Sequence record: ON645936.1
Direction: 5' to 3' (one strand)
Length of the DNA: 64,000 nucleotides
Origin: Escherichia phage N2
A program made the translations under genes and the position numbers. Positions 1 through 64,000 of the stretch are shown here, one piece after another; positions within the stretch are counted from its first letter, which is position 1, and every line of letters starts with the position of its first letter. The notes below the pieces were generated by a model. That model was given only the letters and a program-made list of their open reading frames with translations. It made no database searches and had not been told where the DNA came from.

Positions 1-11
1 AATTTTCCTTA

Positions 12-2189
12 TTAGGCCGCAAGGGCCTTCATAGTTTTAGCGATTTGGGAAACTTCATCATCACTTAAAGAGTTGCGATAACCGATGAAGTCGGAAACAA
101 TACGGAATTTCTTGGTAAACTCAGCAACCATTTTATCACTGTTTTTTGAAGCATTATTTGATAATACATCAAAAAGATTAGTTACTGTCCAGATGTCATG
201 ACCGATGGTATCTTTTCCACCGTTGAAATATACACCCTGTAATGAACTAACCATATTAGCGAGTCGTGTATATTCTTCAGAAACTTCATCTACGCTGAAG
301 TACTTCATCATAAAATCTAACTCAGGATACTTGATAATTTTATCAATATATCGTTTAGCTGAACTTGAATAACCTACATACTTATCATAATCTACATCAT
401 CAAAAGCATCTACATATAAATCACGCAGAGTTTCAAAAATACATTGGCACTGACCAAGTTCTTTTACCTTTTTCTGTAAAAGCGGACGAATAACATAAAA
501 TTCATTAATGCCAATAAGATTAGCTATACGAATCAAAATATTCGTAGATGGATGACAAAGCGATGTAGTACCATCCATAGAGAAAATATCAGAACGATGC
601 ATGTATGCTACATAACCAGTAATTTCATCTGCTTCTGATGTGAGCGTAAATAGTTCCTCTTTTTCCCAGCGCCCGTCTTTAATTTCAAACTTAAATGCAG
701 TAGCAGCTTTAGGACGAGGAGCTGTACTTTTTACTGCCTTTGGAATATAACTTTTAACTAAAGCTTCAATTTCTGACAAATAATGAATGTTAACTTCATC
801 ACTTTCAAACATTGCCATAATATCAGGGAGTAAATCAATCTGTGATTCTACTTCCGGATTAATAAACAGAAGACGCTCATTGTGATGAATATTTAAGGTG
901 TTATTAAATTCACTATCATCTAACGCGCGTGCTAATCCACGGACAATATTAACACGATTTTTAGTATTATCAATAACAATATTAATTTTTGTCGTATTAA
1001 TACCAAACAGACGATAGCTTGACGCAACGGCTGAAGTTTCATGGCTTTGCTTAATGCGTTTCAGTCGAGGGTCAAGATTTACTTCATACACAACTCCTGC
1101 ATTGCACAACTTGCTGTCAGGTTCAAACATGCTCTGCATCTTTTTATATGATAGATTTTTAGTCGTAAATTTGACTGAATTACTAATCATATAATCTCGA
1201 GCAGAATATCCCATCTTCATCAATTCACGGTATGTATGACGAGGAGATGTAGATTCTTTAAATCGTTTTACATCTTCATTGAATGCCTTCTCACTAAGCT
1301 CTTTAACACGCTCAATAATATTTTTACGAGTACGATCATCTAGTGAAAGAGCCTCACGCGATGGAGCAATATCAAGTGAACCCATTGGAAACTTAATGTA
1401 ATTCACTTCATTGCGAATGCTTAACCAGTTACGGTCTCTAATGACACCATCAATAGGATAAACAATACCACCATAGATAGCATACAATCCACCACGATCT
1501 GGCCAGTATCTTTCTGGATTTACGCCGTAATAATCATCAAAATCCGGAAAATAATCAATTTCGCGGTCAAGACCATTAATGATAGCCAAATCTTTGAATG
1601 GTCGCATGATATAGGAAACTTCATAAGCAAAGTTTCTAAAGTCTTTTTCTTCAACTGGAACTACGATTTCAATACCAGTTTTATCGTCTGGACCCATTTC
1701 TTTTACGAATGTAGGTTTAATCTGCGGACCGTCACCATCCATATAAGCTACATAACCGCGAATTTCACCTTTATGGTACGAAGTAATACTAAACGTATCA
1801 GTATAACTAAACGGAGATTTAGAACCTAAACCAAATCCACCAATGAAATCGTTAGATTCAGCCTTAGATGAACTGAAGTATGAATTATACAACCCAGGAG
1901 AATTATCATCACCCTGAATATCAAAATCGCTCATACCCGGACCAAAATCTCGGCAAACAAATCGCGGATCTAATCGTCCTGGAACTTGAATGATAAATTT
2001 TTCATGATTTCCATTGAGAGCATGGGCATCAATCATGTTGGTAATCAATTCACGTACTACTGCGCGAATCTTGTTTGTATACAAATCAGATGATAGAATT
2101 TTAAATACTTTAGGAGATGCTGTGATGCTAAATGCTTTTGATTTAGAACCATTACCAAGAATTGTTTCTTTTTCAGTGGTGATAATCAT
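12..2189 (-). CDS. rIIA: rIIA protein (GHKL-ATPase-like N-terminus)
   Basis: 725-aa ORF, ATG start; N-terminal [10 protein letters not shown] / GFGLGSKS motifs; size and position as T4 rIIA. Confidence 0.85.
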
Positions 2190-2199
2190 AATTTCCTCA

Positions 2200-2403
2200 T
2201 TAATTCATATTGCGTTTAATAACTTCAGCAACTTCTAGTAGTTCATCTTTAGTTGCGGTGTCGGATTGAATTTTATCTCTAATATCCTTAAAGCGGTTTT
2301 TAAACTCTTCAGCTTCTCCCATATCGAAAAAGCGTTGAATGATTCTATATTCTCGATGAACTGCTTTATCAAAAAGTTCTAAATTTACTTTATATGATTT
2401 CAT
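2200..2403 (-). CDS. rIIA.1: small conserved protein upstream of rIIA
   Basis: 67-aa ORF in T4 rIIA.1 position. Confidence 0.55.
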
Positions 2404-2457
2404 TTCAATATCCTCATTTGCCCAATTAATTATACCACATCCTTGTGGTAAAGTAAA

Positions 2458-4275
2458 CTACTGGCTCATCCATTCTTTACGAAGGTCAGCATTATCTCCC
2501 ATGAGCATTTCAAAAAGCTCTTTCCAGTTCTCAGGAAGTTTAACAACATCATATACTGGGTTTTGAATCATCTCACGATATTCAGATTTTTCCAAAGAGC
2601 CAAGTCCTTTAATATAACGGATGCTATGTTTAGGTAGAGCATCTTTGGCACTCTCATATTCAGCGACTGTATAAAACCATTCTTGTTTTTTACCGACCTG
2701 AGCGATGATTACAGGAGTTTTGACAAAGCGAATTCTTCCTTGTTCAAACAATTCTGGCCAATTACTAAAAAATCCGAGCAGAGAAGGATAAATGCTTCCT
2801 AGACCATCGTGGTCAGCATCAGTCATAATAGCAATATTATGATAATTCAAGTTTTCAGCTTTTTCACCAAGAACTAATCCAGTGATTGCGCAAATATCAA
2901 ACAGTTCTTTGTTTTTAAGCATATCAGCATATGACATACCCCAACTGTTGAGAACTTTACCACGCAATGGATAACCGCCATGAAGTTCTTTATCGCGAAC
3001 ATCAATAAGATATCCGATAGCAGAATCACCCTCAGTCAAGAAAAGAGTAGTGTCAGCATCTTTACCGCAAAGATTCGCTTTAATATGTTTATGAACCTTA
3101 GCTTTAGAGGCCTTTTTAGCTGCTTTAGTTTCTGCTGCTTTTTCTGCCGCCAATTTACGAGCCAAAGCAGCTTCAATGATTGGCATTAAAATTGCTTCAT
3201 TATTTAAAATAGCACGTGAAATCTTTTTAGCATCAAGCTGAATATGACTACGAATTTCACCAAATGGAGAAGTCAAACGCTCTTTAGTTTGAGAATCAAA
3301 TCGCATGTTTTTCATATCACGAACAAACATAACGATAGTCAAACATTCTTTAACACGTGCTTTAGTTACATCAATTTTGAATTTACGTTTGATTTGTGGA
3401 ATAAGGTCTTCACAAATATCATCCATAACGCAGTCAATATGATGGCCACCATTCTTAGTATGAATGTTATTGACGTACGTTAATTGACGAAAACCATCCG
3501 GCGAACGACCAACCGCAATAGAACAGTTTTCTTGTTCTTGAACGATAGCATGCTCATCATATTGGCGTGCGTATTTCTTAAAATTACCCTGAACCTTTTT
3601 ACCATTAAAGGTAAATTGAATATCAGGATAAACTACTGCAAGTGTCTGGAGACGATCCAGTGTAATGTCAAGATAAACTTGAGATAGCTCATTAGTTTCA
3701 AATGACATAAAATCAGGAATGAAAGTAACGCGAGTTCCTTTCCATTTTCCAGGAATATCTTCCCACGATTTATTTTCCATGCCGTTTGAACAACGAACTA
3801 CAATATTATTTTGACCGTCGCCAGTTTCACCGACAAACATCACAGAAAAAATGTTAGTTAAACTAGAACCAACACCATTCATACCACCGGTGACGCGTTC
3901 TTTATCATCACCAAAGTTACCACCTGCTTTTGGAATAGTCCAGGCAGCAACTGGACCAGGAATTTCTTCACCAGTAGGTGTTTTAACCATCGCCTGTGGA
4001 ATACCACGACCGTTATCTTCAACTGTTACTTGATTGTTTTTGATAGTAACATTAATTTTATTTGCGAATTTAAACTTAGTACGAATACCTTCATCTACTG
4101 AGTTATCGATAATTTCATCAATAAGCTTAACAAGACCAGGTACATACTGAACACTTTCCCATTTACCAAACAGAAAGCGCTCATGCATTTCATTAGCAGA
4201 AGAACCAATGTACATGCCGCTACGCTTTTTGATATGTTCAATATCGCTCAGAATTTTAATTTCATTCTTAATCAT
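2458..4275 (-). CDS. 39: DNA topoisomerase II large subunit, contiguous (GHKL ATPase + TOPRIM)
   Basis: 605 aa from ATG at 4275; NSVDEG ATPase and EGDSA TOPRIM motifs in one ORF. Confidence 0.85.
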   Translation of the reverse strand: MIKNEIKILSDIEHIKKRSGMYIGSSANEMHERFLFGKWESVQYVPGLVKLIDEIIDNSVDEGIRTKFKFANKINVTIKNNQVTVEDNGRGIPQAMVKTPTGEEIPGPVAAWTIPKAGGNFGDDKERVTGGMNGVGSSLTNIFSVMFVGETGDGQNNIVVRCSNGMENKSWEDIPGKWKGTRVTFIPDFMSFETNELSQVYLDITLDRLQTLAVVYPDIQFTFNGKKVQGNFKKYARQYDEHAIVQEQENCSIAVGRSPDGFRQLTYVNNIHTKNGGHHIDCVMDDICEDLIPQIKRKFKIDVTKARVKECLTIVMFVRDMKNMRFDSQTKERLTSPFGEIRSHIQLDAKKISRAILNNEAILMPIIEAALARKLAAEKAAETKAAKKASKAKVHKHIKANLCGKDADTTLFLTEGDSAIGYLIDVRDKELHGGYPLRGKVLNSWGMSYADMLKNKELFDICAITGLVLGEKAENLNYHNIAIMTDADHDGLGSIYPSLLGFFSNWPELFEQGRIRFVKTPVIIAQVGKKQEWFYTVAEYESAKDALPKHSIRYIKGLGSLEKSEYREMIQNPVYDVVKLPENWKELFEMLMGDNADLRKEWMSQ

Positions 4276-4292
4276 CACTTATCCTCGTTTGG

Positions 4293-4329
4293 TTTCGGGA
4301 ATATTATACTCCGGTAATCATAAAGCTAA
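4293..4329 (-). promoter_or_regulatory. possible MotA-box middle promoter upstream of topoisomerase gene
   Basis: minus strand TTAGCTTTA-N12-TATAAT. Confidence 0.3.
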
Positions 4330-4345
4330 AGGCCCGAAGGCCTTT
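4328..4345 (-). terminator. GC-clamped tetraloop hairpin overlapping stop codon
   Basis: GGCC-UUCG-GGCC on minus RNA; T-run follows on plus strand. Confidence 0.45.
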
Positions 4346-4605
4346 TATTTAAAACGGATAGTCGAATCCTTGAAGAATAGACCAGAACATACTGTTCCTT
4401 CTACTTTCTGCCCGGTAGGTCCAATAGCACGAAATCCAGTGTGTTGGAAATCATTTTCAGAACAACCAAACCAATTGTATCCAGTGATTTCAATATTAGT
4501 AAAACCACTTGAAGACAAAACTTTGGTTGCATTATCAGCATCAGTACATCCTACTAAAGATACTGCTAATACTAATGCCGCGATAGAACGATTAACATAT
4601 TTCAT
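4345..4605 (-). CDS. small lipoprotein
   Basis: signal peptide ending LVGC lipobox; start moved to MKYVNRS. Confidence 0.5.
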   Translation of the reverse strand: MKYVNRSIAALVLAVSLVGCTDADNATKVLSSSGFTNIEITGYNWFGCSENDFQHTGFRAIGPTGQKVEGTVCSGLFFKDSTIRFK

Positions 4606-4609
4606 AATT

Positions 4610-4981
4610 TCACTCAAATTTAATGGCTTGAAGGAGACTAATAATTCTCAAGCGACTTCTTTCATCTTTAACTGTAAAAGAAAGAGGGTCACCAGATTTC
4701 ATAGTGATAGTGCATTCAAAATCAAAATCTTCTGTAACTTCTTCGAAGAAGTCAAATTCTTCATCATAAATTAGAACATTACTCTGAAAACTGTGAAGAA
4801 TTTTTCCATCATTTCCAGATGATGTACTAATCATTGTAACATTATTACCTTTCATATCTTCAACGATAAATTCACTTGTAGATATTACGGCATTAATAGA
4901 ACCATTCCTATAAATAGAAGAAAGCAGATATTTCTTTTCTTCACCTTCGCGAACACGATATTTCTTACCGATTTTAAACAT
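4610..4981 (-). CDS. hypothetical protein
   Basis: 123-aa ORF, coding-like, no overlap conflicts. Confidence 0.45.
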   Translation of the reverse strand: MFKIGKKYRVREGEEKKYLLSSIYRNGSINAVISTSEFIVEDMKGNNVTMISTSSGNDGKILHSFQSNVLIYDEEFDFFEEVTEDFDFECTITMKSGDPLSFTVKDERSRLRIISLLQAIKFE

Positions 4982-4983
4982 AA

Positions 4984-5160
4984 TTATCCTTTAAGTAAGT
5001 CGTAAAATCCACCATTCACATGCTTAGGAGCGGAAACTAACCGAATAGCAATCCGATGACAATCAGGACATACATCAGTATCCCTTTCAGAAATTTTCTT
5101 GATTTTTTCGTATTCTTTTGCACAGTCTTTGGATTGACATTTATAATCATAAAGAGGCAT
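4984..5160 (-). CDS. zinc-ribbon small protein (58 aa, not in ORF track)
   Basis: hand-translated MPLYDYKCQSKDC...CPDCHR; two CxxC pairs. Confidence 0.45.
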   Translation of the reverse strand: MPLYDYKCQSKDCAKEYEKIKKISERDTDVCPDCHRIAIRLVSAPKHVNGGFYDLLKG

Positions 5161-5162
5161 AA

Positions 5163-5582
5163 TTATTCCTTAAAGTGAGCTTTCAACATCTGATACAAAG
5201 ACCATGCTTGTTCATTATTTTCAATAGTAACTTTCATTACCGGGAATTCTGTGAAATCTTCTATTTGTTCTTGCTCTTCCTGCTCTTGTTCTTCAGCAGC
5301 CTGATATGGATTTTCAACTTCATCAAAGAACCCAGCTTCGTTAGTAGAGAGCCAGATAAAGTTTTCATCAAGGATATCACCGCCGGCACAACGTTTGAGT
5401 ACACCTATGGATGTCATAATTTTAGTAGGACGCCCAAGATAATCAGCATCTAAAATTTTAAAAGGCTCCATACCTAAACGTCGTGCATAGATTCCGTTAT
5501 CAGTATGGTCTTTAATAAAATTTTCTTGAGCTTGTTTATTTTTAAATTGATACCATTTATTAACTTCAAATTTAATAGCCAT
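5163..5582 (-). CDS. hypothetical acidic protein
   Basis: 139-aa ORF with [10 protein letters not shown] acidic tract. Confidence 0.5.
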
Positions 5583-5797
5583 TAATAAATTTCCTTCCAG
5601 TAAGTTGTGCCATCTTCAGTAATTTCACGAAATACACCGTAAATTGGCTGTTTATCGCCGACTTTCTCATACACATAAACAGAAGTCAAGTGAGTAAACT
5701 TAACGGTATGTTCCTTTTGAACCACTACCAAATCTGGATCGAATAATACATCTTCAAATTCGTCATTAGTGCAGTTCTGAACAATTTTACGTTTCAT
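5582..5797 (-). CDS. hypothetical protein
   Basis: 71-aa ORF, ATGA overlap with neighbour. Confidence 0.45.
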
Positions 5798-5810
5798 TAC
5801 AATTTCCTCA

Positions 5811-6080
5811 TTAATTGAACAGTGGAGCGATGCGTTTCAGAAGAGTAGCAGCACCTTTGGCAAATTTTACATCATGAAAAACAGTTTCTTCTTCCGTTAC
5901 AACACGAACTTTAATGTTTTCACAATCCCAATTTTTGCGAACAATCTTCAAAAGCTGCAGTAAATCTTTACATTCAGCAATATCGATAACACATCCACGA
6001 GAATCTTCCATTATCGCACGATAACCGTAAGCCATACCATAATCGTTGAAAGATTGTTCGATGATAATTAAGTTTTCCAT
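5811..6080 (-). CDS. hypothetical protein
   Basis: track ORF starts at TTG inside promoter; reassigned to ATG at 6080 with GGAG SD. Confidence 0.45.
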   Translation of the reverse strand: MENLIIIEQSFNDYGMAYGYRAIMEDSRGCVIDIAECKDLLQLLKIVRKNWDCENIKVRVVTEEETVFHDVKFAKGAATLLKRIAPLFN

Positions 6081-6124
6081 TTTATTCTCCAAGTTGTTTT
6101 TCTGTATCAGTAGTTGATATTGAT

Positions 6125-6153
6125 ATAGTACCATAATCAACTACTGATGTATA
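6125..6153 (-). promoter_or_regulatory. sigma70-type early promoter (weaker -35)
   Basis: minus strand TATACA-N17-TGgTACTAT with conserved leader. Confidence 0.4.
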
Positions 6154-6177
6154 TAGTTTTATGAAAAATTTTAAATT

Positions 6178-6675
6178 TTATGCATAGCGGGCTTTGCTAT
6201 AGTGTTTAATCCAACTTTCGGGAATGACTTTGTATGTTCCTAAAAATACCGCGTTGTACAGCTTAACACCATCTTCTACCCACTGATCGGTAATGTATGC
6301 GCACATAGCACGAGTACGGTGTTTTTGAACAACCCCTTCCTCATCTTCAGTAAATTCGAATTCATAAGGAGCAATGAACTTAATAGCCTGACCGAGTTTC
6401 CACTTAAAGTCTACACCTACATGCGAAGTATCAATCGTTTCAATTCCTTTAGCAGGAACAGCTTTCAAAAACGCAGATTCAAGAAATTTCGCACGAACAT
6501 AGCCAAACTGAGGTTTAGACTTTCCATCTTTAGGAATGATACGCACTTTTACTTCAGAATCTTCGTCTTTAACACCACGTTTAAGCTGAATGCTTACAAT
6601 TTCAACCAATTTTCCTGCTGCTTTAGAACGGGATTTATCAGATACACGAGCAATTTCACCAATATTAATAATCAT
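6178..6675 (-). CDS. hypothetical protein, paralog of 6751..7293
   Basis: 165 aa; C-terminal ITDQWVEDGVKLYNAVF shared with neighbour. Confidence 0.5.
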   Translation of the reverse strand: MIINIGEIARVSDKSRSKAAGKLVEIVSIQLKRGVKDEDSEVKVRIIPKDGKSKPQFGYVRAKFLESAFLKAVPAKGIETIDTSHVGVDFKWKLGQAIKFIAPYEFEFTEDEEGVVQKHRTRAMCAYITDQWVEDGVKLYNAVFLGTYKVIPESWIKHYSKARYA

Positions 6676-6718
6676 AGTTATCTCTCACTTGTTAAAAAGA
6701 TTTTATACTCCAGGGACC

Positions 6719-6748
6719 ATTATACTCTGGTCCCAAGAGTTTGTAAAC
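6719..6748 (-). promoter_or_regulatory. sigma70-type early promoter
   Basis: minus strand GTTTACA-N17-TATAAT; -10 inside GGGACCA/TGGTCCC inverted repeat. Confidence 0.5.
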
Positions 6749-6750
6749 TA

Positions 6751-7293
6751 TTAATTTAAAATAGCTACCACCGCACTACGAGGTACTACACTAAAATCAC
6801 CTGCATGAACAACGTTCAGAAGTTCAACACCATCTTCAATCCACTGGTCTGTTACCCAGCCACAGACCGAAATAAATGGAGTCTTGATAGCTACAGCATG
6901 AGTTAGAAGGTCAGTAGGGTCTTGTTCTTCAACTTCTTGGAACAGGATGAACTCTGCTTCATAAACCAGGATTTTCTCTATTTTGTTATTGTCTAAACGA
7001 CGACCGTGGACAATATAAGATTTAGTAAACCATTTACTTTTTTCAAAGTCTTCAACAGTAAATTCGCCTTCGCCAAAAACATCAGTCAAAGTTTTATAGC
7101 CGGAAATCAAGGCATTGGTTTTAATTTCAGGTTCAACTAGTTTGTAGGTTTTGCCGATTTCAATAGCGGTAGTCATAGTAGATTCCTTAATTTCCAGTGG
7201 TTTAACAGGGCATACATAAGTGCTTACAACATCAAAATCAATCAGTTTAGCTACCGGATTTGGTATGTATTCAGGATTATAATTAAATTTCAT
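6751..7293 (-). CDS. hypothetical protein, paralog of 6178..6675
   Basis: 180 aa; C-terminal VTDQWIEDGVELLNVVH. Confidence 0.5.
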   Translation of the reverse strand: MKFNYNPEYIPNPVAKLIDFDVVSTYVCPVKPLEIKESTMTTAIEIGKTYKLVEPEIKTNALISGYKTLTDVFGEGEFTVEDFEKSKWFTKSYIVHGRRLDNNKIEKILVYEAEFILFQEVEEQDPTDLLTHAVAIKTPFISVCGWVTDQWIEDGVELLNVVHAGDFSVVPRSAVVAILN

Positions 7294-7295
7294 AA

Positions 7296-7796
7296 TTATC
7301 TCATTTCAATAAAATCTATGAGTTCAGCATGCGATTTGCGGAACATTACTTGGTGCCCGCCAATGATAACTTCATCTTCAGGAACTTCGTATACAGCGAG
7401 ATAAAATCCTTTAGAAGATAATTCTTCCCGCTCTTCTCGTGTGAACCATCTCATCATATCATATTCACTAGCGAAAGCAAAATGATAAAGAGCTATAAAC
7501 CATCCTGGAATATGATATTCTACTCCAACATAATCTTTCTTGAACTTAGTATTAATTACTATATTAGCGTTTTTAACTAATAGTTTATCTTCGTGTGGTA
7601 AAGGAATTCTTTTATTATTATCGCTATGATGCATAAAATTAGGTCTGTCATAACCTACGTGTACTAGCCACTCTTCGCTCCATGAATCTATTATACTCCT
7701 GTACGGCGTTATTTGAACACAAAGATTTCGACGTATTGTTATAGCATCTTCATAATTAAGAATACTAAAAGATGATTCAACACGATAAATTTTCAT
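7296..7796 (-). CDS. hypothetical protein
   Basis: start reassigned to ATG at 7796 with GAGGAT SD, downstream of promoter. Confidence 0.45.
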   Translation of the reverse strand: MKIYRVESSFSILNYEDAITIRRNLCVQITPYRSIIDSWSEEWLVHVGYDRPNFMHHSDNNKRIPLPHEDKLLVKNANIVINTKFKKDYVGVEYHIPGWFIALYHFAFASEYDMMRWFTREEREELSSKGFYLAVYEVPEDEVIIGGHQVMFRKSHAELIDFIEMR

Positions 7797-7823
7797 TTTA
7801 TTATCCTCAGTAGCTATGGTGTT

Positions 7824-7853
7824 ATAATACCACAACTAACCGAGGAAGTAAAC
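7824..7853 (-). promoter_or_regulatory. sigma70-type early promoter
   Basis: minus strand GTTTACT-N17-TGgTATTAT. Confidence 0.5.
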
Positions 7854-7859
7854 AACTTT

Positions 7860-8543
7860 TTATCGTTTTGTTGGAAGAGATAGAGGATCGCATTCTTCCT
7901 CTGACGGAGCATCTTCAAGACCCATAGCATATCGCAAAGCATACTTCATCATCAGGATGTCTTTCGCACAGTCATGAATAGAATCATGTGCAACGAATCC
8001 ATCTAAAGTTCCCTTTGGAAGAGGACACGTGGTCATATCACGAACAAGGAGAAGTGCTTCAATTCTGGTACGAATATCACGCTGATTCCAGAATTTACAT
8101 GGTTCTAACTTAAATGTGTCAAGTTCATTCTCAGATACGCCATTAAGACGTTGAATATCGCGAATGAGATCGACTAAAATTGGAAAATCAAACGACATTC
8201 CACGGCACCAGCCTTGAGATTTCCAAGGATCGATGTTATGTGCATTGATGTAATCATTAAATTTTACAATACCATCGATAGTGCTTACATCTTCATCTGA
8301 CGGTGCAATATTTTTTCGAGCTTCAGGAGACTGATTTTTCCACCATTCGATAGTGCTTTTAGTAAAAAGACGATGTCCTTTTTGGCTTTTTAAATCAAAT
8401 TTGATTTTAATGCCGCGTGAAACTAATTCATCAAACGTTTCAACTACTTCTGGATTAGGGTCAAAGGCAATAACAGCCAAATCAATAACAGCTGCCTTTT
8501 CACCGCTTCCCATTGTTTCAAAATCTATAATAAAATCAAACAT
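7860..8543 (-). CDS. dexA: DEDD-family 3'-5' exonuclease DexA
   Basis: 227 aa; N-terminal IIDFETMG exonuclease motif; position before dda. Confidence 0.75.
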   Translation of the reverse strand: MFDFIIDFETMGSGEKAAVIDLAVIAFDPNPEVVETFDELVSRGIKIKFDLKSQKGHRLFTKSTIEWWKNQSPEARKNIAPSDEDVSTIDGIVKFNDYINAHNIDPWKSQGWCRGMSFDFPILVDLIRDIQRLNGVSENELDTFKLEPCKFWNQRDIRTRIEALLLVRDMTTCPLPKGTLDGFVAHDSIHDCAKDILMMKYALRYAMGLEDAPSEEECDPLSLPTKR

Positions 8544-8818
8544 TAAATTTTCCTCGCTAAATCGCGAATTTGACCTACAGTATAATCTTGGATATAAACT
8601 TTATTAATGGGCTCATCAATAAATTTTGCCATAGATTCAATATCTTTTTGTATCTCTTCAAGACTGTATACTATCTTTGAAGCTTTTTCGCGAATAGTAA
8701 CATTATCAGGTCCTGGATTTTCCTCAATGACAGCTTTAACATTTGCCATAAGAGATTTAAATTGATGCAAACTTAATTCAATCATTAATAACCGCCTTAT
8801 AAAGATGGCTAATTTCAC
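8543..8818 (-). CDS. hypothetical protein
   Basis: 91 aa; resembles next ORF (LEEIQKDIES / YIQDYTVGQI). Confidence 0.4.
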   Translation of the reverse strand: MKLAIFIRRLLMIELSLHQFKSLMANVKAVIEENPGPDNVTIREKASKIVYSLEEIQKDIESMAKFIDEPINKVYIQDYTVGQIRDLARKI

Positions 8819-9038
8819 CTAAAATGTAATCACTGATTGTGACAGTTTTCACTTCACCACAAAAGAATTCTAACGCAATCAAATCTCGTTCAATTTCTTC
8901 TAGTTGAAGCATTAACTTGCCTGATTCAATTTTTACATTTCTACGATTTTTACTATAAGCTATTTCATAAATTTCGCTCACTTTATCTTGAAGTAGATAA
9001 AACTGGTCTTTAGTTATTTCCACGAATAGCTTCCTCAA
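8778..9038 (-). CDS. hypothetical protein
   Basis: 86 aa; LEEIERDLIA / TISDYILGEI; start may be internal. Confidence 0.4.
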   Translation of the reverse strand: MRKLFVEITKDQFYLLQDKVSEIYEIAYSKNRRNVKIESGKLMLQLEEIERDLIALEFFCGEVKTVTISDYILGEISHLYKAVIND

Positions 9039-9044
9039 ATTTAA

Positions 9045-10364
9045 TCATACATAAAACACATCATAACGACCACGTGTTACACCAACATAAAGAAGCTGCT
9101 GAGCTAGTTCAGCATCTGCATAATGAATACAAGGCGTATAGATAAAAGCACGGTCTACAGACATGCCCTGAGCTTTGTGGAATGTTGATGCAGGAAGTGC
9201 TTTCACTTTACTAAACTGTGATTTAGCATCCCAAAAATCACTCCATGGAGCTTTTCCACCTTTATTCCAATTTTTATAAGTTTCTGCAGTTTTACCTAAA
9301 AATAAGTTAAACTTATACAGCTCTTCATCAGATGAAATTATTTTAATCTTTTCACGATAATATTCATCATCGCCGTAAGTTTCTACTGTTAAATCCCAAT
9401 GACGAATTAGATATTCTCCAGAAACACCACGAGCTTTAACAAATGTTGATGTATACTCTGCTTCTATAATACGAACTAATTGTCCGTTATTAAAAATAAT
9501 TTCTGACACAGGCTTTCCATCAATTTTATATGTTTTAATTAGTGGTTCCTGCATTACAATAATTTCACCGACAATAAAATCTTTATCAGTTTCAAAAATC
9601 TTTTTACGAATAATGCTATTTAACTTATCAACAGATTTATTCGTAAATGCCATTACGCGATTTTCAAACAAATCATCTAGTGATTTAACGATTGAAAAAT
9701 AATTTACCATAAAATCGCGTAAAGCGGTATCACCGGTAAATCCACGTACTCCATGCCCGTCAACAACTTTATCATAAATCCACTTACCGTTACGAACATC
9801 AGTAGCTACATCAATAATAGGAGCATTACTGCGTTTAACTTCAGTGAGTTCACACTGATAAAAGTCTTTGTGCGTAAAGAATGGACTGATATAAGCAGTA
9901 TTTTCTCCTGGGTCAACAGGTCTAATTTGCTTATTATCGCCTATTCCAATTATAGTACACCACGGCGGAATAGTTGAAAGCAGAATTTTAAACAGCTTTC
10001 TATCATACATTGACACTTCGTCGCAGATTAATACTCTGCATTTAGCCAAATCCGGTACTTCTTTTTGTTCAAAAAGAACGTTTTCTTCGTATGTTACTGG
10101 GTTAATTTTAAGAATACTGTGAATAGTACTCGCTTCTTTCCCTGACAGTTTTGAAAGAATCTTTTTAGCTGCATGTGTAGGAGCTGCTAAAATAATTCCA
10201 GTTTCGCCTGTAGATATTAAAGCTTCAATGATGAACTTAGTAAGAGTAGTCTTACCGGTACCAGCAGGTCCATTAATAGTTACATGATGTTTCTTTTCTT
10301 TAATAGCCCTCATAACAATGTTAAAGGCATTTTTCTGGCCTTCGGTCAAATCATCAAATGTCAT
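9045..10364 (-). CDS. dda: SF1 DNA helicase Dda
   Basis: 439 aa; Walker A GPAGTGKTT; ATG start. Confidence 0.9.
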   Translation of the reverse strand: MTFDDLTEGQKNAFNIVMRAIKEKKHHVTINGPAGTGKTTLTKFIIEALISTGETGIILAAPTHAAKKILSKLSGKEASTIHSILKINPVTYEENVLFEQKEVPDLAKCRVLICDEVSMYDRKLFKILLSTIPPWCTIIGIGDNKQIRPVDPGENTAYISPFFTHKDFYQCELTEVKRSNAPIIDVATDVRNGKWIYDKVVDGHGVRGFTGDTALRDFMVNYFSIVKSLDDLFENRVMAFTNKSVDKLNSIIRKKIFETDKDFIVGEIIVMQEPLIKTYKIDGKPVSEIIFNNGQLVRIIEAEYTSTFVKARGVSGEYLIRHWDLTVETYGDDEYYREKIKIISSDEELYKFNLFLGKTAETYKNWNKGGKAPWSDFWDAKSQFSKVKALPASTFHKAQGMSVDRAFIYTPCIHYADAELAQQLLYVGVTRGRYDVFYV

Positions 10365-10672
10365 CGTAAATTCCCTGCAATTGGTATACTAACAATACGC
10401 CCAGTATCTAAAATTCGCCGATATAATCTTTGTGTGTCTACATCAGGCTTAACATGTTTAACTTCTATTTTATTAAACCAAAACTTGCGTGGAGTCTCAA
10501 CTAATCTAGGAATTCCCATACCTAAAGCTAGTCGATACTGCTCTTTAAGAGTTGTAAAAACTTTATCAGCAATCTCCCTTTCAAAAAATACAGCAGGACG
10601 ATGTTCATCAAGAGGAACAGGCACCGCAAATCCATCTTTATCTCTATACACTATCGCATATACATAAAACAT
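10361..10672 (-). CDS. hypothetical protein
   Basis: 103-aa ORF, ATGA-coupled to dda. Confidence 0.45.
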   Translation of the reverse strand: MFYVYAIVYRDKDGFAVPVPLDEHRPAVFFEREIADKVFTTLKEQYRLALGMGIPRLVETPRKFWFNKIEVKHVKPDVDTQRLYRRILDTGRIVSIPIAGNLR

Positions 10673-10673
10673 A

Positions 10674-11420
10674 TTATCCTCGGATAAGTTTAAAAATTGA
10701 ACAATTTAGCGGGTATCCTCTTTTCAGTTTAAGTTTATCAATAAAAGACAAATTTTGATACCGCTCTACACCTTGAATAATTTTATCACACATATCATAT
10801 TGCATTTCTGCTTCTGACAACTTTTTCACGGTTTTCCAATCCGAGCCTTTAAGAAGAACGTTCAGTTTAACAACTTCAGCGCCTTCTGCTATACGAGAAC
10901 CATCAATACGAGCTTTGAGTGCTACAATCGTTAGCTTAACGTCAGAGGTTTGTTTTGATTTAGAAAGCTGAGAAATGTGCTCAATTCGGTTTTCACGTTT
11001 TTTCTGTATAGCTTTAATTTGATTATAAGTCTTTTTGATTTTAGCCCATTTCTTTTCATCTAAATTTAGTTTATGAACTTTTTTCGCAGATGAACGACCA
11101 ATTCGCAAAGCAAATAAATCACGCTTTTCAATCAACTCTTCTAAAGTATAATCAGAACGAAATGTATTATACTTTTTCTTTACTGCAATAACATTCCCTT
11201 TAATGTATCCAACGTTATTATCAAAACGTTCTAATGATAATTTCTCTCCTTCAATACGATTATCAAAAGGTTCTCCCGAGTAAGCGCAAACTTTCTGATC
11301 TAAAATGTTCTTAATGTAATTGAAGTCTAAGTTAAAATCTTTAGAACGTCTTTTAGCAGATGCCTGAGTATGCTCTAGACGACGTTTAATTTTACGAATT
11401 TGATTATTAGTCAGTTTCAT
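10674..11420 (-). CDS. srd: Srd-like basic protein
   Basis: 248 aa, lysine-rich, between dda and modA as in T4. Confidence 0.5.
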   Translation of the reverse strand: MKLTNNQIRKIKRRLEHTQASAKRRSKDFNLDFNYIKNILDQKVCAYSGEPFDNRIEGEKLSLERFDNNVGYIKGNVIAVKKKYNTFRSDYTLEELIEKRDLFALRIGRSSAKKVHKLNLDEKKWAKIKKTYNQIKAIQKKRENRIEHISQLSKSKQTSDVKLTIVALKARIDGSRIAEGAEVVKLNVLLKGSDWKTVKKLSEAEMQYDMCDKIIQGVERYQNLSFIDKLKLKRGYPLNCSIFKLIRG

Positions 11421-11450
11421 ATTTTTCTCACGGACGGGTTAACTACTTAT

Positions 11451-11480
11451 ACTATAACATTTTTACTTTAATTTGTAAAC
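11451..11480 (-). promoter_or_regulatory. sigma70-type early promoter upstream of srd-like gene
   Basis: minus strand GTTTACA-N17-TGtTATAGT. Confidence 0.5.
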
Positions 11481-11536
11481 AACTTTATGAAAAATGCTTT
11501 AAAACTTTCATGGTATAATGAATCTAAGTCCTTCCA

Positions 11537-12139
11537 TTATAGATTAAATCCTTCAAAGTCAAGAGTATAGATAGTGTATGTTGAATACTTTTTATACTCG
11601 TATCTATCCGCAATTCTAAATACACTTCCAGCTGGTATCATTACTTCTTGTTCATCTGAAACTAATTCCATATTACGATAGCGATGACTATCCGGAAACT
11701 TAAAACTTGGACTGTATTCTTTACAGCGTAGAGCTTTTATAGCATACTCCTGGAAATTAAATACCATAGGAGCTTTGAATTCAAAAATAACTTGTGTATT
11801 GTATTCTAATCCAGAAGCAAAATGTAGAGCTATATTTTTATCATATGAAGCTGATACTACTTTATCAAATGTAATAATATCAATTCCTTGATTTAATACC
11901 TGCTTAGTCTCAACTGGAACACCTCTCCAAAGAGGTTTATCGTTTGGAACCAAACGAGATTTGATTATTTCATTTAACCAAGAATGATCGTCTGGCTTAT
12001 TAGTAATACAATGAATTAAAAGTTCAATTTCAGATAAATTAAATCCTTCAGAAAGTAATTCTTCACGAATAGAAGCGCGCACCGATGCATCCATTGATTT
12101 GATTTTAAAATCTTTTAATTGCATTGCTGAATATTTCAT
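11537..12139 (-). CDS. modA: ADP-ribosyltransferase ModA
   Basis: 200 aa; size and position; tandem with paralog. Confidence 0.7.
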   Translation of the reverse strand: MKYSAMQLKDFKIKSMDASVRASIREELLSEGFNLSEIELLIHCITNKPDDHSWLNEIIKSRLVPNDKPLWRGVPVETKQVLNQGIDIITFDKVVSASYDKNIALHFASGLEYNTQVIFEFKAPMVFNFQEYAIKALRCKEYSPSFKFPDSHRYRNMELVSDEQEVMIPAGSVFRIADRYEYKKYSTYTIYTLDFEGFNL

Positions 12140-12759
12140 TCAACTACCTCAATATCATACACTTTAAATGTTCCAAATGAATCGTGTAATTTTTCTTTTG
12201 AAATAGAAGTTATTTTATACTTTCCAATTGGAATCATCCATTCTTGTTCACGCACAATCATCATTAAGTTATCAGTACGTTCTGAATCTAATCCATCAGT
12301 ATCTTCATATGTATACTTAAACTCAGTATTAGGAGAAGAAAGTATAATATCGCTGATATGGTCAGAATAATTAAAAGCTTTATCAGTTTTTAAGCGAAAT
12401 ATTATTTCAGTGAAATACTCAACATAAGAAAAACCACATGCTGTGTGCAAACTAGTAGTAAATGAATCTACTCTATTCGTTGAAAACACTTCTCCAACTT
12501 GTAAATCTTTAATGAGCTCTTTTGTCGATTTTGATATACCACGATATAGCTGATAAGGTGATTCAGTTAAATGCTTTTTAATGATTTTATTTAACTGCCG
12601 ATGAAGAGCTTCATTCTTTTTGGCTTCCATACATTGCCAAAGAACTGACTGCTCAAAGTCAGTAAATTTTTCACAGACTTTTTTATACATATCATATTGA
12701 AAATCAACACTTTCAGCTTTTATAGATAACTGTTCAACATCTGCAAGATTAATAATCAT
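12136..12759 (-). CDS. modB: ADP-ribosyltransferase ModB
   Basis: 207 aa from ATG at 12759 with GGAGG SD; upstream promoter. Confidence 0.7.
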   Translation of the reverse strand: MIINLADVEQLSIKAESVDFQYDMYKKVCEKFTDFEQSVLWQCMEAKKNEALHRQLNKIIKKHLTESPYQLYRGISKSTKELIKDLQVGEVFSTNRVDSFTTSLHTACGFSYVEYFTEIIFRLKTDKAFNYSDHISDIILSSPNTEFKYTYEDTDGLDSERTDNLMMIVREQEWMIPIGKYKITSISKEKLHDSFGTFKVYDIEVVE

Positions 12760-12785
12760 GATAGCCTCCATATACTTCAGAAGCT

Positions 12786-12815
12786 ATCATATCATTGTTA
12801 GGAAGGAAAGTAAAC
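12786..12815 (-). promoter_or_regulatory. sigma70-type early promoter upstream of modB
   Basis: minus strand GTTTACT-N17-TGaTATGAT. Confidence 0.5.
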
Positions 12816-12826
12816 AACTTTTTGAA

Positions 12827-13009
12827 TTATTTTGCCCAGGGAGCCCAGGGCGGAGGGTCAAGATGGTATGAAGCTAGTTCTTCTAGAAGAGCATCTGGGG
12901 CTTCAATTCCATAATTCTGTAATACTATACGGTATTCTTTCTTATAATCACTAGAATCATTCTGGATATTCGTAGAATGATTATCTTCTAACATCTCAAA
13001 TAAATCCAT
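12827..13009 (-). CDS. hypothetical protein
   Basis: 60-aa ORF. Confidence 0.4.
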   Translation of the reverse strand: MDLFEMLEDNHSTNIQNDSSDYKKEYRIVLQNYGIEAPDALLEELASYHLDPPPWAPWAK

Positions 13010-13017
13010 ATTAATTC

Positions 13018-13488
13018 CTAGCGATAAAAACCAAAATAACGATTAGTTTCAATAATCTTTCTTTCTTCTTCGGACATTCTCCAGCGTAGTCCAACATCAA
13101 AATGAGCCCAGACCATCTTAACGAATGCATTTATATCTTTAATATCTTCAATAATGAATGTTTTACTTTTAGAAGGTTGACTCGCTAATTTAACTTTATC
13201 ATCTTCAAACAGGTCAAAAAGACCATATTCATGAGCTCTTTTATAGCCTTTAATAGTTAAAGCTTCAGAAGAAGAAAACGGTGAATCAGTGTTCTGCAAA
13301 ATATCTTCAGTATGCTTTATAATTAGAATGACATTTTCTGGATATTTTCTTTCTTTTATATCTTTAATTAAAAGATCCGGATTTTCTGCTAAAGGAATAA
13401 TTAATGAGCACTCTTTATCAAGTGTATTTACCGATTTACCTTCTTTAGACATAAATTCTATTGAATAATGTTTTGCTACTTCAATCAT
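13018..13488 (-). CDS. hypothetical protein
   Basis: 156-aa ORF. Confidence 0.5.
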
Positions 13489-13633
13489 GTGATTTCCTCT
13501 TGCCTACTAATGGGCCGTCAGGAATTTTGTTTTCCTGGATATATTTCTCATTTTCTTCCATCATTTTACTGCCAATTTTAAGAAGCAAATCCAATGCTTC
13601 ATTTGCTTTAGCCTTGGCCTCTTCTAGCGTCAT
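13481..13633 (-). CDS. small ORF (50 aa, not in track)
   Basis: hand-translated [17 protein letters not shown]...; stop overlaps next start. Confidence 0.35.
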
Positions 13634-13641
13634 ATCTCTGT

Positions 13642-13845
13642 TCACGATTTATCCCCATAGATGTCTCTCATCAATTTAAGCGCTGAGCGTTCTAATTTCT
13701 TTTCTTTCTCGGCACTAATCATTGATTTCATCCATTCTTCTGATTCGTTCTGCATTTCTTTATTTGCTTGTTCAACCCAACCATCATCAATATACATTGA
13801 GTTTGGTCTATTGAACCATTCAAACATTTTCTTCAGAACTTTCAT
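13642..13845 (-). CDS. hypothetical protein
   Basis: 67-aa ORF. Confidence 0.45.
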
Positions 13846-14317
13846 TTATTTTACCTAAAACAACAGTAGGAGCATCGTCAAATTTATGAATTTTTAGCAA
13901 ATTTGGATTTAAATTATTCCATAAAGAGGTAATAAAATATGATAGCGCATTTTCTTCCGTAATTATAAATTTATTTCCCTTATCTATTTTCCAGTCATAT
14001 ATTGAATCATATGAATATAATGGCAGCGGTTTATTGTTATAATATGCTTCAGCAACATCAATATAGTTAGATTTAGTAAATGCTTCAATTGCTCTAAATG
14101 GAATATTTGGTACAGTTTCAATGATACCAATCTTTTTAAGCTTTATTTCAGCATCTTCTGGAACTGGCATTGAAACGAAATTTTCTACGAGATACATTGG
14201 GTCACAATAACCCTTATCAATCATTATTGCTACTGTAATTGGAACATCTTTAGCAAACGACATGCTATCACTGCTAATATACATTTCAAACAAAATCGCT
14301 TCCATAATTTTCCTCAA
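13820..14317 (-). CDS. hypothetical protein
   Basis: 165-aa ORF. Confidence 0.5.
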
Positions 14318-14655
14318 TCACAAGATGTAGATGAACAACTAGAATCACAAGAACTTCCACACGAATCGCCCGTCCATACATGAACAGGAACATTAGTGTC
14401 ATATGAATCAGAACTAGACTGTGTATTCTGCGTATTAGATGATGTAGTAGGTGTTGACCAACGCCAAGGATTTTTATAATATTCTTGGGCTTCTTCATAA
14501 GTCATAGTAACTGCTTCTACTGTTCCATCTCCCATATAAACATATTCAACTACAGTTAAAGGAAGATTGTCATTTGAAATAGGAACTACACCTTCTCCGG
14601 GAGTTGTAGAGAAAAAATCCGTAAAGAAACTTTTAAACCAATTAAAGATAAACAT
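14314..14655 (-). CDS. hypothetical protein with Cys/Ser-rich C-terminal tail
   Basis: 113 aa ending [18 protein letters not shown]. Confidence 0.5.
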
Positions 14656-14867
14656 TACAAAAAGCCTCTTTGAAATTCGACTCTTTGAAATCCACCCCAG
14701 TCAGTGTATCGCATTTCAGCATTGAACTCGACTGAACCATCTGCATGCATCATGAATGAATGCGTGACGATATCACAATCCCAGCTTTTCATACCCCATT
14801 TATCAGAGATAGCTTTATCAAGAACCTTCTGGAGGTCTTCATTTGGTTTAATCCAGCGATTTAACAT
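14655..14867 (-). CDS. hypothetical protein
   Basis: 70-aa ORF downstream of promoter 14894..14923. Confidence 0.45.
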   Translation of the reverse strand: MLNRWIKPNEDLQKVLDKAISDKWGMKSWDCDIVTHSFMMHADGSVEFNAEMRYTDWGGFQRVEFQRGFL

Positions 14868-14893
14868 AGTGCTCTCCTCTATAAGATAATTCT

Positions 14894-14923
14894 ATTATAC
14901 CATACTCATTTTGGAAAGTAAAC
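14894..14923 (-). promoter_or_regulatory. sigma70-type early promoter
   Basis: minus strand GTTTACT-N17-TGgTATAAT directly after soc terminator. Confidence 0.55.
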
Positions 14924-14928
14924 CGGTA

Positions 14929-14957
14929 AAATGAAAAAAGGACTCCTTCGGGAGTCC
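14929..14957 (-). terminator. intrinsic terminator after soc
   Basis: GGACUCC-CGAA-GGAGUCC then UUUUUUCAUUUU on minus RNA. Confidence 0.65.
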
Positions 14958-14966
14958 TTGAATTTA

Positions 14967-15212
14967 TTAACCACCAGTTACTTTCCACAAATCTTCGTTT
15001 GCGGCAATCCATTCAGTACGTTGATTTTCTTCATATACTGTAGAATATGCTGCTTTTTCTGAAGGGAATGTCTGGTAATGAGCGCCAGAAATTTTGTGAA
15101 CGTCAGAATAAAGAGGGAAAGCTACAGAAATTTCCTTTCCTTCAATTTTCTTATTTCCATCTAATTTCTGCTCAAACGTTTTGATATTAACATAACCGCG
15201 AGTACTAGCCAT
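14967..15212 (-). CDS. soc: small outer capsid protein Soc
   Basis: 81 aa starting MASTRGYVNIKTFEQ; late promoter upstream, terminator downstream. Confidence 0.85.
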   Translation of the reverse strand: MASTRGYVNIKTFEQKLDGNKKIEGKEISVAFPLYSDVHKISGAHYQTFPSEKAAYSTVYEENQRTEWIAANEDLWKVTGG

Positions 15213-15242
15213 GTAATTCTCCTTTTATTTAAATTACATGAT

Positions 15243-15250
15243 TATTTATA
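15243..15250 (-). promoter_or_regulatory. late promoter upstream of soc
   Basis: exact TATAAATA on minus strand about 30 nt before soc ATG. Confidence 0.6.
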
Positions 15251-15920
15251 CATCTTCTTTTCTGAATAAGTAAATTAAATTCTTAAGAGCTGAACTTGTT
15301 ACATCATATTTTCCTTTAAGCGCCTTTACAACCGGGCCTGTTGCTGGTTTACCTAAAGAAACCCATAACTCGTGTATTTCGCTTTTAAGTGGTTCATGCC
15401 AATGCGGTGCTTTTCTTTGCGCCCTTGAAGTTCCTTCTGAAATCTTTTTATTTCCGCCATTTGAATAAAACTTTTTCATTACTTCAGATTGCCGAGCTTT
15501 TCGTTCTGCTCTATTTTGGGCTATACGTTGTGAATTCTTCATCCGAGTTTTTGTTTCAGGGTTGTTTAATCTAAGTTTATGTTCTAATCGTTGTTGCTCA
15601 GTCCATTTTCTTCCTTCTCCACCCTGACCACCAGGAGAAATATTAATGCAAGTATCTGGGTGTTTACGTTTTAATGCAGATATTAGCTCGCGTTCAACTT
15701 CATATGATTTTTCTCTAGAACCATGGCATTTTGACCAACGTATTTTATAATTAAAACCATACTTACGATATATGTTCCATAGTATTTTGCCTGAACCCGG
15801 ATATTTATCATCATATGGATTTACAATAAATGATTCATGCTTCCCAGCGTACCAAAAGACGCCTTTCGGCGTCCTAACTTTTACTATATATGTTCTATAA
15901 AATTTTTGTTTAATACCCAT
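15246..15920 (-). CDS. segF: GIY-YIG homing endonuclease (SegF-like)
   Basis: 224 aa from ATG at 15920; YIVKV...FWYAGKH motif; between 56 and soc. Confidence 0.6.
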   Translation of the reverse strand: MGIKQKFYRTYIVKVRTPKGVFWYAGKHESFIVNPYDDKYPGSGKILWNIYRKYGFNYKIRWSKCHGSREKSYEVERELISALKRKHPDTCINISPGGQGGEGRKWTEQQRLEHKLRLNNPETKTRMKNSQRIAQNRAERKARQSEVMKKFYSNGGNKKISEGTSRAQRKAPHWHEPLKSEIHELWVSLGKPATGPVVKALKGKYDVTSSALKNLIYLFRKEDV

Positions 15921-16425
15921 TATCTTGACGTTCAAAATTATGTTTATTTTTCAAATAATAAAGTTTAAAAATTTCTTCCGCATTCATTCCAAGGCCAGCA
16001 AACATATTTAATACGAAATGAAATATATCCACAAGCTCAAATTTAATTTCGAGCTGATCTTCTGGGGACATTTCATCAATGCGTTTTTCTTGCGCTTCAA
16101 TATAACGTGCTTTCCATTTTTTCCAAACTGCCGATGCATCTTTTTCACCACGTGACATTTCACCAAGAGAAGTCAGAAGTTCGCGGAATTCATCATCAAT
16201 ACAGTCTTTTTGTTCACGCATCCAAGAAACAACATCACCGGCAGTTTCTAATTTATCTGGATGATAGCAGTATTCGCGGTCATTTGCTAAACGAACCTGC
16301 AAAGATTTCTGCATATCAAGCATAACCTGCAGCGGGTCTTTTTCATCACCGAGAATATCCCAGTATTCATTTTGAGCTTTATCAGCGCCTTCGATCAGAT
16401 GACTACATTCGTTGAAATGTGGCAT
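15910..16425 (-). CDS. 56: dCTP/dUTP pyrophosphatase
   Basis: 171-aa ORF, size and position of T4 gp56. Confidence 0.8.
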   Translation of the reverse strand: MPHFNECSHLIEGADKAQNEYWDILGDEKDPLQVMLDMQKSLQVRLANDREYCYHPDKLETAGDVVSWMREQKDCIDDEFRELLTSLGEMSRGEKDASAVWKKWKARYIEAQEKRIDEMSPEDQLEIKFELVDIFHFVLNMFAGLGMNAEEIFKLYYLKNKHNFERQDNGY

Positions 16426-16498
16426 GTTATTTTTCCTTTCAATTCATGGGTTAGTAGATTAATTATACAATAAATATATAAAGCAATAAGGAGGACAT

Positions 16499-16699
16499 AT
16501 GGTACAAAAATTAATGGCACTTGTTAATGCCATCAAAGGTAATAAAAAACGTATAGCTTTTACTATTTCTGCTATGATAGGAATTTTACTTTGGAATTTT
16601 GTTTTATCGCCAGTTGCTCTCGCTCATGGCGTTAGTATTCCAGTAATTACTCTTGATACATTCGTAGATTTAGCATTTGCTTTAGTTGGGTTAATTTAA
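16499..16699 (+). CDS. small hydrophobic membrane protein (plus strand)
   Basis: 66 aa, AAGGAGG SD 6 nt before ATG; convergent with primase. Confidence 0.4.
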   Translation: MVQKLMALVNAIKGNKKRIAFTISAMIGILLWNFVLSPVALAHGVSIPVITLDTFVDLAFALVGLI

Positions 16700-17724
16700 A
16701 TCTTAGCATATTTAGATAGACGCATTTTAGCCATCAACCCTTGAGCAATATTATTTTTCATATATTCCATAATTTGTTCAGGGGTTGCACCTTCCTTTCT
16801 AATCATATCATTAACATCTTTTGATTTCCAGGGAGATTTGTCCCAAAACATAACCCTTTCTCCTGCATCAACTAATTTAGTCATTCGTTTAATAGTATCA
16901 GGGTGACGAGGTTCATTATCTAAAACCCATACACGTCTATCTTTAAATGGAACAATTTCTAGGTCTAATTGACCACCCGTAATAGCTATACCATTTTCAA
17001 TAAAAAGTGAATCTATAGGTCCTTCTAGAACATATACATCACCATCTTTGACTCGTTCGACTCCATAGATTTTTGTTGCCTCGGGATAAGCTTTGATGGT
17101 GATATATTTTTGAGGAGCATCTTTCTTTAATGCACGTCCTTGAAAAGACTCAGCTTTTCCATTAGCATTATAAATTGGAATAACAAGACGAGGCTCAGGT
17201 ATTTCCTTTTTATATGTTCCTGGTGCTATACTATTAACTAATTTAGGCCATTCGGTTGTAAACCAAAGATATTTCCATTTATCCTTTGGAATACAACGAG
17301 CTTTTACGTATTTTATAATTGGATGGTCTTCCGCCAGTTTATCTAATCTAATGCATGACGGAAGAGATTTAATTATTTTCGTCTCAGGTTGTTTAGGAAG
17401 TTCTTTAGGTTTTTCTACTGGACGACTTTTACCTTTTTCTTTTCTTATTTCAAAGATATACTCACGATATAAATCAGGTTCAAACTCCTTTAAATATATT
17501 CCGATTGGTGCATGATAGTTACAGTTATAACAATGAATATTTCCTTCATTATTATCACCATAATACCATCCACGAGCTTTATTTTGGTCGGTTTTTGAAT
17601 CTCCACAAACAGGGCATCTAAACCGTAATTTAAAAGTTGAACTATTATTTACTTGTGTGAATTTAGGTAAATGAGCTAGCGCACGATATGCAAACTCATT
17701 ATCAATCCAAGGTATTGATGACAT
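16696..17724 (-). CDS. 61: DNA primase
   Basis: 342 aa; zinc finger CPVCGDS...CYNC. Confidence 0.9.
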   Translation of the reverse strand: MSSIPWIDNEFAYRALAHLPKFTQVNNSSTFKLRFRCPVCGDSKTDQNKARGWYYGDNNEGNIHCYNCNYHAPIGIYLKEFEPDLYREYIFEIRKEKGKSRPVEKPKELPKQPETKIIKSLPSCIRLDKLAEDHPIIKYVKARCIPKDKWKYLWFTTEWPKLVNSIAPGTYKKEIPEPRLVIPIYNANGKAESFQGRALKKDAPQKYITIKAYPEATKIYGVERVKDGDVYVLEGPIDSLFIENGIAITGGQLDLEIVPFKDRRVWVLDNEPRHPDTIKRMTKLVDAGERVMFWDKSPWKSKDVNDMIRKEGATPEQIMEYMKNNIAQGLMAKMRLSKYAKI

Positions 17725-17726
17725 TT

Positions 17727-17891
17727 TTACTCTTCTTTTTCTTTAGATTCCTCTTTTTTCTTTTTAGGAATCTGTTCAGGACCTTTATTTACTACAGCGC
17801 CTGATGTTGTTCCAGTAGAGATATTTTCAGGACTACCACCTGAATCTCCAGCGACCATATCTTCTTTGATAAATTCTTTATATGTTTTCAT
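17727..17891 (-). CDS. small acidic ORF (54 aa, not in track)
   Basis: hand-translated MKTYKEFIKEDMVAGDSGG... Confidence 0.35.
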   Translation of the reverse strand: MKTYKEFIKEDMVAGDSGGSPENISTGTTSGAVVNKGPEQIPKKKKEESKEKEE

Positions 17892-17892
17892 A

Positions 17893-18249
17893 TTAACCTC
17901 TATTCATAAAAGCATTAAAAATTTGGTCATCAATAGATGGTGCAGTAATATTTTCTGCATCATTTAGCAAATCATTAATTTCATCAGATAGCATAACACA
18001 TGTACCTTTATTTCCTGTAATTGTTACTGCGCAATTACGAACGTTTTCTTTATTAAATTTTAGGTTAATATTTTCGTAATGAAAATCCTTTAATGCTGAA
18101 TATATTTTTAAAATGAAATTGTCTTTTACTACAATAAACCCAACCTCACTATTAAAACGCGGTTCATGGAAACTGTAATAAACCTTTTCATCTATAAAAT
18201 CGTATGAAATTTTTTCCATTTTTAAATATGAAAATTCAGAACTATACAT
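17893..18249 (-). CDS. hypothetical protein
   Basis: 118-aa ORF. Confidence 0.5.
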   Translation of the reverse strand: MYSSEFSYLKMEKISYDFIDEKVYYSFHEPRFNSEVGFIVVKDNFILKIYSALKDFHYENINLKFNKENVRNCAVTITGNKGTCVMLSDEINDLLNDAENITAPSIDDQIFNAFMNRG

Positions 18250-18261
18250 ATTAACCTCTAA

Positions 18262-18555
18262 TTACTCACCTACCACTTCAGCGATGATATTTTTATTATT
18301 AAAGTTTTTATCGCAATATAGAACATAATTATACTGCATTACACCACCAGACTTAAGCTGTTTTTGCACTTCAGCTTTCATTTCAGGACGATCACGTTCA
18401 ACGATATTCATAATATCCGCTTCAATTTGAGTTTCAACCTCAGTCTGATCCGCAGTCATAGACCATTCGCACAAATCTTTATCATAACCTGCCATAGCAG
18501 GCTGAGCAGCACAAGAAGCTAAAGCAAAAATTGTAGCAAAGATAAATTTTTTCAT
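18262..18555 (-). CDS. sp: periplasmic spackle-like protein
   Basis: 97 aa from internal ATG (MKKFIFATIFALASCAAQPAMA signal peptide); promoter 18585..18614 lies inside the longer track ORF. Confidence 0.65.
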   Translation of the reverse strand: MKKFIFATIFALASCAAQPAMAGYDKDLCEWSMTADQTEVETQIEADIMNIVERDRPEMKAEVQKQLKSGGVMQYNYVLYCDKNFNNKNIIAEVVGE

Positions 18556-18584
18556 GATTAATCTCCTCAGTAGTTTATGTTTAT

Positions 18585-18614
18585 ATAGTATCTCAATTTC
18601 CAATAAAAGTAAAC
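18585..18614 (-). promoter_or_regulatory. sigma70-type early promoter upstream of sp
   Basis: minus strand GTTTACT-N17-TACTAT. Confidence 0.5.
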
Positions 18615-18616
18615 AG

Positions 18617-18916
18617 TTATTTTAAAACTTTTGCGTAATCACATGTTACAAACTGTTTCTCTAGCTTAACGATCTTACGAAAATACCTTTTACACTGACG
18701 AATCTGCCGCTTCGTAGGGCGAACAGCAAACTTAATAAATTCCACTCGACCAAATGGAGGACTTTCTTCTGCTGGAATATCTAACACCAATTCCCACGTA
18801 TCGGCAATAAGTGCTTTGAATTGCGTATTTTTCCTGACGTTATACGGAGTAGGTTTAAATAAAACAATATGCATATTATCCTCGGCAATCCACTTCACAT
18901 ACTTTCTTGTCATCAA
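18617..18916 (-). CDS. hypothetical protein
   Basis: 99-aa ORF between primase and helicase genes. Confidence 0.45.
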   Translation of the reverse strand: MMTRKYVKWIAEDNMHIVLFKPTPYNVRKNTQFKALIADTWELVLDIPAEESPPFGRVEFIKFAVRPTKRQIRQCKRYFRKIVKLEKQFVTCDYAKVLK

Positions 18917-19058
18917 TGAAAGCTTTAACTAATGCTTTATTAACTTCAGCATATTGAGTAGTAGCCCATTGAACGTCATCTTTCATCATTGTGATTTCTT
19001 TAGTAAACATGCTTTCATTCTTAAACCACCCCATAAAAACTACCTTTACCAATTCCAT
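18876..19058 (-). CDS. dmd: Dmd-like small protein (candidate antitoxin)
   Basis: 60 aa immediately upstream of gene 41, as T4 dmd; own promoter. Confidence 0.5.
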   Translation of the reverse strand: MELVKVVFMGWFKNESMFTKEITMMKDDVQWATTQYAEVNKALVKAFIDDKKVCEVDCRG

Positions 19059-19087
19059 AACAATCTCCCCATTTAACCAACAAGACT

Positions 19088-19117
19088 ACTATACCATAGT
19101 CTTGTCAGCTTGTAAAC
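19088..19117 (-). promoter_or_regulatory. sigma70-type early promoter upstream of dmd-like gene
   Basis: minus strand GTTTACA-N17-TGgTATAGT; overlaps gene 41 stop. Confidence 0.5.
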
Positions 19118-20544
19118 TAAAATTTTAATTCATTTGCCAAAGCATCTAACTGAGCTCGAGTCGATTCGTTTCTTTGATAGCGATTCTGTTCAGCCTGAAT
19201 CTGTTGTGAACCTGCTACCTCACTCACTTCAGTTGGAGTAGAATCTTGTTCAATTTCTACCCATTTCTGATTTCCTTTTTGAACACCCATCAAAAACTTA
19301 TTCCACTTATTCTTATCACCATATCGTGATTTGATTTGCTTAATGAGTTGTTGTTCAGCAGCTGCTAGCTCCTCGGTTTCAATGACCGCAAGCATAAAAT
19401 CAGCTGTTGCTGGAAGACCAGCAGATTCTGCGATATCACTCATGTTAACATCAGAAGAGTCCCAAGCTTGTTTACCAACCTGTGCTGCAGTCCAAAGAAC
19501 AGTTTCGGTTTCAACAGCCAGAGCACGCAATTCCTCTGCGATAGCTTTAACAGTTGTGTAACTATTTTCTGAATAAACTCTAATGCGGCAAGATTTACAA
19601 ATACCTAGATAGTCGACAATAATGATTGTTGGAACAAAATTCTTCTTGAGCTTCAATTCGTTTAAAAGTGATCGAAATGTATTAGCGTCTGCTCCACCAG
19701 TAGGATATTGCTTAACGATTAAACGACCAAGGGTAGATTTCTCACGCCATTTTTCCATTTTTCCTTTATATTCAGCGTAAGAAATATGTCCATCATCAAT
19801 ATCGTCAAGAGAAACATCGAGCATGTTAGCATCAATACGTTTAGCACAGACTTCTTCTGCCATTTCCATGGAGATATAAAGAACGTTATGACCAAGCTGC
19901 AAATAATCTGCTGCTAATGAACAAAGTCCTAATGATTTACCAACGTTAACGCCAGCCATTAAAACGTTCAGTGTTCCAGTCTCAGCTCCGCCTTTAGTAA
20001 TTTTGTTTAGAATTCTGAGTTTAAATGGAACCTTACGAGCTTTATTCATATAAGATAGCCAACGCGCTTCATAGTCATCCATCCAATCATGACCAACGTA
20101 GCTATCAAATGAAATTGATAATGCTTGGCGCATGATGTCAGGAATAGCACCTACATCTGGCATTTTCTTATTTCGTTTTTCCGGAGGAAGCTCAGCATTA
20201 GTTTGAATTTCGATTATTTTAGACGTAGCATTAAACATCGCCCTTTGCTGAACATATTTTTCTGTTTCTTTTACTAACCAGCTGTGGTCTTCCGGAGAAT
20301 CAGCCAGTTTTGAAATAAGTGTTTTTACACCAGAATATTCTGTTTCAGTAAATGAACTATTTTCTAATGCAACATTTAACGCATTAATAGATGGAACGCT
20401 ATGATACTCATTGACATGAGATTTAATTAATTTGAATGTATTTTTAGCTGGACCACTTTCAAAATATTCTGAATCCATATATGGCCAAACTTTTGAAAAA
20501 TAAGCTTGATCAAATATGAGATGAGAAAGAATAATTTCTACCAC
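19117..20544 (-). CDS. 41: replicative DNA helicase (DnaB-like)
   Basis: 475 aa; Walker A GVNVGKS. Confidence 0.9.
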   Translation of the reverse strand: MVEIILSHLIFDQAYFSKVWPYMDSEYFESGPAKNTFKLIKSHVNEYHSVPSINALNVALENSSFTETEYSGVKTLISKLADSPEDHSWLVKETEKYVQQRAMFNATSKIIEIQTNAELPPEKRNKKMPDVGAIPDIMRQALSISFDSYVGHDWMDDYEARWLSYMNKARKVPFKLRILNKITKGGAETGTLNVLMAGVNVGKSLGLCSLAADYLQLGHNVLYISMEMAEEVCAKRIDANMLDVSLDDIDDGHISYAEYKGKMEKWREKSTLGRLIVKQYPTGGADANTFRSLLNELKLKKNFVPTIIIVDYLGICKSCRIRVYSENSYTTVKAIAEELRALAVETETVLWTAAQVGKQAWDSSDVNMSDIAESAGLPATADFMLAVIETEELAAAEQQLIKQIKSRYGDKNKWNKFLMGVQKGNQKWVEIEQDSTPTEVSEVAGSQQIQAEQNRYQRNESTRAQLDALANELKF

Positions 20545-20553
20545 ACTTACTCC

Positions 20554-20916
20554 TTAAAAGAATTTAAATTTTTTCTTTGACCTTTTATTAAATGCATCTT
20601 GTAGTTGCATTGTAATACATTTTTCTACATGAGGAGCTAACTCAGCTTTTCTTTCTTGGTCAAGAACAGCAAAGTCCATTACAACCTTTCCATCAACCCA
20701 ATCCAGTTTAGTTACATACACTATATGTGTAGAACCATCTTCTAGTTTAATGACAATCTCCTGGATAACATTTTCCATGGCAGATTTAATTATCTTAAGA
20801 GATTCATTAAAAAGACGTTCTTTTCTTTCTTCTTCCCCCTCCGAAGAGGGGGATTCATCGATAATTTCTAGATCTAAATCTAAATCATCTTTATTCATTA
20901 AATTCTTCCATATCAC
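20554..20916 (-). CDS. 40: gp40-like protein
   Basis: 120 aa between 41 and uvsX. Confidence 0.5.
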   Translation of the reverse strand: MIWKNLMNKDDLDLDLEIIDESPSSEGEEERKERLFNESLKIIKSAMENVIQEIVIKLEDGSTHIVYVTKLDWVDGKVVMDFAVLDQERKAELAPHVEKCITMQLQDAFNKRSKKKFKFF

Positions 20917-22072
20917 TTAACTGATCTAGGTCAGTTTCTAAATCAGCTGCTGATTTGTTTTTACTTTCTGGAGATTTAAATTTTTCAACCTTTGAGTTAA
21001 TCAATTCATCAACTTCAGCTTCAACAATTTCATTACTATCAATAGCACCTAACTGATAAGCACGTTTAATAGCATCTCGGAATGGCTGATGCTTAAATAA
21101 AGGACCCCAGAATGTAGTGCAGTTGGTATCTTTTGCACGCCAAGATTTTTCTTCGCGAATCATCTCGCCTGTTTCTTCGTCAAGAAATTCACGAGCATAC
21201 CAGCCATTTTTAGGTTTTACTACAAATCCTAATTCAAGAGCCATATCTAACAATCCAGAATAAGGATCGATACCACCGTCAAATTTAACATCAATAAAGA
21301 ATTTACTTTTTTCTTTAACAGTACGAGATTTTTCTACATTTAGAACAAATTGATACCCCTGAAGATCAGAACCATCTTTAATCTGGCGCTTACCGATAAT
21401 GAATACAGTATCAGCCGAATACATTACGCCTGTACCACCTGTCATCACGGTTTTACTAAACATTTCAATTGTTTCAATTGTATGGTTAACCGCAACACAT
21501 GGAATATTTTTAATGCTAAAATAAGGAGTAACAATACGGAATAATGACTTCAGTGATTTAGCACGAGTCATATCTGCCACAGATTTTTCATTCAAGGCAT
21601 CTTCCGTTTCTTTCTTAGAAGCCATATTACCGATTGAGTCGATGAATACAATAACTTTTTCACCGCGCTCAATAGCTTCAAGCTGATTCACCATATCAAT
21701 TTTCAGCTGTTCAACTGACTGGATTGGCGTATGAATTACTCGTTCCGGGTCAACCCCCATGGATCGCAAATAAGCTGGAGTAATACCAAATTCACTATCA
21801 TAGAATAGACAAACCGCGTCAGGATATTTGTTCAAATATGCCGCAACCATAGTCAAAGACATATTTGATTTAAAGTGTTTAGAAGGCCCTGCGAAAATAG
21901 TTAAACCAGACTGCATACCGCCATCAATCGCACCAGAAATAGCAATATTGAGCATTGGAATTTTTGTACGGATTACATCCTTTTCATTAAAGAATTTAGA
22001 TGTAGTCAGTTCAGCAGTCATTTTAGAAGTGGAAGCTTTAATCAAACGGGATTTTAAATCTGCAATAGACAT
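20891..22072 (-). CDS. uvsX: RecA-like recombinase UvsX
   Basis: 393 aa; RecA core GPSKHFKSN. Confidence 0.9.
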   Translation of the reverse strand: MSIADLKSRLIKASTSKMTAELTTSKFFNEKDVIRTKIPMLNIAISGAIDGGMQSGLTIFAGPSKHFKSNMSLTMVAAYLNKYPDAVCLFYDSEFGITPAYLRSMGVDPERVIHTPIQSVEQLKIDMVNQLEAIERGEKVIVFIDSIGNMASKKETEDALNEKSVADMTRAKSLKSLFRIVTPYFSIKNIPCVAVNHTIETIEMFSKTVMTGGTGVMYSADTVFIIGKRQIKDGSDLQGYQFVLNVEKSRTVKEKSKFFIDVKFDGGIDPYSGLLDMALELGFVVKPKNGWYAREFLDEETGEMIREEKSWRAKDTNCTTFWGPLFKHQPFRDAIKRAYQLGAIDSNEIVEAEVDELINSKVEKFKSPESKNKSAADLETDLDQLSDMEEFNE

Positions 22073-22149
22073 TCATTTTTTCCATAGGCATCATTATATT
22101 TTCCTCACTGGTTAAAGATAGAGTAATTATAACACAATAAATTTAGGCA

Positions 22150-22998
22150 TTAATCAACCGCTATTGGATGAATAGCATTAAACTTATGAAACGCTTCTGA
22201 TTTTTCTTTGCGCGAAACACACATGCGAAAAACCTTTAATGGCTCGTCTTCTTCACCCAACGATTTTCGTTTTTCAATATTAGAAGTTTTCCAACGAGCT
22301 TGCTCTGGAAACTCTTTATTGATTTGCTCAAGAGCTCTATTATGTTTTGAATTACTACGAATTGAGCTGCATCCACCGGGAGCCTGCGCTTTTCCAGATA
22401 CAACCAAATATTTGAACAAGGCCAAATGCGGATAACCTTGATTAATTAAATTGAGAAATGCATACATATCTTCGCATAAATCAATTTTTCCATACCCAAT
22501 TTGTTCTGTTGTAAGTTTTCCAAGGTCATACCATGTATTCGTGAATCCATATGAATTTTCACGATAATTACCCCAAGATGAAGTAATTTTAAAAATAGGT
22601 AGACGAGCATGGCCATGATAATACCCGCAATCCATGGCATCTTCAACGTATTGAATCAATTCATAGAACTGTTCACGAGTTAATTGATTAATTTTATCTA
22701 CGCAGCGACGATCATCTTTCTTTCGCATTGAACTCATACGAATAGTAGTATCATCATCAATCATCCAAATTCGCTGACCTGCATACATATCAGTAATTGC
22801 TTTACGAGTACCAGCAATTCCATTAACATCATCAGGAATAGTTATAATTTTAGCTCTAGACCCGTAAGCGTCATAATAAGCTTTTTCTTCATGTTCACGT
22901 ACTACAATATGAGGTTCATAATCAGTCGGAAACATATCAAGGGCAGAAACTGCCCCTACGCGTTGATAGCTTGGAATTACGAATTGAATCATTTCCAC
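22150..22998 (-). CDS. putative DNA glycosyltransferase (DxD-type)
   Basis: 282 aa with IWMIDDDTT motif; sits where T4 has beta-gt but translation does not resemble T4 beta-gt as recalled. Confidence 0.5.
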   Translation of the reverse strand: MEMIQFVIPSYQRVGAVSALDMFPTDYEPHIVVREHEEKAYYDAYGSRAKIITIPDDVNGIAGTRKAITDMYAGQRIWMIDDDTTIRMSSMRKKDDRRCVDKINQLTREQFYELIQYVEDAMDCGYYHGHARLPIFKITSSWGNYRENSYGFTNTWYDLGKLTTEQIGYGKIDLCEDMYAFLNLINQGYPHLALFKYLVVSGKAQAPGGCSSIRSNSKHNRALEQINKEFPEQARWKTSNIEKRKSLGEEDEPLKVFRMCVSRKEKSEAFHKFNAIHPIAVD

Positions 22999-23729
22999 TC
23001 ACCATTATAATCTTTTTTCGCAATATGAGTTTCGCCAGTTTTCCACCAATGGTCAACCAAATAAAAATGACGGGAATACACATGAAGGCTTCCGACATTC
23101 CATATAATGGAACCTGCTTTATACTGACGAGTTGAATCGCCTGCATTCAAATCAGATACTAATTTATCTAATACGTATTTTTGCCATGCATAATCATTAC
23201 GGAATCCGAAGACCACGTCATTTGAGCGCATGCTTACTACTGCATTGACTTTCTTATCACGAATCAGGTACTGTACTGTATTAGTACACATGAAATCTGA
23301 CATGCCATCTTTATTGTAGTCAAACTGCATAGATGGACGAGTATAAATCATGATACCACGTCGAGAATCAGGATTTTGACCAAGTTCAGCTAAACACATG
23401 TCATATTGAGCATAGTTATCTTCTGACCAGATAGCCCAACCATAATTCGAGTTAATTTCACCTTTAGAAGATGCTACCTGTTGCCAAATCTTTGGTGTTT
23501 CACCTGGAATATCTTTAACAAACAGACTTTGAGACTTGTACCATTCAAGTTCACGCTGAATGTATTCATCATTAAGAGCGCCAAAAATAAACGGTTCATC
23601 TGCTACAAATGATGCGCCAATAATTTCAATAGTTTTAACACCAGTTTTATCAACTACGAAATCTTTTTCCTTTAATGCAGTTCCCAAATGAAGACGGATT
23701 TCTTCAACTGTCATAGAGTCACTAATCAT
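22989..23729 (-). CDS. 42: dCMP hydroxymethylase
   Basis: 246 aa, thymidylate-synthase-like; position. Confidence 0.85.
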   Translation of the reverse strand: MISDSMTVEEIRLHLGTALKEKDFVVDKTGVKTIEIIGASFVADEPFIFGALNDEYIQRELEWYKSQSLFVKDIPGETPKIWQQVASSKGEINSNYGWAIWSEDNYAQYDMCLAELGQNPDSRRGIMIYTRPSMQFDYNKDGMSDFMCTNTVQYLIRDKKVNAVVSMRSNDVVFGFRNDYAWQKYVLDKLVSDLNAGDSTRQYKAGSIIWNVGSLHVYSRHFYLVDHWWKTGETHIAKKDYNGEWK

Positions 23730-23882
23730 TTAAACCTCAATTGATACATTCATATTTAACTTGTAACAGTAATAAACCCCAACCTAAAATAATAGTTGGA
23801 ATCATAAGAGGAACCGTTACACTATAGTATATACTTATTATAATCATCAAGATTAAAAGCAATGCTGATATAATTTTGCTTT

Positions 23883-24134
23883 TCATTCCTTCTCTCTGAT
23901 GATAATTACCTGATTTGGCTGCGCAGACTTTTTAGTTTCACCTGCAATTGACCAAATAAATGTAATAAACCAACCAATAATTGACCAGTTAAACAGTAAA
24001 GATGTGAAAAAGATTCCTACTGTCGATTTTGACCCACGCATCAAGGCGATAAACCATGGAAGCATGTATATAATAATAGCCAACACGCCTGAAACTAAAA
24101 CCACAAAAATTGAACCTGCTACTAAAGTTTCCAT
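23883..24134 (-). CDS. imm: immunity protein Imm (membrane)
   Basis: 83 aa, two hydrophobic helices. Confidence 0.75.
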   Translation of the reverse strand: METLVAGSIFVVLVSGVLAIIIYMLPWFIALMRGSKSTVGIFFTSLLFNWSIIGWFITFIWSIAGETKKSAQPNQVIIIREKE

Positions 24135-24141
24135 GTTTTCC

Positions 24142-24522
24142 TCACTTAGTCAAATTTTTTACGCATGAATTATAAGAATTTACTACATACTCCATCGGAG
24201 CATTTTTACCGGTACGCCATTGGTAATTATTAGCCCAATTTGCCCAAAGTTCAGCACAGTAGTTTTCAATTTTTTCTTCACGTGTAATCACATCTGAATT
24301 ACGATATGCTTGGGCAGATTCATCTGGACGAATAGCTTCGTCAAAATTCGCCTGCATTTGTTCTACTGTCTGTTTTGGAGCCTCTTTATAACACTTAACA
24401 TTAGGATTATAAAATTTGCTTGAACAGTTTACAATTTTTCCTACATCAGACTGATTTACTACTGGTCCTTGAGCTACACAACCAGTAAGACCCAATGCAA
24501 TAACCAAAATAGCGATTTTCAT
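24142..24522 (-). CDS. lipoprotein
   Basis: start reassigned to MKIAILVIALGLTGC (lipobox); promoter 24557..24586. Confidence 0.5.
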   Translation of the reverse strand: MKIAILVIALGLTGCVAQGPVVNQSDVGKIVNCSSKFYNPNVKCYKEAPKQTVEQMQANFDEAIRPDESAQAYRNSDVITREEKIENYCAELWANWANNYQWRTGKNAPMEYVVNSYNSCVKNLTK

Positions 24523-24556
24523 TTCATTCTCCAAATCCGTATCAGTTGATAGTTAT

Positions 24557-24586
24557 ATAGTACCATAAAGGAACCGGGATGTAAAC
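24557..24586 (-). promoter_or_regulatory. sigma70-type early promoter with conserved leader
   Basis: minus strand GTTTACA-N17-TGgTACTAT. Confidence 0.5.
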
Positions 24587-24668
24587 CATTTTGTGAAAAA
24601 ATTTTTAATGAATTCAAAGGGCCCAGAATCATCTATTTTTCCTAAGTATAGATTTATATTACTTGTAT

Positions 24669-24690
24669 GAAAAAGGGACCCGGAGGTCCC
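24669..24690 (-). terminator. intrinsic terminator after gene 43
   Basis: GGGACC-UCCG-GGUCCC then UUUUUC on minus RNA. Confidence 0.55.
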
Positions 24691-24703
24691 TAGATTTATT
24701 CTA

Positions 24704-27400
24704 TCAGCCAAACAGGAAGTCTAACGAAGCTTTTTCCTCATAGTCCATACCTGCCGATTCACACATGCCCGCAAGCGGTTTAACAAACGATTTTTGGAAC
24801 AAAGTTGAGTAGTCAATCCAAGACAGTACATCAGAACGAATTTCTTTTGGAAGTTCCGTACCCGACGGCCAAGCAATGCACTTATCACCAAATGGATTTC
24901 CTTCACGTAATGGAAGAACCATTACCTTATTTCCATCCAAAATTGGAGCTACACCTAAACCATTAACAGCTCGACGATAAGTTAGCACCCCACGAATGTG
25001 GAACGGGCATTTAAATCCTGGCCAACCTTTATCATCATATTTCGCTATATCGTTCGCAGTTTTTACTTCAGCAATAACTTTATAGTCAAGTTGACGATAT
25101 TCTTTCTCAAAGTTCTTGTAGTATTCTTGGACAGACTCTTCACCTTCCTGAAGAATACGACGAATACTTTCTTCGAGAGCTTCTTGTACTGCTTTTGGTG
25201 TTGAACTCTGCTGAGTTTCCATACCCATGATTTTTAGATGTGGTTCAGCAAATCGTTTATCTTCCATATCATAAACGTTCAGAGCATAACGCTTTTTCGC
25301 TTTCCAAAATCCACCAACACCCTTTGAACCAAGTGGAGGGCAAGAAATAGCTTCACGGTCCATATGCATCAGATGCTCGCGGTTATTCATATAATCACAT
25401 AACTCACGATATGCAACATCAATCATAGGTTCCATCTTTTTCTTACCAAACTGATTCATGAATTCAACTAAATCGTTCTGCTCTTTGAATCGGTCAAGAC
25501 CAACTTTTTCAACAACTTTATCTACGCAAACATATACCGAATCAGTATCACCTGCTGCGATGAAATCTTCACCATTAGTTCCGCATACTTTATTCAGATA
25601 TTCATTAATTTTACGAGCAATCCACTGAATACCAACTTGGCCGAAAATTGTGATAGCAGTAGCATTTCGCAAATCATAGTAACGGAAATGAATATTACCA
25701 AGAGCACCATAAAGACTGTTAATAAGAATTTTACGGTTCAGTTGATTTGTGTTAGCAAGTGTAGCCGCTTTTTCACATTCTTCAATCAGACTATTGAGAA
25801 CGGATTCGGTGTAATTCGATAGTTCATTTAAGAAATCATCATTGAACTTAACATATCGTTCAACTTCTGGTTTAGTTGAACAAGACCCTGCGCCTTTCAT
25901 AATAATCTTTTTAATAGCTTCGGCATTCATTTCTTCAGCGAACATTTTCTTTTTCCAATCTTTACGCTGGAAAAATACTTTAGCGATTTCCTTTGGAATG
26001 ATACCTTCTTGATGCTTATCATACATCCATCCATTCGGAGAGCAAGAATATTCATCACTCGGTTTAGGAGCTGTTCCTGCAATATATTCATGAATTGGAT
26101 GAACTTTAAACTGCCCACGAATAGTCTCAGGACTAATGTTAACCTGACGAATAATGCTAGGATACAGAGACGTCAAGTCAAAACTCATAATATATCGACG
26201 AGCAATTGGTTTAGGTTCAAACACAAATGCACCCGGAAAACTCTGTTTAACGTGCGAACCCTGTTGAGGAATAACCTTATGTTCACCTTTCAATGAGTTA
26301 AAAATAATAGCATCCCAAGTTTTAATAGGACTCATTACACCAGAAAAAGGCATTTTAGCGTAATAAGACATACTTAAAACTAGATCGATAAACCCGCGAA
26401 TTTTATCAATTGCTTGAACTGATTCTACGTCAATGATGTTATAACTAATGTATCGTTGATGATTAGTCTCACGAAGTTTATTAATAGGACCGTCGTATGG
26501 TAATTTACCTTTTTTGGTTTCATGTTGAGCAACTGATTCCAAAGAGAATGACGGCAAATTAGTAAATGCGAATTTCTTGTACAAATCTAAATAATCAAGA
26601 ATAGATACGCCATCAATAGAATAAATTTCTTTGCTACCGTACACATTTTGAATTAGTTTAGATTTTACCCGACCGATTGGAGAGAAACGTTTCATACTAC
26701 GTTCACCGAGAACCATTTTAACGCGATTCATGATATATGGAACGTCAAACCCCTCAATATTCCAACCAGTAAAAATAGCAGGTCGTTTCTGTTCCCAGAG
26801 ATTGATATATTCCATGAGCATATCACGCTCATTATCGAATGGCATATAAATTACTCGGTCAAGAATTTCTTGAGGAACTTCATCACCACCTTCACAGTCA
26901 AGCTTAGCAGCTAACTTTGCATCCCATTTTGATACTGAACCGTACATTGAATTCAAAAGGTCGAAAACATAAAAACGATCGTCAATTGAATCGTAATGAG
27001 TGATAGCATCAATTTCATATTCTGCTTTCATTGGGTCAGGAAATTTATCACCAGTAACCTCAATGTCACAGTTAGCTATACGAACAAATTTTCGGTCATA
27101 AACAATTTCTGAACCATATGTATCACTGATATAAGCGAGTTTAAAATCGTTCATACCGAGAGCTTCGAGACCGATGTCTTCCATTCGTTTCATCCAATCT
27201 CGGGCATCTTTCATTGATGGAAATTTTTGAGGAGCGCAGTTTTTACCGTAAATGTCTTTGTACTTTGACTCTTCCTTACAATGCCTAAACATAGTCGGAA
27301 GATATTCTACTTCACGAGTACGTTCCTTTCCGTTTTCATCAATATAACGTTCAACAATGTTATTTCCGACTGTTTCAATAGAGATATAAAATTCTTTCAT
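24704..27400 (-). CDS. 43: family B DNA polymerase
   Basis: 898 aa; exonuclease and polB motifs incl. AAGDTDS. Confidence 0.95.
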   Translation of the reverse strand: MKEFYISIETVGNNIVERYIDENGKERTREVEYLPTMFRHCKEESKYKDIYGKNCAPQKFPSMKDARDWMKRMEDIGLEALGMNDFKLAYISDTYGSEIVYDRKFVRIANCDIEVTGDKFPDPMKAEYEIDAITHYDSIDDRFYVFDLLNSMYGSVSKWDAKLAAKLDCEGGDEVPQEILDRVIYMPFDNERDMLMEYINLWEQKRPAIFTGWNIEGFDVPYIMNRVKMVLGERSMKRFSPIGRVKSKLIQNVYGSKEIYSIDGVSILDYLDLYKKFAFTNLPSFSLESVAQHETKKGKLPYDGPINKLRETNHQRYISYNIIDVESVQAIDKIRGFIDLVLSMSYYAKMPFSGVMSPIKTWDAIIFNSLKGEHKVIPQQGSHVKQSFPGAFVFEPKPIARRYIMSFDLTSLYPSIIRQVNISPETIRGQFKVHPIHEYIAGTAPKPSDEYSCSPNGWMYDKHQEGIIPKEIAKVFFQRKDWKKKMFAEEMNAEAIKKIIMKGAGSCSTKPEVERYVKFNDDFLNELSNYTESVLNSLIEECEKAATLANTNQLNRKILINSLYGALGNIHFRYYDLRNATAITIFGQVGIQWIARKINEYLNKVCGTNGEDFIAAGDTDSVYVCVDKVVEKVGLDRFKEQNDLVEFMNQFGKKKMEPMIDVAYRELCDYMNNREHLMHMDREAISCPPLGSKGVGGFWKAKKRYALNVYDMEDKRFAEPHLKIMGMETQQSSTPKAVQEALEESIRRILQEGEESVQEYYKNFEKEYRQLDYKVIAEVKTANDIAKYDDKGWPGFKCPFHIRGVLTYRRAVNGLGVAPILDGNKVMVLPLREGNPFGDKCIAWPSGTELPKEIRSDVLSWIDYSTLFQKSFVKPLAGMCESAGMDYEEKASLDFLFG

Positions 27401-27458
27401 AGATATTCCTTAGTTTATAGCCCGAGTTATTAGGCTCTTGATATATTATACTCCAATT

Positions 27459-27476
27459 AAGGGGCCGAAGCCCCTT
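27459..27476 (-). terminator. UUCG tetraloop hairpin between regA and gene 43
   Basis: GGGGC-UUCG-GCCCC on minus RNA, overlapping regA stop. Confidence 0.4.
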
Positions 27477-27478
27477 GC

Positions 27479-27847
27479 TTAATTACCAATCGTATATTTA
27501 GGAACGAGTTTCCATTCATGTTTTTGTTTAAAAGAAATAACTCGGAAGTTATTAGTTAAATCTTTCATAAAAGTTCTTTGACCAGGAACGATTTCAATTA
27601 GTCCCCAATCTTCTAATAGCCATGCGATTGAACCACGACGAACTTCATCTTCTTCTGTCATTTCAACCTGGCGACCATCCATACGAAGCATTTCTTTAAA
27701 ATGAACGATATAGTATAGTCCTTTTTTCTGAAGAATATGACAGGACTGATACAGAACTTTATCTTTATTATTAGCAATTCCCATACGAGTCAAAGTTTCT
27801 TTTACTTTCAGAAAATCTTCAGGTTTTTTAAGAGTAATTTCAATCAT
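27479..27847 (-). CDS. regA: translational repressor RegA
   Basis: 122 aa; position between 62 and 43. Confidence 0.8.
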   Translation of the reverse strand: MIEITLKKPEDFLKVKETLTRMGIANNKDKVLYQSCHILQKKGLYYIVHFKEMLRMDGRQVEMTEEDEVRRGSIAWLLEDWGLIEIVPGQRTFMKDLTNNFRVISFKQKHEWKLVPKYTIGN

Positions 27848-27848
27848 T

Positions 27849-28412
27849 TTACCATTCCAATGCTAGTTTTTTGAGTTGTTTCTGTTCTTTTACGTTCTTA
27901 GTCACTTCTTTCAAAAAATCATCCGTGACTAAACCTTTTAGTTCTTTTAATACTAAAGGAAGTTTTCCATTTTTAGTAAGAATTGATTTATAGTTAATTG
28001 CATCATTTGTATTAACTTGATACCGCTTAGCAAGTAACTTAATAATCAATACTTCGGTAGAATCTTCAACCAGTTTTGCCCATTTACCATATCTTTTACC
28101 CCGAGGAACAGCAGCCATCAGATAATTAAAATGGGCTTCATCACTTAAACCTGATCCAATTAAATTCATAGCATATACAGCTGGCATGCACTCTGGAAAT
28201 TGTGATAATGCATTCTCAACCATGTATTTTGAATAATCTTTTTGAGCAATAGAGCATTTAGTTTTATTATTAATAGCTCCAATTATTTCAAAAAACTCAT
28301 TTTCAGCTTTTTCTTTAAAAGAATCAGCAGCGGATTGGACAGCTGTCCAATCTTTAGAATACCAAGCAACTTGATGCTCGTTTAATTGAATATCATCTTC
28401 AAATAAGCTCAT
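27849..28412 (-). CDS. 62: clamp loader small subunit
   Basis: 187 aa from ATG at 28412 (track ORF starts at GTG). Confidence 0.85.
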
Positions 28413-28413
28413 A

Positions 28414-29373
28414 TCACTTCCACTGCATTTCACATGCCAATTGAATGAAAAGATATGCTAAATGTAATTCAGTATTAGCCGCAATTCCATGATACTGGTT
28501 ATTTTCACCAACAATTTCATACATACGAATAATACTTTGCGGAGTTACGCGTGTATAGATTTCTTCGGCAAGTTTACCTACGAACCACGAATAATCAGCC
28601 GCATATTTTGGTGCTAAAGCTCTGAGTTGTTTAACATCTTTATTTTTGAGAGACTCAAGAACATCATCAATAGCACCACGATCGTTAGTAACCAGTGATA
28701 AAATACCAGCATCCAAAACACCTTTAGATGAATAACTATCGAGCTCACCAATAGTTTTACGAAAATCAGGAAAATTCTTTTTAACCAAAGCTGCTACAAC
28801 TTTCATATCAGCTATAGCAATTCCTTCATGCTTACAGATTTCAGTCAATCGACGAATCATCTGCTTCATCATTTCAATTTTATCTTCATCGGTCGGTTGA
28901 CCGAACGTAATAACTCGACAGCGTGACTGAAGCGGTTTAATAATACCATCAATATTGTTAGCAGTAATAATAATACTGCAGTTTGAACTATAAGCTTCCA
29001 TAAAGGAACGAAGATGTCGCTGAGACTCTGCTAACCCTGAACGGTCAAATTCATCAATAACGATTACTTTTTGACGACCATCAAATGAAGCTGCACTAGC
29101 AAAATTAGTCAAAGGACCACGAACGAAATCAATTTTACAATCTGACCCATTCACAAACATCATATCAGCATTTACATCATGACACAACGCTTTTGCTACA
29201 GTTGTTTTACCTGTTCCTGGAGAAGGAGAATGAAGAATAATATGTGGAATCTTACCTTTACTCGTAATAGATTTAAAGGTTTCTTTATCAAAGGCAGGAA
29301 GAATACATTCATCGATAGTAGATGGACGATATTTCTGTTCAAGAATGTGTTCTTTTTCATTTACAGTAATCAT
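28414..29373 (-). CDS. 44: clamp loader AAA+ subunit
   Basis: 319 aa from ATG at 29373; Walker A GTGKTT. Confidence 0.9.
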
Positions 29374-29407
29374 AATTTCCTCATTCAAGTTTTAGTGTAA
29401 ATTATAA

Positions 29408-29421
29408 AGGGCCGAAGCCCT
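29408..29421 (-). terminator. UUCG tetraloop hairpin between 45 and 44
   Basis: GGGC-UUCG-GCCC on minus RNA. Confidence 0.4.
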
Positions 29422-29424
29422 CTA

Positions 29425-30111
29425 TTAAAAATCGTGGGTAGAATCAGCTTCAAGAGCTACTACATAATTCGCGTGTTCACCTTCAAATTTAGCAGCGCCT
29501 TGTTTACCTTTTGCCCAGAGCAGAAGTTTATAATTTCCTGGTTGCATTTTCATATTTGCCATATTGATAATGAAATTAAATGTATTTTCACCGTCATAAT
29601 CACCAAGAGTCAAAGAATATTTAACACGGGTCAAAGCAGAATCTTCCACTTTATTAAAACCGTTAATTACGATTTTACCTTCTTTTACTGTGATAGCAAT
29701 TGTATCAATCTGCAGACCGCGAGATACACGCAACAGCTGTTGAAGGTCTTCCGCTTTAATTTCAGTAACAACAGATGCTACCGGGAATGGAATTGGTTTA
29801 TTAGGAGCAACTACTGTACTCGGATCAGCTGCTGGCCAAAAAATTGTTGAACGGGCATCAGCAATTTTAATATTACCATCTTCTGACTGGGAAATTTCTG
29901 CATCATCATTAACTAGAGACAGAATACCGAGAAAACCGTTCAAATCGTAAATTGCTACATCAAAATCAATAGTGTCAGAAATATTTGCTTCCGCATAAGT
30001 TGTGCCATTAACCGCGCGAGTCATAATAAATTGACCGGATTTAAGCATAATACCAGAGTTAATAGTAGCGAAATTTTTCAAAATATTCAGCGTGTCTTTA
30101 GATAATTTCAT
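29425..30111 (-). CDS. 45: sliding clamp
   Basis: 228-aa ORF, position. Confidence 0.9.
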   Translation of the reverse strand: MKLSKDTLNILKNFATINSGIMLKSGQFIMTRAVNGTTYAEANISDTIDFDVAIYDLNGFLGILSLVNDDAEISQSEDGNIKIADARSTIFWPAADPSTVVAPNKPIPFPVASVVTEIKAEDLQQLLRVSRGLQIDTIAITVKEGKIVINGFNKVEDSALTRVKYSLTLGDYDGENTFNFIINMANMKMQPGNYKLLLWAKGKQGAAKFEGEHANYVVALEADSTHDF

Positions 30112-30995
30112 TTCAATTTCCTATTTACATAATAGTTAGACCAGGACCGTACAGCACCCTGATAAGATTCGTCGTTAAACCCATTAGCTACTGCAATTTT
30201 ACGAAATTTATTATAACTCGGTTTTCCGTAAGCATGCCATAAAGATTTTAATTCATCTTCATGTTCAATCCAAGTTCCTCTAGCTTTAGATTTTCTAAAT
30301 TTTGATTTGAATTCCGGTAAATTATTTCTAACAGTTGCTTGAATTGAAGCTCTCTGTCTTCTTTCAGCATTATTCCATAATTCTTTTTGAGATTTAGAAA
30401 TTTTTGATCTTACACTTTCTGAATTCATTATATCACTAAACTTTTTAGCATAACTACAATCAAGATATTTCAATTTCATCTTATTTGAGAGTTTAAGCTT
30501 TTTCTCATCGGTCCAGTGAATCTTCATTGAATTAGATATTTTGTATTTTACGTCAGAACTATGTTTGTAACCTTTACGAATACCAACATAATCTGGTGTG
30601 ATTTCAGATTGTGAAAGCTTTACAATTTTTCCAGTTAAAACATTTTTATATGTTCCATATCCTTTAGCACCAATTAAAGTATTTTCATCTGCGTACGCTT
30701 TATTAAAATATTTTATATTACTTTTTGCTTTAACTTTTAATTGAAAAAATCTTTCCAATTTTCTTGGATCTAATATAGTTTCAGCCAAAATTTTGACGGT
30801 ATATTTAGTGGTTTTAATAAGCTCAAAATATTCATCGCTATAACTCGATGACACGCTTCCAGTATAAATCTTTCCAGCTGAATCAATTATATTTGTTCCA
30901 TCGAAAATTGCGTCAATTTTCGAACCTATATAATAACACGGAAAAATATTTTTAGCTTCCCGCTCTGGAAAGCTAATAAGATATACTAAATTCAT
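30108..30995 (-). CDS. GIY-YIG homing endonuclease (seg-like)
   Basis: 295 aa; VYLISFPE...CYYIGS motif; basic repeat-rich C-terminus. Confidence 0.6.
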
Positions 30996-31381
30996 TTATT
31001 AAAATCAGCCGCAATTGTTTCCGCAACAATTTGAGCAGCAACAATTAGACGTTCATCTGCATTACCGCAATAATCATCTTCAAGGCGTTCACCGCATGAA
31101 GTTATAATAAATTTAGCACCAGCATTTAGAGATTCTGCCGTATGTTTGCGCATCAGTTCAATCCATTTATCACTCACTTCACGATCGATAGCTTCATAAT
31201 ACGCATGACGAGCAGGTGCAGATTTAATTTTGCTCTGAATAACTTCCATCGCGTTATCAGAAAGAGACAAAACCCATGCTCGACGAATTTTATTTTGGTT
31301 TTGTGGATTTGATTCAGAACGCACGTGTTTTGGCTGAATATCTTTTACATCAACAGTATAATTCACAGTAATTTTAGTCAT
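30992..31381 (-). CDS. rpbA: RNA polymerase-binding protein RpbA
   Basis: 129 aa; position. Confidence 0.6.
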
Positions 31382-31390
31382 AATACACCT

Positions 31391-31582
31391 TTAGTCATAA
31401 TAATCAGTAACAGTCCAAGCTTCATTTCTGTTGGACATTATTTTCGTATATTCTGATTTAAATGCATTCTTAAGCATAGATTCAGTAACTATATGCTCTT
31501 CATTAGAAAAATTATTTCTCAGAATATATCGTTTTATTTCAGGAATAGTTAATAGATGCTGTCCAGTTGAATATTCTGCCAC
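31391..31582 (-). CDS. hypothetical protein
   Basis: 63-aa ORF. Confidence 0.45.
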   Translation of the reverse strand: MAEYSTGQHLLTIPEIKRYILRNNFSNEEHIVTESMLKNAFKSEYTKIMSNRNEAWTVTDYYD

Positions 31583-31592
31583 AGTTCCTCCG

Positions 31593-31600
31593 TATAAATA
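31593..31600 (+). promoter_or_regulatory. late promoter for plus-strand HNH endonuclease
   Basis: exact TATAAATA on plus strand 33 nt before ATG 31634. Confidence 0.55.
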
Positions 31601-31633
31601 TGTTTATCACTCGCTGTATCAAAAGGATATGTT

Positions 31634-32350
31634 ATGAATTATAAACTAATTTATGAAAAGTTAATCTCTAATGCTAAATCTCGAAAACTTGATTGCTATA
31701 CTGAATCTCATCACATTATACCACGCTGTTTAAATGGCAGCGATGATGCTTCAAACTTAGTAGATTTAACACCAGAAGAGCACTATGTAGCTCATCAACT
31801 TTTAGTAAAAATTTATCCTTCTGAACCAAAATTAGTCTATGCTGCTAACATGATGACAGTTTCTACGAAATACGCTAAACGTAACAATAAAACTTTCGGC
31901 TGGATTCGTCGTAAACTCTGGGAAATAGAAAAGAATAAAGAGTTCTCCCAAGAGACACGAAAGAAAATGTCCGATGCAGTAGCTAATAAAGCAAGACTAA
32001 CTTGTCCACATTGCGGTAAGTCTGGATTAAGCGGGAATATGAATCGATGGCATTTTGATAACTGCCCAAATCACCCCAATCCTAAAGTTAGACCGCCAAT
32101 GTCTAAAGAACACAGAAATAATATCTCAAACGGGCTTAAAGCAATCGTTCTTGAAGAAACATCCTGCGAATTCTGCGGAATGATAGGCAAGAAATGCGTT
32201 ATCGCAGCGCATAGAAATTTCTGCAAGAAAAATCCAAATGGACGCAAGAAAACTGAAAAGACTGGTACTTGCGTCCATTGTGGTAAAGTTACCACTTTCG
32301 GAAATTTATCAAGATGGCATAATGATAATTGTAAATATAAACCTAGCTAA
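31634..32350 (+). CDS. HNH homing endonuclease with three zinc-ribbon repeats (plus strand)
   Basis: 238 aa; ESHHIIPRC...NLVDLTPEEH; three CxxCG...RWH..NC repeats; AAAGGA SD. Confidence 0.7.
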   Translation: MNYKLIYEKLISNAKSRKLDCYTESHHIIPRCLNGSDDASNLVDLTPEEHYVAHQLLVKIYPSEPKLVYAANMMTVSTKYAKRNNKTFGWIRRKLWEIEKNKEFSQETRKKMSDAVANKARLTCPHCGKSGLSGNMNRWHFDNCPNHPNPKVRPPMSKEHRNNISNGLKAIVLEETSCEFCGMIGKKCVIAAHRNFCKKNPNGRKKTEKTGTCVHCGKVTTFGNLSRWHNDNCKYKPS

Positions 32351-34031
32351 TCTTAGCTAAACTAAATCTACCAACTTTTTCCATTTGAATGTGCTGACCA
32401 TATTCCTGTGGGTCATGGTCTTTATGCGAAATTATGAAGAAGTTGGTATCCTTCAAACCATCTAAAATTTTAGCCACATTTTTAATACCTTCAGCATCAA
32501 ATGCACCGTCATACACTTCATCAAGAAATAAACAACTTATTTTAACACCTGAAACTTTTTCAGCAATATCACGCCAAGTAAATAAAAGAGCAATATCAAT
32601 TCGTGCTTTTTCACCTTGACTAAATGAAGCATAACTAAAATCTTCACGACCACGGGATTTAATTGTCTCATTAAATTCTTCATCTAATGTAAACACATAA
32701 TCCGCTTCCATTATTTTAAGATAATGGTTAATCTGCTTATTAAATAATGGAATGTACTTTTTAATAATAGCGCCTTTAATACCAGAATCTTTGAGCATAT
32801 CAGTCAAAATTCCTCTATGGTATTTTTCCATTACTAAATTAGTTTTTGTCTTAACAATTTTATCAAGTTCTTCTTGAAGCAGTGCTATTTCATCAGCATG
32901 GTCAATAAACTCAGATGATGCTTTTTCTATAGCCGCTTTAACTTTTTTAGCTTTATCTACCGTCGTGATTAGAGATTGCTTTTTATTGCGAATATCATTC
33001 GCCAACGTCTGCTGGGTTTTAATATTATCTCGGTATTCGTCAACAAGAACTTTTAAATTATCACGATGTGTTGAAAGCTGTTCAAATGAATGCGTACATT
33101 CAGAAACTTTATCTTTAATTTTAGAAACAACTTTATCACCAGAACTTAATTGTGACAAACAGGTTGGACATAATCCACCTTCGTGATACATATTAATGAC
33201 TTTATTATACGAGTCAATTTTTGATTTAATTAAAAATGCTTCTTGACCGATTTTATTAAATGCATCAGTCGGGTCTTCATCCAAAACAATATTAACTAAT
33301 CTTTCATTAGCTTCTTCTATTTCCGATTTTAACGTTCTAGCTTCTTTCGCCAAATCATCATACATATTCTGCAGACGAGTAAGGTTATCACCAGTTAATT
33401 TTTTCTGGCGTTCAACGTTATCATTATATATTTTAATTTGTTGGATAATACTATCTTTTTTAACATCAAGCACTTGGTTTTGTGAATTTAATTCACGTAT
33501 TAGTGCTTTATTAAGCTTATCCATTTCAGCTAATGTTCCTACCTCAAGCAGGTCTTCCACAAGCTTTCTTCGCGCAGGGGTCGACAAACCCATGAAAGGG
33601 GTATACCCTGCTGTACCAAGGACAACAATCTGCTTGAAACTGGCATATGACATTCCGATAAGCTGTTCAAATTCTGCTTGGAAATCTTTACTGCTGGCAG
33701 ATTCATTAAGACGTGTACCGTTAACGGTGATTTCGAAAACGTTTGGTTTTTGTCCTCTTTTGATATAGTACTTTTTCTCATCATATTCCATCCACAGTTC
33801 AACTAAAAGTTCTTTCTTATTTGTGCTGTTTATTAATTGACCTTTCTTTACATCACGGAATGGCTTGCCAAAAAGCCCAAATGTGATGGCTTCTAACATA
33901 GTAGACTTACCACCGCCATTTCGTCCAGTAATAAGAGTTTTTTGAACCTTATCTAATTGAATGTCAACTCCATTTTGACCAACTGACATTATATTTTTAT
34001 ATTTTACTCTATTAAGTTTAAATGATTTCAT
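32343..34031 (-). CDS. 46: Rad50/SbcC-like recombination ATPase
   Basis: 562 aa; Walker A GRNGGGKST; coiled-coil middle. Confidence 0.9.
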   Translation of the reverse strand: MKSFKLNRVKYKNIMSVGQNGVDIQLDKVQKTLITGRNGGGKSTMLEAITFGLFGKPFRDVKKGQLINSTNKKELLVELWMEYDEKKYYIKRGQKPNVFEITVNGTRLNESASSKDFQAEFEQLIGMSYASFKQIVVLGTAGYTPFMGLSTPARRKLVEDLLEVGTLAEMDKLNKALIRELNSQNQVLDVKKDSIIQQIKIYNDNVERQKKLTGDNLTRLQNMYDDLAKEARTLKSEIEEANERLVNIVLDEDPTDAFNKIGQEAFLIKSKIDSYNKVINMYHEGGLCPTCLSQLSSGDKVVSKIKDKVSECTHSFEQLSTHRDNLKVLVDEYRDNIKTQQTLANDIRNKKQSLITTVDKAKKVKAAIEKASSEFIDHADEIALLQEELDKIVKTKTNLVMEKYHRGILTDMLKDSGIKGAIIKKYIPLFNKQINHYLKIMEADYVFTLDEEFNETIKSRGREDFSYASFSQGEKARIDIALLFTWRDIAEKVSGVKISCLFLDEVYDGAFDAEGIKNVAKILDGLKDTNFFIISHKDHDPQEYGQHIQMEKVGRFSLAKIS

Positions 34032-34046
34032 TTTGTATCCAATTGT

Positions 34047-34901
34047 TCACAATGAAGAAAATTCTTTAACTAAAGCCTGTAATGAAGCCTCTATTGGATA
34101 TCCATTCTTAACTAACATTTTCCTAAACATCACATGTTTAGGACGATTATATGATATCCACAATTCATACAATTTATCTTTATTATCCCAATGATAGCCT
34201 TTTCGTCGAGATGCTATATGAGCTTTTCTAATCTCCGGATTTTTCCAACTAGCAGCTACTGAATTTGATATAGCTATTTTATATTCAGGTTTTGATAAAG
34301 CAGCGCGAACAGCCCTTTGGTGTTTAATTTTATTTTCTTCGTTATTAAACCATTCCCTTGAAGCCATTGAAATTTTTTGTTTTGTTTTAAAATTATTTAA
34401 TCTTTCTTTGTTATCTTTTCTATTTTTTGCTACTGAAAAATATTTTAATGCCCTTTCTCTAGCAGCATTTCTATTTTGCGGATTTGAATAATACTGTTGA
34501 AGCCTTTTTGATATTGTGTCACTTACATCTTGTTTTATAAAACTATATTCAGCAGCTATTAAATCAACTTCGGCTAAAGATAAATTTTTATATGTTTTTC
34601 CTGACATCATTCTATTTAAAGCATTTAGCATTTTTCCATTTTTACCTTTTGCTAATAAGAAATGTGCTTTGAAATGATTGAAATGACTTAAATTAACTAA
34701 ATTCCATGTAGATTTTAAATATTCAGGAAATATTGATTTAGGAAGCACGTGATGTGCTTCCGTTTTACCTGGAGTTTTAACAGTTGAATTCATAGAAATA
34801 AAATTAATGTAAGACTTGGCGTCTTCTTCGCTCAACACTAATTTTTCAACTAATTCCTTTATTAAAAATTCATCATTAATATCAAGTTTAAAATTCTTCA
34901 C
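34047..34901 (-). CDS. HNH homing endonuclease
   Basis: 284 aa; EAHHVLPKS...NLVNLSHFNH; GTG start with AAGGAA SD. Confidence 0.6.
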   Translation of the reverse strand: MKNFKLDINDEFLIKELVEKLVLSEEDAKSYINFISMNSTVKTPGKTEAHHVLPKSIFPEYLKSTWNLVNLSHFNHFKAHFLLAKGKNGKMLNALNRMMSGKTYKNLSLAEVDLIAAEYSFIKQDVSDTISKRLQQYYSNPQNRNAARERALKYFSVAKNRKDNKERLNNFKTKQKISMASREWFNNEENKIKHQRAVRAALSKPEYKIAISNSVAASWKNPEIRKAHIASRRKGYHWDNKDKLYELWISYNRPKHVMFRKMLVKNGYPIEASLQALVKEFSSL

Positions 34902-35113
34902 AAAAGATTCCTTTTAATGTATCTTTTAGACCATTCTATCATATCATCATAATCTAAAAAGTATTCATCAAATTCAGCCATGCAAACAACACCTTGTGCT
35001 GCTTTTGATGTGATATAAATTATTCCAACATATCTAGAATCTTCTTCGGTGTAATCAATATTTGCTATGAATTCATCGTTAATGTCAAATGTCGAAAACT
35101 TCACAGTATGCAT
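34898..35113 (-). CDS. hypothetical protein
   Basis: start moved to internal ATG (MHTVKF) to limit overlap. Confidence 0.4.
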   Translation of the reverse strand: MHTVKFSTFDINDEFIANIDYTEEDSRYVGIIYITSKAAQGVVCMAEFDEYFLDYDDMIEWSKRYIKRNLL

Positions 35114-35348
35114 CCTTAATACAAGATACAGCCATATCTTGTAATGATTTAGGTGTGTCATTATCTAAAATGTTGAAGTTAAAAGATACAGCCCAGTCAG
35201 TGCAGACCGTGACCTTTTTAATACAATTATCTTCAACCTCTAACGGTTCAAACCAATATTCAATAATTTCTTTATGCCCAATATCATCTTTTACTTCACA
35301 TTCAAAATGCTGACTCATCATAACATTTTTAAATTCATCAAAAGTCAT
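35085..35348 (-). CDS. hypothetical protein
   Basis: 87-aa ORF upstream-coupled to gene 47. Confidence 0.4.
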   Translation of the reverse strand: MTFDEFKNVMMSQHFECEVKDDIGHKEIIEYWFEPLEVEDNCIKKVTVCTDWAVSFNFNILDNDTPKSLQDMAVSCIKDAYCEVFDI

Positions 35349-36364
35349 TGTGTTGCCTCTACATATAACTGATTTGCATATTGAATAAGTGCTTCGCGAT
35401 CAGAATCAGTGATGTCTGGAATTGCATTAATGTATTCTTCCATCAACGTCTGAAGAGATTGAACTTCAACTTCTTCGCTATCATCTGACTCGACAGAGTT
35501 ATCAATCTTTGACACAACTCGTAATGAATGCACAACTTTTTCTAGTTCAGATTCGAACTTCGTTAGATTTTTGTCTACCTCAGTTACTATAACACGCACT
35601 GATAGATTTGTAAAATCTTTATAGTCAATTTTTCCCTTAAATGGATACTGAATTCGACGATGCCAGGTAGTGTTGTTTGGAATAAATTCCATTCGTTCTG
35701 TTTCTGTATCAAACATCCAGAACCCACGAGAGTCATTCTCGTCACCTGCAGTTAGTGTCCATGGTGTCCCAATATATCTGACGTTAGCAGCCTCAGAGAT
35801 AGTATGGAAGTGACCAGACCACACCTCTTTATAAGTCTTAAGGAAATCAGGTTCAAGACCGTGAGATTTCATTCCTTTATAAAAATAAAATCCATTCAAC
35901 TCCCAGTGACCAACACAAAAAGAAGCAGATGAAGTTTTGATGTGTTCAAGAATTTCACCAGTATTTTCTTCGCACATCCAAGGAATTAAATCAATCAAAC
36001 ATCCGTCAAAATCTACTGTAGTAGGCTTATCATATACTTTAACATTAGGATATTTAGCCAAAAGCTCAGTAGAGGCATTTGGATGCATTACATTTTTATA
36101 GTGGAGATCGTGATTTCCTACAATAGTATGTAATGTGATTCCAACGTCATCAAGCATTTGAACTATTTCGCGAGCAAACTCCATAGTTTTATGCGTGATC
36201 GCTTTTCGCACATCAAAAATATCACCATATTGAATCCATACAGTAATTCCGTTTTTCTTAGAATATTCTATCGCTTGCTTAATTCCATCAATTTGAATAC
36301 CGCGAATCCACTCATCATCAGCTTTAACGCCTAAATGCCAATCACCTAAATTTAAAATTTTCAT
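35345..36364 (-). CDS. 47: Mre11/SbcD-like nuclease
   Basis: 339 aa; phosphoesterase motif GDWHLG. Confidence 0.9.
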   Translation of the reverse strand: MKILNLGDWHLGVKADDEWIRGIQIDGIKQAIEYSKKNGITVWIQYGDIFDVRKAITHKTMEFAREIVQMLDDVGITLHTIVGNHDLHYKNVMHPNASTELLAKYPNVKVYDKPTTVDFDGCLIDLIPWMCEENTGEILEHIKTSSASFCVGHWELNGFYFYKGMKSHGLEPDFLKTYKEVWSGHFHTISEAANVRYIGTPWTLTAGDENDSRGFWMFDTETERMEFIPNNTTWHRRIQYPFKGKIDYKDFTNLSVRVIVTEVDKNLTKFESELEKVVHSLRVVSKIDNSVESDDSEEVEVQSLQTLMEEYINAIPDITDSDREALIQYANQLYVEATQ

Positions 36365-36501
36365 ATATCAAGAACCGTCATTGAAATGCAAAATAAAATT
36401 ATTGAAATAAATCCATCTGGAGTGCTAAAGAACCCAATCCAACATGCTCTAGTGAATAGATAAAATGCAAGAAAAAGTATCACATATCCAAGAAATATCA
36501 T
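36358..36501 (-). CDS. small hydrophobic peptide (47 aa, not in track)
   Basis: hand-translated MIFLGYVILFLAFYLF...; TGA overlaps gene 47 ATG. Confidence 0.35.
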
Positions 36502-36524
36502 TATATCAAACTCCGTATAAAGCT

Positions 36525-36542
36525 AAAGGGCCGAAGCCCTTT
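36525..36542 (-). terminator. UUCG tetraloop hairpin overlapping alpha-gt stop
   Basis: AAAGGGC-UUCG-GCCCUUU; T-run on plus strand. Confidence 0.45.
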
Positions 36543-37743
36543 ATTTTGTAATAATGTCAAACTGTTCTTTAAAGCAGAAGCTTGAATCTTGATGCTGATA
36601 CAAAAATTCATAAGCTTTTTCACGTTCACGGTCATAAAGAGCTCGGTCAGATGACAGTTCTTTAATACGTTCAAATGTTGATTCCATGTCATTTTCATCA
36701 AACCAAACGATACCGCTATCGTGTGAAATTAATGGAGTATTATCAACACGGAATTTTAAATTTTCGCCAGTAGATTTCCAAAATACCGGAATTGTTCCAC
36801 ATGCACCAAGCTCGAGATGAGTATATTCTAAAGAACGTTGTAGATATTTTTTGTCCAACTTACTCAGCTGATAACCAAATCCGGATTTACTCATGCGTTC
36901 AAGCATTTCGCTATTTACATAACGGTCGAGAATTTGCGTCGGCAAATTAGGAGCAATTTTAATTTGGTCTACTTGGTGAAGACGATAATACTCGTATGGA
37001 ATTCCTTTTTCTTTAATAGGAATGAACGCTGGAGAACGTTCCAGACCTTCCATAATAGTACTTAGTCCTGCAGGTTTAAGATGTTTTTCATGAAAATCAA
37101 ACATCTGATAAAAACCTTTCCATGTAGTCGTACGACCAATCCAACGGTTGATATTCATGTTAATTTCAGAAACATCTTTCCAGTAGGTTGACCGAACCTT
37201 CGCAATATCCATAGGAGGCTGAAAGTTATATACTGCCGGTGCTTCTTCAATATCATCAAACAGAGAAACTGTTTCAGGATACCATTCTTTCATCAGAACT
37301 TTATTAAAATCACCATTATCAGAATGGCTAAAAATAACATCAGCTCGACGAACAGTTTCTTCTAATCCCAAATTTCGGCGCAAAGAAAGAGAAGAATGGT
37401 CATGTTGATAAACTACAACACGAACAGAAGGTTTAATGTTATCAATAATTTTTTTATAGTTATTAATAGTGTCTTCTTCAACCGAAGTAGCAGGAACTGA
37501 ATTGATAATTAGAATATCACAATCATTTACCAGCTTAAGTGTTTTATCGTATTCTTTTGCCAATAAAACTGGAATTGAAAATGATTTATAATCATGCGCG
37601 CAATTACGAGTAAATGATTTATCTTTAGCATAAACCAAAGTCACTTCATGACCATTTTTAATAAACCAATCACGTTGCTCGAGTGAGAATTTTGTTACAC
37701 CACAACCTTCAAGACCTCGAGCCATAAAAATACATACTTTCAT
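36541..37743 (-). CDS. agt: alpha-glucosyltransferase
   Basis: 400 aa starting MKVCIFMARGLEGCGVTKF. Confidence 0.85.
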   Translation of the reverse strand: MKVCIFMARGLEGCGVTKFSLEQRDWFIKNGHEVTLVYAKDKSFTRNCAHDYKSFSIPVLLAKEYDKTLKLVNDCDILIINSVPATSVEEDTINNYKKIIDNIKPSVRVVVYQHDHSSLSLRRNLGLEETVRRADVIFSHSDNGDFNKVLMKEWYPETVSLFDDIEEAPAVYNFQPPMDIAKVRSTYWKDVSEINMNINRWIGRTTTWKGFYQMFDFHEKHLKPAGLSTIMEGLERSPAFIPIKEKGIPYEYYRLHQVDQIKIAPNLPTQILDRYVNSEMLERMSKSGFGYQLSKLDKKYLQRSLEYTHLELGACGTIPVFWKSTGENLKFRVDNTPLISHDSGIVWFDENDMESTFERIKELSSDRALYDREREKAYEFLYQHQDSSFCFKEQFDIITK

Positions 37744-37809
37744 TTAATATCCTCTTTGTTTTGGTTTATTTTACCAAAAATTTATAAAGCAATATAGGAG
37801 CCGAAGCTC

Positions 37810-37980
37810 CTATCCACATAATACGTCATACAGAGGCTCATTTGAACTTTTAAATCGAATGGGCTTGTACGTAATAGTTCCTTCGGCTTTAGCTTTATCA
37901 TAAGACTCTTTAAAACGTCTCATTCTTTCTGCTTTGCCTTTACGGATTTTATCGAAATTTTCAGAAGTCTGGGTGTTCAT
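37810..37980 (-). CDS. small basic ORF (56 aa, not in track)
   Basis: hand-translated MNTQTSENFDKIRKGKAERM... Confidence 0.35.
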   Translation of the reverse strand: MNTQTSENFDKIRKGKAERMRRFKESYDKAKAEGTITYKPIRFKSSNEPLYDVLCG

Positions 37981-37983
37981 CTT

Positions 37984-38190
37984 TCACAGTTGCCACCATT
38001 TTTTGACTTGATAAGAATCAACCCACACTTTCATATTAGGGTCTGCTCTTACAATAGGAGGATTAACTTCTTTAATTGAACTATCATGGTATTCTTTTTC
38101 AGAAATTTTCACACAAAGATGACCGTTCAAAGATTCAGTAAATCCTGCATTAATTTTAAGACGCTTGAATTTTACGTGTGTAAGCATCAA
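37984..38190 (-). CDS. hypothetical protein
   Basis: 68-aa ORF. Confidence 0.4.
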   Translation of the reverse strand: MMLTHVKFKRLKINAGFTESLNGHLCVKISEKEYHDSSIKEVNPPIVRADPNMKVWVDSYQVKKWWQL

Positions 38191-38473
38191 TCATATCCTC
38201 AATCTGCGATCTAGTAGTCTTCCAAAGAATACTAATGAGTTCATCGTTATATGGCTGTTTTAGAATATCCCGACTTTTCTTGATAGCATATTCGTATTGA
38301 GCAAAATTATTGTTTTCGGCTGCAATCTGAGCATGTTTATAAAGACGGTTCAGTTCGCGTTTATTTTTAGACAATAACTTATTTGCTTTTCTTTCTGCTT
38401 CAAAACGGTTCTTTTCTTCAATAGAAGAAATAAGCTTTTCCACTTCATCATTAATTTCGGGTTTATCAGTCAT
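38156..38473 (-). CDS. hypothetical protein
   Basis: 105-aa ORF. Confidence 0.45.
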   Translation of the reverse strand: MTDKPEINDEVEKLISSIEEKNRFEAERKANKLLSKNKRELNRLYKHAQIAAENNNFAQYEYAIKKSRDILKQPYNDELISILWKTTRSQIEDMIDAYTRKIQAS

Positions 38474-38474
38474 A

Positions 38475-38693
38475 TTATTTCTCTAATATAAAATAAAAAT
38501 CATCATCTGTTAAATGATACCGATAGTTTAATTCTACACCATTAGATTTAAAAGCGGTATCATACGGATTTTCTGGATCAATATCAATGTCAAGAGCTAA
38601 AACTTCCCTGAGATACATTTTAAGTAAATAGGGAATAGCTTCAACTTCAGGTATTTCTTCCAAGAATCCGGAGAGGTTAATCGTTAGCCTCAT
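38475..38693 (-). CDS. hypothetical protein
   Basis: 72-aa ORF. Confidence 0.45.
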
Positions 38694-39234
38694 ATAAAAA
38701 ATCCAAACTAGGAGAATCGTCTACAACACTTTTCTTTTCAGCCCCCGGTGTTCTATAGGTTGATTCTTCGTAATGCGTCATTTTATCGTAGATGTCTTGA
38801 ATAAAAGTTTCATCTACTAACGCAACCATATCGTCGTCACGGCTGTCATAGACATTGTGAACGAAGTAACTATATTTCTTTGCAACTTCCTTACGTTCTT
38901 TTTTAATACGCTGGACGAATGCATTAAAACAAGCTTGAGTTATATACGCATGTGGGTTTTTATATTTCGTTTCATCAAAATTATGAAGCCCCTTAATAGA
39001 AGCTTCTATACCATCTGCAATCATTTCTTGTTTCCAAGACTGGGTGTATCCTGAAAAGTTGAAACGTTTAGATAAGCCTTCTGCAATAAGCATAATGGCT
39101 AATCCGATAGTATCATTCTGACGAACTACTTTATTTGGGTCTTTATTATTTGCTAATTCTGTTTTCCAATCAATAATAGCTTGTAAAAGCTCTTTATTGT
39201 TTACGTAATTATATTTAGGCTTAGTTTCTGACAT
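38677..39234 (-). CDS. 55: late-transcription sigma factor
   Basis: 185 aa from ATG at 39234 ([10 protein letters not shown]...). Confidence 0.85.
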
Positions 39235-39312
39235 TTTCACCTCTTAGCTCAATTCATAGATCTATTATATCATAATATTTGAAGATCTATCTTAAAGCAT
39301 AGAGGATATCAG

Positions 39313-39582
39313 TTATCTAAGTAAACAGTATGCTTGGAACACTTTCTCCATCATCTTTTTAAATTCATGAATATCTATGTAATGATCATTAATATCAGCA
39401 CGATATAAAAAGTCTAAAAACTTTTTATGGGTGTTAGAATATTTACTTTCATTTAATTCAGAAACATGGCTTTCCCAATATCCAACACCAATCTTATTTG
39501 GGAAAAATGAAATTTTCATGTATTGGTCAACATAGAAAATACCAAAATTTTCAATAGCAATAGAAATATTAATTAATTTCAT
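39313..39582 (-). CDS. hypothetical protein
   Basis: 89-aa ORF. Confidence 0.45.
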   Translation of the reverse strand: MKLINISIAIENFGIFYVDQYMKISFFPNKIGVGYWESHVSELNESKYSNTHKKFLDFLYRADINDHYIDIHEFKKMMEKVFQAYCLLR

Positions 39583-39794
39583 GCATTCATCAACTTAGCC
39601 GCTTCAAGAGCTGCATCTAGTGAATCAAATTGGTCAACGTATTCAATCAATTCGCCGTAATTAGCGTATAACCACCATTGGCTAAATTCATACTCAAGGA
39701 TGAATCCATTTCCTTCAATTTGAGTTAAACCAATACCGTTTGTATTTACTTCATATCCGGCAAGACGCAAATCGTTAATAAGAGCTTCGTTCAT
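39579..39794 (-). CDS. hypothetical protein
   Basis: 71-aa ORF. Confidence 0.45.
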   Translation of the reverse strand: MNEALINDLRLAGYEVNTNGIGLTQIEGNGFILEYEFSQWWLYANYGELIEYVDQFDSLDAALEAAKLMNA

Positions 39795-39796
39795 AA

Positions 39797-40123
39797 TTAT
39801 ACCTTAGCAATTTTCAGGTCTGCAAATTTTTTCTTGCGTTGATTTTTCATGCGACGAATAGTTTTATCGGAAATTTCATGCTTTTGATAAGCTTTAGATT
39901 CTACACCAAAAGCTTTAACATCAAATTCTGACAAGATATATTGAACCAACAATTCACGGACAGTATTGCGTCCAATCTTCTGATCATTCTGTTTCATCAT
40001 TTGATGAAGCTCTTTTTCCCATTTATCCAAAATTTGAGGAGTTACAATATCGCCTTTTTCTAGCAAAGAAACTACTTTATCATATGCGTAAGAATTAATG
40101 ACGTTTTTAATTTGAATAGTCAT
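39797..40123 (-). CDS. hypothetical protein
   Basis: 108-aa ORF. Confidence 0.45.
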   Translation of the reverse strand: MTIQIKNVINSYAYDKVVSLLEKGDIVTPQILDKWEKELHQMMKQNDQKIGRNTVRELLVQYILSEFDVKAFGVESKAYQKHEISDKTIRRMKNQRKKKFADLKIAKV

Positions 40124-40156
40124 ACATTATCCTCAATTACGTTAAAATTTTATTAT

Positions 40157-40177
40157 CCAAAAAGGGCCGAAGCCCTT
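40157..40177 (-). terminator. intrinsic terminator
   Basis: GGGC-UUCG-GCCC then UUUUUGG on minus RNA. Confidence 0.55.
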
Positions 40178-40376
40178 AGCTAAACCGTTTGGCACCCTTC
40201 CAGCCTTCGTACATCATTGCGGCTGATATTAATATTGCTCCTGAGCAACTTGAATATTTGTGATTCCAAAACCAGTTTAGAAAAACTTCATCATCAATAC
40301 CTTGGGCTATCATATTTTCAAAGAACTGACGACGAGCTTCGGCAATTCGTTGTGATAATTTAGATTCAGGATTCAT
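40176..40376 (-). CDS. hypothetical protein
   Basis: 66-aa ORF followed by terminator. Confidence 0.4.
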   Translation of the reverse strand: MNPESKLSQRIAEARRQFFENMIAQGIDDEVFLNWFWNHKYSSCSGAILISAAMMYEGWKGAKRFS

Positions 40377-40592
40377 TTAAATTTTCCAGTTACCGTTTTC
40401 ATCAATAAATTTAATCCAGTCATTTACTGACCACTTAGTTGTATCACCTTTTGGAGTAACATTTAAAGTGTATAATCCTTGTTTAAAAAGCATTCGTTTG
40501 ATATTCATATTTTCCTCAGCTGTAACGATAACACTCGTTTGATTTACGCTTAGCAACTCGTTGAGAAGTATTATAATCAAAATCATCGTCAA
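40377..40592 (-). CDS. hypothetical protein
   Basis: 71-aa ORF. Confidence 0.4.
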   Translation of the reverse strand: MTMILIIILLNELLSVNQTSVIVTAEENMNIKRMLFKQGLYTLNVTPKGDTTKWSVNDWIKFIDENGNWKI

Positions 40593-40809
40593 TGTAAACT
40601 GATTTTTTCAACTTTCTTACTTCACTACGTAATTGACGATTTAGCTCATCTTTAACTTCTGAATCAATGCCTTTCATTCTACGCCATTTATCAGAGCGAA
40701 AAATGTTTTCAACCATATCTTTATGACTTACACCATCAGGAGCTTTGCGCTTTCCAAAATAGTCATAATCACGTACTTTTAAATCTTTACGACGATATGT
40801 TTTACCCAT
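40516..40809 (-). CDS. hypothetical basic protein
   Basis: start moved to internal ATG (MGKTYRRKDLK). Confidence 0.4.
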   Translation of the reverse strand: MGKTYRRKDLKVRDYDYFGKRKAPDGVSHKDMVENIFRSDKWRRMKGIDSEVKDELNRQLRSEVRKLKKSVYIDDDFDYNTSQRVAKRKSNECYRYS

Positions 40810-40984
40810 GGAGTTTAATTTCCTTAGCAACTGAACTAAATACAGCACGATCACAAATCATCTGTTTATGTAACTTGAGTATAAGATAATAAACTTCAAA
40901 ACCGTTTACGTAAGTAACACGAACAACATTACCATTAATAAAATAATATTGTCCCTTTTTAATTTCTTTATCAACCACAACCAT
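40802..40984 (-). CDS. hypothetical protein
   Basis: 60-aa ORF downstream of promoter 41015..41044. Confidence 0.4.
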   Translation of the reverse strand: MVVVDKEIKKGQYYFINGNVVRVTYVNGFEVYYLILKLHKQMICDRAVFSSVAKEIKLHG

Positions 40985-41014
40985 ATCAAATCCTCAAAGG
41001 CAATTCATATGTTA

Positions 41015-41044
41015 ATAATACCACAGTTTGAACTTGTTGTAAAC
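41015..41044 (-). promoter_or_regulatory. sigma70-type early promoter
   Basis: minus strand GTTTACA-N17-TGgTATTAT. Confidence 0.5.
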
Positions 41045-41120
41045 AACTTTGTGAAATTATTTTAGGGAATGATAAGAAGTGAATGATAGTTAGAATGGTA
41101 ATATACAGAATGTGAGAAAG

Positions 41121-41137
41121 AAAGGCCCAGAGGGCCC
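41121..41137 (-). terminator. intrinsic terminator after nrdH
   Basis: GC-only stem then UUUCUUUCU on minus RNA. Confidence 0.5.
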
Positions 41138-41140
41138 GTC

Positions 41141-41464
41141 TTAGTCTTCTATGATATCTCTATCATATCCAAGTGAAATGAGAGTTTCTTTGAAGTGTTT
41201 AATGTTCTTTTGTCTAGAATCATTAATGAAAATGACTGGATAACGAATGTTAAGAGATGTGAATCCAGCTCGTTTAGCAAGAGATACAATCAGTGGACGA
41301 TCATACTCAATCTTACCATTATTTGTAAGAACTTTATAGAAAGTAAAAGGAGCATTGAGCTCCTTTAGAAGTTTTGTAACTGATTGACATCCAGGACAAC
41401 GACCTACTTCATCTGGAATTCCATAGACTTCAATCTTATTCTTTAAGTTCGAGTTTTGTTCCAC
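41141..41464 (-). CDS. nrdH: glutaredoxin-like protein NrdH, probable GTG start
   Basis: CPGC redox motif after KIEVYG; no in-frame ATG near domain; GTG at 41464 with AAGGA SD 9 nt upstream. Confidence 0.5.
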   Translation of the reverse strand: MEQNSNLKNKIEVYGIPDEVGRCPGCQSVTKLLKELNAPFTFYKVLTNNGKIEYDRPLIVSLAKRAGFTSLNIRYPVIFINDSRQKNIKHFKETLISLGYDRDIIED

Positions 41465-41747
41465 GAGAAATAATTCCTTGATAAGCCCAGTATGGCGGGT
41501 TAACAGAATCATCGCCAGAATTTTCTTCAGGAAAATAAACCTGGATAACAAATCCAGATGCATCAAAGGTAAAATAAACCGTAGGCAGTTCACCTAACAA
41601 TTCAGCACGAGCATTAATTTCTTCGAGATCTCGTTCACGTCCAGCCCAAAAACTAGGATTTAGACTACATTCATAGAAATAATAGTCATTACCAAACATA
41701 TCAAACCCCTTCCAACTCTCTACCACATACTGCTCAAAACTAATCAT
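41436..41747 (-). CDS. hypothetical protein
   Basis: 103-aa ORF. Confidence 0.45.
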   Translation of the reverse strand: MISFEQYVVESWKGFDMFGNDYYFYECSLNPSFWAGRERDLEEINARAELLGELPTVYFTFDASGFVIQVYFPEENSGDDSVNPPYWAYQGIISRGTKLELKE

Positions 41748-41749
41748 AA

Positions 41750-41989
41750 TTAAGCCTTTTTATCAAGAACAGCATTAAGCTTGTTAGTAATTTTATCCAG
41801 ACGCTCATTGAACTCGCTAGAAGATAAGCCTTTTTCTGGAGAAATTAAGCTAATTACGAAAAATATAGCAATAAAAGGAATAAGAAAAATAGCACCAACT
41901 GCCATAAACAAAAAGAACGTTACAGTTGTAAGAAAATCAGCTAAACCTTTACGAAATTTATACATATTTACCCTTAATTGATTAACCAA
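41750..41989 (-). CDS. small membrane protein
   Basis: 79 aa with hydrophobic segment. Confidence 0.45.
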   Translation of the reverse strand: MVNQLRVNMYKFRKGLADFLTTVTFFLFMAVGAIFLIPFIAIFFVISLISPEKGLSSSEFNERLDKITNKLNAVLDKKA

Positions 41990-42079
41990 GCATTGATAAG
42001 TACTAAACTATACTGCGAATAAAATTCTGGACCAAAATGAAAAATCATATCATTTATAGTATCAATAATATAATTCAGT

Positions 42080-42550
42080 TTAATCATGTTTCCACACCCC
42101 ATCGGTATTTGACCAAAGTCGCTGATTATCTGAACCTCGCCACAGCTTTTTGGTTGGAAGATTTTTCTCATACTTCCCATCAATAATAACATCAACATAT
42201 TTAAGCATTTCTAGTTGTTTAATATCTTCAAACTTGTACCCTGTCCACAACCAAATGCTTTTATTTGGATAAAGATTTTTTACAGTTTGAACAATGCAAT
42301 GAACATCATCTCGGTTATCAGGATAAAGAGGGTCACCTCCAGTTATAGTTAATCCTTCTATATAATCATTATTCAAACATTCAATTAATTGTTCTAGTGT
42401 TTCACCAGTAAATGGAACGCCATTTCTAGCATTCCATGTTGATTTATTATAACACCCTTCGCATTTATGCAAACAACCTGTAACGAAAAGAACTGTCCTG
42501 CATCCAGGACCATTAACAAAGCAGCACGGGTATATTCTGTCATAATTCAT
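42080..42550 (-). CDS. nrdG: anaerobic RNR activating enzyme (radical SAM)
   Basis: 156 aa from ATG at 42550; CLHKCEGC cluster motif. Confidence 0.85.
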   Translation of the reverse strand: MNYDRIYPCCFVNGPGCRTVLFVTGCLHKCEGCYNKSTWNARNGVPFTGETLEQLIECLNNDYIEGLTITGGDPLYPDNRDDVHCIVQTVKNLYPNKSIWLWTGYKFEDIKQLEMLKYVDVIIDGKYEKNLPTKKLWRGSDNQRLWSNTDGVWKHD

Positions 42551-43377
42551 AATAATATCCAATTTTTCCAAGCTTCATCAGTAGAATTACAGCGTTTTAG
42601 TATAAGATGTCTAGAAACTTTTATGGCATTTGAGCACTTTTTAATTGAATCATATTTAATACCGTCAACTGAAACGGTTTTGCTAGTTGGAGAAATTTTT
42701 CCATACATTGGATTTTTTGAACCAACTTGAAGTCCTTTTAAAGCTTTTGAAAGCTTTTGTCTAGATTCCAATGACATGGGAGAATTCTTTTTACCTTCAA
42801 TAATTCGCTTGCGATGAAGTTCGCGTTCTTCTTCACTCAAAGAATTGTAATATTTTTTAACACCGTTTGATATAGATAATTTATCTTTCTCAGACCGCTC
42901 TCCAGCTAATTTACTTCTAACATCTTTTCGCTTCATAGCTATGCTTACGGCTTTATTTAAATTTGCTTGATGCTCTGGCGTACGTTTATATTTCTTTAAA
43001 GCACGTGAAATAGCTATTTTAGTTTCTTCTGTTCTCTTTTTACCTTTATTTGCTAAACTATTTTTGCGGCGATGTTCAAGTGTCTGTTCATAGGCAGTTC
43101 CACCTTTTCCACCAGGTTTAATATTATATGTATTTTCTTTTAGACAATACTCTTCGGTTACAAGTTCAGCTTCTTTATCATACATTTGTTTTTCATTATC
43201 AAAAACATGTAAAATTTCTTTATTAAAATTTTTTCTACCATATTTTAATAAAGCGGCACGAATCAATGTTCCTGACCCCATATAACCGTCATTTATGTTA
43301 TCGGTGCTATGCGCACCGATATATTCCTTTGAATTAATTATATTTGTTATTTTATAAATTATATAATACCTATGCAT
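42547..43377 (-). CDS. GIY-YIG homing endonuclease between nrdD and nrdG
   Basis: 276 aa; YIIYKITN...EYIGAH; start overlaps nrdD stop by 8 nt. Confidence 0.6.
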   Translation of the reverse strand: MHRYYIIYKITNIINSKEYIGAHSTDNINDGYMGSGTLIRAALLKYGRKNFNKEILHVFDNEKQMYDKEAELVTEEYCLKENTYNIKPGGKGGTAYEQTLEHRRKNSLANKGKKRTEETKIAISRALKKYKRTPEHQANLNKAVSIAMKRKDVRSKLAGERSEKDKLSISNGVKKYYNSLSEEERELHRKRIIEGKKNSPMSLESRQKLSKALKGLQVGSKNPMYGKISPTSKTVSVDGIKYDSIKKCSNAIKVSRHLILKRCNSTDEAWKNWILL

Positions 43378-44644
43378 GTTTTACTCGTTTTACCATTTCT
43401 TTCATTTTACCTAAATTCCATGGAACAACGCTAGGAGTTCCAAGATATCCGCATGTTCTTCTTATTGTGTTCATCTTTTTAGGATCAGTTTCTCCACAAA
43501 TAGAACAAACAAATCCGTTTTCAGTAGGAGTCATTTCATGGGTACTTCCACATGTAAAACATTTATCTACTGGCATATTAACACCAAAATAATCTAAATG
43601 TTGTGCAGCATAATCCCATACAGCCTCAAGACCTTTTAGGTTATTTTTCATATCAGGAAGTTCAACATAAGAAATGTGACCACCTGTCGCAATGAAATGA
43701 TACGGGGCTTCGCGAGAAATCTTTTCAAACGGAGTAATATTTTCTTCTACTGAAACGTGGAAACTGTTAGTATACCAGCCTTTATCGGTAACATCTTTTA
43801 CACTTCCATATTTCTCAGTATCAAGTTTACAGAAGCGATAGCACAGGTTTTCAGCAGGAGTAGAATACAAACTAAAAGCAAATCCGGTTCTTTCAGTCCA
43901 CTGCTTAAGACGAGCATTCATTTTAGTTAAAATTTCTTGTCCAATATCACGACCGACAAGAATATTCAATTCGTGAATACCAATGTATCCTAAGGACACT
44001 GAACTTCTACCGTTTTTAAATAACTCAATTATATCGTCATCAGGTTTAAGACGAACCCCGAATGCACCTTCTTGGTAAAGAATAGGAGCAACAGTCGCTT
44101 TAACTCCTTTTAAGGAACTAATTCTACACATCAAAGCTTCAAAACATAAATCCATTCGTTCATTGAACAATTCGGCAAATTTCTGTTCATTGAACTGTGT
44201 TCCAATATAAGAATCTAACGCAATACGAGGAAGATTCAGTGTTACAACGCCAAGATTATTACGTCCATCAAGAATTTCATTACCAGTGGAATCTTTCCAT
44301 ACGCCCAAGAAACTACGACAACCCATTGGAGAAACAGGAATAGATGAACCTGTGATAGCTTTATTGTTCTTAGCTGAAATAATATCAGGATACATCCTTT
44401 TGCTTGCGCACTCTAAAGCAAGCTGCTTAATATCATAGTTCGGATCGTCTTTATAAAGATTAACACCCTCTTCAACGAACATAACAAGCTTAGGGAAAAT
44501 AGGAGTTATCCCATCACGACCGAGACCTTTAATACGATTTTTCAGAATTGCTTTCTGAATCATTCGTTCAGTCCAGTCAGTTCCCGTGCCAAACGTAATT
44601 GTTACAAAAGGCGTTTGTCCATTAGAGCTGAAAAGTGTATTTAC
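43370..44644 (-). CDS. nrdD: anaerobic ribonucleotide reductase NrdD, exon 2 (5' boundary approximate)
   Basis: C-terminal glycyl-radical motif RRTCGYLG and CxxC..CxxC zinc ribbon; splice site not mapped. Confidence 0.75.
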   Translation of the reverse strand, partial: VNTLFSSNGQTPFVTITFGTGTDWTERMIQKAILKNRIKGLGRDGITPIFPKLVMFVEEGVNLYKDDPNYDIKQLALECASKRMYPDIISAKNNKAITGSSIPVSPMGCRSFLGVWKDSTGNEILDGRNNLGVVTLNLPRIALDSYIGTQFNEQKFAELFNERMDLCFEALMCRISSLKGVKATVAPILYQEGAFGVRLKPDDDIIELFKNGRSSVSLGYIGIHELNILVGRDIGQEILTKMNARLKQWTERTGFAFSLYSTPAENLCYRFCKLDTEKYGSVKDVTDKGWYTNSFHVSVEENITPFEKISREAPYHFIATGGHISYVELPDMKNNLKGLEAVWDYAAQHLDYFGVNMPVDKCFTCGSTHEMTPTENGFVCSICGETDPKKMNTIRRTCGYLGTPSVVPWNLGKMKEMVKRVKHA

Positions 44645-44675
44645 TTCATCATTATATTCAGCATGAGTCGCAAAT

Positions 44676-45446
44676 TCATGCCCGTTTATATGAAACAACA
44701 AAATTTGGATAGTCCATAGATATGCAACGTTCTTTTATAGTGCTAGGATGAAAATTTAGCGCTTTAGCTGCTTCTATATAAGACGTATACTTAATACCGT
44801 CAACAACCACATATTCAGGAACTTTATGAATAGTAGTCTTAATACTCAAAACAAGAGGATGAGTTTCGACTTCACTTTCAGTGCAATTTAAATATTCCGC
44901 TGCTTTTTTAAAACTTCTAAAAGTTTTATTTTTAAGCTTTATCGATACTTGTTTTTTACTTTTTCGACTATTGATATTATTTTGCACATGTTCCTTAGAT
45001 CTTCCGTTTTTAGCATAATATTCAGCTACAGAAGATTTTATATTGTTTTTATGAGATTCGGATAACACTTTACCCTTATGAGCATCTCTTAATTTTTGAA
45101 TATGTTCTTCAGTATCCGGATGCTTATAAAACTTTTTACCGCCTATGGATTTATTTAAACATTTTTTGCTATAAAAATATTTACGTATGACCTCTTCTTC
45201 ATGTTTTAATGCATCTTTATAACTATCAAATGTTTTTAAAATTATCCATTTAGTAGGTGTATCAGTTTTTAAGCGTTCATTTATATACTTAGATGACGTT
45301 GTGTAAGTTTTCCAGTTTGTGGGCTTGTTTTTAATTGTTCTAAATTTTTTATAACCGATATAAATGTCGCCATTAGAAAACTTAACTAAGTATGTAAATG
45401 CGTCTTTATCTTTTATTTTAGTACAACGTCTTTTTATCCATTTCAT
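44676..45446 (-). CDS. intron-encoded GIY-YIG endonuclease (I-TevII-like)
   Basis: 256 aa; YLVKFSNGDIYIGYKK; GAGGTG SD; late promoter upstream. Confidence 0.65.
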   Translation of the reverse strand: MKWIKRRCTKIKDKDAFTYLVKFSNGDIYIGYKKFRTIKNKPTNWKTYTTSSKYINERLKTDTPTKWIILKTFDSYKDALKHEEEVIRKYFYSKKCLNKSIGGKKFYKHPDTEEHIQKLRDAHKGKVLSESHKNNIKSSVAEYYAKNGRSKEHVQNNINSRKSKKQVSIKLKNKTFRSFKKAAEYLNCTESEVETHPLVLSIKTTIHKVPEYVVVDGIKYTSYIEAAKALNFHPSTIKERCISMDYPNFVVSYKRA

Positions 45447-45475
45447 TGTTTCACCTCGTATTCATAAGATAATCT

Positions 45476-45483
45476 TATTTATA
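45476..45483 (-). promoter_or_regulatory. late promoter inside nrdD intron
   Basis: exact TATAAATA on minus strand about 30 nt before endonuclease ATG 45446. Confidence 0.55.
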
Positions 45484-45689
45484 CAAGATGACTGCTGCAT
45501 GTCGCCATGCAGATTAGACTATATCTTCATCTTTCGATGCCGGCCGTTTCGAATAGCATTAGCTTCTATTCTACACCGCTACATTCATCACGGTTAGTCG
45601 TTAGGCATTTAGTTCAAAAGAACATTTAGCACGGGATTGTCTACTAGAGAGGTTCCCCGTTTAGACCGGTTTTACATGAGCCTGAATTA

Positions 45690-46232
45690 AATTAACTCAT
45701 ACGCCTGGAATGCATCGTATACGTCTTTTTCTGTTTTAGATTGGGCATAATTCAATGCATCTGCGATTTGCCATTTTTCCGCGTCCTCAATATGTTTTGC
45801 ATAGGTGCGTTTAACATAAGGAGAAAGTACTTTATCTACATTCGCAAAAGTCGTTCCACCATATTGATGGGAAGCAACCTGTGCAGTAATTTGTGCCATA
45901 ATTGCAGTAGCAACGCCAATTGATTTAGGAGTTTCAATTTGAGCATTGCCTAATTTAAATCCATTCTCAAGCATCCCCTTTAAATCGACTAAACAGCAAT
46001 TAGTAAATGGAAGAGCAGGGGAATAATCAATATCGTGCACGTGAATAATTCCGCTTTCATGCGCTTTCATAATAAAAGACGGGACCATATTTTTGGCAAT
46101 GTGCTTAGACACAATACCAGCCATAAGGTCCCGTTGAGTTGGAAAAACACGAGAATCTTTATTAGCATTCTCGTTTAAAAGGTCTTTATTAGTTTTATGA
46201 ATCAATCCTTCAATTTCTTTTTCAATTGTCAT
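45690..46232 (-). CDS. nrdD: anaerobic ribonucleotide reductase NrdD, exon 1 (3' boundary approximate)
   Basis: 181-aa N-terminal part; frame closes at 45687 at intron edge. Confidence 0.75.
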
Positions 46233-46702
46233 TTTAAACTCTTTCTAAGCTGCTTCTTAAATGAAGCTATTAATTGTGTTTTAGTGTCAGATTCATTATA
46301 TTCAAATCCTCTTTGAAGCATCTCAGCCATCATTTCCTCTTTTCCTAAACGAGAAAATTCCTTTGATTTATCTCCAACAAAGTTAGGGTGAATATTATTT
46401 TGGGTGTAATCGGATTTTAAATAAGTAAGTAAATTTTCTAACCATTCAAGATAATCAACACCTTGTCCCTTTAAACCAGAACGATTAAATTTGTGTTTCA
46501 TTTGACCTTCTGCTGCATTGCAGAGATTACAAAGCAATCCACGTACCTTTCCTGCTTTTGGTCCATTTAATTCATGGTCATGGTCAAGGTGATTAGCTTG
46601 AACATCAGGATTTAGTTCTCGTTGGCAAATTAAGCATTTACCGTTTTGTGCATTATAAAATTTTTGTTTTTCTTCTTTGTATAATTTGCCAGTCAATAAC
46701 AT
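46229..46702 (-). CDS. 49: endonuclease VII (Holliday junction resolvase)
   Basis: 157 aa starting MLLTGKLYKEEKQKFY with zinc-binding Cys cluster. Confidence 0.9.
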   Translation of the reverse strand: MLLTGKLYKEEKQKFYNAQNGKCLICQRELNPDVQANHLDHDHELNGPKAGKVRGLLCNLCNAAEGQMKHKFNRSGLKGQGVDYLEWLENLLTYLKSDYTQNNIHPNFVGDKSKEFSRLGKEEMMAEMLQRGFEYNESDTKTQLIASFKKQLRKSLK

Positions 46703-46751
46703 AATAAAACCCTTACCTTAAATAGATAAGGGTATTTATTATTTTCAAGTA

Positions 46752-47216
46752 TTAAAATGCTCGGTCAGAAAAAGAAATTTGAGTTTCAAGCCATTCAATA
46801 TATTCTGCCGCAGCTTGCATCAAATTTCCTTCATAACCATCGTTATTTTCTTGTGCAGCTAATTTAGCTAATGCATATGAAATACGTTCACCTTGAAAAG
46901 CGGCTTTAGGTTTATGAATAGCTTGATCAACTCGTTCTACGACTTCTTCAATTTCGCCATTTTCTACCGATTCAGTATTCCATAAGCACCAATACGTAAT
47001 TGGCTTATCGTAGATGTTAATAATCTTTCCATCAGAAAGTTCAATTTCAATAATTCCAATATCAGGTTCTATATCATCTTCACATTCTTTTACAAGTTCA
47101 CGAACTTTAAATACAGTACCTGCACTAAGTTCCGGCCAGTAATTACACAGCTCTTTATCAGCACGATTAATTCTAAACCACTTATCTACTGTAATCATGT
47201 CCCATCTCCGTATCAA
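46752..47216 (-). CDS. hypothetical protein
   Basis: 154-aa ORF. Confidence 0.45.
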   Translation of the reverse strand: MIRRWDMITVDKWFRINRADKELCNYWPELSAGTVFKVRELVKECEDDIEPDIGIIEIELSDGKIINIYDKPITYWCLWNTESVENGEIEEVVERVDQAIHKPKAAFQGERISYALAKLAAQENNDGYEGNLMQAAAEYIEWLETQISFSDRAF

Positions 47217-47321
47217 TTAAGTCATTTATCGTTGGTTCATTATATACTGTTTCTTCATCAGTGTAAACCGGTTCTTCCGGCTCTGGCTCTACAGTTTCCC
47301 ATCTAACCGCCCACCAGGGTT

Positions 47322-47630
47322 TTATAGCGTAATCCATTCTCGTATTGTCTGAGTTACTACACGTTCACGGGGCTCGACTAATTCAACAGTCGGAACTGCA
47401 TAATACCAGTCAGAATGGTAAGAACCTGAACGGCATTCATTTACGGAAACATGTACATTATGTTTTTGGCTAAAATAAACACACTGCCGATATTGGCATT
47501 TACCATCTTGCACCCAGTCTTCTATTTCGATAGGTTTAAGATAATCCGAAAAATCGAAATCATAATTTTCAGAAAATGCATCATGGTCTTCGATTATTTC
47601 ACTCAAAACTGCATCAACATCGTAAATCAT
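47322..47630 (-). CDS. hypothetical protein
   Basis: 102-aa ORF. Confidence 0.45.
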   Translation of the reverse strand: MIYDVDAVLSEIIEDHDAFSENYDFDFSDYLKPIEIEDWVQDGKCQYRQCVYFSQKHNVHVSVNECRSGSYHSDWYYAVPTVELVEPRERVVTQTIREWITL

Positions 47631-47632
47631 AT

Positions 47633-47848
47633 TTACCCCAGTTTAACCATGCAATCGCCATATTTCCATTTAGAAATAGACTTTTCACCATTAGAATAAT
47701 AAACTTCGAGTTTAGCACGGCCATTTTTAATTTGAATAACCTTTGCTGTCATCAAAGTTCCATACCCATAATAAACTGCAACCTCATCACCCACATATAC
47801 CGCGCTTCCGCGGTAGTCATGGATATAATCAGTTCCTTCAAGCATCAT
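47633..47848 (-). CDS. hypothetical protein
   Basis: 71-aa ORF. Confidence 0.45.
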   Translation of the reverse strand: MMLEGTDYIHDYRGSAVYVGDEVAVYYGYGTLMTAKVIQIKNGRAKLEVYYSNGEKSISKWKYGDCMVKLG

Positions 47849-48108
47849 TTAAAGTATTCCCGCAATTGGTCAAATCCACCAATATGACTTCCATCAGGAG
47901 CAAATACTTGTGGCATCGTCAGTCCAATTTGAGTATCACGACCAAGTTTAGTCAGAAGCTCAGCGATTTTCTCATCATCAAAAACACCTTTTTCCGGCAT
48001 AATGTTGATAAATTCAAACGGCTGTTTCTTCACAGTCAAAAGACGTTTTGCATTATCACAATATACACATTTATGGATGTTGCTATCATAACCATATACT
48101 TTAAACAT
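47845..48108 (-). CDS. nrdC: phage thioredoxin/glutaredoxin
   Basis: 87 aa starting MFKVYGYDSNIHKCVYCDNAK. Confidence 0.9.
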   Translation of the reverse strand: MFKVYGYDSNIHKCVYCDNAKRLLTVKKQPFEFINIMPEKGVFDDEKIAELLTKLGRDTQIGLTMPQVFAPDGSHIGGFDQLREYFK

Positions 48109-48109
48109 A

Positions 48110-48400
48110 TTATTCCTTAATTCCTAGTACTTGTTTAAAAGTCTCGTCGTAATCAAGACTTTGGCCCGTTTGTTCTTTATGTTTGTATATAATATCACTT
48201 ACTTCTGATAGCATATTTTTATATGAACGAGTTAAAGCAGATTTAAGAACGCTATATCTATCAGGAAATTTACCGTGTTCATTATAATAAGCTATTGCTA
48301 ATTCACGGACTGCTTTTTCAGCAATCTCCATATATTCTTTACGCTTGGTCATTTTCTTCTCTCTCAAATCGGTGTTTGCAATGACGGCATTTATATTCAA
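48110..48400 (-). CDS. hypothetical protein
   Basis: 96-aa ORF; true start may be internal MTKRKEY. Confidence 0.4.
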
Positions 48401-48656
48401 GTTCCGGTTTACGCCAGTTAATCAATTGGACCTGTTCAGTACCGCATTTTGGGCAGTTCGGAACATTCTTAGAAGCCCTTTCGCGGCGTTCAACCATAAC
48501 CATAATGGCATCCCAAGCAGGAGGTTTAAAGTCTAGATCGTCACAACCATGAATCTTTCCACGCATTTCTAGATCGTCTTCTTCACCAGCCATAATAGTT
48601 TTAATTAGACTAGAATTACTTGAAGCTGCAATATCTTCTAATAAGCGCTTTTTCAT
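48339..48656 (-). CDS. zinc-ribbon protein
   Basis: 105 aa; CPKCGTE...CRHCKH. Confidence 0.45.
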
Positions 48657-49582
48657 TTCAATACCTCAATAGCATTACGTAAACCATTTGCTTTTGCATT
48701 AAGAGCTTTTAACAATTTAGTGTGTTCGGCAATCTGGGCTTCAACTTCAATCAAACGAGCATTGAGATATTCGCGTTCTTCGCTCAGGTTATCAACCTTT
48801 TCTACTTTAGGTTCTTTTACAACTGGCTTATATGTATTAGGATTCTTCAGTTTAATTAGAATGCGTGAACTGTATAACATTGAACCATTATCTTCGGTTT
48901 CGTCATACATTTCCACTACGTCCATCATCTCCACCATCGTGCAGAGTTTATAAGACAACGAACGAATAGTTTTGTTATGCTTATTAATTTCTCTAGCTGT
49001 CATGGTGCCGAGATTACGTGAGTAATAATAAGGAACCTGGATATTAATTAATACTGATGAACCACCTGGCTTGTGTGTTACTTCATCAGCAATAACCCAG
49101 TCCTTAACATGAACTGTATTTGTACGGTCATCGCCCGCAGTAAATAGTTTACGAGCATGCTTAAAAAGCATATTCACTTGGTCATTGAATTGACAAGCAA
49201 ATTTATCAGCAAATTTAGTTTCAGGAATGGTAGATAACCAATCAGCTAAATGGGTCTTTTTAACATCGTTAACAATAGTAAATTCAACCAAATCGGTTAT
49301 AGATGTCGCAGATTTAATGAAGCTCGGCTTCATAAAGTTTTTAATGTTATCACTAGCTACAGTAGAAGATAACAGACGAGAACGTTTAAACCATTGAAGC
49401 AAATTGCCTAACGAATGAGAATAAGCGTTTTGAGTATCTTTACAGATATGATTTTCCTGGCCAACATATTGAAAGAAATCACGAAGAATATTATTGATTA
49501 CTGCTCTGTGCCCAATCTGATAATTACGGTGTTTAGTAATAAGACTATCAAAATAATCAATATAATGTTTACGAGTTTTCAT
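48653..49582 (-). CDS. hypothetical protein
   Basis: 309-aa ORF with coiled-coil C-terminus. Confidence 0.5.
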   Translation of the reverse strand: MKTRKHYIDYFDSLITKHRNYQIGHRAVINNILRDFFQYVGQENHICKDTQNAYSHSLGNLLQWFKRSRLLSSTVASDNIKNFMKPSFIKSATSITDLVEFTIVNDVKKTHLADWLSTIPETKFADKFACQFNDQVNMLFKHARKLFTAGDDRTNTVHVKDWVIADEVTHKPGGSSVLINIQVPYYYSRNLGTMTAREINKHNKTIRSLSYKLCTMVEMMDVVEMYDETEDNGSMLYSSRILIKLKNPNTYKPVVKEPKVEKVDNLSEEREYLNARLIEVEAQIAEHTKLLKALNAKANGLRNAIEVLK

Positions 49583-49590
49583 GGTGTTCC

Positions 49591-50244
49591 TTAAGATTTA
49601 AGTAAATCAACAATTTTAATTAACTTTTCACGCTCAGATTTAGCTTTACTACTCAATCCAGATAGTCTGAAAATTTCATCATCATATTGTTGAATAGAAA
49701 TATTCAGCTCTTCAATTTGCTTATTAAAATAATCAATTTGTTCAGAATGTTTTTCATTACTATGAACCGGTACAGGTTTTGTAGGCAATTTAGTTGAACT
49801 GGATTCATCCGGGCGATAAATTAAAATACAACTTGAACCAATCGGACATTTAGCACCAGACACATATTCTAATGTTCCGGCTTCTTTTAAAATTTCAAAA
49901 GCTAAACAGAGATGATGCCCCATATTAACATAATCTGTAGAGCGAGCTCTGACGTAATAATCATCTCCATGAGTACTAAATTTAAAGCATTTAAGGTCTT
50001 CTGTATTATTAGTTTTAAAAATCATTTGTTTATCTAGACCTTTAGCTAATCGAGCGCCCAATGCTAATAATCGTCGTTGATTTTCCCACAAATCTGCGAT
50101 CATTTGGTCAAATGATAATTTCGGCATTAGTCGACCATAAAGGTCATATCCTTTATTATAATTGCGAAGAATTTCACTCGCGTTAATGCGAGACAACGCT
50201 CCAATTTTATTAAGGGCTTTCATGATGCGATTAGATAAAAGCAT
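49591..50244 (-). CDS. hypothetical protein, apparently 5'-truncated by frameshift
   Basis: 217 aa from first ATG; frame stays open 63 codons upstream without a start. Confidence 0.5.
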   Translation of the reverse strand: MLLSNRIMKALNKIGALSRINASEILRNYNKGYDLYGRLMPKLSFDQMIADLWENQRRLLALGARLAKGLDKQMIFKTNNTEDLKCFKFSTHGDDYYVRARSTDYVNMGHHLCLAFEILKEAGTLEYVSGAKCPIGSSCILIYRPDESSSTKLPTKPVPVHSNEKHSEQIDYFNKQIEELNISIQQYDDEIFRLSGLSSKAKSEREKLIKIVDLLKS

Positions 50245-50413
50245 TCCAGACCCGTTTGTTCGTTGTAAATGTTTTTCTAATCCAAATCCAATATCAACTT
50301 TAAACTTATCTAAAATTTCGGCGTGAACATCTTTATCAATAACATTTAAATTTAGTACTGGGTTAAATTTATGAAAAAATTTATCTGACTCGTCGTGTTG
50401 AAGTACAGTCCAT

Positions 50414-50479
50414 TCATTTGATTTTTTTATTAACTAAAGATTTAATTACTGCATTGACATTATTAATTGCTACTGACAT
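50414..50479 (-). other. 21-codon N-terminal ORF fragment ending after A7 tract (50421..50427)
   Basis: ATG at 50479 (MSVAINNVNAVIKSLVNKK); removing one A joins it to 49591..50244. Confidence 0.5.
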
Positions 50480-50486
50480 ATTTTCC

Positions 50487-50894
50487 TCACTCAATTTCAA
50501 TTTTACTAAATACACAGAATATGATTGAACAGACTACATAAGCACCGCACACAGATTGAACTAATACCATCCCAAAGAACCAAACAATATTATCAAACAG
50601 TGTCTGTTTTACGTCGAAAGGACGTAAACTTACAGTAATATTATCACCTTTTTCTATTGAAGAATACATCTCTGGGGAAATATATTCACTAAATCTATAA
50701 CCGTCTTTGAGTTCATATACAGCAATAAACGATAAACTAGACCCTTTTCCTTGTGTTCCTGTGATAGTATTAACTACAGTAACATCATAATCTTTATAAT
50801 GCATATAATCATTAATTGCGTAATAACCGTATGCAATTGCTATACATAAACAACATATCAATAAATTCAATCTTTTAATTATCAACTGTTTCAT
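50487..50894 (-). CDS. membrane protein
   Basis: 135 aa with N- and C-terminal hydrophobic helices. Confidence 0.5.
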   Translation of the reverse strand: MKQLIIKRLNLLICCLCIAIAYGYYAINDYMHYKDYDVTVVNTITGTQGKGSSLSFIAVYELKDGYRFSEYISPEMYSSIEKGDNITVSLRPFDVKQTLFDNIVWFFGMVLVQSVCGAYVVCSIIFCVFSKIEIE

Positions 50895-50949
50895 AATAAT
50901 CTCAATTAAAAGGGCTTAGAACCATTATACCATCCTTGGTATAAAGCAG

Positions 50950-51477
50950 TTATGCGAGTACCGTCTTTAACCGTTCTTCAAACTTCCGAAGAGTATTTTG
51001 GCGTTCAGCTCTTTGCTTTTTGTAAGTTTCAATACGCTCTGAAATGAGAGTGTATCGTTCATTTACTGATTCTTTCATAAAATCAGGAATTTCACGAGAA
51101 GCTTTAATCTCATCAAATTTATCAATAACAGCTTGCTCTTCAGCAATTAAATTATCATACATTAAAATATCTTTCTTGATGAACTCAATATCTTCTTGAG
51201 TTACACGAGACATTTTAGATGCTTTATCCTTTTTGTAATGTTCGTTAGTATCACGAGACCAGTGTAATGTACGATTTTTATTCGTATTTTTGTAAATTTC
51301 TACAATACCAATCTCATCGATAATAACGATCCAATTCCAACGGGATTTGTAAATTTGTCCTCCATCAACCGTGATTTCACCTCCGATTGAGATGTCGTTA
51401 AAGAACTTGCTTTGTGCTTCAGATTTAAATTTACCATCGTTGTAATTTACCAAGTTGAAAATATCTTTAGCGTTCAT
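50950..51477 (-). CDS. hypothetical protein
   Basis: 175 aa; GGAGGAACAG SD; promoter 51506..51535. Confidence 0.5.
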   Translation of the reverse strand: MNAKDIFNLVNYNDGKFKSEAQSKFFNDISIGGEITVDGGQIYKSRWNWIVIIDEIGIVEIYKNTNKNRTLHWSRDTNEHYKKDKASKMSRVTQEDIEFIKKDILMYDNLIAEEQAVIDKFDEIKASREIPDFMKESVNERYTLISERIETYKKQRAERQNTLRKFEERLKTVLA

Positions 51478-51505
51478 TTTCTGTTCCTCCGTAGTTGATA
51501 GTTGT

Positions 51506-51535
51506 ATAGTACCACAGAGGAACAGTCTTGTAAAC
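51506..51535 (-). promoter_or_regulatory. sigma70-type early promoter with conserved leader
   Basis: minus strand GTTTACA-N17-TGgTACTAT. Confidence 0.5.
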
Positions 51536-51537
51536 CA

Positions 51538-51852
51538 CTAAAAGAAACTTCTTTCACAATTTTTTCCACTGAACCATGCGCTCACTGCTTTCTTAGTCTC
51601 AGGAGCAGTGTTATCCATAAACCATTCAAAGGCAGCCTTTTTATGATTCTGGAGGGCTTCTCGGGCTTTAATCTGCTCACGGTCTATTAACACTAACATA
51701 TGAGCCTTTCTTGTCACCATGGGCTTCTTATGATTTTTTGAATACTCCCAGTCATTTGTCCATCGCATTGTCGTTGCGAATTGAAATACAGCTTCTTTAA
51801 TCTTAGTTTCGTAAATTTCACGAGCCTTTGAGTATAACATCACTACCTCCAT
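51538..51852 (-). CDS. hypothetical protein
   Basis: 104-aa ORF. Confidence 0.45.
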   Translation of the reverse strand: MEVVMLYSKAREIYETKIKEAVFQFATTMRWTNDWEYSKNHKKPMVTRKAHMLVLIDREQIKAREALQNHKKAAFEWFMDNTAPETKKAVSAWFSGKNCERSFF

Positions 51853-51921
51853 TCACCAGTTTAATTCTAGTCATCTTTTTGATGGCAGTCCATATAATCT
51901 ATTTCTGAACTGCCTTTTGTC

Positions 51922-52641
51922 TTAGGATTCTTCTAAATGTCTTTTCTGAAAAGTTGATACCATACTACGATACGGTTCATTTGGATATCCGTGTTTTATA
52001 GCTTCCTTTGTAAATTTTCTCCATCCATATTTAGTTTCTTTCCAAAGCTCGAATAATTCATCTTCATACTGCCATATAGTTAAATGAGAACGCTTTGCAG
52101 CTTTAATTCCATTAATATGCTTTTCTTTTACTGCAGGATTGCTTAGTTTCTTTTTAATAATATTACTAACTTTTCTAACAAAAACTGGGTCCTTATATCG
52201 TTGCGAAGTTTTTATTGAAGTGTTTAATTTAGCTTCCGGCGTGGATGTAACCTCTTTCATCTTTTTCTTCATATGCTGTATATGATTAGGATTTTTCCAT
52301 AAATTTATAGAATGCTTTTTGCATTTTATCCTAGTTTCATCTGCAACCTTTCCTCCTTCACCCCCGTATGACAGGTTAACACAGTTTTTTCCATATTTCA
52401 ATTTACCTGCCATGATATATAATATTTCAGCTTGTACCATTTTATCATAATTATCAAAAACTTCTAAAACCGTTTTTGATAATATGTGGTCATTTGACAC
52501 TTTTACACGTTCTATATAATTTCCACTACCAACATACGAATCATTGATGTTATTAGTTATATGTCGACCATAATAGTATTTCTTAATACCTGTCTTTAAA
52601 TTTAATATTTCAGTTTTATAGATAGTAAAATATTTTTTCAT
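51922..52641 (-). CDS. GIY-YIG-like homing endonuclease
   Basis: 239 aa; FTIYKTEI...YYYGRH...YVGSG; basic C-terminus. Confidence 0.5.
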   Translation of the reverse strand: MKKYFTIYKTEILNLKTGIKKYYYGRHITNNINDSYVGSGNYIERVKVSNDHILSKTVLEVFDNYDKMVQAEILYIMAGKLKYGKNCVNLSYGGEGGKVADETRIKCKKHSINLWKNPNHIQHMKKKMKEVTSTPEAKLNTSIKTSQRYKDPVFVRKVSNIIKKKLSNPAVKEKHINGIKAAKRSHLTIWQYEDELFELWKETKYGWRKFTKEAIKHGYPNEPYRSMVSTFQKRHLEES

Positions 52642-53606
52642 TTTAATAATACCGTTTCAGCAATTTCTTCCCAATGATTTTTGTCGGTCATAATAAAGTC
52701 AGCAAGATAAAGAGCAGTACGCAGTGAAACATTGCGTAAACGATTAACATTGACTTTCATCCATGATAATGCTTTATAAGTTTCTTCATCAGAAAGACCG
52801 CGCTTTTGCATCATGTCGGTTGAAAGAATAACATCTTCAACCCTGACCATAATTTCTTCATTAGTGTGAACACCCAAATCCAAATAAACTGAGCGGGACA
52901 CTAATGCCTGTAAATGTGGAGCAAGTTTAGTACCACGGTCTAATTCGCGGTCAATGTCAACGTTTGTGATAAAAACAATCGTTCCTTTAAATTCAAACTC
53001 ACGCTCAATGCCTTTTTCTTCTAAGTAAGAAGATGCAGTGCTCCAGCAGACTTTACGGGTTTCTCCGGTGTCCAGAGCGGCTTTTAGAAGATTAAGAATG
53101 TCCATATCAGAGAAAACATCCACATCATCAATCAAAAGGACAGAATTCTCTTCACGATTATTCCAAAGCTGTTCATAAAGACCAATACCAGAGATTTTAC
53201 CATTAATGCTTTTATATTCAATGTATCCAATATCATTTGCTTTATTTAAAGCTTTATCTAAAGAATACGTTTTACCAATACCTGCTGCGCCAGAGATAAT
53301 TAATGAACGAATATTTCCATTAATAATACCGTTCGTCATCATTCCCATAACATTAAATCTTTTATTAATGCGGGTTTTCATATCTTCATATGATTCTTTA
53401 ACTTCTTCAACTTTTACACCATCATATGAAATATCTGATTTGTAAACCCAAACACCGCGACGTTTACCGTCAATTTCAACAAAAACTTTACCATCTCCTT
53501 GTGCATCTACCGGAGCATTATCTGGGAACCATTCGCCTAAGAGCTCAAAAGTTCCAGAGATTTCTTTACCAAAGTAGATACCCTTATTGATAGTTACAGT
53601 TTTCAT
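52638..53606 (-). CDS. P-loop AAA-type ATPase
   Basis: Walker A GAAGIGKT, Walker B LLIDDVD; start at ATG 53606 with GGAGAA SD. Confidence 0.6.
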   Translation of the reverse strand: MKTVTINKGIYFGKEISGTFELLGEWFPDNAPVDAQGDGKVFVEIDGKRRGVWVYKSDISYDGVKVEEVKESYEDMKTRINKRFNVMGMMTNGIINGNIRSLIISGAAGIGKTYSLDKALNKANDIGYIEYKSINGKISGIGLYEQLWNNREENSVLLIDDVDVFSDMDILNLLKAALDTGETRKVCWSTASSYLEEKGIEREFEFKGTIVFITNVDIDRELDRGTKLAPHLQALVSRSVYLDLGVHTNEEIMVRVEDVILSTDMMQKRGLSDEETYKALSWMKVNVNRLRNVSLRTALYLADFIMTDKNHWEEIAETVLLK

Positions 53607-53643
53607 TTTATTCTCCAAATCTGTATCAGTAGTTGATAGTTGT

Positions 53644-53673
53644 ATAGTACCATAAAGCTTTATGCTTGTAAAC
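53644..53673 (-). promoter_or_regulatory. sigma70-type early promoter with conserved leader
   Basis: minus strand TTTACA-N17-TGgTACTAT. Confidence 0.5.
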
Positions 53674-53700
53674 TGTTTTGTGAAAAAATTTTTGAAATAA

Positions 53701-53727
53701 AAAGGGGACCTTTAGGGCCCCTTTGTG
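53701..53727 (-). terminator. intrinsic terminator
   Basis: GGGGCCC-UAAA-GGUCCCC then UUUUUAUUU on minus RNA. Confidence 0.6.
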
Positions 53728-53732
53728 TTGAT

Positions 53733-54218
53733 TTATTCCATTTCTACTATATGCATGTTCTTTTTGCTATCAAAATATATGTTTTTAACTATTAACTCAG
53801 AATTAATTGGCAGTAAAAACTCTCTTTCATAATCTACCATACAAAGATTATCATAAAGCTTGTTAAGCTTATCATCGTCAGTTTGGCCAGATTCTTCAAT
53901 TGCGATTAAATTTTCTAAAATGTCAATCATGGCAGTCGAATAGTCGAAAACGTTTGCATTTTTTAACACTACTAAAACATTAGTCATATAGCGTTCTGCC
54001 GCAAACGTTTCAGCTATATGAGACTCACTGCTAAAGGAAGTTATTCTTTTAAATTTGATTCTCCTATTAACTTCAAACTTATAAGATAGCACTTCCTCTA
54101 TTGTAAGTCCTCTAAAAAGTATGTCTTTAATCTCAAGTTTGTCTTTAATGTAATCATTAACACGCTTATGATTAAAATCATTAATTTTGTTGCCAAGGCA
54201 TTGCATTAAAATATGCAT
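53733..54218 (-). CDS. hypothetical protein
   Basis: 161-aa ORF bracketed by promoter and terminator. Confidence 0.5.
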   Translation of the reverse strand: MHILMQCLGNKINDFNHKRVNDYIKDKLEIKDILFRGLTIEEVLSYKFEVNRRIKFKRITSFSSESHIAETFAAERYMTNVLVVLKNANVFDYSTAMIDILENLIAIEESGQTDDDKLNKLYDNLCMVDYEREFLLPINSELIVKNIYFDSKKNMHIVEME

Positions 54219-54264
54219 TGTATTCTCCTCAATTTTTAAAGAGCAATTAATTAACTACACATAT

Positions 54265-54294
54265 ATTATAATATGCTTTGTGATAGAAGTAAAC
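54265..54294 (-). promoter_or_regulatory. sigma70-type early promoter
   Basis: minus strand GTTTACT-N17-TATAAT. Confidence 0.5.
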
Positions 54295-54317
54295 AACTTT
54301 GTGACGTCATTTTAAAC

Positions 54318-54342
54318 AAAAAAAGGGAGCCCGAAGGCTCCC
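54318..54342 (-). terminator. intrinsic terminator after nucleotidyltransferase gene
   Basis: GGGAGCC-UUCG-GGCUCCC then UUUUUUUGUUU on minus RNA. Confidence 0.65.
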
Positions 54343-54344
54343 TA

Positions 54345-55358
54345 TCATTTATAATAACTTCGGTAGTTTTCAAGATAAACCCTCTCAAGGAAGTCATCCC
54401 AAAAACCCATGTCTACTTTTTGCTGCATACCGTTCTTAGAAGCTTCAATGGATGCTGCTTCTACTTGATCGACCACATCTTCCAAAAACTCTTGAACAGT
54501 TTTAAATGGGTGTTTACCCAGCTTCACGTCGAGAATAAATGGAGCGTCTTGAAGTGGATAAACCAAGTCACCAGTTTTGTAAATTTCCAATAGTTGGAGT
54601 CCACCACGACAAGCATGACTTAGAGCTTTCCAGTCAATGCCCTCATTCGCTTCAGCCTTACGAGCACGTTCGCCATATTCAGCATCAAGTTTATTCAAAG
54701 ACTGCTTAAGCTCAATAAGAGAAAGTGTTGTCTGATATTTACGACCCAACACGGTATAGAACATTTGCGGGCCTGTTTTCTCATGGTTATGGAATACCCA
54801 TTCACAGAACTCGTTTTCAGGGAGTCTGTGTTTGATATCTTCTACCTTAGTACGACGAAGTCTATCAGGGATTCCTTCTTGATAGTCGACCCACTGGTCA
54901 GGGATTTGATTAACTACTTTCAATACATCACGTAATGCGGCCAAACGAGAACCCTTGACACCGTATTTAGAAGCTTGCTTGCGGACATATCCTAAATAGG
55001 ATTTCATGTTAGTTGTATAAAACCGTGAACGATTGTCTTGGATAAATTTCCATACATCAGGCAAATCAGATTTAACCACTAGTTCAGGCGGAGTGTGAAG
55101 CATATCCAATGCTACAGTTTCACCATCTGCTGCTAATTTAAAGAAATACTTAAGACTGTACAGTTCATGGTCAATATCATCTTTGGTGTTTTTAGATGAT
55201 GTGTTGTTAGTGTTTTTACTCATATGCTCTTTAACATTTCCGATAAGAATATCGCGAGCAGGAGGAACAAAGATTTCTTTAAAATCTACATCAGATTCTG
55301 GAGTAGAAGTTCCATAAAGATGACTACCAAAATAGCTTTTCATTACTGTTTTCATCAT
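54345..55358 (-). CDS. pol-beta-superfamily nucleotidyltransferase-like protein
   Basis: 337 aa; N-terminal GSHLYGTSTPESDVDF (hG[GS]...DhD) motif. Confidence 0.55.
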   Translation of the reverse strand: MMKTVMKSYFGSHLYGTSTPESDVDFKEIFVPPARDILIGNVKEHMSKNTNNTSSKNTKDDIDHELYSLKYFFKLAADGETVALDMLHTPPELVVKSDLPDVWKFIQDNRSRFYTTNMKSYLGYVRKQASKYGVKGSRLAALRDVLKVVNQIPDQWVDYQEGIPDRLRRTKVEDIKHRLPENEFCEWVFHNHEKTGPQMFYTVLGRKYQTTLSLIELKQSLNKLDAEYGERARKAEANEGIDWKALSHACRGGLQLLEIYKTGDLVYPLQDAPFILDVKLGKHPFKTVQEFLEDVVDQVEAASIEASKNGMQQKVDMGFWDDFLERVYLENYRSYYK

Positions 55359-55816
55359 TCAGCCTTATATTCAATAACAGGACATACTTTAGCTTTACGC
55401 GCTTTTAAAAATTCGACGATAATAGATTTCTTGGGTTGAATAGGAGGTAAACCTTTATACGCCCTATCAATATTTTCTACATGTAAAGCATAATCCTTTT
55501 TCCATTTATAATCTTTATATTTTTCATGCAATTGTGCAGGAATAACAAATGAACCGATAATAAGTAAAACAAGCAAAATGGCAAGTATAAATGCTGCTGG
55601 AATAAGAGTCCATAAACTACCAAAAATAAGCCATTTCTGTATGATTTCTGCACAGATGATAGTTAGACCTGCGAGTATAGTACATCCGAAAAAAGAAACG
55701 AAAAATGTAGGAATAACAATAGACCAAAAATACGCGCATAGTGTCTTAGGTCGTTTCCATTCATCATTAAACATTTTGAATAATTTATAGTGCCAAGAGC
55801 TTTCATTAATAATCAT
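55355..55816 (-). CDS. integral membrane protein
   Basis: 153 aa with about three hydrophobic helices. Confidence 0.5.
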   Translation of the reverse strand: MIINESSWHYKLFKMFNDEWKRPKTLCAYFWSIVIPTFFVSFFGCTILAGLTIICAEIIQKWLIFGSLWTLIPAAFILAILLVLLIIGSFVIPAQLHEKYKDYKWKKDYALHVENIDRAYKGLPPIQPKKSIIVEFLKARKAKVCPVIEYKAE

Positions 55817-55818
55817 AA

Positions 55819-56340
55819 TTATCCTTTCATTGAAGGTGTAACAGTTGTTAAATACTTAATCATAGCTTCAGCTTCTGATTTTGATAATGAAATTTCTCCA
55901 TTGTTTTGACGAATAGAAATAAAATCCGGATGACGGTCACCACCAGCTTTCAAAACACACATATAAGTATCAGTTTCATCTTCAATATTTGAAATGATTG
56001 AAGCAGTTCCACATGAATGTGGTTTTTGATAAATCAATGCAGCTTTTCTTCCACCGTTTGACTGTTCATAAACTTTTAACACATCAAACAAATCACTTCT
56101 TTTATCAATAGCTAAGATGTTGTTTTCATCTTCAATGTTAAATCCTTCGGATACTTCATAAAGTGTCACCCATAAATCGCCTATATCGATAGTAGCATTT
56201 CCTTTTCCACAACTTTCAAGAGCATGACAAATTTTCTTGATTTCGTCATAACTCATTTTAATAATATCATCTCCTTGAATAAGGAAGATGTCATTTTTAA
56301 ATTCAACATGAATTAAACCACTTTCACTTGAAATAAACAT
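55819..56340 (-). CDS. hypothetical protein, paralog of 56347..56904
   Basis: C-terminal SLSKSEAEAMIKYLTTVTPSM. Confidence 0.45.
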   Translation of the reverse strand: MFISSESGLIHVEFKNDIFLIQGDDIIKMSYDEIKKICHALESCGKGNATIDIGDLWVTLYEVSEGFNIEDENNILAIDKRSDLFDVLKVYEQSNGGRKAALIYQKPHSCGTASIISNIEDETDTYMCVLKAGGDRHPDFISIRQNNGEISLSKSEAEAMIKYLTTVTPSMKG

Positions 56341-56346
56341 ATTTCC

Positions 56347-56904
56347 TCACTTTGAAATCATAGTTGGAATGACAGAATCAAGATAAGTCTTTAGCGCAAT
56401 AGCTTCGTCTTTGGTAAATGTGACAATATGTGATCGAAAATCATCAATTTGACGAATAGTTAAGACATCTCCCTCTTCATAACATTTTGATACATTTAAA
56501 AGAGTTTCATCATTCTGATTGCAATCGTTAGTAATAATAGCATTGCAATTTTTGAGCCATTTTAAACTATGTTTTCTTTCATTAGAATAATAAAAATATT
56601 TAATCTTATCTATAAAACTATCCCAATGAATAACTGATAAACACATTGACTCACTTTTAATATTAAATCCTGGGCATGAAGAATAAAAATGAATTTTGTG
56701 CTCATCATTGATGCTTACTATTTTATCAGTATAAGGATATTCAATTTGGATTAAATGAATGATTTCACTAGGCGTAAAATATAGCATATCGTCTTCTTGC
56801 GTCAAACGATACATATTATTTACTTTTTCTATAGCCAATTCACCAAAAAGCGGACTAACTTCTAATACTAATCGTTTCATATTGATTCTCTTCGACTCAC
56901 TCAC
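56347..56904 (-). CDS. hypothetical protein, paralog of 55819..56340
   Basis: C-terminal TFTKDEAIALKTYLDSVIPTM; GTG start. Confidence 0.45.
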   Translation of the reverse strand: MSESKRINMKRLVLEVSPLFGELAIEKVNNMYRLTQEDDMLYFTPSEIIHLIQIEYPYTDKIVSINDEHKIHFYSSCPGFNIKSESMCLSVIHWDSFIDKIKYFYYSNERKHSLKWLKNCNAIITNDCNQNDETLLNVSKCYEEGDVLTIRQIDDFRSHIVTFTKDEAIALKTYLDSVIPTMISK

Positions 56905-57039
56905 AATTACATACTCCTTTGAATAATATCAATAATGTTGTTCACTAGATTATAAGTAAACATTGGGTAATTATATTGAATCATCACATACACAGCAAAC
57001 AAAACTTTCATTCTCTTCTCCTTGGCAGTTGGCAAGATT

Positions 57040-57069
57040 ACTATACCATAACCTTGCCAACTTGTAAAC
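57040..57069 (-). promoter_or_regulatory. sigma70-type early promoter
   Basis: minus strand GTTTACA-N17-TGgTATAGT; -10 inside 10-bp inverted repeat. Confidence 0.5.
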
Positions 57070-57234
57070 CATTAAATGACGTTTTCAATAAAATTCTGGA
57101 GTTTTGTGTGAGCATCAACCATGATTTTCATTTCTTCCTTTGCGAAAGCTATGCCTCTTTCCCGAGAAGAACACTCATAGTCAGAAACTGCATTAGCATA
57201 TTCTTCAATTAGCTTCATTAAAAACATCTGCTTT

Positions 57235-57429
57235 TCAGTTTTCATTATTCCACCTAATCATTTCAAGATATTGAACTAACTTAGCTTTAGATTTATCCAA
57301 ATCCTTTTTAGCTGCTGCTATACCTTCGTATGAATATCCTTCACAGTGCTCAACTGCTAATTGATATGAATCTATTTCAATATCACGTGCTAATTTAATG
57401 ATTTTTTCAAACTGTTCACGTGTCAGCAT
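57235..57429 (-). CDS. hypothetical protein
   Basis: 64-aa ORF. Confidence 0.4.
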   Translation of the reverse strand: MLTREQFEKIIKLARDIEIDSYQLAVEHCEGYSYEGIAAAKKDLDKSKAKLVQYLEMIRWNNEN

Positions 57430-57431
57430 AC

Positions 57432-57650
57432 TTAAACTCTCGTATTATGATCGATAATTTCATCAAGAAACATATCTAAAGCTTCTAAAGCATTATCAAC
57501 TTTAGCTTCAAATTCTTCAATACTTGATAAGGCAAAGTTAATGCGTTCCTCATCTGCTTTGCGAATTAAAGCTACCAATTCTTTAATTTTATCTGCTTGT
57601 TCGATACTAATCATTATTCCACCACATATGAAAGAGAGAACATTGCACAC
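57432..57650 (-). CDS. hypothetical protein
   Basis: 72-aa ORF. Confidence 0.4.
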
Positions 57651-57802
57651 GCCATATGAGTTGCAGCTTCATCACACATATCATAACGTTTCTTAAGAAG
57701 TTCTACAAGTTCTTCACTAGTAACTTCATCCATGTCGACGAAAAAATCACCATTAATGATAACGTAGATATTTCCTTCTTGATTAAGTGCTTCAATTTTC
57801 AT
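57614..57802 (-). CDS. hypothetical protein
   Basis: start reassigned to ATG 57802 with GAGGAG SD, downstream of promoter. Confidence 0.4.
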
Positions 57803-57830
57803 GATGTTCTCCTCTTTATCCGATAGTTGT

Positions 57831-57860
57831 ATAGTACCACGGCTCAAACGAAAAGTAAAC
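57831..57860 (-). promoter_or_regulatory. sigma70-type early promoter
   Basis: minus strand GTTTACT-N17-TGgTACTAT directly after terminator. Confidence 0.5.
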
Positions 57861-57870
57861 CGGTAAAATG

Positions 57871-57892
57871 AAAAAAGTCTCCCGAAGGAGAC
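57871..57892 (-). terminator. intrinsic terminator
   Basis: GUCUCC-UUCG-GGAGAC then UUUUUUCAUUUU on minus RNA. Confidence 0.65.
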
Positions 57893-57897
57893 TAATG

Positions 57898-58284
57898 TTA
57901 TTCGAGGGAAAGAAGATATTTACTCTGGTAAAACATTCCAGTAATATCATCTATCGTGCTTTGGATGGCTGGAGGCATTTCTTTATAAATGCTGTTAGAT
58001 TGGTCTAGTATGCGATCAATCATTTTAATTGTGTCGGTAGGAAGTTTACTGGCATCTGGAATTGAAGGCGTGTATTTTCTACCAGAATACCCCAAATACT
58101 GCTCACCAAATTTATCAATCAAATCTGGCAACTCAGAGAAAATAAAATCGTATGCTTTGTGTCTAGCATAACTTTTAGTTTCAAAATGTGCAGAATGAAA
58201 ATAAGCTTGTGCAGCCATTAATAAACCTAAGTATTCATCTGCCTTTGAAGGTTTTCCACTTTGTGAAAAGTCGCTGAATTTCAT
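57898..58284 (-). CDS. hypothetical protein
   Basis: 128-aa ORF coupled to rI; terminator downstream. Confidence 0.5.
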
Positions 58285-58574
58285 TCAGTCTCCAATTTAA
58301 TGTTCATAATTCTAGCGTATGATTGTGCCATCTCCGCGCCTCGCTCTATACATTCAAAATCGGAAGAGCACGGGTCATTTTTATAAGTCGTTCGCATAAA
58401 ACTATAGAACTGTTCAGATGATTCTACGCTTTTATTTTCAAAAAGCATATAAACATGTCTAATACCAGATTCCATAAATTTATCAAAATGAGGATCGACA
58501 TTTGCTTCAATTGGTGGAGATAAAGCAAACGCTAATCCTAGCATGGCAAATAGTGCCGTTGCTTTTAAGGCCAT
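58281..58574 (-). CDS. rI: lysis-inhibition regulator RI
   Basis: 97 aa starting MALKATALFAMLGLAFALSPPIEA (signal anchor). Confidence 0.8.
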   Translation of the reverse strand: MALKATALFAMLGLAFALSPPIEANVDPHFDKFMESGIRHVYMLFENKSVESSEQFYSFMRTTYKNDPCSSDFECIERGAEMAQSYARIMNIKLETE

Positions 58575-58586
58575 AAAGGCCTCCTA

Positions 58587-58799
58587 TCATTTTTGTCCTG
58601 TATTTACTTTATGCCGGTGCACGGCCTTAACTTTATCAAGGTATTTTTCAAAATTTCGCAATCTAGTATAGTCTGCCGGAGATTGGTTGAGTGATACTTC
58701 TCGACGCAAAGCTGAAATGATATTTCCAACTTCCCTACGAATTTCATCTAATTGAAGAACAGTAAGATTGCGAAGTTGCTTTTCAGTTAATTGTAGCAT
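58587..58799 (-). CDS. hypothetical protein
   Basis: 70-aa ORF. Confidence 0.45.
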
Positions 58800-58841
58800 A
58801 TATACCCCTTTAGTTAGATAAACCTATTTATAACTTTTACA

Positions 58842-59423
58842 CTAACCGAGCTTTTTAGTTAATTCATTCCAGTGTTTTCTACACAAAGAAACATAAATTT
58901 CATCACCAATACAGATTTGATTACCTTCTTTAACTGGTGTTCCATCTTCCATTAATCGAGCTGTCATAATAGCTTTTTTACCACAATGACAAACTGCTTT
59001 TAGTTCAATAAGTTTATCTGCAATCGCCAAAAGTTCTTTAGAACCTTCAAATAATTTTCCAGCGAAATCAGTCCTTAGACCATAAGCCATAACAGGAACA
59101 TTATATGTATCAACAATTCGGCTTAATTGATGCACCTGTTCAGTTTTTAAAAACTGGGCTTCATCTACAAATACACAATGAATATCTTTTTGTGCTTCAG
59201 CCCATTTATAGAACTCAAAAATATCCATATCATCCGTAATAATATTCGCTTCCTGTTTAATTCCAATGCGAGAAACGACTTCACAGACAGAATCGCGAGT
59301 ATCAATAGCAGGCTTAAGAACTAATACACCCATTCCGCGTTCTTTATAATTATGCGCAGCAGTCAAAAGAGAAGCAGATTTTCCAGCATTCATTGCTGCA
59401 TACGTAAAAATTAAACTCGCCAT
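58842..59423 (-). CDS. tk: thymidine kinase
   Basis: 193 aa; P-loop MNAGKSASLL. Confidence 0.9.
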   Translation of the reverse strand: MASLIFTYAAMNAGKSASLLTAAHNYKERGMGVLVLKPAIDTRDSVCEVVSRIGIKQEANIITDDMDIFEFYKWAEAQKDIHCVFVDEAQFLKTEQVHQLSRIVDTYNVPVMAYGLRTDFAGKLFEGSKELLAIADKLIELKAVCHCGKKAIMTARLMEDGTPVKEGNQICIGDEIYVSLCRKHWNELTKKLG

Positions 59424-59432
59424 ATCACCTTC

Positions 59433-59639
59433 TTAAAGCGTATTCACATAAGCTATTAATTCATTTTCTTTCTTATCAAACCGATCAGCAAATTCTTCCT
59501 GTTGTTCGGGAGATAGCGGGCCGTATTCATCATAAAAGGTGTTTGCTTCTGTATGCTCATCTAGAAGTTCATGGATAAGCTCAAACAATTTATCTTTTTG
59601 TTCTTTACTCAGACTCATAACCATTGCACCTTTAAGCAA
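59433..59639 (-). CDS. hypothetical protein
   Basis: 68-aa acidic ORF. Confidence 0.4.
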   Translation of the reverse strand: MLKGAMVMSLSKEQKDKLFELIHELLDEHTEANTFYDEYGPLSPEQQEEFADRFDKKENELIAYVNTL

Positions 59640-59827
59640 TATTCTTCTACATGCTGTTTACGTTTATTTTTATCTATAAAAGTATATTCAACATATTCAC
59701 CGATATACCATTTATCAGTGTTGTGTTGACTTTTTATAGGACATTTGGTTACTCGAGTTTCGGTCCAGCGTCGAATAATTTCCGCTTTGTTTTTAGGGTC
59801 AAACGGATGCGGGTAATGTGCTTTCAT
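59615..59827 (-). CDS. hypothetical protein
   Basis: 70-aa ORF. Confidence 0.4.
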   Translation of the reverse strand: MKAHYPHPFDPKNKAEIIRRWTETRVTKCPIKSQHNTDKWYIGEYVEYTFIDKNKRKQHVEEYCLKVQWL

Positions 59828-60278
59828 AATCCACCACTATTAAATCAATATCAGGAGTAAACATGTCGATTAATTTAGAAACCTTATCCCAATCGCCGCC
59901 AGCAATACCACAACCTATGCGTGGAATATAAATTACTGGTTTAAACAAAAGGGTCTCTGCCTGTAGATTTAATTCTATCATGCAGTTTACTAAAGCACCA
60001 TAATCAAGATTAGGACCTGGTTCGTATTGCGTATACAGGTTATAGCATATACCAAATCCTGTAGGATTATGTTTAAAAACAATAGACATATCGCCTAATT
60101 TATCACGAGAACCGTACTCAGTAGTGGTTTTATCTATTTCTAAAATTTTAGGATAGGCCCTTGCTAATTGACCTGCTACACCTGAACCCATAGTATGAAA
60201 ACAATTGCACCCGTGCGCAATAATATTACCTTGAAGAAATAGGGCGACAATATCGCCCTTGATATATTTTACAATCAT
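59799..60278 (-). CDS. macro-domain-like protein
   Basis: 159 aa; GDIV...QGNIIAHGCNC...MGSGVAGQL pattern. Confidence 0.5.
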   Translation of the reverse strand: MIVKYIKGDIVALFLQGNIIAHGCNCFHTMGSGVAGQLARAYPKILEIDKTTTEYGSRDKLGDMSIVFKHNPTGFGICYNLYTQYEPGPNLDYGALVNCMIELNLQAETLLFKPVIYIPRIGCGIAGGDWDKVSKLIDMFTPDIDLIVVDYESTLPASV

Positions 60279-60616
60279 CTAGTACTCAATCCTCGATTAT
60301 AAGAATCTACCAAACGGTCAACCATTGAATGACAAGCGGCTTTATCTTTCTCCTCCGCAACTGAACATTCTAAGGTATTCCACTTTTTAGCATATCGTTT
60401 TAATAAAGTATCATTTTTGTATCTGCTTGATTTATCTCTTTCTCCGTCTTTATATGCATATATTAATTTCTGCGCAAATTCAGCTTGGCATGCTTTATTT
60501 TTCCCACAATAATCCGCGGCAGTACGGTTTACATACTCTCTAATTTCAGTGTATGATGTATTTGCTAACACAGAAAATGAAATTAATCCTACACATAAAA
60601 CCAAAATTTTAGTCAT
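60275..60616 (-). CDS. secreted protein
   Basis: 113 aa with N-terminal signal peptide. Confidence 0.45.
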   Translation of the reverse strand: MTKILVLCVGLISFSVLANTSYTEIREYVNRTAADYCGKNKACQAEFAQKLIYAYKDGERDKSSRYKNDTLLKRYAKKWNTLECSVAEEKDKAACHSMVDRLVDSYNRGLSTR

Positions 60617-61154
60617 TTACTATTTCCAACAGTTTATTATTTTTAAGGTAGTTAGCCTTTTCTAGGACTTCAGAAGCATATTTAGAACCTGCTTTAACAT
60701 TCCATCCCGAATTATAAGAGGATATTGCCTTTCTTATATCGCCCTTATGTATATTTAACCAATAAGAAAGTTCAATGTACGCCCAGGAAGCTGAATTGGA
60801 CCGTTTATTCAACATTCTTTTTATTTCGGCATCGGTCATATTATAACCAAGTTCCTTAACTCTTGCTCGCATAGTTGGCAAATAATTTTGGAACATTCCG
60901 TAGGCATGATGCTTTGGTTTAGATTTTAAATTAACTCCGGCAGAGCTTTCTTGCCACAAAATAGCAGCCATTATATGACCCAATCCGCTCTTGTGGATGT
61001 TTTTGTGTGTTTTATATTTTCCATCCTTAGAAAATTGTTCCCCGAATTGATATGCGTAGCGCATGTTATCGAGTTGGACATTACTGAAAGTATGCTCGGA
61101 GCTATGTGCCATCATTGAAATGGCCAATAGACCAGCGAGTAGTGCTTTTCTCAT
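60609..61154 (-). CDS. lytic transglycosylase-like protein with signal peptide
   Basis: 181 aa; ILWQESSAG motif. Confidence 0.5.
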   Translation of the reverse strand: MRKALLAGLLAISMMAHSSEHTFSNVQLDNMRYAYQFGEQFSKDGKYKTHKNIHKSGLGHIMAAILWQESSAGVNLKSKPKHHAYGMFQNYLPTMRARVKELGYNMTDAEIKRMLNKRSNSASWAYIELSYWLNIHKGDIRKAISSYNSGWNVKAGSKYASEVLEKANYLKNNKLLEIVND

Positions 61155-61161
61155 GCTTACC

Positions 61162-61623
61162 TCATTGAGTTTTAATTACTGCTTTAGAAGCCTTTCCTGG
61201 TAAACGACGACTGTTGATAATTGCCATCCTACATTGAAGCGACGGGTCTTTGAACTTCGCATTAGGTTTACAAACTGTGAATCCAAGCCAAAGATTTCCA
61301 TCTGTGATTTCTAAACGTCCAGGGCGATATTCAACCCCATCAATAAAATCCTCGTCAATGTCAGGACGCGGAGGCATACTCAGGAATTCATTAACTTCTA
61401 AAACATGGTCTTTTATTTTGTGGAATAATTCAAAAACATATGTCTCATCAATCTCCCGTTGAATTGCACGATCAAGAAGATGCTGAGAATATTTTAGATG
61501 AAACGATGAGACCCCTGCTGCTTTTGATGCCTCACGAATCTCATTGTTAATTTGACGAAACTCCGACTCAAAGTGACGACGAAGCTTATTTCGACGGATA
61601 AAAACTTCTGTGTTGATAGTCAT
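61162..61623 (-). CDS. regB: endoribonuclease RegB
   Basis: 153 aa starting MTINTEVFIRRNKL; strong promoter upstream. Confidence 0.8.
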   Translation of the reverse strand: MTINTEVFIRRNKLRRHFESEFRQINNEIREASKAAGVSSFHLKYSQHLLDRAIQREIDETYVFELFHKIKDHVLEVNEFLSMPPRPDIDEDFIDGVEYRPGRLEITDGNLWLGFTVCKPNAKFKDPSLQCRMAIINSRRLPGKASKAVIKTQ

Positions 61624-61650
61624 GTTATTCTCCTCTTAACTGATAGAAAA

Positions 61651-61680
61651 ATTATACCACAGTCAAGAGGAAAAGTAAAC
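61651..61680 (-). promoter_or_regulatory. sigma70-type early promoter upstream of regB
   Basis: minus strand GTTTACT-N17-TGgTATAAT. Confidence 0.6.
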
Positions 61681-61682
61681 AG

Positions 61683-62003
61683 TTATTCTTTAAATCTAAT
61701 CAATTTATTCATAGACTTTGAAACTTCTGCACGAACCTCATGTAGGTTTTTAAGCTGTTCAAGACGTTGCTCATAGTAAGCAATTTCATCTTCTTCGAGA
61801 CAGTCCTGTGAATCTTCTTTAAGATAACGTGCGTAGTCCTGGAAAGCTTTACGGACTACTTCTTGGAAGTCATCAAGACTTTGAATTTTCTTAGGAGCAA
61901 CAGATACACGACGAGGGGCAGTATAATACTCATAACCAAACCCTGCGCTTAATTGAGCCATTAATATTTTTCCTCTGGTTGGAACACTGCGCGACAAGCC
62001 CAC
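61683..62003 (-). CDS. hypothetical protein
   Basis: 106-aa ORF. Confidence 0.45.
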
Positions 62004-62227
62004 ATACTGGCTTCTTTGAGTTTCGTTTTAGCAATAGTTAACTGATCGAGGCTTTCGGCGTAATTCTTCGCAAGTTCATCATCTTCACAGCTATCAAATG
62101 CTTCCCAAAATTCATCGTATAAAGCATCAAAGATAAGTCCTAAACGAACTTCAGCGTCTTTGATGGCATTCACTTTACCGATTTTCTTTTCAGTATGTGG
62201 CTTATAACCCTTAATATCTTCAATCAT
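61961..62227 (-). CDS. hypothetical protein
   Basis: 88-aa ORF; start may be internal. Confidence 0.4.
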
Positions 62228-62441
62228 ATTTTACTTCCTCGCCAGTACCCAAATCATATTCAACTAAACGAATAGGTTCATGAATGCCATATCCCTGAAC
62301 AGAAATTTCTGTCGTAGGATAAATTCCATCAATATCACCCATATTCCATGCTTCATTAAATTGCTGTTCGCCTGAATTACTAAACCACTCGGCGAAAGCA
62401 TTTAGCACATCTTCAGAACCTTCAATAATTATCTTTGCCAT
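62220..62441 (-). CDS. hypothetical protein
   Basis: 73-aa ORF. Confidence 0.4.
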   Translation of the reverse strand: MAKIIIEGSEDVLNAFAEWFSNSGEQQFNEAWNMGDIDGIYPTTEISVQGYGIHEPIRLVEYDLGTGEEVKYD

Positions 62442-62803
62442 TACAGACTCTCAGTAAAGGTACGAGCGATAACGTCGCGCTGCTGTTCCGGAGTCAGAGA
62501 GTTAAAGCGAACTGCATAACCGGATACACGGATGGTCAGCTGCGGATATTTTTCCGGATGCTTAACTGCATCTTCCAGAGTTTCACGACGCAGAACGTTA
62601 ACGTTCAGGTGTTGACCACCTTCAATTTTAACTGTAGGCTGTTGCTCAATTTCAATTTCACGGGCATGCAAACCGTAGAAAATTTCTGGGTCTACAAAAG
62701 AGTCCTCTTTAAAGGTTTTAGAAACAATAATTCGTGCTTGAATACCATCTTCAAAATAAATAGTACCTTTATGTGTGCCTTCAAGAATTTGATATGCTTT
62801 CAT
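62441..62803 (-). CDS. GrcA/YfiD-like glycyl-radical protein
   Basis: C-terminal half [14 protein letters not shown]...[29 protein letters not shown]. Confidence 0.7.
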
Positions 62804-62809
62804 ATAACC

Positions 62810-63190
62810 TCAATTAGAAAATAAATTTATCCAAGATTGTTCTTTAATTAAAAATGGCTCAGAATCATATGCCATTAAACTTTGGGTGATTAGTCCTTTA
62901 AAAGGCCCATCAATAAATTCCATGGTAAAATATGGAATTTTATTCATTAACTTTGCATTAGGAGCAGTGCACAAAACTCTGCATCCTTTGAATACACCTT
63001 TTTGTAATTTGTATTGCTTAGGATAAAATTCGCTCAAGACGTTGTTATTTGCCAAAATTTCAAAATGATTCACCAATTTATTTTTAATAGTTTTTGGCGA
63101 AAAATAAAGATATTCGAAAAGTTGCGTATCTGTCATCATTGCATTCCAATTACGAAAAACTGCGGACGAGTAATACCACCAATGCAGCAT
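62810..63190 (-). CDS. hypothetical protein
   Basis: 126-aa ORF; likely true start MMTDTQ. Confidence 0.45.
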   Translation of the reverse strand: MLHWWYYSSAVFRNWNAMMTDTQLFEYLYFSPKTIKNKLVNHFEILANNNVLSEFYPKQYKLQKGVFKGCRVLCTAPNAKLMNKIPYFTMEFIDGPFKGLITQSLMAYDSEPFLIKEQSWINLFSN

Positions 63191-63726
63191 TTACTATTGC
63201 AGCAGTGTTGCACAGTTTCAATATGAATATCGTAAATTTTATCCATATCAGGAGATTTAACAGGCTCATCGATTATATACAAAATTCGAGAAAGCGATAA
63301 ACCTCTGAACTTGCTACCTCTATTACCAACAAAACTACGGACAGAATCAGTAAATAAACGGAATCGAATATCATCGCTAGAATAACGAGAAAATTCTTTT
63401 TTAATGCGGCCCGCAGAAATTTTAGCGTAAGCTGAAGTATTAGAAAGAACAATAACTGTTCCACCGTCATACAACCAATTAGCGGCAAAATTAGTTACTG
63501 CAGTTGATTTACCAGATTGTCTGCCACCATCTAAACGAAGTGTACAATATTCTTTAAATAAATGCGACGAATCAGGTACATAAAATCCACTATTACAAAT
63601 TTCTTCTACTCTAGCATCAGAATGGTGTGTAAAAGCATTCATCAGGGATAGATAAGGACCAGTTAAAAATGTTCTCATTTTATTCTCTCTAAATTTGGGC
63701 CATTCCATGGCGCATGAATTGTCCAT
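63136..63726 (-). CDS. P-loop NTPase-like protein
   Basis: 196 aa; GGRQSGKST Walker A. Confidence 0.5.
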   Translation of the reverse strand: MDNSCAMEWPKFRENKMRTFLTGPYLSLMNAFTHHSDARVEEICNSGFYVPDSSHLFKEYCTLRLDGGRQSGKSTAVTNFAANWLYDGGTVIVLSNTSAYAKISAGRIKKEFSRYSSDDIRFRLFTDSVRSFVGNRGSKFRGLSLSRILYIIDEPVKSPDMDKIYDIHIETVQHCCNSKCCIGGITRPQFFVIGMQ

Positions 63727-63918
63727 TTCTGTATTTACCCATTACCGCACTTGGGCTCGACCTTATTACAGGTTGGCGGGAATCCCTCATAGAATCATGA
63801 GGTCCAGGTTGTTCCCATGTTATTTGAATGTAAATATTTTTGCCTTAATACTTATACCAGTGTGGCTTCATTAAAATTTTTTCATCGAGTCATTTTACCT
63901 CTCTAAGTAATTATGAAT

Positions 63919-63948
63919 ATACTATCACAATTTTAGGAGAAAGTAAAC
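63919..63948 (-). promoter_or_regulatory. sigma70-type early promoter
   Basis: minus strand GTTTACT-N17-TGaTAGTAT. Confidence 0.45.
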
Positions 63949-64000
63949 TGTTATTTACCTTTAATTACTTTAGCTGCTTCGATAGCCGCTTGCTGAAGGT

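Follow-up and report, generated by a model that had tools for sequence, protein, structure and literature searches.

The free-standing endonuclease genes of phage T4 home without residing in an intron and are arranged as promoter-less cassettes with translational coupling (PMC2988022). Phage homing endonucleases are modular in design, given that the nuclease is shared among them while the DNA-binding domain is private (PMC2988022). One of the T4 genes, mobC, is a promoter-less cassette that overlaps its neighbours, and the activity of its product is listed as not determined (PMC2988022, Table 1). The nrdD/nrdG junction is occupied by mobC in T4 and by the GIY-YIG gene segH instead in some relatives.

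The original entries for this second gene, AY262137 (T6), AY262138 (RB3) and AY262139 (LZ2), all have the order nrdD, segH, nrdG. The gene is labelled segH in T6, PP01, F2 and SYGD1. SegH was named in 2005 (Sandegren, Nord and Sjoberg, NAR 33:6203) as a homing endonuclease of the GIY-YIG kind that is free-standing. In that study the enzyme reportedly cleaved near the site of its own gene, homed when two phages infected together, and cut segH-containing and segH-less DNA alike. The locus analysed here carries the same gene as RB3, T6 and LZ2, at the same junction, with the same overlaps and the same divergent nrdD tail, and in the gene itself there is no difference from RB3. What differs is the background, since nrdD of T6 is intron-less, whereas here an nrdD intron with an I-TevII-like ORF is present together with segH, a combination found in 15 records. 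SegH is thus already known, as a named and studied gene with an identical protein in GenBank, and its recognition in this DNA is correct but ordinary.

Three T4 endonucleases can be compared with SegH. SegB, a characterised GIY-YIG homing endonuclease, is likewise the product of a free-standing seg gene of Tequatrovirus, and the two catalytic domains are 54% identical in amino acid sequence over 90 residues (E 7e-32) and about 68% identical in DNA. Nonetheless, the C-terminus of SegB is unrelated to that of SegH, and its site and target is a tRNA gene cluster rather than nrdD/nrdG. I-TevI, the endonuclease of the T4 td intron, resembles SegH in joining an N-terminal GIY-YIG domain to an extended C-terminal DNA-binding region that ends in a helix-turn-helix. 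It is, however, intron-encoded, its sequence identity to SegH is 21-26%, and it has a zinc-finger linker where SegH has NUMOD3 repeats. MobC shares exactly the same nrdD/nrdG junction with SegH but belongs to an unrelated protein family (HNH), and mobC has a divergent patch of its own, different from that of segH, which lies further inside nrdG.

The segH gene and its surroundings

The window, meaning the whole stretch of 64,000 nucleotides that was analysed, contains the neighbouring genes gp55, 55.x, nrdH, nrdG, nrdD, gene 49 and pin, and of all DNA matches that to Escherichia phage BYEP01 is the best, with an identity of 99.3%. Judged by these gene neighbours and by the best DNA match, it comes from a Tequatrovirus (T4-like) phage. 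The gene segH (42547..43377, minus strand) begins with ATG and encodes a protein of 276 amino acids, for which the ORF list and the raw sequence give the N-terminus MHRYYIIYKITNIINSKEYIGAH. Its start codon (43377-43375) lies inside the 3' end of nrdD, of which exon 2, stop codon included, ends at 43370. The resulting overlap of 8 nt (43370..43377, minus strand), ATGCATAG, holds the start codon of segH and the stop codon of nrdD. At the other end, the segH stop codon TGA (42549-42547) and the nrdG start codon ATG (42550-42548) share the 4 nt ATGA (42547..42550, minus strand). For nrdG the ORF list gives an upstream TTG as the start, and the ATG was assigned by alignment with NrdG of T2, T4 and T6 (MNYDRIY...). 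An ORF of 276 amino acids that starts 8 nt inside the end of nrdD and ends 4 nt inside the start of nrdG had been described in the earlier note, and all three numbers agree with the ORF list and the raw sequence. Overlaps of 8 and 4 nt are annotated at equivalent coordinates for segH in T6, RB3 (AY262138) and the Salmonella phage KM16, and the ATGA between segH and nrdG is a copy of the native nrdD/nrdG ATGA overlap of T2. The downstream gene nrdG (42080..42550, minus strand), for the anaerobic ribonucleotide reductase activase, matches Pfam Fer4_12 (E 4e-48) and Radical_SAM and is annotated in T6, T2 and T4.

The protein encoded in the window is identical at 276 of 276 positions to SegH of RB3 (ABI48949.1, GenBank AY262138) and at 271 of 276 to SegH of T6 (AXN58115.1). 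It matches PHROG 314 (homing endonuclease) with an E value of 2e-60, and 602 sequences are homologous to it at E<=1e-3, on which grounds a chance ORF was rejected. As far as sequence can identify a gene, the window ORF is the SegH orthologue, a free-standing endonuclease gene at the nrdD/nrdG junction. In deposited genomes, segH is in many cases labelled 'hypothetical protein', 'NUMOD3 motif protein' or, wrongly, 'segD'.

Upstream of segH, no sigma-70-like promoter was found, and a search for the late promoter TATAAATA gave none nearer than the one that belongs to the ORF of the nrdD intron. The start codon is preceded, at a distance of 6 nt, by a weak Shine-Dalgarno sequence, GAG. The overlap with the nrdD stop codon suggests translational coupling: because the ATG is inside ATGCATAG, translation of segH would be coupled to the termination of nrdD, and its transcription would be part of the nrdD-nrdG message, without a promoter of its own. 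The segH stop codon in turn overlaps the nrdG start (ATGA), so that nrdG would remain coupled in the way that is seen where the junction is empty. In this, segH matches the pattern of promoter-less cassettes with translational coupling known for the free-standing endonucleases of T4. A stable hairpin of 9 bp was found at codons 19-27 of segH, with an open start region and a folding energy that is not unusual (z = -1.7). For these two reasons, masking of the ribosome-binding site by a hairpin, of the kind known from I-TevI, I-TevII or segB, was rejected.

[quoted passage not shown] Exon 2 (43370..44649, minus strand) matches Pfam NRDD (E 2e-122) and Gly_radical, and exon 1 (45695..46232, minus strand) matches positions 1-141 of NRDD (E 1.5e-40). 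They are separated by a group I intron of 1045 nt (44650..45694, minus strand), delimited to within a few nt from Rfam and from the gap in the alignment to the intron-less nrdD of T6, which also gave the exon 2 boundary. The Rfam model RF00028 matches at 45495-45730 (minus strand) with 70.6 bits, against a cut-off of 50. This match appeared once the filters were relaxed and less sequence was searched, while a search of 42000-46800 at the gathering threshold returned nothing; the miss was caused by the speed filters. Removal of the intron restores an intact NrdD of 605 amino acids, identical to that of T6 at 600 of 606 positions when the stop is counted, and the homologous region of T4 is annotated as nrdD intron/I-TevII. 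The intron ORF (44676..45446, minus strand) encodes an I-TevII-like GIY-YIG endonuclease of 256 amino acids that is 56% identical to T4 I-TevII and matches Pfam SegE_GIY-YIG (E 7e-6) and NUMOD1, and a short distance upstream, at 45476-45483 (minus strand), it has the late-promoter consensus. Its product and SegH are 29% identical and are distinct proteins. The intron sits about 1.3 kb upstream of segH. T6 has segH without the intron, and introns of this type occur in 43 records. The earlier note had held that the anaerobic ribonucleotide reductase locus is targeted by two separate mobile elements, and this stands, given that the group I intron is real, that the two endonucleases differ to this extent and that their presence is independent. 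In BYEP01, the endonuclease ORF of the nrdD intron has been lost.

Domains of the SegH protein

The N-terminal GIY-YIG domain, delimited from an AlphaFold model, Foldseek, the identity to SegB and the invariant residues, extends over residues 1 to about 93 (43099..43377, minus strand). A canonical GIY-YIG N-terminus had been proposed from the sequence, and this holds exactly for the second motif, Y-I-G at residues 19-21, while the first motif reads I-I-Y (residues 6-8), with I in place of the first G. The two motifs lie near the N-terminus with the spacing of about 10-11 residues of GIY and YIG. Among 90 homologues, Y8, Y19, G21, E69 and N85 are invariant. In a profile alignment to the I-TevI catalytic domain (1MK0), N85 is aligned exactly with N90 of I-TevI, and E69 is at most one residue away from position 75. 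By this alignment and the motifs, Y8 corresponds to the tyrosine of GIY, Y19 and G21 correspond to the YIG motif, and E69 and N85 are the counterparts of the glutamate with which I-TevI binds metal (E75) and of its structural asparagine (N90). A counterpart of the catalytic R27 of I-TevI was not placed by sequence, as residues 20-28 of I-TevI fall in an insertion of the profile alignment; H23, which is nearly invariant, and R40 are candidates for its role.

The AlphaFold (AF2) model has a pLDDT of 96-98 over residues 1-90 and a beta-beta-alpha-beta-alpha layout, in which strands 4-12, 18-25 and 51-59 form a three-stranded antiparallel sheet, with helices at 37-46 and 62-72. When this model was compared with the PDB by Foldseek, the I-TevI catalytic domain (1MK0/1LN0) took ranks 1-3 with a probability of 1.00 and a TM score of 0.61-0.65 on the target, and no match beyond the two domains of I-TevI exceeded a probability of 0.11. 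Searches with sequence and profile gave less. The curated Pfam threshold for GIY-YIG was not reached, since the score of SegE_GIY-YIG (PF19835) was 18.6 bits where 25 are required and there was no match to PF01541, and a single-sequence phmmer search of SegH against the PDB returned only noise. A profile of 90 sequences searched against the PDB found the I-TevI catalytic domain alone, over the whole domain and with a non-significant E value of 0.19-0.38. Many homologues that are 50-65% identical in the catalytic domain do have precomputed matches to PF01541 or PF19835. The earlier note had named the absence of a GIY-YIG fold on a profile search as the result that would speak against it; simple profile searches turned out to be borderline, and the structural comparison to I-TevI was positive. 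It is this comparison, together with the identity to SegB, that settles the matter, and a GIY-YIG fold of the SegH N-terminus is supported by the model. Pfam thresholds alone would miss the domain.

The remainder of the protein, residues about 94-276 (42547..43098, minus strand), is predicted to bind DNA. It consists of NUMOD3 repeats, which are helical, and ends in a module with a beta-hairpin and a helix-turn-helix that resembles I-TevI. Pfam NUMOD3 matches at residues 200-228 (E 3e-8), and I-TevI_DNA-bd matches at residues 226-273 with an E value of 3e-4, below the cut-off. The I-TevI DNA-binding domain (1I3J) was the fourth-ranked Foldseek match, with a probability of 0.87. Judged from these matches, the layout of SegH fits the design in which the nuclease is shared and the DNA-binding domain is private.

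The nrdD/nrdG junction in related phages

The earlier note had proposed a comparison of this junction in related phages, and the survey took in 840 phage records with a match to the nrdD/nrdG region. The junction was found in several states: empty, with segH, with mobC, with a remnant of segH, and recombinant. Full-length segH is present in about 70 of the 840 records. Most of the others, among them T2 and RB32, have an empty junction, at which nrdD and nrdG overlap by ATGA. In T4, it holds the HNH gene mobC, of which the first seven codons (MNYDRIY) duplicate the start of nrdG. PD112 has a remnant of segH from which 588 nt are gone from the middle, with only the two ends kept. ELT1 carries a mobC of T4 type (208/211 amino acids) between nrdD and nrdG ends of segH type, and SHFML-11, judged by its matches, is the same recombinant. 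The gene is thus sporadically present or absent at a fixed site between conserved genes, and it lies between two complete ORFs and not in an intron or intein; a search of 42000-44400 with Rfam gave no match. In 54 records, segH is at least 99% identical, while the flanking genes differ by 2-6%. A near-identical gene between diverged flanks is the usual signature of an element that has recently spread, and this is how the pattern reads here. In an unrelated phage contig of 175 kb, nrdD is directly followed on its 3' side by a homologue 47% identical to SegH, which suggests that the SegH lineage has long been associated with the end of nrdD.

Both flanks of segH carry a short divergent patch. 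On the nrdD side, the last ~87 nt before the overlap (43378..43464, minus strand) encode an NrdD that ends in ...TPSVVPWNLGKMKEMVKRVKHA and a stop, instead of ...NPNERGFNLGKNKEIMHRVKHQ and a stop. This tail is ~70% identical to T2 and T4, a value that reaches 95-97% in the remainder of exon 2, and the tail begins directly after the codons for RRTCGYLG, which we take to be the glycyl-radical motif of NrdD. Among segH carriers its identity is 98-100% throughout (95% in KM16), and it occurs in 80 phage records, with 100% identity over 86 nt to the original segH entries. A sensitive DNA search for the donor of the nrdD tail returned only these 80 segH-type records and no related form elsewhere. 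On the nrdG side, the first ~44 nt (42507..42550, minus strand) are 77% identical to T2 and T4, 93-100% identical in segH carriers and 89% in KM16, and they change NrdG by D10C and V19T relative to T2 and T4. The rest of nrdG is ~95-97% identical to T2.

KM16, of the genus Moonvirus, has nrdD and nrdG genes that are ~72% and ~71% identical to those of the window, and a segH that is 92% identical. Given that segH and both patches remain similar in spite of this distance between the surrounding genes, a cassette with short flanks has crossed between distant phages. The moving unit comprises segH, the ~87 nt of the nrdD tail and the ~44 nt of the nrdG 5' end. Flanks that are inherited together with the gene, in KM16 as well as in Tequatrovirus, are read as a co-conversion tract, the footprint predicted for homing. 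Since SegH is said to cut DNA that already bears segH, the divergent flanks may not confer immunity.

The segH start codon lies inside the 10-mer CATGCATAGG, which is read in frame as Met-His-Arg within native nrdD. SegH may therefore have borrowed a codon of nrdD as its start, with the nrdD tail rebuilt by an insertion of 16 nt.

Proposed homing and its alternatives

The reading that accounts for these observations is that segH of T4-like phages is a gene for a GIY-YIG homing endonuclease, free-standing and not encoded in an intron, which sits in the nrdD/nrdG junction, and to this a probability of about 0.95 is given. Going by the family and by the work of 2005, the setting for homing would be a mixed infection, with a segH-bearing phage and a segH-less relative in one cell. 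The C-terminal NUMOD3 and helix-turn-helix region would bind the other genome at its nrdD/nrdG junction or close by, where the target would be a long one, and nrdD exon 2 likely holds or adjoins this target. The N-terminal GIY-YIG domain would then make a double-strand break in the segH-less genome, and recombinational repair would copy segH and the adjacent sequence from the genome that carries it.

An alternative is that the segH of this window is domesticated or decaying, so that it no longer homes and is kept as a passenger or for the coupling of nrdG. Decay is known at this junction, given that PD112 keeps only the ends of segH and that the neighbouring intron of BYEP01 is without its endonuclease ORF, and the start codon of nrdG is embedded in the stop of segH. 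However, the ORF in the window is of full length, is 100% identical to the reference SegH and keeps all of the conserved residues of the catalytic domain. The near-identity of segH in 54 records amid more divergent flanks, and its passage with these flanks to another genus, argue for recent spread and not for decay. Nor is segH needed for the coupling, which the native ATGA overlap of nrdD and nrdG provides where the junction is empty. Decay or domestication is consequently given only a small chance. That SegH is mainly a regulator of the nrd operon (at transcription or translation) or a factor in phage competition by marker exclusion, with homing as a side effect, is more improbable still, for although I-TevI doubles as an autorepressor (PMC2988022), T4 endonucleases underlie the marker exclusion of T2 (PMC2790892) and SegB has lately been linked to the amplification of anti-defence genes (PMC13096335), the sequence gives no sign of an operator-like copy of a target site near segH, there is no promoter to repress, and most relatives are without segH.

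If segH homes at the junction as proposed, a break near the 3' end of nrdD might also drive co-conversion ~1.3 kb upstream and carry the nrdD intron along, although such homing in trans by SegH is considered rather unlikely. Introns that have lost their endonuclease ORF, such as that of BYEP01, would be mobilised in this way too. A demonstrated precedent for homing in trans is mobE, with the defunct I-TevIII intron (PMC2790892). The combination of segH and intron occurs in the 15 records noted above against about 4 expected if the two were independent (70 x 43 / 840), in raw record counts that are confounded by relatedness and include duplicate GenBank/RefSeq entries. This excess would be explained by homing in trans, if that were true.

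That a free-standing GIY-YIG endonuclease lies between nrdD and nrdG, as first proposed from the letters of the window, is upheld by the identity to RB3 SegH, the I-TevI-like model and the 54% identity to the SegB domain. As a discovery this carries little weight, and the check is useful chiefly for annotation. For the family, the junction shows a clean, textbook life cycle of a homing endonuclease, with empty sites, segH, mobC, a remnant, recombinants and transfer to another genus, and it could serve to study two endonuclease families that compete for one site.

A 10-mer shared by the end of nrdD and the beginning of segH

The gene segH (window 42547-43377, minus strand), which encodes a free-standing GIY-YIG homing endonuclease and lies between nrdD and nrdG, has its start codon in the 10-mer CATGCATAGG (window 43369-43378, minus strand), which also includes the stop codon of nrdD. 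The 10-mer occurs once in the window, versus 0.04 occurrences expected. It is also found in the native nrdD of phages T2 and T4, at a distance of 15 nt before the stop codon. There, ATG CAT AGG is in the nrdD reading frame and encodes Met-His-Arg, the three residues with which SegH also starts. The nrdD tail of phage ELT1 corresponds to that of T4 with a 16-nt insertion, GGTAAAACGAGTAAAA, placed immediately ahead of the 10-mer. The 10-mer would be either a crossover point provided by microhomology or an nrdD codon that was borrowed as the start of segH.

A perfect 9-bp hairpin, which reads TATCGGTGC-GCATA-GCACCGATA on the coding strand (window 43299-43321), is located in codons 19-27 of segH, the stretch that encodes the YIG motif. 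This hairpin is stable in an RNA fold, and the terminator scan flagged it on the antisense strand only.

Decay and divergence around segH and nrdG

In phage PD112, segH carries an internal deletion of 588 nt, equivalent to window 42658-43245, with its two ends kept, and the flanks are still of the segH type. The segH of PD112 is a decayed copy. The nrdG of PD112 is annotated with a shortened 5' end; the alignment shows that the ATG and the first codons are intact.

In T4, mobC (L003 1907-2539, in the T4 sequence) starts with MNYDRIY, which duplicates the start codons of nrdG (L003 1447-1917). Past the first 44 nt of nrdG, identity to the window is approximately 78% for T4 and ELT1, while it is approximately 95% for T2 and, for this reason, mobC seems to have a divergent patch of its own, located deeper inside nrdG.

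Several deposited genomes mislabel segH. It is named segD in RB3, RB5, RB6, RB7, RB9, and RB10, named a NUMOD3 motif protein in BYEP01, and given as a hypothetical protein in other genomes, while the product names across the segH region of AP018814 (T6) are plainly wrong.

A 175-kb metagenomic phage contig (L007) contains a SegH homologue that is 47% identical, together with a second SegE_GIY-YIG gene (359 aa) situated two genes upstream of nrdD. The nrdD of this contig is flanked on both sides by GIY-YIG endonuclease genes (L007 432-1511 and 4001-4828).

The nrdD intron and its open reading frame

The group I intron in nrdD (window 44650-45694, minus strand) was not detected by Rfam at the gathering threshold in the 4.8 kb of window 42000-46800. 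A search of 1.5 kb under relaxed filters did detect it, at 70.6 bits against a cut-off of 50. For introns with large ORF insertions, a negative Rfam scan in gathering mode is unreliable.

The I-TevII-like ORF of this intron (window 44676-45446, minus strand) lies a short distance downstream of the T4 late-promoter consensus TATAAATA (window 45476-45483, minus strand). The intron region is approximately 77% identical to T4 at the DNA level, and the ORF has only 56% protein identity to T4 I-TevII. Copies at least 99% identical to it are present in approximately 34 records. The ORF encodes an I-TevII variant distinct from that of T4. The closest relative of the window, BYEP01, has the same intron minus 700 nt (equivalent to window 44732-45431), which represent almost the entire I-TevII-like ORF, and contains an intron without endonuclease located 1.3 kb away from an intact segH.

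Follow-up and report, generated by a model that had tools for sequence, protein, structure and literature searches.

The group I intron in nrdD (sunY) of a Tequatrovirus: a diverged relative of the T4 allele with a predicted I-TevII-like endonuclease gene

The window analyzed here, 64,000 nucleotides of Escherichia phage N2 (ON645936.1), belongs to a Tequatrovirus (T4-like) phage. The flanking genes 49, nrdD, and nrdG are T4-like, but where T4 has mobC, downstream of nrdD, the window has a SegH-like GIY-YIG gene. Within nrdD, three minus-strand open reading frames (ORFs) follow one another (Table 1). The original prediction, made from the sequence before any database search, had read them as an anaerobic ribonucleotide reductase gene split by a group I intron of about 1 kb that carries a GIY-YIG endonuclease gene under a late promoter, and all the features it listed were found where it had placed them, in the ORF list and in the sequence itself.

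Table 1. Features of the nrdD locus, in positions of the window
Feature	Position	Strand	Basis
ORF, 181 aa (N-terminal NrdD part)	45687..46232	-	program ORF list
ORF, 256 aa (endonuclease)	44676..45446	-	program ORF list
ORF, 443 aa from upstream TTG (C-terminal NrdD part)	43370..44701	-	program ORF list
nrdD exon 1, 538 nt (179 codons + 1 nt)	45695..46232	-	alignment to RB69 and T4 nrdD, ORF list
nrdD exon 2, 1,280 nt with stop	43370..44649	-	ORF list, alignments, Pfam
Intron, group I IA2-type, 1,045 nt	44650..45694	-	single insertion relative to intronless RB69 nrdD
Ribozyme core, P1 to P9	45495..45700	-	Rfam match, RNAalifold, pair counts, T4 helix comparison
Candidate P10 strand of internal guide, UUCA	45683..45686	-	read from sequence; inference
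Exact T4 late-promoter consensus TATAAATA	45476..45483	-	sequence; same place in T4 intron
SD-sequestering hairpin (predicted)	45451..45491	-	folding energy compared with shuffles
Shine-Dalgarno (SD) GAGGUG	45452..45457	-	sequence; 5 nt upstream of ATG at 45446
GIY-YIG homing endonuclease gene (predicted), 256 aa	44676..45446	-	Pfam, PHROG, I-TevII identity
3′ terminal domain, P9.2 hairpin and 3′ end	44650..44681	-	fold, covariation relative to T4

Alignment to the intronless nrdD of phage RB69 revealed one insert, located after nucleotide 538 of the gene, and T4 carries an insert of 1,033 nt at the identical position; the nrdD gene is 1,818 nt long in both. The exons supply 179 1/3 and 425 2/3 codons, in line with the pieces of about 181 and 424 amino acids that had been claimed. 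Exon 1 ends in ...UAUGAGU, with its final 6 nt forming the 5′ strand of P1; the intron starts with UAAUUUAAU... and ends in ...AAUAAUG, with a terminal G; and exon 2 codes for the glycyl-radical motif RRTCGYLG and a Cys4 zinc ribbon. Alignment of the joined exons to NrdD, which had been suggested as a check, gave a continuous, stop-free product of 605 amino acids that equals T4 NrdD at 590 of 606 positions (stop included; 97% identity) and matches Pfam NRDD from end to end (E = 3.8e-171) as well as Gly_radical. The exon DNA is 93 to 95% identical to that of T4, with 12 synonymous differences at the start of exon 2 (its initial ~60 nt). Intronless junction sequences were obtained by scanning IMG/VR with the exon 2 protein, which gave 16 loci: 15 intronless, one with the T4-type intron, and none of the 16 with the window-type intron. 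Exon position -2, which is paired in P1, is G in both intron-bearing alleles and A in 15/15 of the intronless loci examined.

The part of the insert that matches the group I intron model is its 5′ 200 nt (RF00028, gathering score 50; the match, at 45730..45495 on the minus strand, reaches 70.6 bits with E = 1.5e-17 and covers model positions 1 to 253 of 253). The T4 intron, used as a control, scored 105.3 bits. A search of the whole window against Rfam at gathering thresholds gave no matches, and the match emerged only after the search had been confined to 1.4 kb; because this region-limited search reached 70.6 bits, we regard the whole-window miss as an artefact of the speed filters. Together with the strong covariation described below and the T4 insertion site, the score bears out the claim of a group I intron of about 1 kb. 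A covariance-model search had also been proposed as the means of fixing the splice sites, which here come from the RB69 alignment.

In the predicted fold, P1 pairs AUGAGU (45700..45695) with GCUCAU (45681..45676) and places a U.G at the 5′ splice site, followed by P3 (CCGGUC/GGCCGG), P4, P5, P6/P6a, P7 (GACUA/UAGUC), P7.1 (ACCGU/GCGGU), P7.2 (GAAUAG/CUAUUC), P8, and P9 (CUGCAUG/CAUGCAG). The candidate P10 strand could pair with UGAA, nucleotides 2 to 5 of exon 2 (44648..44645); the T4 equivalent is a UCA/UGA pairing. At the far end of the intron, P9.2 pairs GCAUGA (44681..44676) with UCAUGC (44666..44661) around a GCGA-containing loop; after it comes CUGAAUAUAAUG, whose last nucleotide is the terminal G at 44650. 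In the classification of Michel and Westhof, subgroup IA2 is reportedly marked by two additional helices, P7.1 and P7.2, that separate P7 from P3′.

When six phage introns were compared, RNAalifold independently recovered P3, P4, P5, P6a, P7.1, P7.2, P8, P9, and P9.2, and the predicted P7.1 and P7.2 helices are supported by double changes. Over 53 pairs in 11 helices of the six introns, 97.1% of cells were paired, compared with 36 to 40% when the partners were slid, and 21 of the 53 pairs showed double changes; the observed values were reached in 0 of 500 shuffles. The pairs of P7 are invariant, and this helix is therefore uninformative on covariation. Relative to T4 alone, 43 of 62 helix pairs are identical, 3 have changed on one side, 15 are compensatory (4 of them in P9.2), and 1 is broken, namely the fourth pair of P5, which is C-U in the window intron. 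J8/7 and P7 have the same sequence as in T4. Since MAFFT set the 5′ arm of the T4 P9.2 one column out of register, a hand-anchored helix table was also made. Both the match to the RNA model and the helix covariation are far beyond chance, and the predicted IA2 helices are all maintained, through the 15 compensatory changes.

The ORF inside the intron lies between P9 and P9.2, and the 5′ arm of P9.2 consists of the ORF's final codons with the stop. It was predicted to encode a GIY-YIG endonuclease, and this assignment held: residues 9 to 86 match Pfam SegE_GIY-YIG (PF19835) at 26.6 bits, a marginal pass over the cutoff of 25, NUMOD1 is also above its cutoff (25.3 against 22.8 bits), and PHROG 314 (homing endonuclease) matches with E = 3.6e-29. 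A sequence search of the PDB with the protein returned nothing at E <= 1. The protein aligns with T4 I-TevII over its full length, colinearly and at 56% identity (E = 9e-86), and relative to T4 the ORF has a dN/dS of 0.25 and a dS of 1.5, compared with a dS of 0.28 in the exons. FTY (17 to 19), YIG (29 to 31), and Asn98 align with both I-TevI and I-TevII; at 21% identity to I-TevI, the equivalents of the catalytic Arg and Glu find no confident placement. By these alignments, the endonuclease is a diverged ortholog of I-TevII. As its C-terminal, presumably DNA-binding third is only 53% identical, an altered specificity is possible, and its target preference may have shifted relative to I-TevII.

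Ahead of the ORF, the late-promoter consensus and GAGGTG of the original prediction are both present, although TATAAATA occurs 5 times in the window where 10 occurrences are expected and so is not enriched and not significant alone. It overlaps the end of the 5′ arm of a predicted hairpin in which UCAUCUUGUAU and AUACGAGGUGA make up an outer stem of 11 bp and whose 3′ arm, AUACGAGGUGAAAC, is the same in T4. An 11-nt insertion relative to T4 adds a 6-bp inner stem. The fold has an energy of -17.3 kcal/mol (z of -5.1; 0 of 200 shuffles equally stable), and that of the T4 counterpart -15.5 kcal/mol (z of -5.4). The stretch upstream of the ORF (45447..45689), which had been called GC-richer and hairpin-rich, is clearly richer in GC than the ORF (0.415 against 0.26 to 0.29) and only marginally richer than the exons (0.37 to 0.40), and its hairpins belong to two distinct things, the ribozyme core (45694..45495) and the regulatory hairpin (45491..45451). 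The arrangement of promoter and hairpin ahead of the intron endonuclease has been described for T4 (PMC2988022).

The sequence CTTATGAATACGAGGTGAA, also upstream of the ORF, resembles the exon junction, which raised the idea of an operator or of invasion by an endonuclease gene. It agrees at 16/19 positions with the T4-type junction (13/1000 shuffles as high) and at 16/19 with the intronless consensus junction (35/1000), and against the phage's own exons 168/1000 shuffles score as high; this idea is weak and was set aside.

The window-type intron is present at an identity of at least 99.4% in 43 Tequatrovirus records, most of which annotate two separate NrdD fragments together with a "homing endonuclease" or a "hypothetical protein". 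In some of these phages, the 5-kb neighborhood is only 95 to 98% identical to the window, and near-identity of the intron despite differing flanks points to recent spread. Endonucleases in the phage database form two discrete classes, with 44 records at least 95% identical to that of the window, I-TevII-type proteins at 55.6 to 57%, and none between. The ORF is intact in the window and 100% identical in at least 18 records, and decay is visible in relatives: it is frameshifted in vB_EcoM_F1, vB_EcoM_FN, and 236Ecol005PP, and in BYEP01 and 215Ecol030PP two independent natural deletions have removed it, with the core and P9.2 kept in both. On this comparative evidence, we consider the intron to be an allele distinct from the T4 element, from which it diverged anciently, and to have spread recently among Tequatroviruses. 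In the literature searched, of which coverage was partial, no published account of the diverged allele was found, and a prior description is possible.

The ribozyme itself is a mosaic of modules common to the td intron and to other phage nrdD introns. Its P4-P5 is identical to that of td, whereas the intron is of the nrdD type at its 5′ end and in its insertion site and ORF. Conversely, in ORF-less td introns of related phages, nrdD-type P6a hairpins replace the loop that houses I-TevI, of the window type in CJY920 and 236Ecol005PP and of the T4 type in GRNsp7, which suggests natural exchange between both introns. This exchange of modules seems to be bidirectional. That the window-type intron is itself a natural product of it is a tentative reading, to which we give slightly less than even odds. 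If true, gene conversion between introns would be a recurrent natural way for one intron to erase the homing endonuclease gene of another.

From what was observed (the structure of the gene, its match to the RNA model, the helix covariation, the family of the ORF, and the divergence and distribution of the element), we infer that nrdD is interrupted by a mobile self-splicing group I intron with an I-TevII-like gene, a reading that includes splicing, late expression, cleavage, and homing and to which we assign a probability of roughly 90%. In the mechanism we propose, the pre-mRNA would be made together with nrdD, and ribosomes would be halted two codons past the 5′ splice site, at a UAA that is in frame. 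The folded 5′ 200 nt would constitute the catalytic core, onto which P9.2 and the terminal G, some 800 nt away beyond the ORF, would dock, and exon ligation would yield the 605-aa NrdD. By analogy with T4, the endonuclease SD would be buried by the 11-bp hairpin in early and middle read-through transcripts, and late transcripts would begin just downstream of TATAAATA and lack the 5′ arm of the hairpin, so that the endonuclease could be translated. The endonuclease would then cleave intronless nrdD alleles near the insertion site, and repair would copy the intron and flanking exon sequence into the cut allele.

An alternative is that the element is simply the T4 sunY intron with I-TevII, in which case the window would come from T4 itself or from a strain with only trivial differences. 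The gene, insertion site, ORF position, and promoter and SD layout are all equal, and so is the T4-like character of the flanking genes, but the core is ~79% and the ORF DNA 67% identical to T4 next to exons at 93 to 95%; the helices carry the 15 compensatory changes, the endonuclease, at 56% identity to I-TevII, belongs to the other of two discrete database classes, and the SegH-like gene stands downstream of nrdD instead of mobC. The identity figures rule out the T4 allele, and identity with T4 has next to no probability; the match to T4 sunY and I-TevII that was originally proposed is correct in architecture and position and not in the allele. A different possibility is a decayed relic that splices poorly or not at all, leaving nrdD as a pseudogene or as two polypeptides like the mobE-split nrdA of phage Aeh1. 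The covariance-model score below that of T4 (70.6 against 105.3 bits), the one broken P5 pair, and the two NrdD fragments annotated in most GenBank records could be read in this way. In addition, aerobic growth in the laboratory does not require nrdD, and a copy that fails to splice could therefore survive for some time. We consider a relic very unlikely, however, as compensatory changes have kept all core helices intact, the catalytic joining segments equal those of T4, the exons are in frame with a dN of 0.019 against a dS of 0.28 relative to T4, and exon position -2 is co-adapted to P1. The natural deletions also drop the ORF and spare the core and 3′ domain, as would be expected if splicing is under selection. 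The product of exon 1 would lack the glycyl-radical domain, and the exon 2 ORF begins only at the intron TTG and overlaps the 3′-terminal part of the endonuclease ORF, so that exon 2 itself lacks an obvious start of translation. A non-spliced split gene of the Aeh1 nrdA/mobE kind was rejected on the RNA evidence.

It is also conceivable that splicing is intact and the element immobile, with an endonuclease that is inactive or recruited to another role (e.g., as an autorepressor or as a maturase only). Decay of homing endonuclease genes in relatives (the frameshifts and ORF-deleted introns) and the ambiguous Arg and Glu equivalents against I-TevI would fit this. Nevertheless, we judge it unlikely, given an intact ORF with 100% identity in at least 18 records, the presence of YIG and the conserved Asn, a dN/dS of 0.25, and a near-identical intron in phages with differing flanks, which implies recent spread.

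This is a well-understood kind of element, and current understanding is not overturned by it. The exact splice sites permit annotation of a correct, joined nrdD coding sequence in the 43 public genomes, and Rfam at default whole-genome settings can overlook the window-type intron. Both the sunY intron of T4 and I-TevII are textbook examples, and with a second, anciently diverged allele at the same site the fold of the sunY ribozyme, down to its remote 3′ domain, can be tested by natural covariation, and another endonuclease becomes available for comparison of specificity. Together with the chimeric td introns, this allele offers field evidence for intron exchange and for the cycle of gain, decay, and loss of homing endonuclease genes.

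Among known introns, T4 nrdD (sunY) shares with the window intron the host gene, the insertion site after nt 538 (codon Tyr180), the sequence of P1, the splice-site U.G, and the IA2 architecture with P7.1 and P7.2. Also shared are an ORF 3′ of P9, followed by P9.2 and the 3′ splice site, with the ORF stop codon inside the P9.2 5′ arm, and the combination of TATAAATA, an SD-burying hairpin, and the 3′ arm AUACGAGGUGAAAC. Apart from the identity figures given above, the two differ in length (1,033 nt in T4 and 1,045 nt here; proteins of 258 and 256 aa), in P7.2, where the window intron has a 6-bp helix that is unrelated and carries a longer loop, and in P8, which has a GAAA loop here. The T4 td intron (I-TevI) is likewise of the phage IA2 family and encodes a GIY-YIG endonuclease, which is under late-promoter and hairpin control (PMC2988022). 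Its P4-P5 (30/30 aligned nt), J6/7, and P7 5′ strand are 100% identical to those of the window nrdD intron, but it resides in td, has a P2 helix, carries its ORF in the P6a loop rather than after P9, lacks the GAUGAAUGUA loop of P7.1, and encodes a protein only 21% identical to the window endonuclease. In Krischvirus JSE and Vibrio phage F101, nrdD is likewise interrupted, by introns that share P7.1 (90 to 95% identity), P4-P5 (72 to 90%), a P9.2 with a GCGA loop, and a CUGAAC...G 3′ end. Unlike the window intron, however, they are inserted at SPMG|CRSF, in the region of the active-site Cys, and have an HNH endonuclease in P6a instead of a GIY-YIG endonuclease after P9.

The original prediction placed three minus-strand open reading frames here, two parts of nrdD and an intron-borne GIY-YIG endonuclease gene between them, and all three are present where it put them. 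When 46232..43370 (-) was globally aligned to the uninterrupted 1818-nt nrdD of RB69, the gene fell into two blocks (gene nt 1-538 and 1584-2863), which defines an insert of 1045 nt with the junction sequence ...GCGTATGAGT / TAATTTAATT... ...GAATATAATG / ATGAAGTAAAT...; T4 nrdD, treated likewise, yields a 1033-nt intron after the identical nucleotide. The joined exons encode 605 amino acids that align continuously with NrdD (590 of 606 positions, stop included, are those of T4) and match Pfam NRDD across the entire profile (E 3.8e-171), plus Gly_radical. This product disposes of the possibility, raised with the prediction, that the exons would not align as one NrdD, and the intron is presumably spliced out. 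The core has a GC content of 0.415, compared with 0.37-0.40 for the exons and 0.26-0.29 for the ORF.

The proposed group I assignment is supported by both a covariance model and helix covariation. A search limited to 44500..45900 matched RF00028 over its full length at 70.6 bits (gathering score 50, E 1.5e-17); a comparable search with the T4 nrdD intron gave 105.3 bits. At gathering thresholds over all 64 kb of the window, Rfam reported no family at all, and other structured RNAs of the window may have been missed likewise by that scan. We aligned six ORF-deleted phage introns: the window, T4 nrdD, JSE and Vibrio phage F101 nrdD (both at a second nrdD site), T4 td, and the ORF-less td of CJY920. 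Without prior structure, RNAalifold recovered P3, P4, P5, P6a, P7.1, P7.2, P8, P9, and P9.2, with compensatory change in 21 of 53 pairs; for the pair counts, two spurious RNAalifold helices were removed and P6 and the P7 pseudoknot were added. Pairing reached 97.1% versus 36-40% with slid partners, and 0 of 500 shuffles reached any of five pairing measures. In a hand-anchored comparison with T4 over 62 pairs, 43 are unaltered, 15 still pair after substitutions in both strands, 3 carry a substitution in one strand, and 1 is broken (P5, C-U in the window intron). The T4 nrdD intron shares P1 (AUGAGU/GCUCAU, with a U.G pair at the splice site), P7, J8/7, and the terminal G with the window intron. 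P7.2 is an altogether different helix (GAAUAG/CUAUUC in the window, GGGUC/GACCC in T4). P7.1 and P7.2 mark IA2 group I introns, and since both are present, the window intron is of the IA2 type.

Beyond the ORF lie the P9.2 hairpin (GCAUGA/UCAUGC, loop AUUUGCGAC), which is compensatory relative to T4 at 4 of 6 pairs, and then the intron 3' end (CUGAAUAUAAUG). T4, JSE, F101, and td carry a hairpin at the same place, with different stems and a loop containing GCGA or ACGA, and then CUGAAC...G or CGAAC...G. Because the ORF stop codon lies within the 5' arm of P9.2, as in the T4 nrdD intron, the ORF would be looped out between P9 and P9.2, in which case the 3' splice site would have to be brought back onto the core across ~800 nt.

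Coordinates of the nrdD intron, its neighbours, and related introns (L-numbers are comparison sequences from other phages)
Feature	Sequence	Position	Strand	Remark
nrdD intron	window	45694..44650	-	1045 nt
RF00028 match	window	45730..45495	-	full length
Late-promoter consensus TATAAATA	window	45483..45476	-	
GAGGTG	window	45457..45452	-	
Endonuclease ORF	window	45446..44676	-	ATG at 45446
P9.2 hairpin	window	44681..44661	-	after ORF
nrdD 3' end, last 78 nt	window	43370..43447	-	diverged from T4
Free-standing GIY-YIG endonuclease gene	window	42547..43377	-	276 aa; between nrdD and nrdG, in place of T4 mobC
Mini nrdD intron, BYEP01	L025	301..645		345 nt; intron nt 264-963 deleted
Mini nrdD intron, 215Ecol030PP	L026	301..779		479 nt; intron nt 289-854 deleted
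ORF-less td intron, CJY920	L006	1449..1720		
ORF-less td intron, GRNsp7	L027			
ORF-less td intron, 236Ecol005PP	L028			
ORF-less td intron, BYEP01	L029			
Second-site nrdD group I intron, JSE	L004	1498..2245		
Second-site nrdD group I intron, Vibrio phage F101	L005	875..~1618		3' splice site placed from sequence, without annotation

The 256-aa intron ORF agrees with the GIY-YIG call through a Pfam SegE_GIY-YIG match narrowly above cutoff (26.6 against 25); NUMOD1 also passed, and PHROG 314 'homing endonuclease' was matched. The YIG and conserved Asn of I-TevI align with it, and T4 I-TevII is colinear at 56% identity (E 9e-86; 57% in the N-terminal, 59% in the middle, and 53% in the C-terminal third). 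Between the window and T4 alleles the ORF has a dN/dS of 0.25 (dN 0.38, dS 1.52), which indicates that the protein has been under purifying selection. The nrdD exons have dN 0.019 and dS 0.28, so by dS the age of the intron alleles is several times that of the host-gene divergence. Cleavage by the endonuclease and homing of the intron are predicted activities.

Upstream of the ORF, the predicted late-promoter consensus, GAGGTG, and ATG are all exact. TATAAATA occurs 5 times in 64 kb against 10 expected, which is not statistically notable, and its weight as a promoter comes from a position conserved with T4 rather than from the motif count. In the 55 nt before the ATG, an 11-bp stem (UCAUCUUGUAU/AUACGAGGUGA) buries GAGGUG in a hairpin of -17.3 kcal/mol (z -5.1; 0 of 200 shuffles equally stable); the T4 equivalent has -15.5 (z -5.4). 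The 3' arm is identical in the two alleles, whereas the 5' arms are distinguished by C-to-U changes that preserve pairing as G.U, and an 11-nt insertion relative to T4 forms an inner stem. Because the end of the 5' arm falls within TATAAATA, late transcription beginning a few nucleotides downstream would yield an RNA that lacks this arm and leaves the ribosome-binding site exposed, and the endonuclease would probably be expressed late. The ribosome-binding-site region CTTATGAATACGAGGTGAA (within 45434..45465, -) also resembles the nrdD exon junction. It agrees at 16/19 positions with the T4-type junction CTTATGAGTATGAAGTGAA (13 of 1000 shuffles as high) and at 16/19 with the intronless consensus CTTATGAATATGAAGTAAA (35 of 1000); for the exons of this phage itself, shuffles do as well in 168 of 1000 cases. 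This likeness hints weakly at the proposed autorepressor operator or at endonuclease-gene invasion.

In a tblastn search of the phage database, matches to the ORF formed two discrete classes with nothing between: 44 records at a minimum of 95% identity, and T4-type I-TevII records at 55.6-57%. Forty-three records hold the full intron with at least 99.4% identity (10 of them at 100%). Some phages that share it are no more than 95-98% identical to the window across the surrounding 5 kb, a pattern that fits an old element that recently spread horizontally. That 5-kb region matches ~1200 Tevenvirinae-type records, with 98.3% identity to Salmonella phage GRNsp7 and Shigella phage SP21535. The ORF is frameshifted in vB_EcoM_F1, vB_EcoM_FN, and 236Ecol005PP; BYEP01 and 215Ecol030PP have lost it by independent microhomology deletions between short repeats (ACGTTG and AAGAC), both natural mini-introns retaining the 3' P9.2 domain as well as the core. 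Intronless junctions read TATGAAT/ATGAAG in 15 of 15 loci examined (common allele TATGAATATGAAGTAAATACTCTC), and both intron-bearing alleles have TATGAGT before the junction, its G pairing in P1. The window and T4 differ most at synonymous sites in the 60 nt directly 3' of the junction (12/60), the region bound and cut by I-TevII; this peak fits co-converted donor sequence.

The minus-strand gene order is 49 (endonuclease VII), nrdD, GIY-YIG gene, and nrdG; T4 shares this neighbourhood but carries mobC, an HNH gene, in the place between nrdD and nrdG. The product of the free-standing GIY-YIG gene has NUMOD3, a weak I-TevI DNA-binding-like match, and a PHROG 314 match (E 2.4e-60); the gene begins with an 8-nt overlap of the nrdD stop and ends in an overlap with the nrdG ATG (ATGA). 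Some GenBank relatives label it SegH, and the title of a 2005 paper (cited in PMC2988022) has mobC replaced by SegH in several T4-related phages. Adjoining this SegH-like/mobC swap, the final block of nrdD is unlike T4 at 32 of 78 nt, compared with ~5% difference elsewhere in the gene, and 11 of the last 22 NrdD residues differ (TPSVVPWNLGKMKEMVKRVKHA against NPNERGFNLGKNKEIMHRVKHQ). The block may be a target or immunity region of the endonuclease, or co-converted donor sequence.

The intron core is a mosaic. By segment, its closest matches are the T4 nrdD intron for the 5' end (84%), the T4 td intron for P4-P5 (30/30, against 70% for T4 nrdD), the CJY920 ORF-less td intron for P6/P6a (26/26), and the JSE and F101 nrdD introns for P7.1 (90-95%). 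Several Tequatroviruses have such ORF-less td introns (~260 nt, without I-TevI). In CJY920 and 236Ecol005PP their P6a has exactly the sequence of the window-type nrdD hairpin GTTCTTTTGAAC, in GRNsp7 (its nrdD intron itself being window-type) that of the T4-type nrdD hairpin CAGCAGTAGCTG, and in BYEP01 it is a td deletion remnant. The pattern resembles natural gene conversion between td and nrdD introns, and the shared P6a hairpins suggest that the td endonuclease gene was lost through it. Comparable domain shuffling was reportedly obtained in the laboratory by Bryk and Belfort in 1990. The JSE/F101 intron interrupts nrdD at SPMG/CRSF in the active-site cysteine region and encodes an HNH endonuclease within P6a. 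The core of this intron is as near to the window intron as that of the T4 nrdD intron.

No description of the window-type allele was found in the searchable literature; it is already in public genomes, usually mis-annotated. The originally predicted match to the T4 nrdD (sunY) intron and I-TevII holds for kind and position but not for the allele, the endonucleases being only 56% identical, and the window intron is a diverged allele in its own right, separate from that of T4, within a thoroughly known kind.

Follow-up and report, generated by a model that had tools for sequence, protein, structure and literature searches.

The nrdC.6 gene of Escherichia phage N2 is split near its start by one extra A in a run of adenines, an ordinary, non-programmed single-base insertion at a homopolymer of a dispensable accessory gene. 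We consider a genuine and very recent pseudogenisation through replication slippage to be the probable explanation, and infer that the extra A is present in the phage DNA and not merely in the consensus.

The broken gene lies on the minus strand of the window, by which we mean the whole 64-kb stretch of phage N2 DNA that was analysed (Table 1). The ATG at 50479 opens a frame that reads MSVAINNVNAVIKSLVNKKIK* and is closed after 21 codons by a premature TGA just past the run of A, as had been described in the first-pass annotation; the same annotation counted the seven As correctly but placed them at 50421..50427, while the run in fact occupies 50422..50428. The remainder of the gene continues in the +1 frame for 280 open codons down to the normal stop. 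Its first 63 codons contain no ATG, GTG or TTG, and the first ATG, at 50244, opens a 217-aa ORF, both of which had likewise been read correctly. Upstream of this ORF (AACGGGTCTGGAATG), reading of the sequence revealed no convincing ribosome-binding site. Independent initiation of the downstream part was rejected on these two grounds, namely the 63 codons free of possible start codons and the first ATG that lacks a good ribosome-binding site. The authentic start is preceded by a GAGG Shine-Dalgarno sequence that is kept in every relative examined. Deletion of one A in silico yields a single ORF with the junction NKKSNEW, so the predicted fusion and its junction peptide stand, but the product is 295 aa long and not the ~298 aa given earlier. 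At the run itself the sequence has changed from AAT AAA AAA TCA to AAT AAA AAA ATC A. The family is characterised by an uninterrupted frame of ~275-298 codons, and since this frame is split at the A7 run, phage N2 carries a disrupted member of the nrdC.6 family, be it through pseudogenisation or error.

Table 1. Positions of nrdC.6 and adjacent features in the phage N2 window
Feature	Position	Strand	Remarks
nrdC.3 homolog, downstream neighbour	48653..49582	-	309 aa, PHROG 1435, intact
nrdC.6 body, +1 frame	49591..50433	-	280 open codons and normal stop
217-aa ORF from first body-frame ATG	49591..50244	-	what a gene caller would report
nrdC.6 5' fragment	50414..50479	-	authentic start, 21 codons MSVAINNVNAVIKSLVNKKIK, premature TGA
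A7 run (T7 on the + strand)	50422..50428	-	nrdC.6 codons N18-K19-K20; site of the +1 insertion; A6 in relatives with identical flanks
Shine-Dalgarno GAGG	50485..50488	-	5 nt 5' of the authentic nrdC.6 ATG; overlaps the nrdC.7 stop codon
nrdC.7 homolog, upstream neighbour	50487..50894	-	135 aa, PHROG 2547, intact

A 1.5-kb query taken from the window matches 622 phage records at 80-99% identity, and judging by its sequence the window is from a Tequatrovirus (T4-like phage). On sequence similarity and by the annotation of T4, the broken gene is a homolog of T4 nrdC.6 (T4p090; Y05B_BPT4; Pfam PF26899 Phage_T4_Y05B; PHROG 2257). Residues 1-295 of the repaired protein align to positions 1-303 of the 303-position PHROG 2257 profile with an E-value of 2.3e-149. 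The protein matches 105 homolog clusters, all of them PF26899 and nearly all 273-298 aa in length, at 100% coverage and down to ~40% identity; identity to Tequatrovirus homologs is 92-97%, and residues 18-295, which make up the body, are 97.5% identical to the F26 protein. The first 19 residues of the 5' fragment, in turn, are those of the intact homologs. Both pieces therefore belong to one gene, as had been proposed: the homologs are contiguous, and in phage N2 the extra A splits off the start codon together with 19-20 codons. Residues M1, S2, I5, N6 and K13, all located before the run, are conserved family-wide, and an AlphaFold model of the repaired protein (pLDDT 77.8) places residues 3-23 in a single, confidently predicted helix extending across the run. 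The protein thus includes the short 5' piece as an integral part. A search of the local Pfam library with the protein gave nothing above threshold, only sub-threshold noise; a profile search of the PDB found no relative, and Foldseek comparison of the model with the PDB returned no meaningful neighbour (best E 0.056, TM ≤0.22). A literature search for 'nrdC.6' found no mention of the gene.

The gene order nrdC.8, nrdC.7, nrdC.6, nrdC.5/.4/.3 is found in T4, HY03, fPS-2, BP32, F26 and phage 132. Phage N2 has the same order in its nrdC-mobD early region, minus nrdC.4 and nrdC.5, with nrdC.6 in its expected position downstream of nrdC.7. At the nrdC.6/nrdC.3 junction (49583..49590) nrdC.4 and nrdC.5 are wholly missing, and likewise in Yersinia phage fPS-2; other close relatives hold nrdC.4, nrdC.5 or both there, an additional 1-2 kb. 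The HY03 copy of nrdC.5 is in two pieces, with CDSs at 2718..3014 and 2974..3741 of the segment compared. A promoter and terminator scan of 49400..51600 detected nothing above shuffled expectation.

Three in-frame alleles are found at the run among the relatives. The first, AAT AAA AAA TCA AAT GAA (A6, KKSNEW), is carried by HY03, F26, BP32, sutha and an IMG/VR contig; the second, AAT AAA AAA TTG/TTA AAT GAA (A6, KKLNEW), by fPS-2, the RB phages and many others; and the third, AAT AAA AAA ATG ATG AAT GAA (in-frame A7, KKMMNEW), by T4, phage 132 and T2 (PV648363). The flanks of the phage N2 run are of the first (TCA) type on both sides, with one extra A between them. A comparison with homologs had been recommended in the first-pass annotation, and it shows A6 together with an unbroken nrdC.6 CDS of 888 bp in relatives whose flanks are identical. 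Phage N2 thus displays a gain of a single unit in a mononucleotide run with unchanged flanks, A7 against the A6 of HY03, F26, BP32, sutha and the IMG/VR contig. A recombinant origin, in which a T4-type A7 upstream would have been joined to an A6/TCA-type downstream part, was considered and rejected: the sequence upstream of the run (GCA, MSVA) is of the A6/TCA type and identical to that of HY03 and F26.

A 101-nt probe carrying the A7 allele had no 100% match among the 435-501 matching records (~500 deposited T4-like genomes), and all of the full-length matches listed span either 100 nt (A6) or 103 nt (T4 type); once corrected to A6, the probe has a 100% match in phage sutha. At least 110 records have the exact A6 context in frame, and all ten environmental contigs (six metagenome and four IMG/VR) are in frame at the run. 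Probes of 99-101 nt in which the commonest allele was made one base longer (+1) or shorter (-1) recovered no such record, and a search of public assemblies for the exact 217-aa product returned none on record. Related phages sharing the A7 and a separately initiated downstream ORF had been named as a finding that would speak against a disrupted gene. T4-type relatives do have A7, but in frame (AAA AAA ATG ATG); PP01, one T2 record and ECP52 are indeed out of frame at the run and have a downstream ORF annotated from an ATG past it, but their alleles differ from that of phage N2.

A sequencing error at the homopolymer had been one suggestion of the first-pass annotation. The same data bear on the possibility that the lesion is a sequencing or assembly artefact, i.e. 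that the phage truly has A6 and an intact nrdC.6 and that the consensus is off by one, which we regard as possible but clearly less probable than a real mutation. Homopolymers of 7 nt or more, the kind of site most prone to error, number only three in the 64 kb, and the lesion sits at one of them; the phage N2 allele is absent from the other genomes searched. In addition, PP01 (LC348379) and T2 (LC348380), which come from one batch, are both -1 at the run, compatible with a platform artefact at this tract. To gauge the quality of the assembly, we screened for frame breaks by taking every ORF of 70 aa or more in F26 and phage 132 (~65-70 kb each), comparing it with the phage N2 window and scoring terminal truncations. 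Full-length counterparts were found for 178 of the 186 relative ORFs. The eight exceptions comprise the F26 gene 39 HNH insertion, the nrdD intron, a 49.x allele difference, three N-terminal differences in start choice, and nrdC.6 with both relatives. Among the ~90 genes in the 64 kb, nrdC.6 is the only one with a window-specific frame break, which argues that the assembly is not generally error-prone.

The window contains 67 six-base A/T runs and three seven-base runs, and a frame break is found at none of them except the nrdC.6 A7. With a platform prone to miscounting homopolymers one would expect several such breaks, and this speaks against an artefact, as does the demonstrable dispensability of nrdC.6, whose copies in relatives are often truly mutated by nonsense codons or a large deletion. 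Besides the nrdC.6 run, homopolymers of 7 nt or more occur only at 37449..37455 and 54318..54324 (a T7 and an A7); at neither was a 1-nt difference in length from F26 or phage 132 reported, and the comparison with phage 132 has a 2-nt gap 5 nt before the A7 of this pair, at the alignment edge. The other window-specific 1-nt indels fall in gene spacers, in leaders and at the edge of a window-specific insertion, the true starts near some of them having been assigned by comparison with annotated relatives. As judged from these positions, the placement of the other indels argues for the footprint of selection on real indels, and not for homopolymer miscounting. This pattern favours a real mutation at the nrdC.6 run, although a single consensus error is still possible.

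Outside the run, nrdC.6 of phage N2 looks fully constrained. The repaired gene differs from that of BP32 at 12 nucleotides, which give 10 synonymous and 2 non-synonymous codons, and of its four private substitutions three are synonymous. Since the copy displays neither secondary decay nor relaxed constraint, the insertion is either very recent or artefactual; this particular observation fits an artefact as well as it fits a recent mutation.

In relatives, nrdC.6 has been inactivated repeatedly, often by lesions other than homopolymer artefacts. In the Logan assembly of SRR22355889, a TGG to TGA nonsense mutation is found three codons past an intact A6, and SRR13760421 has an additional G in a G4 run of the gene. 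Two T2 records, LC348380.1 and PV648363.1, both carry GGA to TGA at about codon 202, ~603 nt into the gene. The T4 reference (NC_000866) has a 1-nt deletion ~780 nt into the gene, GAGCTG-ATATTTC as compared with GAGCTGAATATTTC, so that T4 NrdC.6 ends with ...MMMKFSDYLD* at 275 aa and the invariant C-terminal helix of the family is missing; this is either a real lesion of laboratory T4 or an old sequencing error. In Pinarejo (PP925831.1; 1195..1408 of the segment compared), ~0.7 kb of nrdC.6 is deleted starting directly after the A-run, with an apparent TTAATAA microhomology in the sequence. The run itself has also changed in length elsewhere. PP01 (LC348379.1) and T2 (LC348380.1), from a single submission batch, have A6 in place of the in-frame A7 (-1). 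The T2 records PV648363 and PV958097 have A7 where LC348380 has A6, and this disagreement among T2 records shows that sequencing pipelines or laboratory stocks vary at the run. ECP52 (ON782582.1; ~950..961 of the segment compared) has A9 and an annotated CDS start at the ATG directly behind the run. These out-of-frame T4-type alleles are annotated as restarting after the run because the new stop overlaps the ATG ATG of the body frame; the phage N2 allele, unlike them, has no such restart codon. Separately, nrdC.6 of Shigella phage Sf25 (378 aa) contains an in-frame tandem duplication of 83 residues (IRAHSTDYVNMG...KQIEEL repeated).

The variety of these lesions, which include nonsense codons and a large deletion, indicates that loss of nrdC.6 is tolerated, and we infer that it is neutral or mildly beneficial. 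The longest homopolymer in the gene is then simply its likeliest point of failure. One could go further and regard the A-run at codons 18-20 as a contingency tract, with A7 as a selected escape allele. This would make the run an adaptive off-switch, an idea to which we give very little credence, and we are just as sceptical of its corollary that T-even phages rid themselves of NrdC.6 where it imposes a cost, for instance when it is sensed by host defence. Phage N2 (+1), PP01 together with one T2 record (-1), and ECP52 (A9) have undergone independent length changes at the run; furthermore, the endpoint of the Pinarejo deletion adjoins the run, and the gene has many other knock-outs. These lesions, however, are scattered across the whole of nrdC.6 and are not focused on the run, a distribution that fits plain dispensability. 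At 6-7 nt the run is short compared with typical contingency tracts; most records by far are fixed in frame, and the exact in-frame A6 context is kept in the at least 110 records and the frame in the ten environmental contigs mentioned above. Nor did our literature search find nrdC.6 mentioned, and no function or fold could be assigned to its product. If this idea were true, nrdC.6 would be a candidate trigger of host defence.

A further alternative, raised by the first-pass annotation and disfavoured by our analysis, is that expression depends on slippage and that the A7 allele still yields full-length NrdC.6, as a programmed device or through leaky rescue. We judge this to be highly improbable. 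The ribosome would have to shift by +1, on A AAA AAA or else at AAA UGA, or RNA polymerase would have to delete one A during transcription; the expected junction peptides would be ...VNKKSNEWTVLQ... for a shift within the run and ...VNKKIKEWTVLQ... for a shift at AAA UGA. The body of nrdC.6 is still intact, A-runs are known slippery sequences (PMC5009743, PMC1088944), and a tRNA-Lys slipping by +1 from AAA onto the overlapping AAA would, by base-pairing, re-pair perfectly and give the wild-type NKKSNEW. The protein can be restored only by a +1 or a -2 shift. Frameshifting by -1 on A AAA AAA was considered separately and rejected, as the -1 frame stops after 21 codons (ORF 50352..50417).

Conservation is a hallmark of programmed recoding, but the out-of-frame arrangement is found in phage N2 alone among ~500 genomes and 10 environmental contigs. 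A programmed ribosomal frameshift would also call for a stimulatory element, and here, too, the site falls short: the A-site codon after the run is the common AUC, neither a stop nor a rare codon; no Shine-Dalgarno-like stimulator is seen just upstream of the run; and the 87 nt downstream have a minimum free energy of -5.8 kcal/mol, folding worse than their shuffles (z +1.43). T4-type phages are transcribed by E. coli RNA polymerase. Programmed transcriptional slippage requires a run of sufficient length, and the 7 nt found here are shorter than the ~8-9 A/T needed for slippage of bacterial RNA polymerase (PMC6260861, PMC1088944). A systematic reporter study of the E. coli enzyme detected no slippage when the run was shorter than T7 or A8 and observed none by deletion on poly(A) (PMC6260861); genome-wide, selection against slippery runs starts at ~9 nt (PMC1088944). 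With the run length below these thresholds, any rescue would occur at trace level.

We therefore return to recent pseudogenisation, likewise named in the first-pass annotation, as the favoured account. Slippage during replication would have added one A to the A6 run of nrdC.6 (a Streisinger-type frameshift). Translation from the normal start would then end after 21 codons, leaving the other 276 codons in the +1 frame. Because this frame has no start codon for 63 codons, essentially no functional NrdC.6 would be made, and nrdC.6 of phage N2 would be a very young pseudogene of a dispensable accessory protein.

The main import of this analysis concerns annotation. The locus should be recorded as one disrupted nrdC.6, either as a pseudogene or with a remark such as 'frameshift, verify homopolymer'. 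Splitting it into a 217-aa protein and an orphan peptide would be misleading, as would proposing it for a site of recoding. Of modest further use is the catalogue of nrdC.6 damage in many T-even genomes, including the T4 and T2 references. Since the gene is damaged in so many of them, it is evidently dispensable in laboratory propagation, and since the T4 copy is itself damaged, work on the family should take intact alleles, such as those of HY03, fPS-2 or the RB-series phages, as reference in place of T4.

Several other features of the window were recorded along the way. Between gene 45 and rpbA, the window has a ~0.9-kb insertion that F26 and phage 132 lack, filled by a 295-aa ORF on the minus strand (30108..30995); the position and sequence of this ORF lead us to guess that it probably encodes a free-standing seg-type homing endonuclease. 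A 238-aa ORF on the plus strand (31634..32350), opposite to its neighbours, lies in a ~0.8-kb insertion that is also absent from F26 and phage 132, and is probably a mob-type HNH homing endonuclease, given its HNH-like motif (ESHHIIPRCLNGSDDASNLVDLTPEEHYVAHQ) and its several CxxC pairs. The segment 53708..54289, located between the homologs of nrdC.10 and nrdC.11, does not align to F26 or phage 132 and contains a 161-aa ORF on the minus strand (53733..54218). Finally, relative to phage 132, nrdD contains a ~1.05-kb insertion (44650..45696) that is also found in F26 and T4, and on account of its presence in these two phages we assign it as the nrdD group I intron with its endonuclease ORF.

The proposed slippage frameshift of phage N2 nrdC.6 would be an ordinary event. 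Runs of A in T4 are textbook hotspots of Streisinger slippage frameshifts, e.g. the spontaneous hotspots of T4 rII, and frameshifts of this type were reportedly attributed to replication slippage by Streisinger et al. in 1966 (as cited in PMC12606429). The phage N2 case resembles those of T4 rII in that a mononucleotide run has one unit more while its flanks are the same, and in that the phage is a T-even replicated by a T4-type polymerase; it differs in that it comes from a natural or deposited genome and was not selected in a genetic screen. As compared with T4 nrdC.6 itself, the position between nrdC.7 and the nrdC.5/.4/.3 block and the start context are alike, whereas the phage N2 copy is split by the additional A and that of T4 has an in-frame A7 followed by TGATG (KKMMNEW), as well as a separate 1-nt deletion near its 3' end. 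Frame rescue by slippage or savior indels at A/T runs has been described for Thermus dnaX (A9), Shigella mxiE (T9), IS elements (A9) and Citrobacter tssM (PMC1088944, PMC4256274). In these systems, as in phage N2, a homopolymer parts two frames of one protein and a changed run length in the mRNA would restore the frame; however, the run of phage N2 is only 7 nt long, its rescue would need a deletion on poly(A), and the arrangement is not conserved in relatives. Similarly, the +1 frameshift of E. coli prfB shares with phage N2 a downstream frame in +1, and on the A-run a P-site tRNA could re-pair perfectly, but the phage N2 run differs from prfB in having no slow or stop codon in the A-site, no upstream Shine-Dalgarno-like stimulator and no conservation.

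Follow-up and report, generated by a model that had tools for sequence, protein, structure and literature searches.

Placing a promoter inside a hairpin that masks the ribosome-binding site (RBS) is a textbook device of phage T4. It has been presented so far as a way of delaying late genes, and all known T4 cases listed in reviews are late genes (PMC2988022, PMC3014915). In T4 e, soc, 49, I-TevI, I-TevII, I-TevIII and segB, and in mobE of Aeh1, a helix buries the Shine-Dalgarno (SD) sequence and/or the AUG in transcripts arriving from far upstream. The proximal promoter of these genes lies in the 5' strand or the loop of the helix, so that RNA started there is without the 5' arm and is translated. 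In all of these cases the promoter is a late one (TATAAATA), and the late gene is silenced early in infection (PMC2988022, PMC3014915). The structure at gene e cuts lysozyme synthesis about 100-fold (PMC3014915).

Stem-loops are also found at T4-type early promoters, where they are known as PeSLs. Arbiol et al. (2010) described early promoters of RB49 and phi1 with stem-loops between the -35 and -10 elements or over the -10, one of which was terminator-like in a lacZ assay (PMC2839356). Comeau et al. (2014) extended PeSLs to PST/T4, with the consensus TTTACW-N17-TAYWAT, and named the ndd.4/.5 cassette as an exchange point (PMC4122927). Neither paper mentions pairing between the promoter spacer and the SD, or its translational consequence (PMC2839356, PMC4122927).

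Here we describe an early promoter embedded in a hairpin predicted to mask the SD in front of gene nrdC.8, found in a 64-kb stretch of Escherichia phage N2 (ON645936.1; hereafter the window). The hairpin is a variant of the known mechanism and overlaps the PeSL cassette class. The original prediction had likened the arrangement to that of some T4 genes. The likeness extends to a promoter inside an SD-burying hairpin, but the published precedents are late, whereas the promoter here is early. Of the features that define differential RBS masking, the SD helix is predicted thermodynamically and the transcription start is predicted to fall between the arms, while the late promoter and the late gene are lacking; no TATAAATA late promoter occurs on the minus strand between 56500 and 50900. 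Unlike the late genes, nrdC.8 would be switched on first and stay silent in later or longer transcripts, so that expression would be restricted to its own promoter rather than delayed.

The promoter matches the PeSL consensus (TTTACA-17-TACTAT plus TGn), the stem-loop is tied to it, the SD and ATG stand at its 3' end, 22 nt past the start, and the arrangement is repeated in hyperplastic early regions. The stem reaches from the spacer to +19 and leaves the -10 in its loop. In this it is similar to the subclasses 'between -35 and -10' and 'overlapping -10' of RB49/phi1, whereas the PST/T4 stem-loops are drawn upstream of the promoter.

nrdC.8 and its transcription

The window phage is a Tequatrovirus with 97% identity to T4, and all features described here lie on its minus strand. 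The open reading frame (ORF) at 50950..51477 (175 aa, from the ORF list; ATG 51477..51475) is T4 gene nrdC.8, with 97-99% identity to nrdC.8 of T4 and RB32. It had been put forward as an uncharacterised ORF, which is right as regards its function, but the ORF was already named in T4 and the window itself belongs to a T4 relative. A Pfam search with NrdC.8 gave no match, and the protein falls into PHROG 2274, labelled 'unknown function'. The labels 'thioredoxin' and 'ribonucleotide reductase', used in some GenBank records and one paper, are supported by neither Pfam nor PHROGs and appear to be name transfers from the adjoining nrdC gene. The upstream neighbour is nrdC.9 (DUF7203; 51538..51852), whose stop codon occupies 51540..51538.

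The promoter scan confirmed the predicted promoter and returned TTTACA, a 17-nt spacer and TACTAT preceded by TGn. The -35 element GTTTACA lies at 51529..51535 (hexamer 51534..51529) and the extended -10 element TGgTACTAT at 51506..51514 (TGn 51514..51512, hexamer 51511..51506). The original T4 submission, U76612, annotates both signals at the corresponding position, with a minus_35_signal at the homologous site. The pattern TTTAC-N15-17-TGGTAYWAT occurs nine times on the minus strand of the window, against 0.01 expected. The nrdC.8 promoter is thus a strong T4-type early promoter of the sigma-70 type. In T4 RNA-seq data, reads per nt rise from 1.6 in nrdC.10 and 2.3 in nrdC.9 to 3.9 in nrdC.8, and nrdC.8 RNA increases 1.7-fold in motA-am, like that of early genes (PMC6024815 Table S1). 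Together with the U76612 annotation, we count these data in favour of the promoter being real. From its geometry, transcription is predicted to start at about 51499 (A; about 53907 in T4), 7 nt 3' of the -10.

Further early promoters lie upstream at 53672 and 54293. The former, which serves nrdC.10 (53644..53672; 'early promoter 54.4' in T4), was recovered by the promoter scan and the pattern and is annotated in U76612, and the terminator scan found no strong terminator between 53672 and the nrdC.8 promoter (51535). This promoter, 2.1 kb away, is the most likely source of read-through RNA. In T4 RNA-seq, coverage of nrdC.9 continues into nrdC.8, and read-through RNA spanning the site may exist. 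Directly 3' of the nrdC.8 stop codon stands a middle promoter with a MotA box (TGCTTTA-12-TATAAT; 50924..50948). Judged by its sequence, it is the counterpart of the T4 middle promoter PnrdC.7, whose start maps to 53325 (PMC2988021 Table 1), and it would restart middle-mode expression downstream of nrdC.8.

The hairpin and access to the Shine-Dalgarno sequence

The minus-strand arms that had been pointed out are both present: CTGTTCCTC at 51525..51517 and, after a gap of 27 nt, its exact complement GAGGAACAG at 51489..51481. The SD of nrdC.8 (GGAGG, 51490..51486, 8 nt 5' of the ATG at 51477) lies in the 3' arm of the full hairpin. The original prediction of a 9-bp stem that buries the RBS of upstream transcripts stood as regards the SD, which is paired in long-leader folds, but fell short on the stem, which comprises 15 bp with the 9-nt arms as its core only. 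A repeat search delimited 15-nt arms at 51525..51511 and 51495..51481 around a 15-nt loop; in RNA they form 13 Watson-Crick and two G.U pairs (-22.1 kcal/mol). The 5' arm CUGUUCCUCUGUGGU (51511..51525) consists of promoter spacer and the first base of the -10, includes CCUC, an anti-SD string, and is found only in RNA initiated upstream. The loop (51496..51510) takes in the remaining bases of the -10, the discriminator and the presumed start of transcription, and the 3' arm ACUACGGAGGAACAG (51481..51495) holds the SD and the RegB motif GGAG (51490..51487).

Perfect 9-nt inverted repeats are not in themselves rare: the window holds 38 with a loop of at most 40 nt, against 16.4 +/- 3.9 in shuffled sequences. 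Could the repeat then have no function, being a historical accident of cassette duplication and shuffling in which the CCTC of a pyrimidine-rich spacer pairs with any SD? Some 16 such repeats per window are expected by chance, and the anti-SD arm is generic. However, the full stem is joint first in stability among the 12,791 45-nt windows of the minus strand of the 64-kb window. The duplex between spacer and SD region reaches E = -23.8, against -6.7 +/- 2.3 for shuffled spacers (z = -7.3, p <= 0.0003), and the 141-nt leader folds with z = -3.4, a stability equalled by none of 200 shuffles.

The stem is followed by AAAAUGAACG, without a U tract, and the terminator scan makes no call there; a reading as an intrinsic (Rho-independent) terminator was rejected on the lack of a U tract 3' of the stem. 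Rfam covariance models gave no match at 51440-51580, and three sub-threshold chance hits elsewhere in 50000-54500.

Folding of both leaders, which had been proposed as a check, placed the SD in a buried position in the long leader and an open one in the short leader. In the long leader the probability of the SD being unpaired, P(unpaired), is 0.00, and opening positions -13..+3 costs 18-21 kcal/mol. In the short leader P(unpaired) is 0.73-0.77 and opening costs 0.5-1.3 kcal/mol, in agreement with the idea that transcripts from this promoter start between the arms with a free RBS. This result tolerates imprecision in the predicted start. Any start 5-9 nt after the -10, which ends at 51506, falls in the loop between the end of the 5' arm at 51511 and the beginning of the 3' arm at 51495, and the openness of the short leader is unchanged for every 5' end from 51505 to 51490.

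For calibration, the identical opening-energy computation was run on all 208 T4 gene starts. T4 nrdC.8, at 15.7 kcal/mol (18.5 in the window), ranks fourth of 208, where the median is 4.8, and equals or exceeds the validated cases e (15.5), segB (15.5), 49 (14.8) and I-TevI (14.2). These models predict that nrdC.8 is translated less from long than from short transcripts.

Recurrence in T4 and in related genera

Early promoters of this type number nine in the window and 23-27 in T4. Strong spacer-SD repeats were found at six of 27 T4 early-type promoters, namely those of motB.2, nrdC.8, regB, alt.-3, alc and ndd.4. The ndd.4 cassette, a near-identical paralogue of the nrdC.8 cassette, differs in the stem by three transitions, all of which preserve pairing, and its 15 pairs are intact. 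Spacers carry anti-SD tetramers more often (8/21) than the background of 11.7% (p = 0.0017). Among the 11 highest T4 opening energies, five belong to the early-promoter class and four to the classical late-promoter class, so that by predicted strength the early class would be as prominent in T4 as the late one.

Not all T4 early promoters are built in this way. Masked SDs are found at 33% of promoter-proximal genes against 16%, a marginal excess (Fisher p = 0.064, MWU p = 0.19), and most spacers lack complementarity, which points to a subclass. Nor does a short leader force the hairpin onto the SD: four further cassettes have leaders just as long (22-25 nt) and a hairpin that misses it, so that SD-covering and SD-missing hairpins share leader lengths. 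Equally strong promoter-embracing hairpins that miss the SD occur at 57070, 19115 and 6150 in the window and at dmd, mobD.2, ipI and cd.2 in T4, and some other shared function is therefore possible. Swapping upstream promoter halves among the nine cassettes of the window revealed no cognate advantage (p = 0.24), as expected of an anti-SD arm that would mask any GAGG, and arm-by-arm co-evolution within the window was dropped as a reading.

It is possible, and we propose it only tentatively, that nrdC.8 belongs to an unrecognised class of T4 early genes with at least six members (regB, alc, alt.-3, motB.2, nrdC.8 and ndd.4). Taken as one proposal, the spacer of these cassettes would have been recruited as an anti-SD arm, and the gene would be translated from its own promoter only. 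Mobile PeSL-type cassettes would thereby be translationally insulated from incoming transcription, and RegB cleavage would add to this to give sharp immediate-early pulses of RegB, Alc and others.

Within Tequatrovirus, the spacer-SD duplex has z values of -5.6 to -7.3, and in T4 and RB32 the two outermost stem pairs are broken. Tequatrovirus, Mosigvirus and Dhakavirus share the -35 and -10 hexamers but differ in the spacer; Gaprivervirus has a different promoter-like site with a weaker match. In Dhakavirus, another spacer (AUCUCCAGUAG) pairs in a different register with an SD context that is likewise different (CUACUGGAGGU; z -5.0 to -5.9), and IME08 has a G.U variant. We count this as an independent solution, re-invented in another genus. 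Mosigvirus and Gaprivervirus retain a hairpin around the -10, but their spacers show no complementarity to the SD (z about 0). The Mosigvirus SD is predicted to be masked nonetheless, through a weaker, G.U-rich outer stem, and that of Gaprivervirus only partly (P(unpaired) 0.3-0.5). The spacer-SD pairing is thus dispensable. The alignable set contains ten invariant pairs, three one-sided changes and no double-sided compensatory change; its shuffle control gave values identical to those observed, and formal covariation on this set is uninformative. IMG/VR contributed eight loci only and no new diversity.

Proposed regulation and competing explanations

We consider an early-promoter cassette whose spacer-SD hairpin silences nrdC.8 in read-through RNA to be the best explanation, and on balance a probable one. 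The promoter spacer would double as the 5' arm of a hairpin whose 3' arm is the SD region of nrdC.8. RNA from the gene's own promoter, beginning in the loop at about 51499, would have a leader some 22 nt long in which GGAGG is free, and NrdC.8 would be translated right after infection. Its exposed GGAG would also be open to the phage nuclease RegB. RegB is known to be inhibited by RNA structure, yet it cleaves this site 'moderately' in T4-infected cells (PMC1702504), which we take as a sign that RNA with an accessible SD exists in vivo. RNA initiated upstream, in the window chiefly at the nrdC.10 early promoter and in T4 also through terminator read-through and middle-mode transcription, would carry both arms. 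The 15-bp stem would fold once the 3' arm is made, burying the SD and blocking 30S binding, and nrdC.8 would be carried silently. The masked GGAG should then resist RegB as well. The net effect would be to tie NrdC.8 synthesis to its own early promoter, in a short immediate-early pulse, and to insulate the cassette from its transcriptional context. As the main feeder in the window is another early promoter, the two RNA classes should appear no more than about 1 min apart, and a rationale based purely on timing is therefore weak.

If it operates as proposed, the T4 device is also used in reverse, with translation confined to the gene's own immediate-early promoter. Promoter-gene cassettes would then behave alike wherever recombination places them, and the promoter spacer, usually treated as free sequence, could be selected for a role at the RNA level. 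It would also account for some RegB sites being only partly cut. The gain is moderate: the principle itself is not new, no function is assigned to NrdC.8, and spacer-SD pairing is dispensed with in two related genera.

Alternatively, the structure is a generic PeSL-type stem-loop whose selected role lies elsewhere, with SD masking as a side effect. It might attenuate or insulate upstream transcription, stabilise the 3' end of processed upstream mRNA, or provide homology for cassette shuffling. We regard this alternative as unlikely, although the described PeSLs lend it substance: one RB49/phi1 promoter stem-loop was terminator-like in lacZ (PMC2839356), and the PST/T4 PeSLs share the promoter consensus and include the ndd.4/.5 exchange point (PMC4122927). 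The equally strong hairpins of the window and T4 that miss the SD point the same way, as do Mosigvirus and Gaprivervirus, which keep the -10 hairpin without spacer-SD pairing. PeSL stem-loops, however, have been read as terminators or attenuators, whereas the nrdC.8 stem, followed by AAAAUGAACG, has no U tract and receives no terminator call, and T4 RNA-seq coverage increases rather than drops on passing the site. Nor does leader length dictate that the hairpin reaches the SD. Moreover, with 18-21 kcal/mol needed to open the stem over the SD, initiation should be blocked in any case, as in gene e, so that this alternative concerns the purpose of the hairpin more than its effect.

A further alternative, which we consider quite improbable, is that the hairpin primarily shields the GGAG of read-through RNA from RegB, so that long polycistronic RNA survives for the genes downstream of nrdC.8 and only the short RNA is inactivated. 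The moderate cleavage of the nrdC.8 GGAG in T4 (PMC1702504) is what a mixed population of open and closed sites would give, and other SD-masked cassettes are RegB targets, namely the SD of regB itself (PMC3014915, PMC2988021) and motB.2. Nevertheless, the 3' context GAACAGA is only partly A-rich and departs from the A-rich RegB consensus (GGAGGAACAGA, with C at position 8, against GGAGAAUAAAA), and this imperfect context explains moderate cleavage equally well. Expression downstream is already served by the MotA-box promoter right after nrdC.8. The shield is in any case compatible with silencing of read-through RNA and does not exclude it. RegB cleavage and the hairpin would both shorten the period of early protein synthesis, but RegB acts in trans on exposed sites, whereas the nrdC.8 hairpin acts in cis and would hide the site in one isoform.

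The absence of any function, raised above with the chance repeats, is very unlikely in our view. The nrdC.8 and ndd.4 cassettes are evidently copies of one another, double-sided covariation is lacking, and two genera miss the pairing. Set against this, an unrelated pair of arms gives the same pairing in Dhakavirus, at least three unrelated T4 cassette families (regB, motB.2, alc/alt.-3) have it too, and the enrichment of anti-SD tetramers in spacers and the stability of the full stem are hard to reconcile with an accident. A role at the DNA level, as a cruciform, an extruded hairpin or a protein-binding palindrome affecting promoter opening or recombination, is extremely improbable: at many early promoters the -10 and +1 stand between the arms of such a repeat and PeSLs have been implicated in recombination, but a loop of 15 nt and G.T mismatches speak against cruciforms, the 15 pairs include two wobbles that form at the RNA level only, and cassette homology rather than the hairpin accounts for PeSL recombination.

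Translation of the upstream gene bears on the same structure. The nrdC.9 stop codon is separated from the 5' arm by 12 nt, and a ribosome terminating there should therefore not melt the stem, which makes translational coupling through nrdC.9 termination unlikely in N2. In Mosigvirus, where the predicted partner of the SD includes the stop codon, such coupling may occur.

The nrdC.8 promoter and its hairpin

The 2.3 kb surrounding the nrdC.8 site are 97-99% identical to Tequatrovirus genomes, and the nrdC.8 region aligns with T4 NC_000866 53358-54108 (97%). Gene names were assigned by synteny with RB32 and T4: nrdC.10 (52638..53618), nrdC.9 (51538..51852, minus strand), upstream of nrdC.8, and nrdC.8 itself (50950..51477, minus strand; 175 aa). 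Between nrdC.10 and nrdC.9 lies a seg-like GIY-YIG homing-endonuclease gene (51922..52641, minus strand), present in RB32 and many relatives but not in T4. It has no Pfam match at E <= 0.01 and a 4-nt overlap with the nrdC.10 stop codon, and it makes the read-through path into nrdC.8 longer.

The minus-strand sequence of the site is GTTTACAAGA-CTGTTCCTC-TGTGGTACTATACAACTATCAACTACG-GAGGAACAG-AAAATG. Two complementary 9-mers 27 nt apart (51525..51517 and 51489..51481) are located where the original prediction placed them, the Shine-Dalgarno sequence (SD) of the ORF is indeed present (GGAGG, 8 nt upstream of the ATG), and a promoter scan calls the expected promoter around the repeat, TTTACA-17-TACTAT with TGn at 51534..51506. 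The stem covering the ribosome-binding site (RBS) had been put at 9 bp; it is longer, with 15-nt arms (51525..51511 and 51495..51481) and a 15-nt loop. As RNA, it contains 13 Watson-Crick and 2 G.U pairs (-22.1 kcal/mol). A perfect 9-nt inverted repeat alone is not rare (38 in the window versus 16.4 +/- 3.9 in shuffles). The complete hairpin is exceptional, being joint first among 12,791 overlapping 45-nt windows on the same strand; the z-score for folding of the 141-nt leader is -3.4, and the spacer is complementary to the SD region to a far greater degree than when shuffled (z = -7.3, p <= 0.0003). These results confirm the observation and make it stronger than first stated.

The window contains nine matches to the motif TTTAC-N15-17-TGGTAYWAT, all on the minus strand (0.01 expected), and T4 contains 23 (0.9 expected). 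The original T4 submission, U76612, annotates -35/-10 signals at exactly the nrdC.8 promoter position, in the nrdC.9/nrdC.8 interval, but no stem-loop there; neighbouring promoters carry the labels 'early promoter 54.4' and 'early promoter 50.0'. In T4 RNA-seq, the number of reads per nt climbs from nrdC.10 (1.6) through nrdC.9 (2.3) to nrdC.8 (3.9), and nrdC.8 rises 1.7-fold in motA amber infection, like early genes (PMC6024815 Table S1). This gradient, which is one of reads per nt and not a 5'-end map, is consistent with added initiation before nrdC.8 as well as read-through. No strong terminator, late-promoter motif or strict MotA-box motif was found from the nrdC.10 early promoter (53672..53644) to the nrdC.8 site. 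Middle-mode expression resumes just beyond nrdC.8, from a MotA-box promoter (TGCTTTA-12-TATAAT; 50924..50948, minus strand) immediately past its stop codon, corresponding to T4 PnrdC.7 (PMC2988021).

Predicted masking of the ribosome-binding site

Folding of both leaders agreed with the proposal that the RBS is free in promoter-started RNA and buried in read-through RNA. In the short leader, started at the nrdC.8 promoter and lacking the 5' arm (any 5' end from 51505 to 51490), the SD has a predicted P(unpaired) of 0.73-0.77, and opening -13..+3 costs 0.5-1.3 kcal/mol. In the long leader, read-through RNA with both arms (60-300 nt upstream included), these values are 0.00 and 18-21 kcal/mol. 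The identical opening-energy calculation on 208 T4 gene starts gave a median of 4.8 kcal/mol. Among starts whose hairpin holds an early promoter, regB ranked 1st (17.6 kcal/mol), nrdC.8 4th (15.7 kcal/mol) and motB.2 9th (14.9 kcal/mol). Among those whose hairpin holds a late promoter, e ranked 5th (15.5 kcal/mol), 49 10th (14.8 kcal/mol) and I-TevI 11th (14.2 kcal/mol), all three validated, and segB, where the late promoter is implicated, 6th (15.5 kcal/mol). The gene e structure cuts lysozyme synthesis about 100-fold (PMC3014915), and the thermodynamics predict that the nrdC.8 stem is as effective.

An intrinsic terminator at the hairpin was ruled out because AAAAUGAACG comes after the stem. 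The nrdC.9 stop codon lies 12 nt upstream of the stem; therefore, a ribosome terminating there should leave it unmelted.

RNA from the nrdC.8 promoter would begin in the loop with its SD free, allowing immediate translation and exposure to RegB, the phage nuclease that cuts GGAG sites. RNA arriving from upstream would form the 15-bp stem, leaving nrdC.8 untranslated and RegB-resistant there. NrdC.8 output would then be set by its own early promoter alone, with the cassette insulated from its transcriptional context. The main feeder of read-through in the window is most likely also an early promoter, 2.1 kb upstream, and timing by itself is therefore less convincing as a rationale than dose control or insulation. 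In T4, the middle promoter PmobD lies further upstream (PMC2988021) and could be a source of added later read-through. The nrdC.8 GGAG is 'moderately cleaved' by RegB in T4 infection, and structure inhibits RegB (PMC1702504). These findings show that the SD is accessible in some of the RNA in vivo; moderate cleavage fits a mix of open and closed isoforms. We infer all functional steps of this mechanism, and every computation run supports early-promoter masking as the predicted behaviour.

Conservation and sister cassettes

Among Tequatrovirus nrdC.8 stems, the 13 inner pairs are invariant, and the two outermost are intact in the window and disrupted in T4 and RB32. The formal pair count contains no double-sided compensation in the stem and is uninformative. 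A nearly identical cassette upstream of T4 ndd.4 (TTTACAAGACTGTTCTTCCGTGGTACTAT...CTATGGAGGAACAGAAAATG) has three stem differences, all of them (3/3) pairing-preserving transitions. Promoter hexamers are kept across Tequatrovirus, Mosigvirus and Dhakavirus, and the spacer varies. The differing Dhakavirus spacer, ATCTCCAGTAG, straight after the -35, is complementary to its own distinct SD context, CTACTGGAGGT (z -5.0 to -5.9; a G.U variant in IME08). This non-alignable complementarity is the strongest comparative evidence. Mosigvirus has a leader in common with Dhakavirus; its spacer pairs instead with the -10/+1 region, and a G.U-rich outer stem formed with the nrdC.9 end is predicted to mask its SD all the same (P(unpaired) 0.03). 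The upstream region of Gaprivervirus differs and contains a TGTACA-17-TATAAT-like site; a hairpin surrounds the -10, and the SD stays mostly free (P(unpaired) 0.3-0.5). Given this pattern across genera, spacer-SD pairing is recurrent yet dispensable.

Other very stable minus-strand hairpins of the window are mostly promoter-embracing (7845 at motB.2, 61675 at regB, 57070, 19115 and 6150). In the regB early-promoter cassette (61685..61616, minus strand), spacer UUUUCCUCUUGACUGUGG pairs with a stretch containing the regB SD, CAGUUAAGAGGAGAA, and opening costs 17.6 kcal/mol in the long leader versus 1.7 kcal/mol for the short; this SD is also where RegB cleaves its own mRNA (PMC3014915, PMC2988021). 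In the motB.2 early-promoter cassette (7855..7786, minus strand), spacer CUUCCUCGGUUAGUUGUGGU pairs with ACCAUAGCUACUGAGGA across the SD, and the hairpin (-23.7 kcal/mol) is level with that of nrdC.8 as the strand's most stable. This promoter is probably P8.1 of T4, which has been much studied. The motB.2 GGAU is a reported RegB site (PMC1702504). The repeats at the remaining three sites (57080..57011, 19125..19056 and 6160..6091, minus strand; -20 to -24 kcal/mol) embrace early-type promoters and do not cover an SD: the spacer forms the 5' arm, the loop contains the -10, and the first transcribed bases form the 3' arm. These hairpins would form in read-through RNA only. At 57080 (minus strand), a GGAG SD lies a few nt past the stem.

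A clear subclass of early promoters emerges in T4, where 10 of 27 early-type promoters lie within strong non-random spacer-leader inverted repeats, with the SD covered in six (motB.2, nrdC.8, regB, alt.-3, alc and ndd.4) and uncovered in four (dmd, mobD.2, ipI and cd.2). Leader lengths are alike (21-25 and 22-25 nt, respectively), so a short leader does not in itself impose SD coverage. Spacers are enriched in anti-SD tetramers (8/21 versus a background of 11.7%, p = 0.0017), and masked SDs are in only marginal excess in T4 promoter-proximal genes (33% versus 16% of other genes, p = 0.064). A swap test among the nine window cassettes revealed no cognate advantage (p = 0.24); the nrdC.8 5' arm is a generic anti-SD. 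Identical promoters (TTTACAAGTCCCTCGTGTTGTGTTATAGT) precede T4 alc and alt.-3 (sites T4 123092 and 136335), whose spacers pair with their own SDs (z -5.6 and -6.3). Judging by such likenesses, promoter-leader modules have evidently been duplicated around the T4 genome (alc/alt.-3; ndd.4 at T4 166806 and nrdC.8). The annotated ndd.4 start, ATG 166764, falls within an SD-like string, CTATGGAGG; the in-frame ATG 166749, five codons downstream and with an ideally spaced GGAGG, is more likely.

Known hairpin systems and the identity of NrdC.8

As originally proposed, the nrdC.8 site has an architecture known from T4 genes, here e, soc, 49, I-TevI/II/III and segB; Aeh1 mobE shares it. According to reviews, however, every one of these genes is late and carries its late promoter inside the hairpin (PMC2988022, PMC3014915), whereas the nrdC.8 promoter is early. 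The cassette also fits the concept of the promoter-early stem-loop (PeSL) cassettes of T4-type phages, which combine an early promoter, a stem-loop and an SD/ATG and are repeated and shuffled in hyperplastic regions. RB49 and phi1 stem-loops between the -35 and -10 or over the -10 were read as attenuators (PMC2839356), and the PST/T4 PeSL is drawn with its stem-loop upstream of the promoter, the ndd.4/.5 cassette being an exchange point (PMC4122927). Pairing of the stem-loop with the SD is unmentioned in these two papers; an earlier remark on the nrdC.8 hairpin elsewhere is possible. The predicted masking at nrdC.8 is an early-promoter version of a known T4 mechanism and overlaps the PeSL class, with sister cassettes at regB, motB.2, alc, alt.-3 and ndd.4.

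NrdC.8 has no Pfam match, and its PHROG category is unknown function. Homologues are confined to Tequatrovirus (about 97% identity), Mosigvirus (about 83%), and Dhakavirus and Gaprivervirus (about 68%). Many GenBank phage records label NrdC.8 and its neighbours 'thioredoxin' or 'ribonucleotide reductase', and one 2026 paper handles nrdC.8 as a nucleotide reductase (PMC13275509). Neither Pfam nor PHROGs supports such an identity for NrdC.8, and the labels look like propagation from the gene name. For nrdC.10, the start in the mechanical ORF list is a TTG (53618); the ATG at 53606 (minus strand), preceded by TTGGAGAAT, is the likely start, as in the T4 annotation (325 aa).
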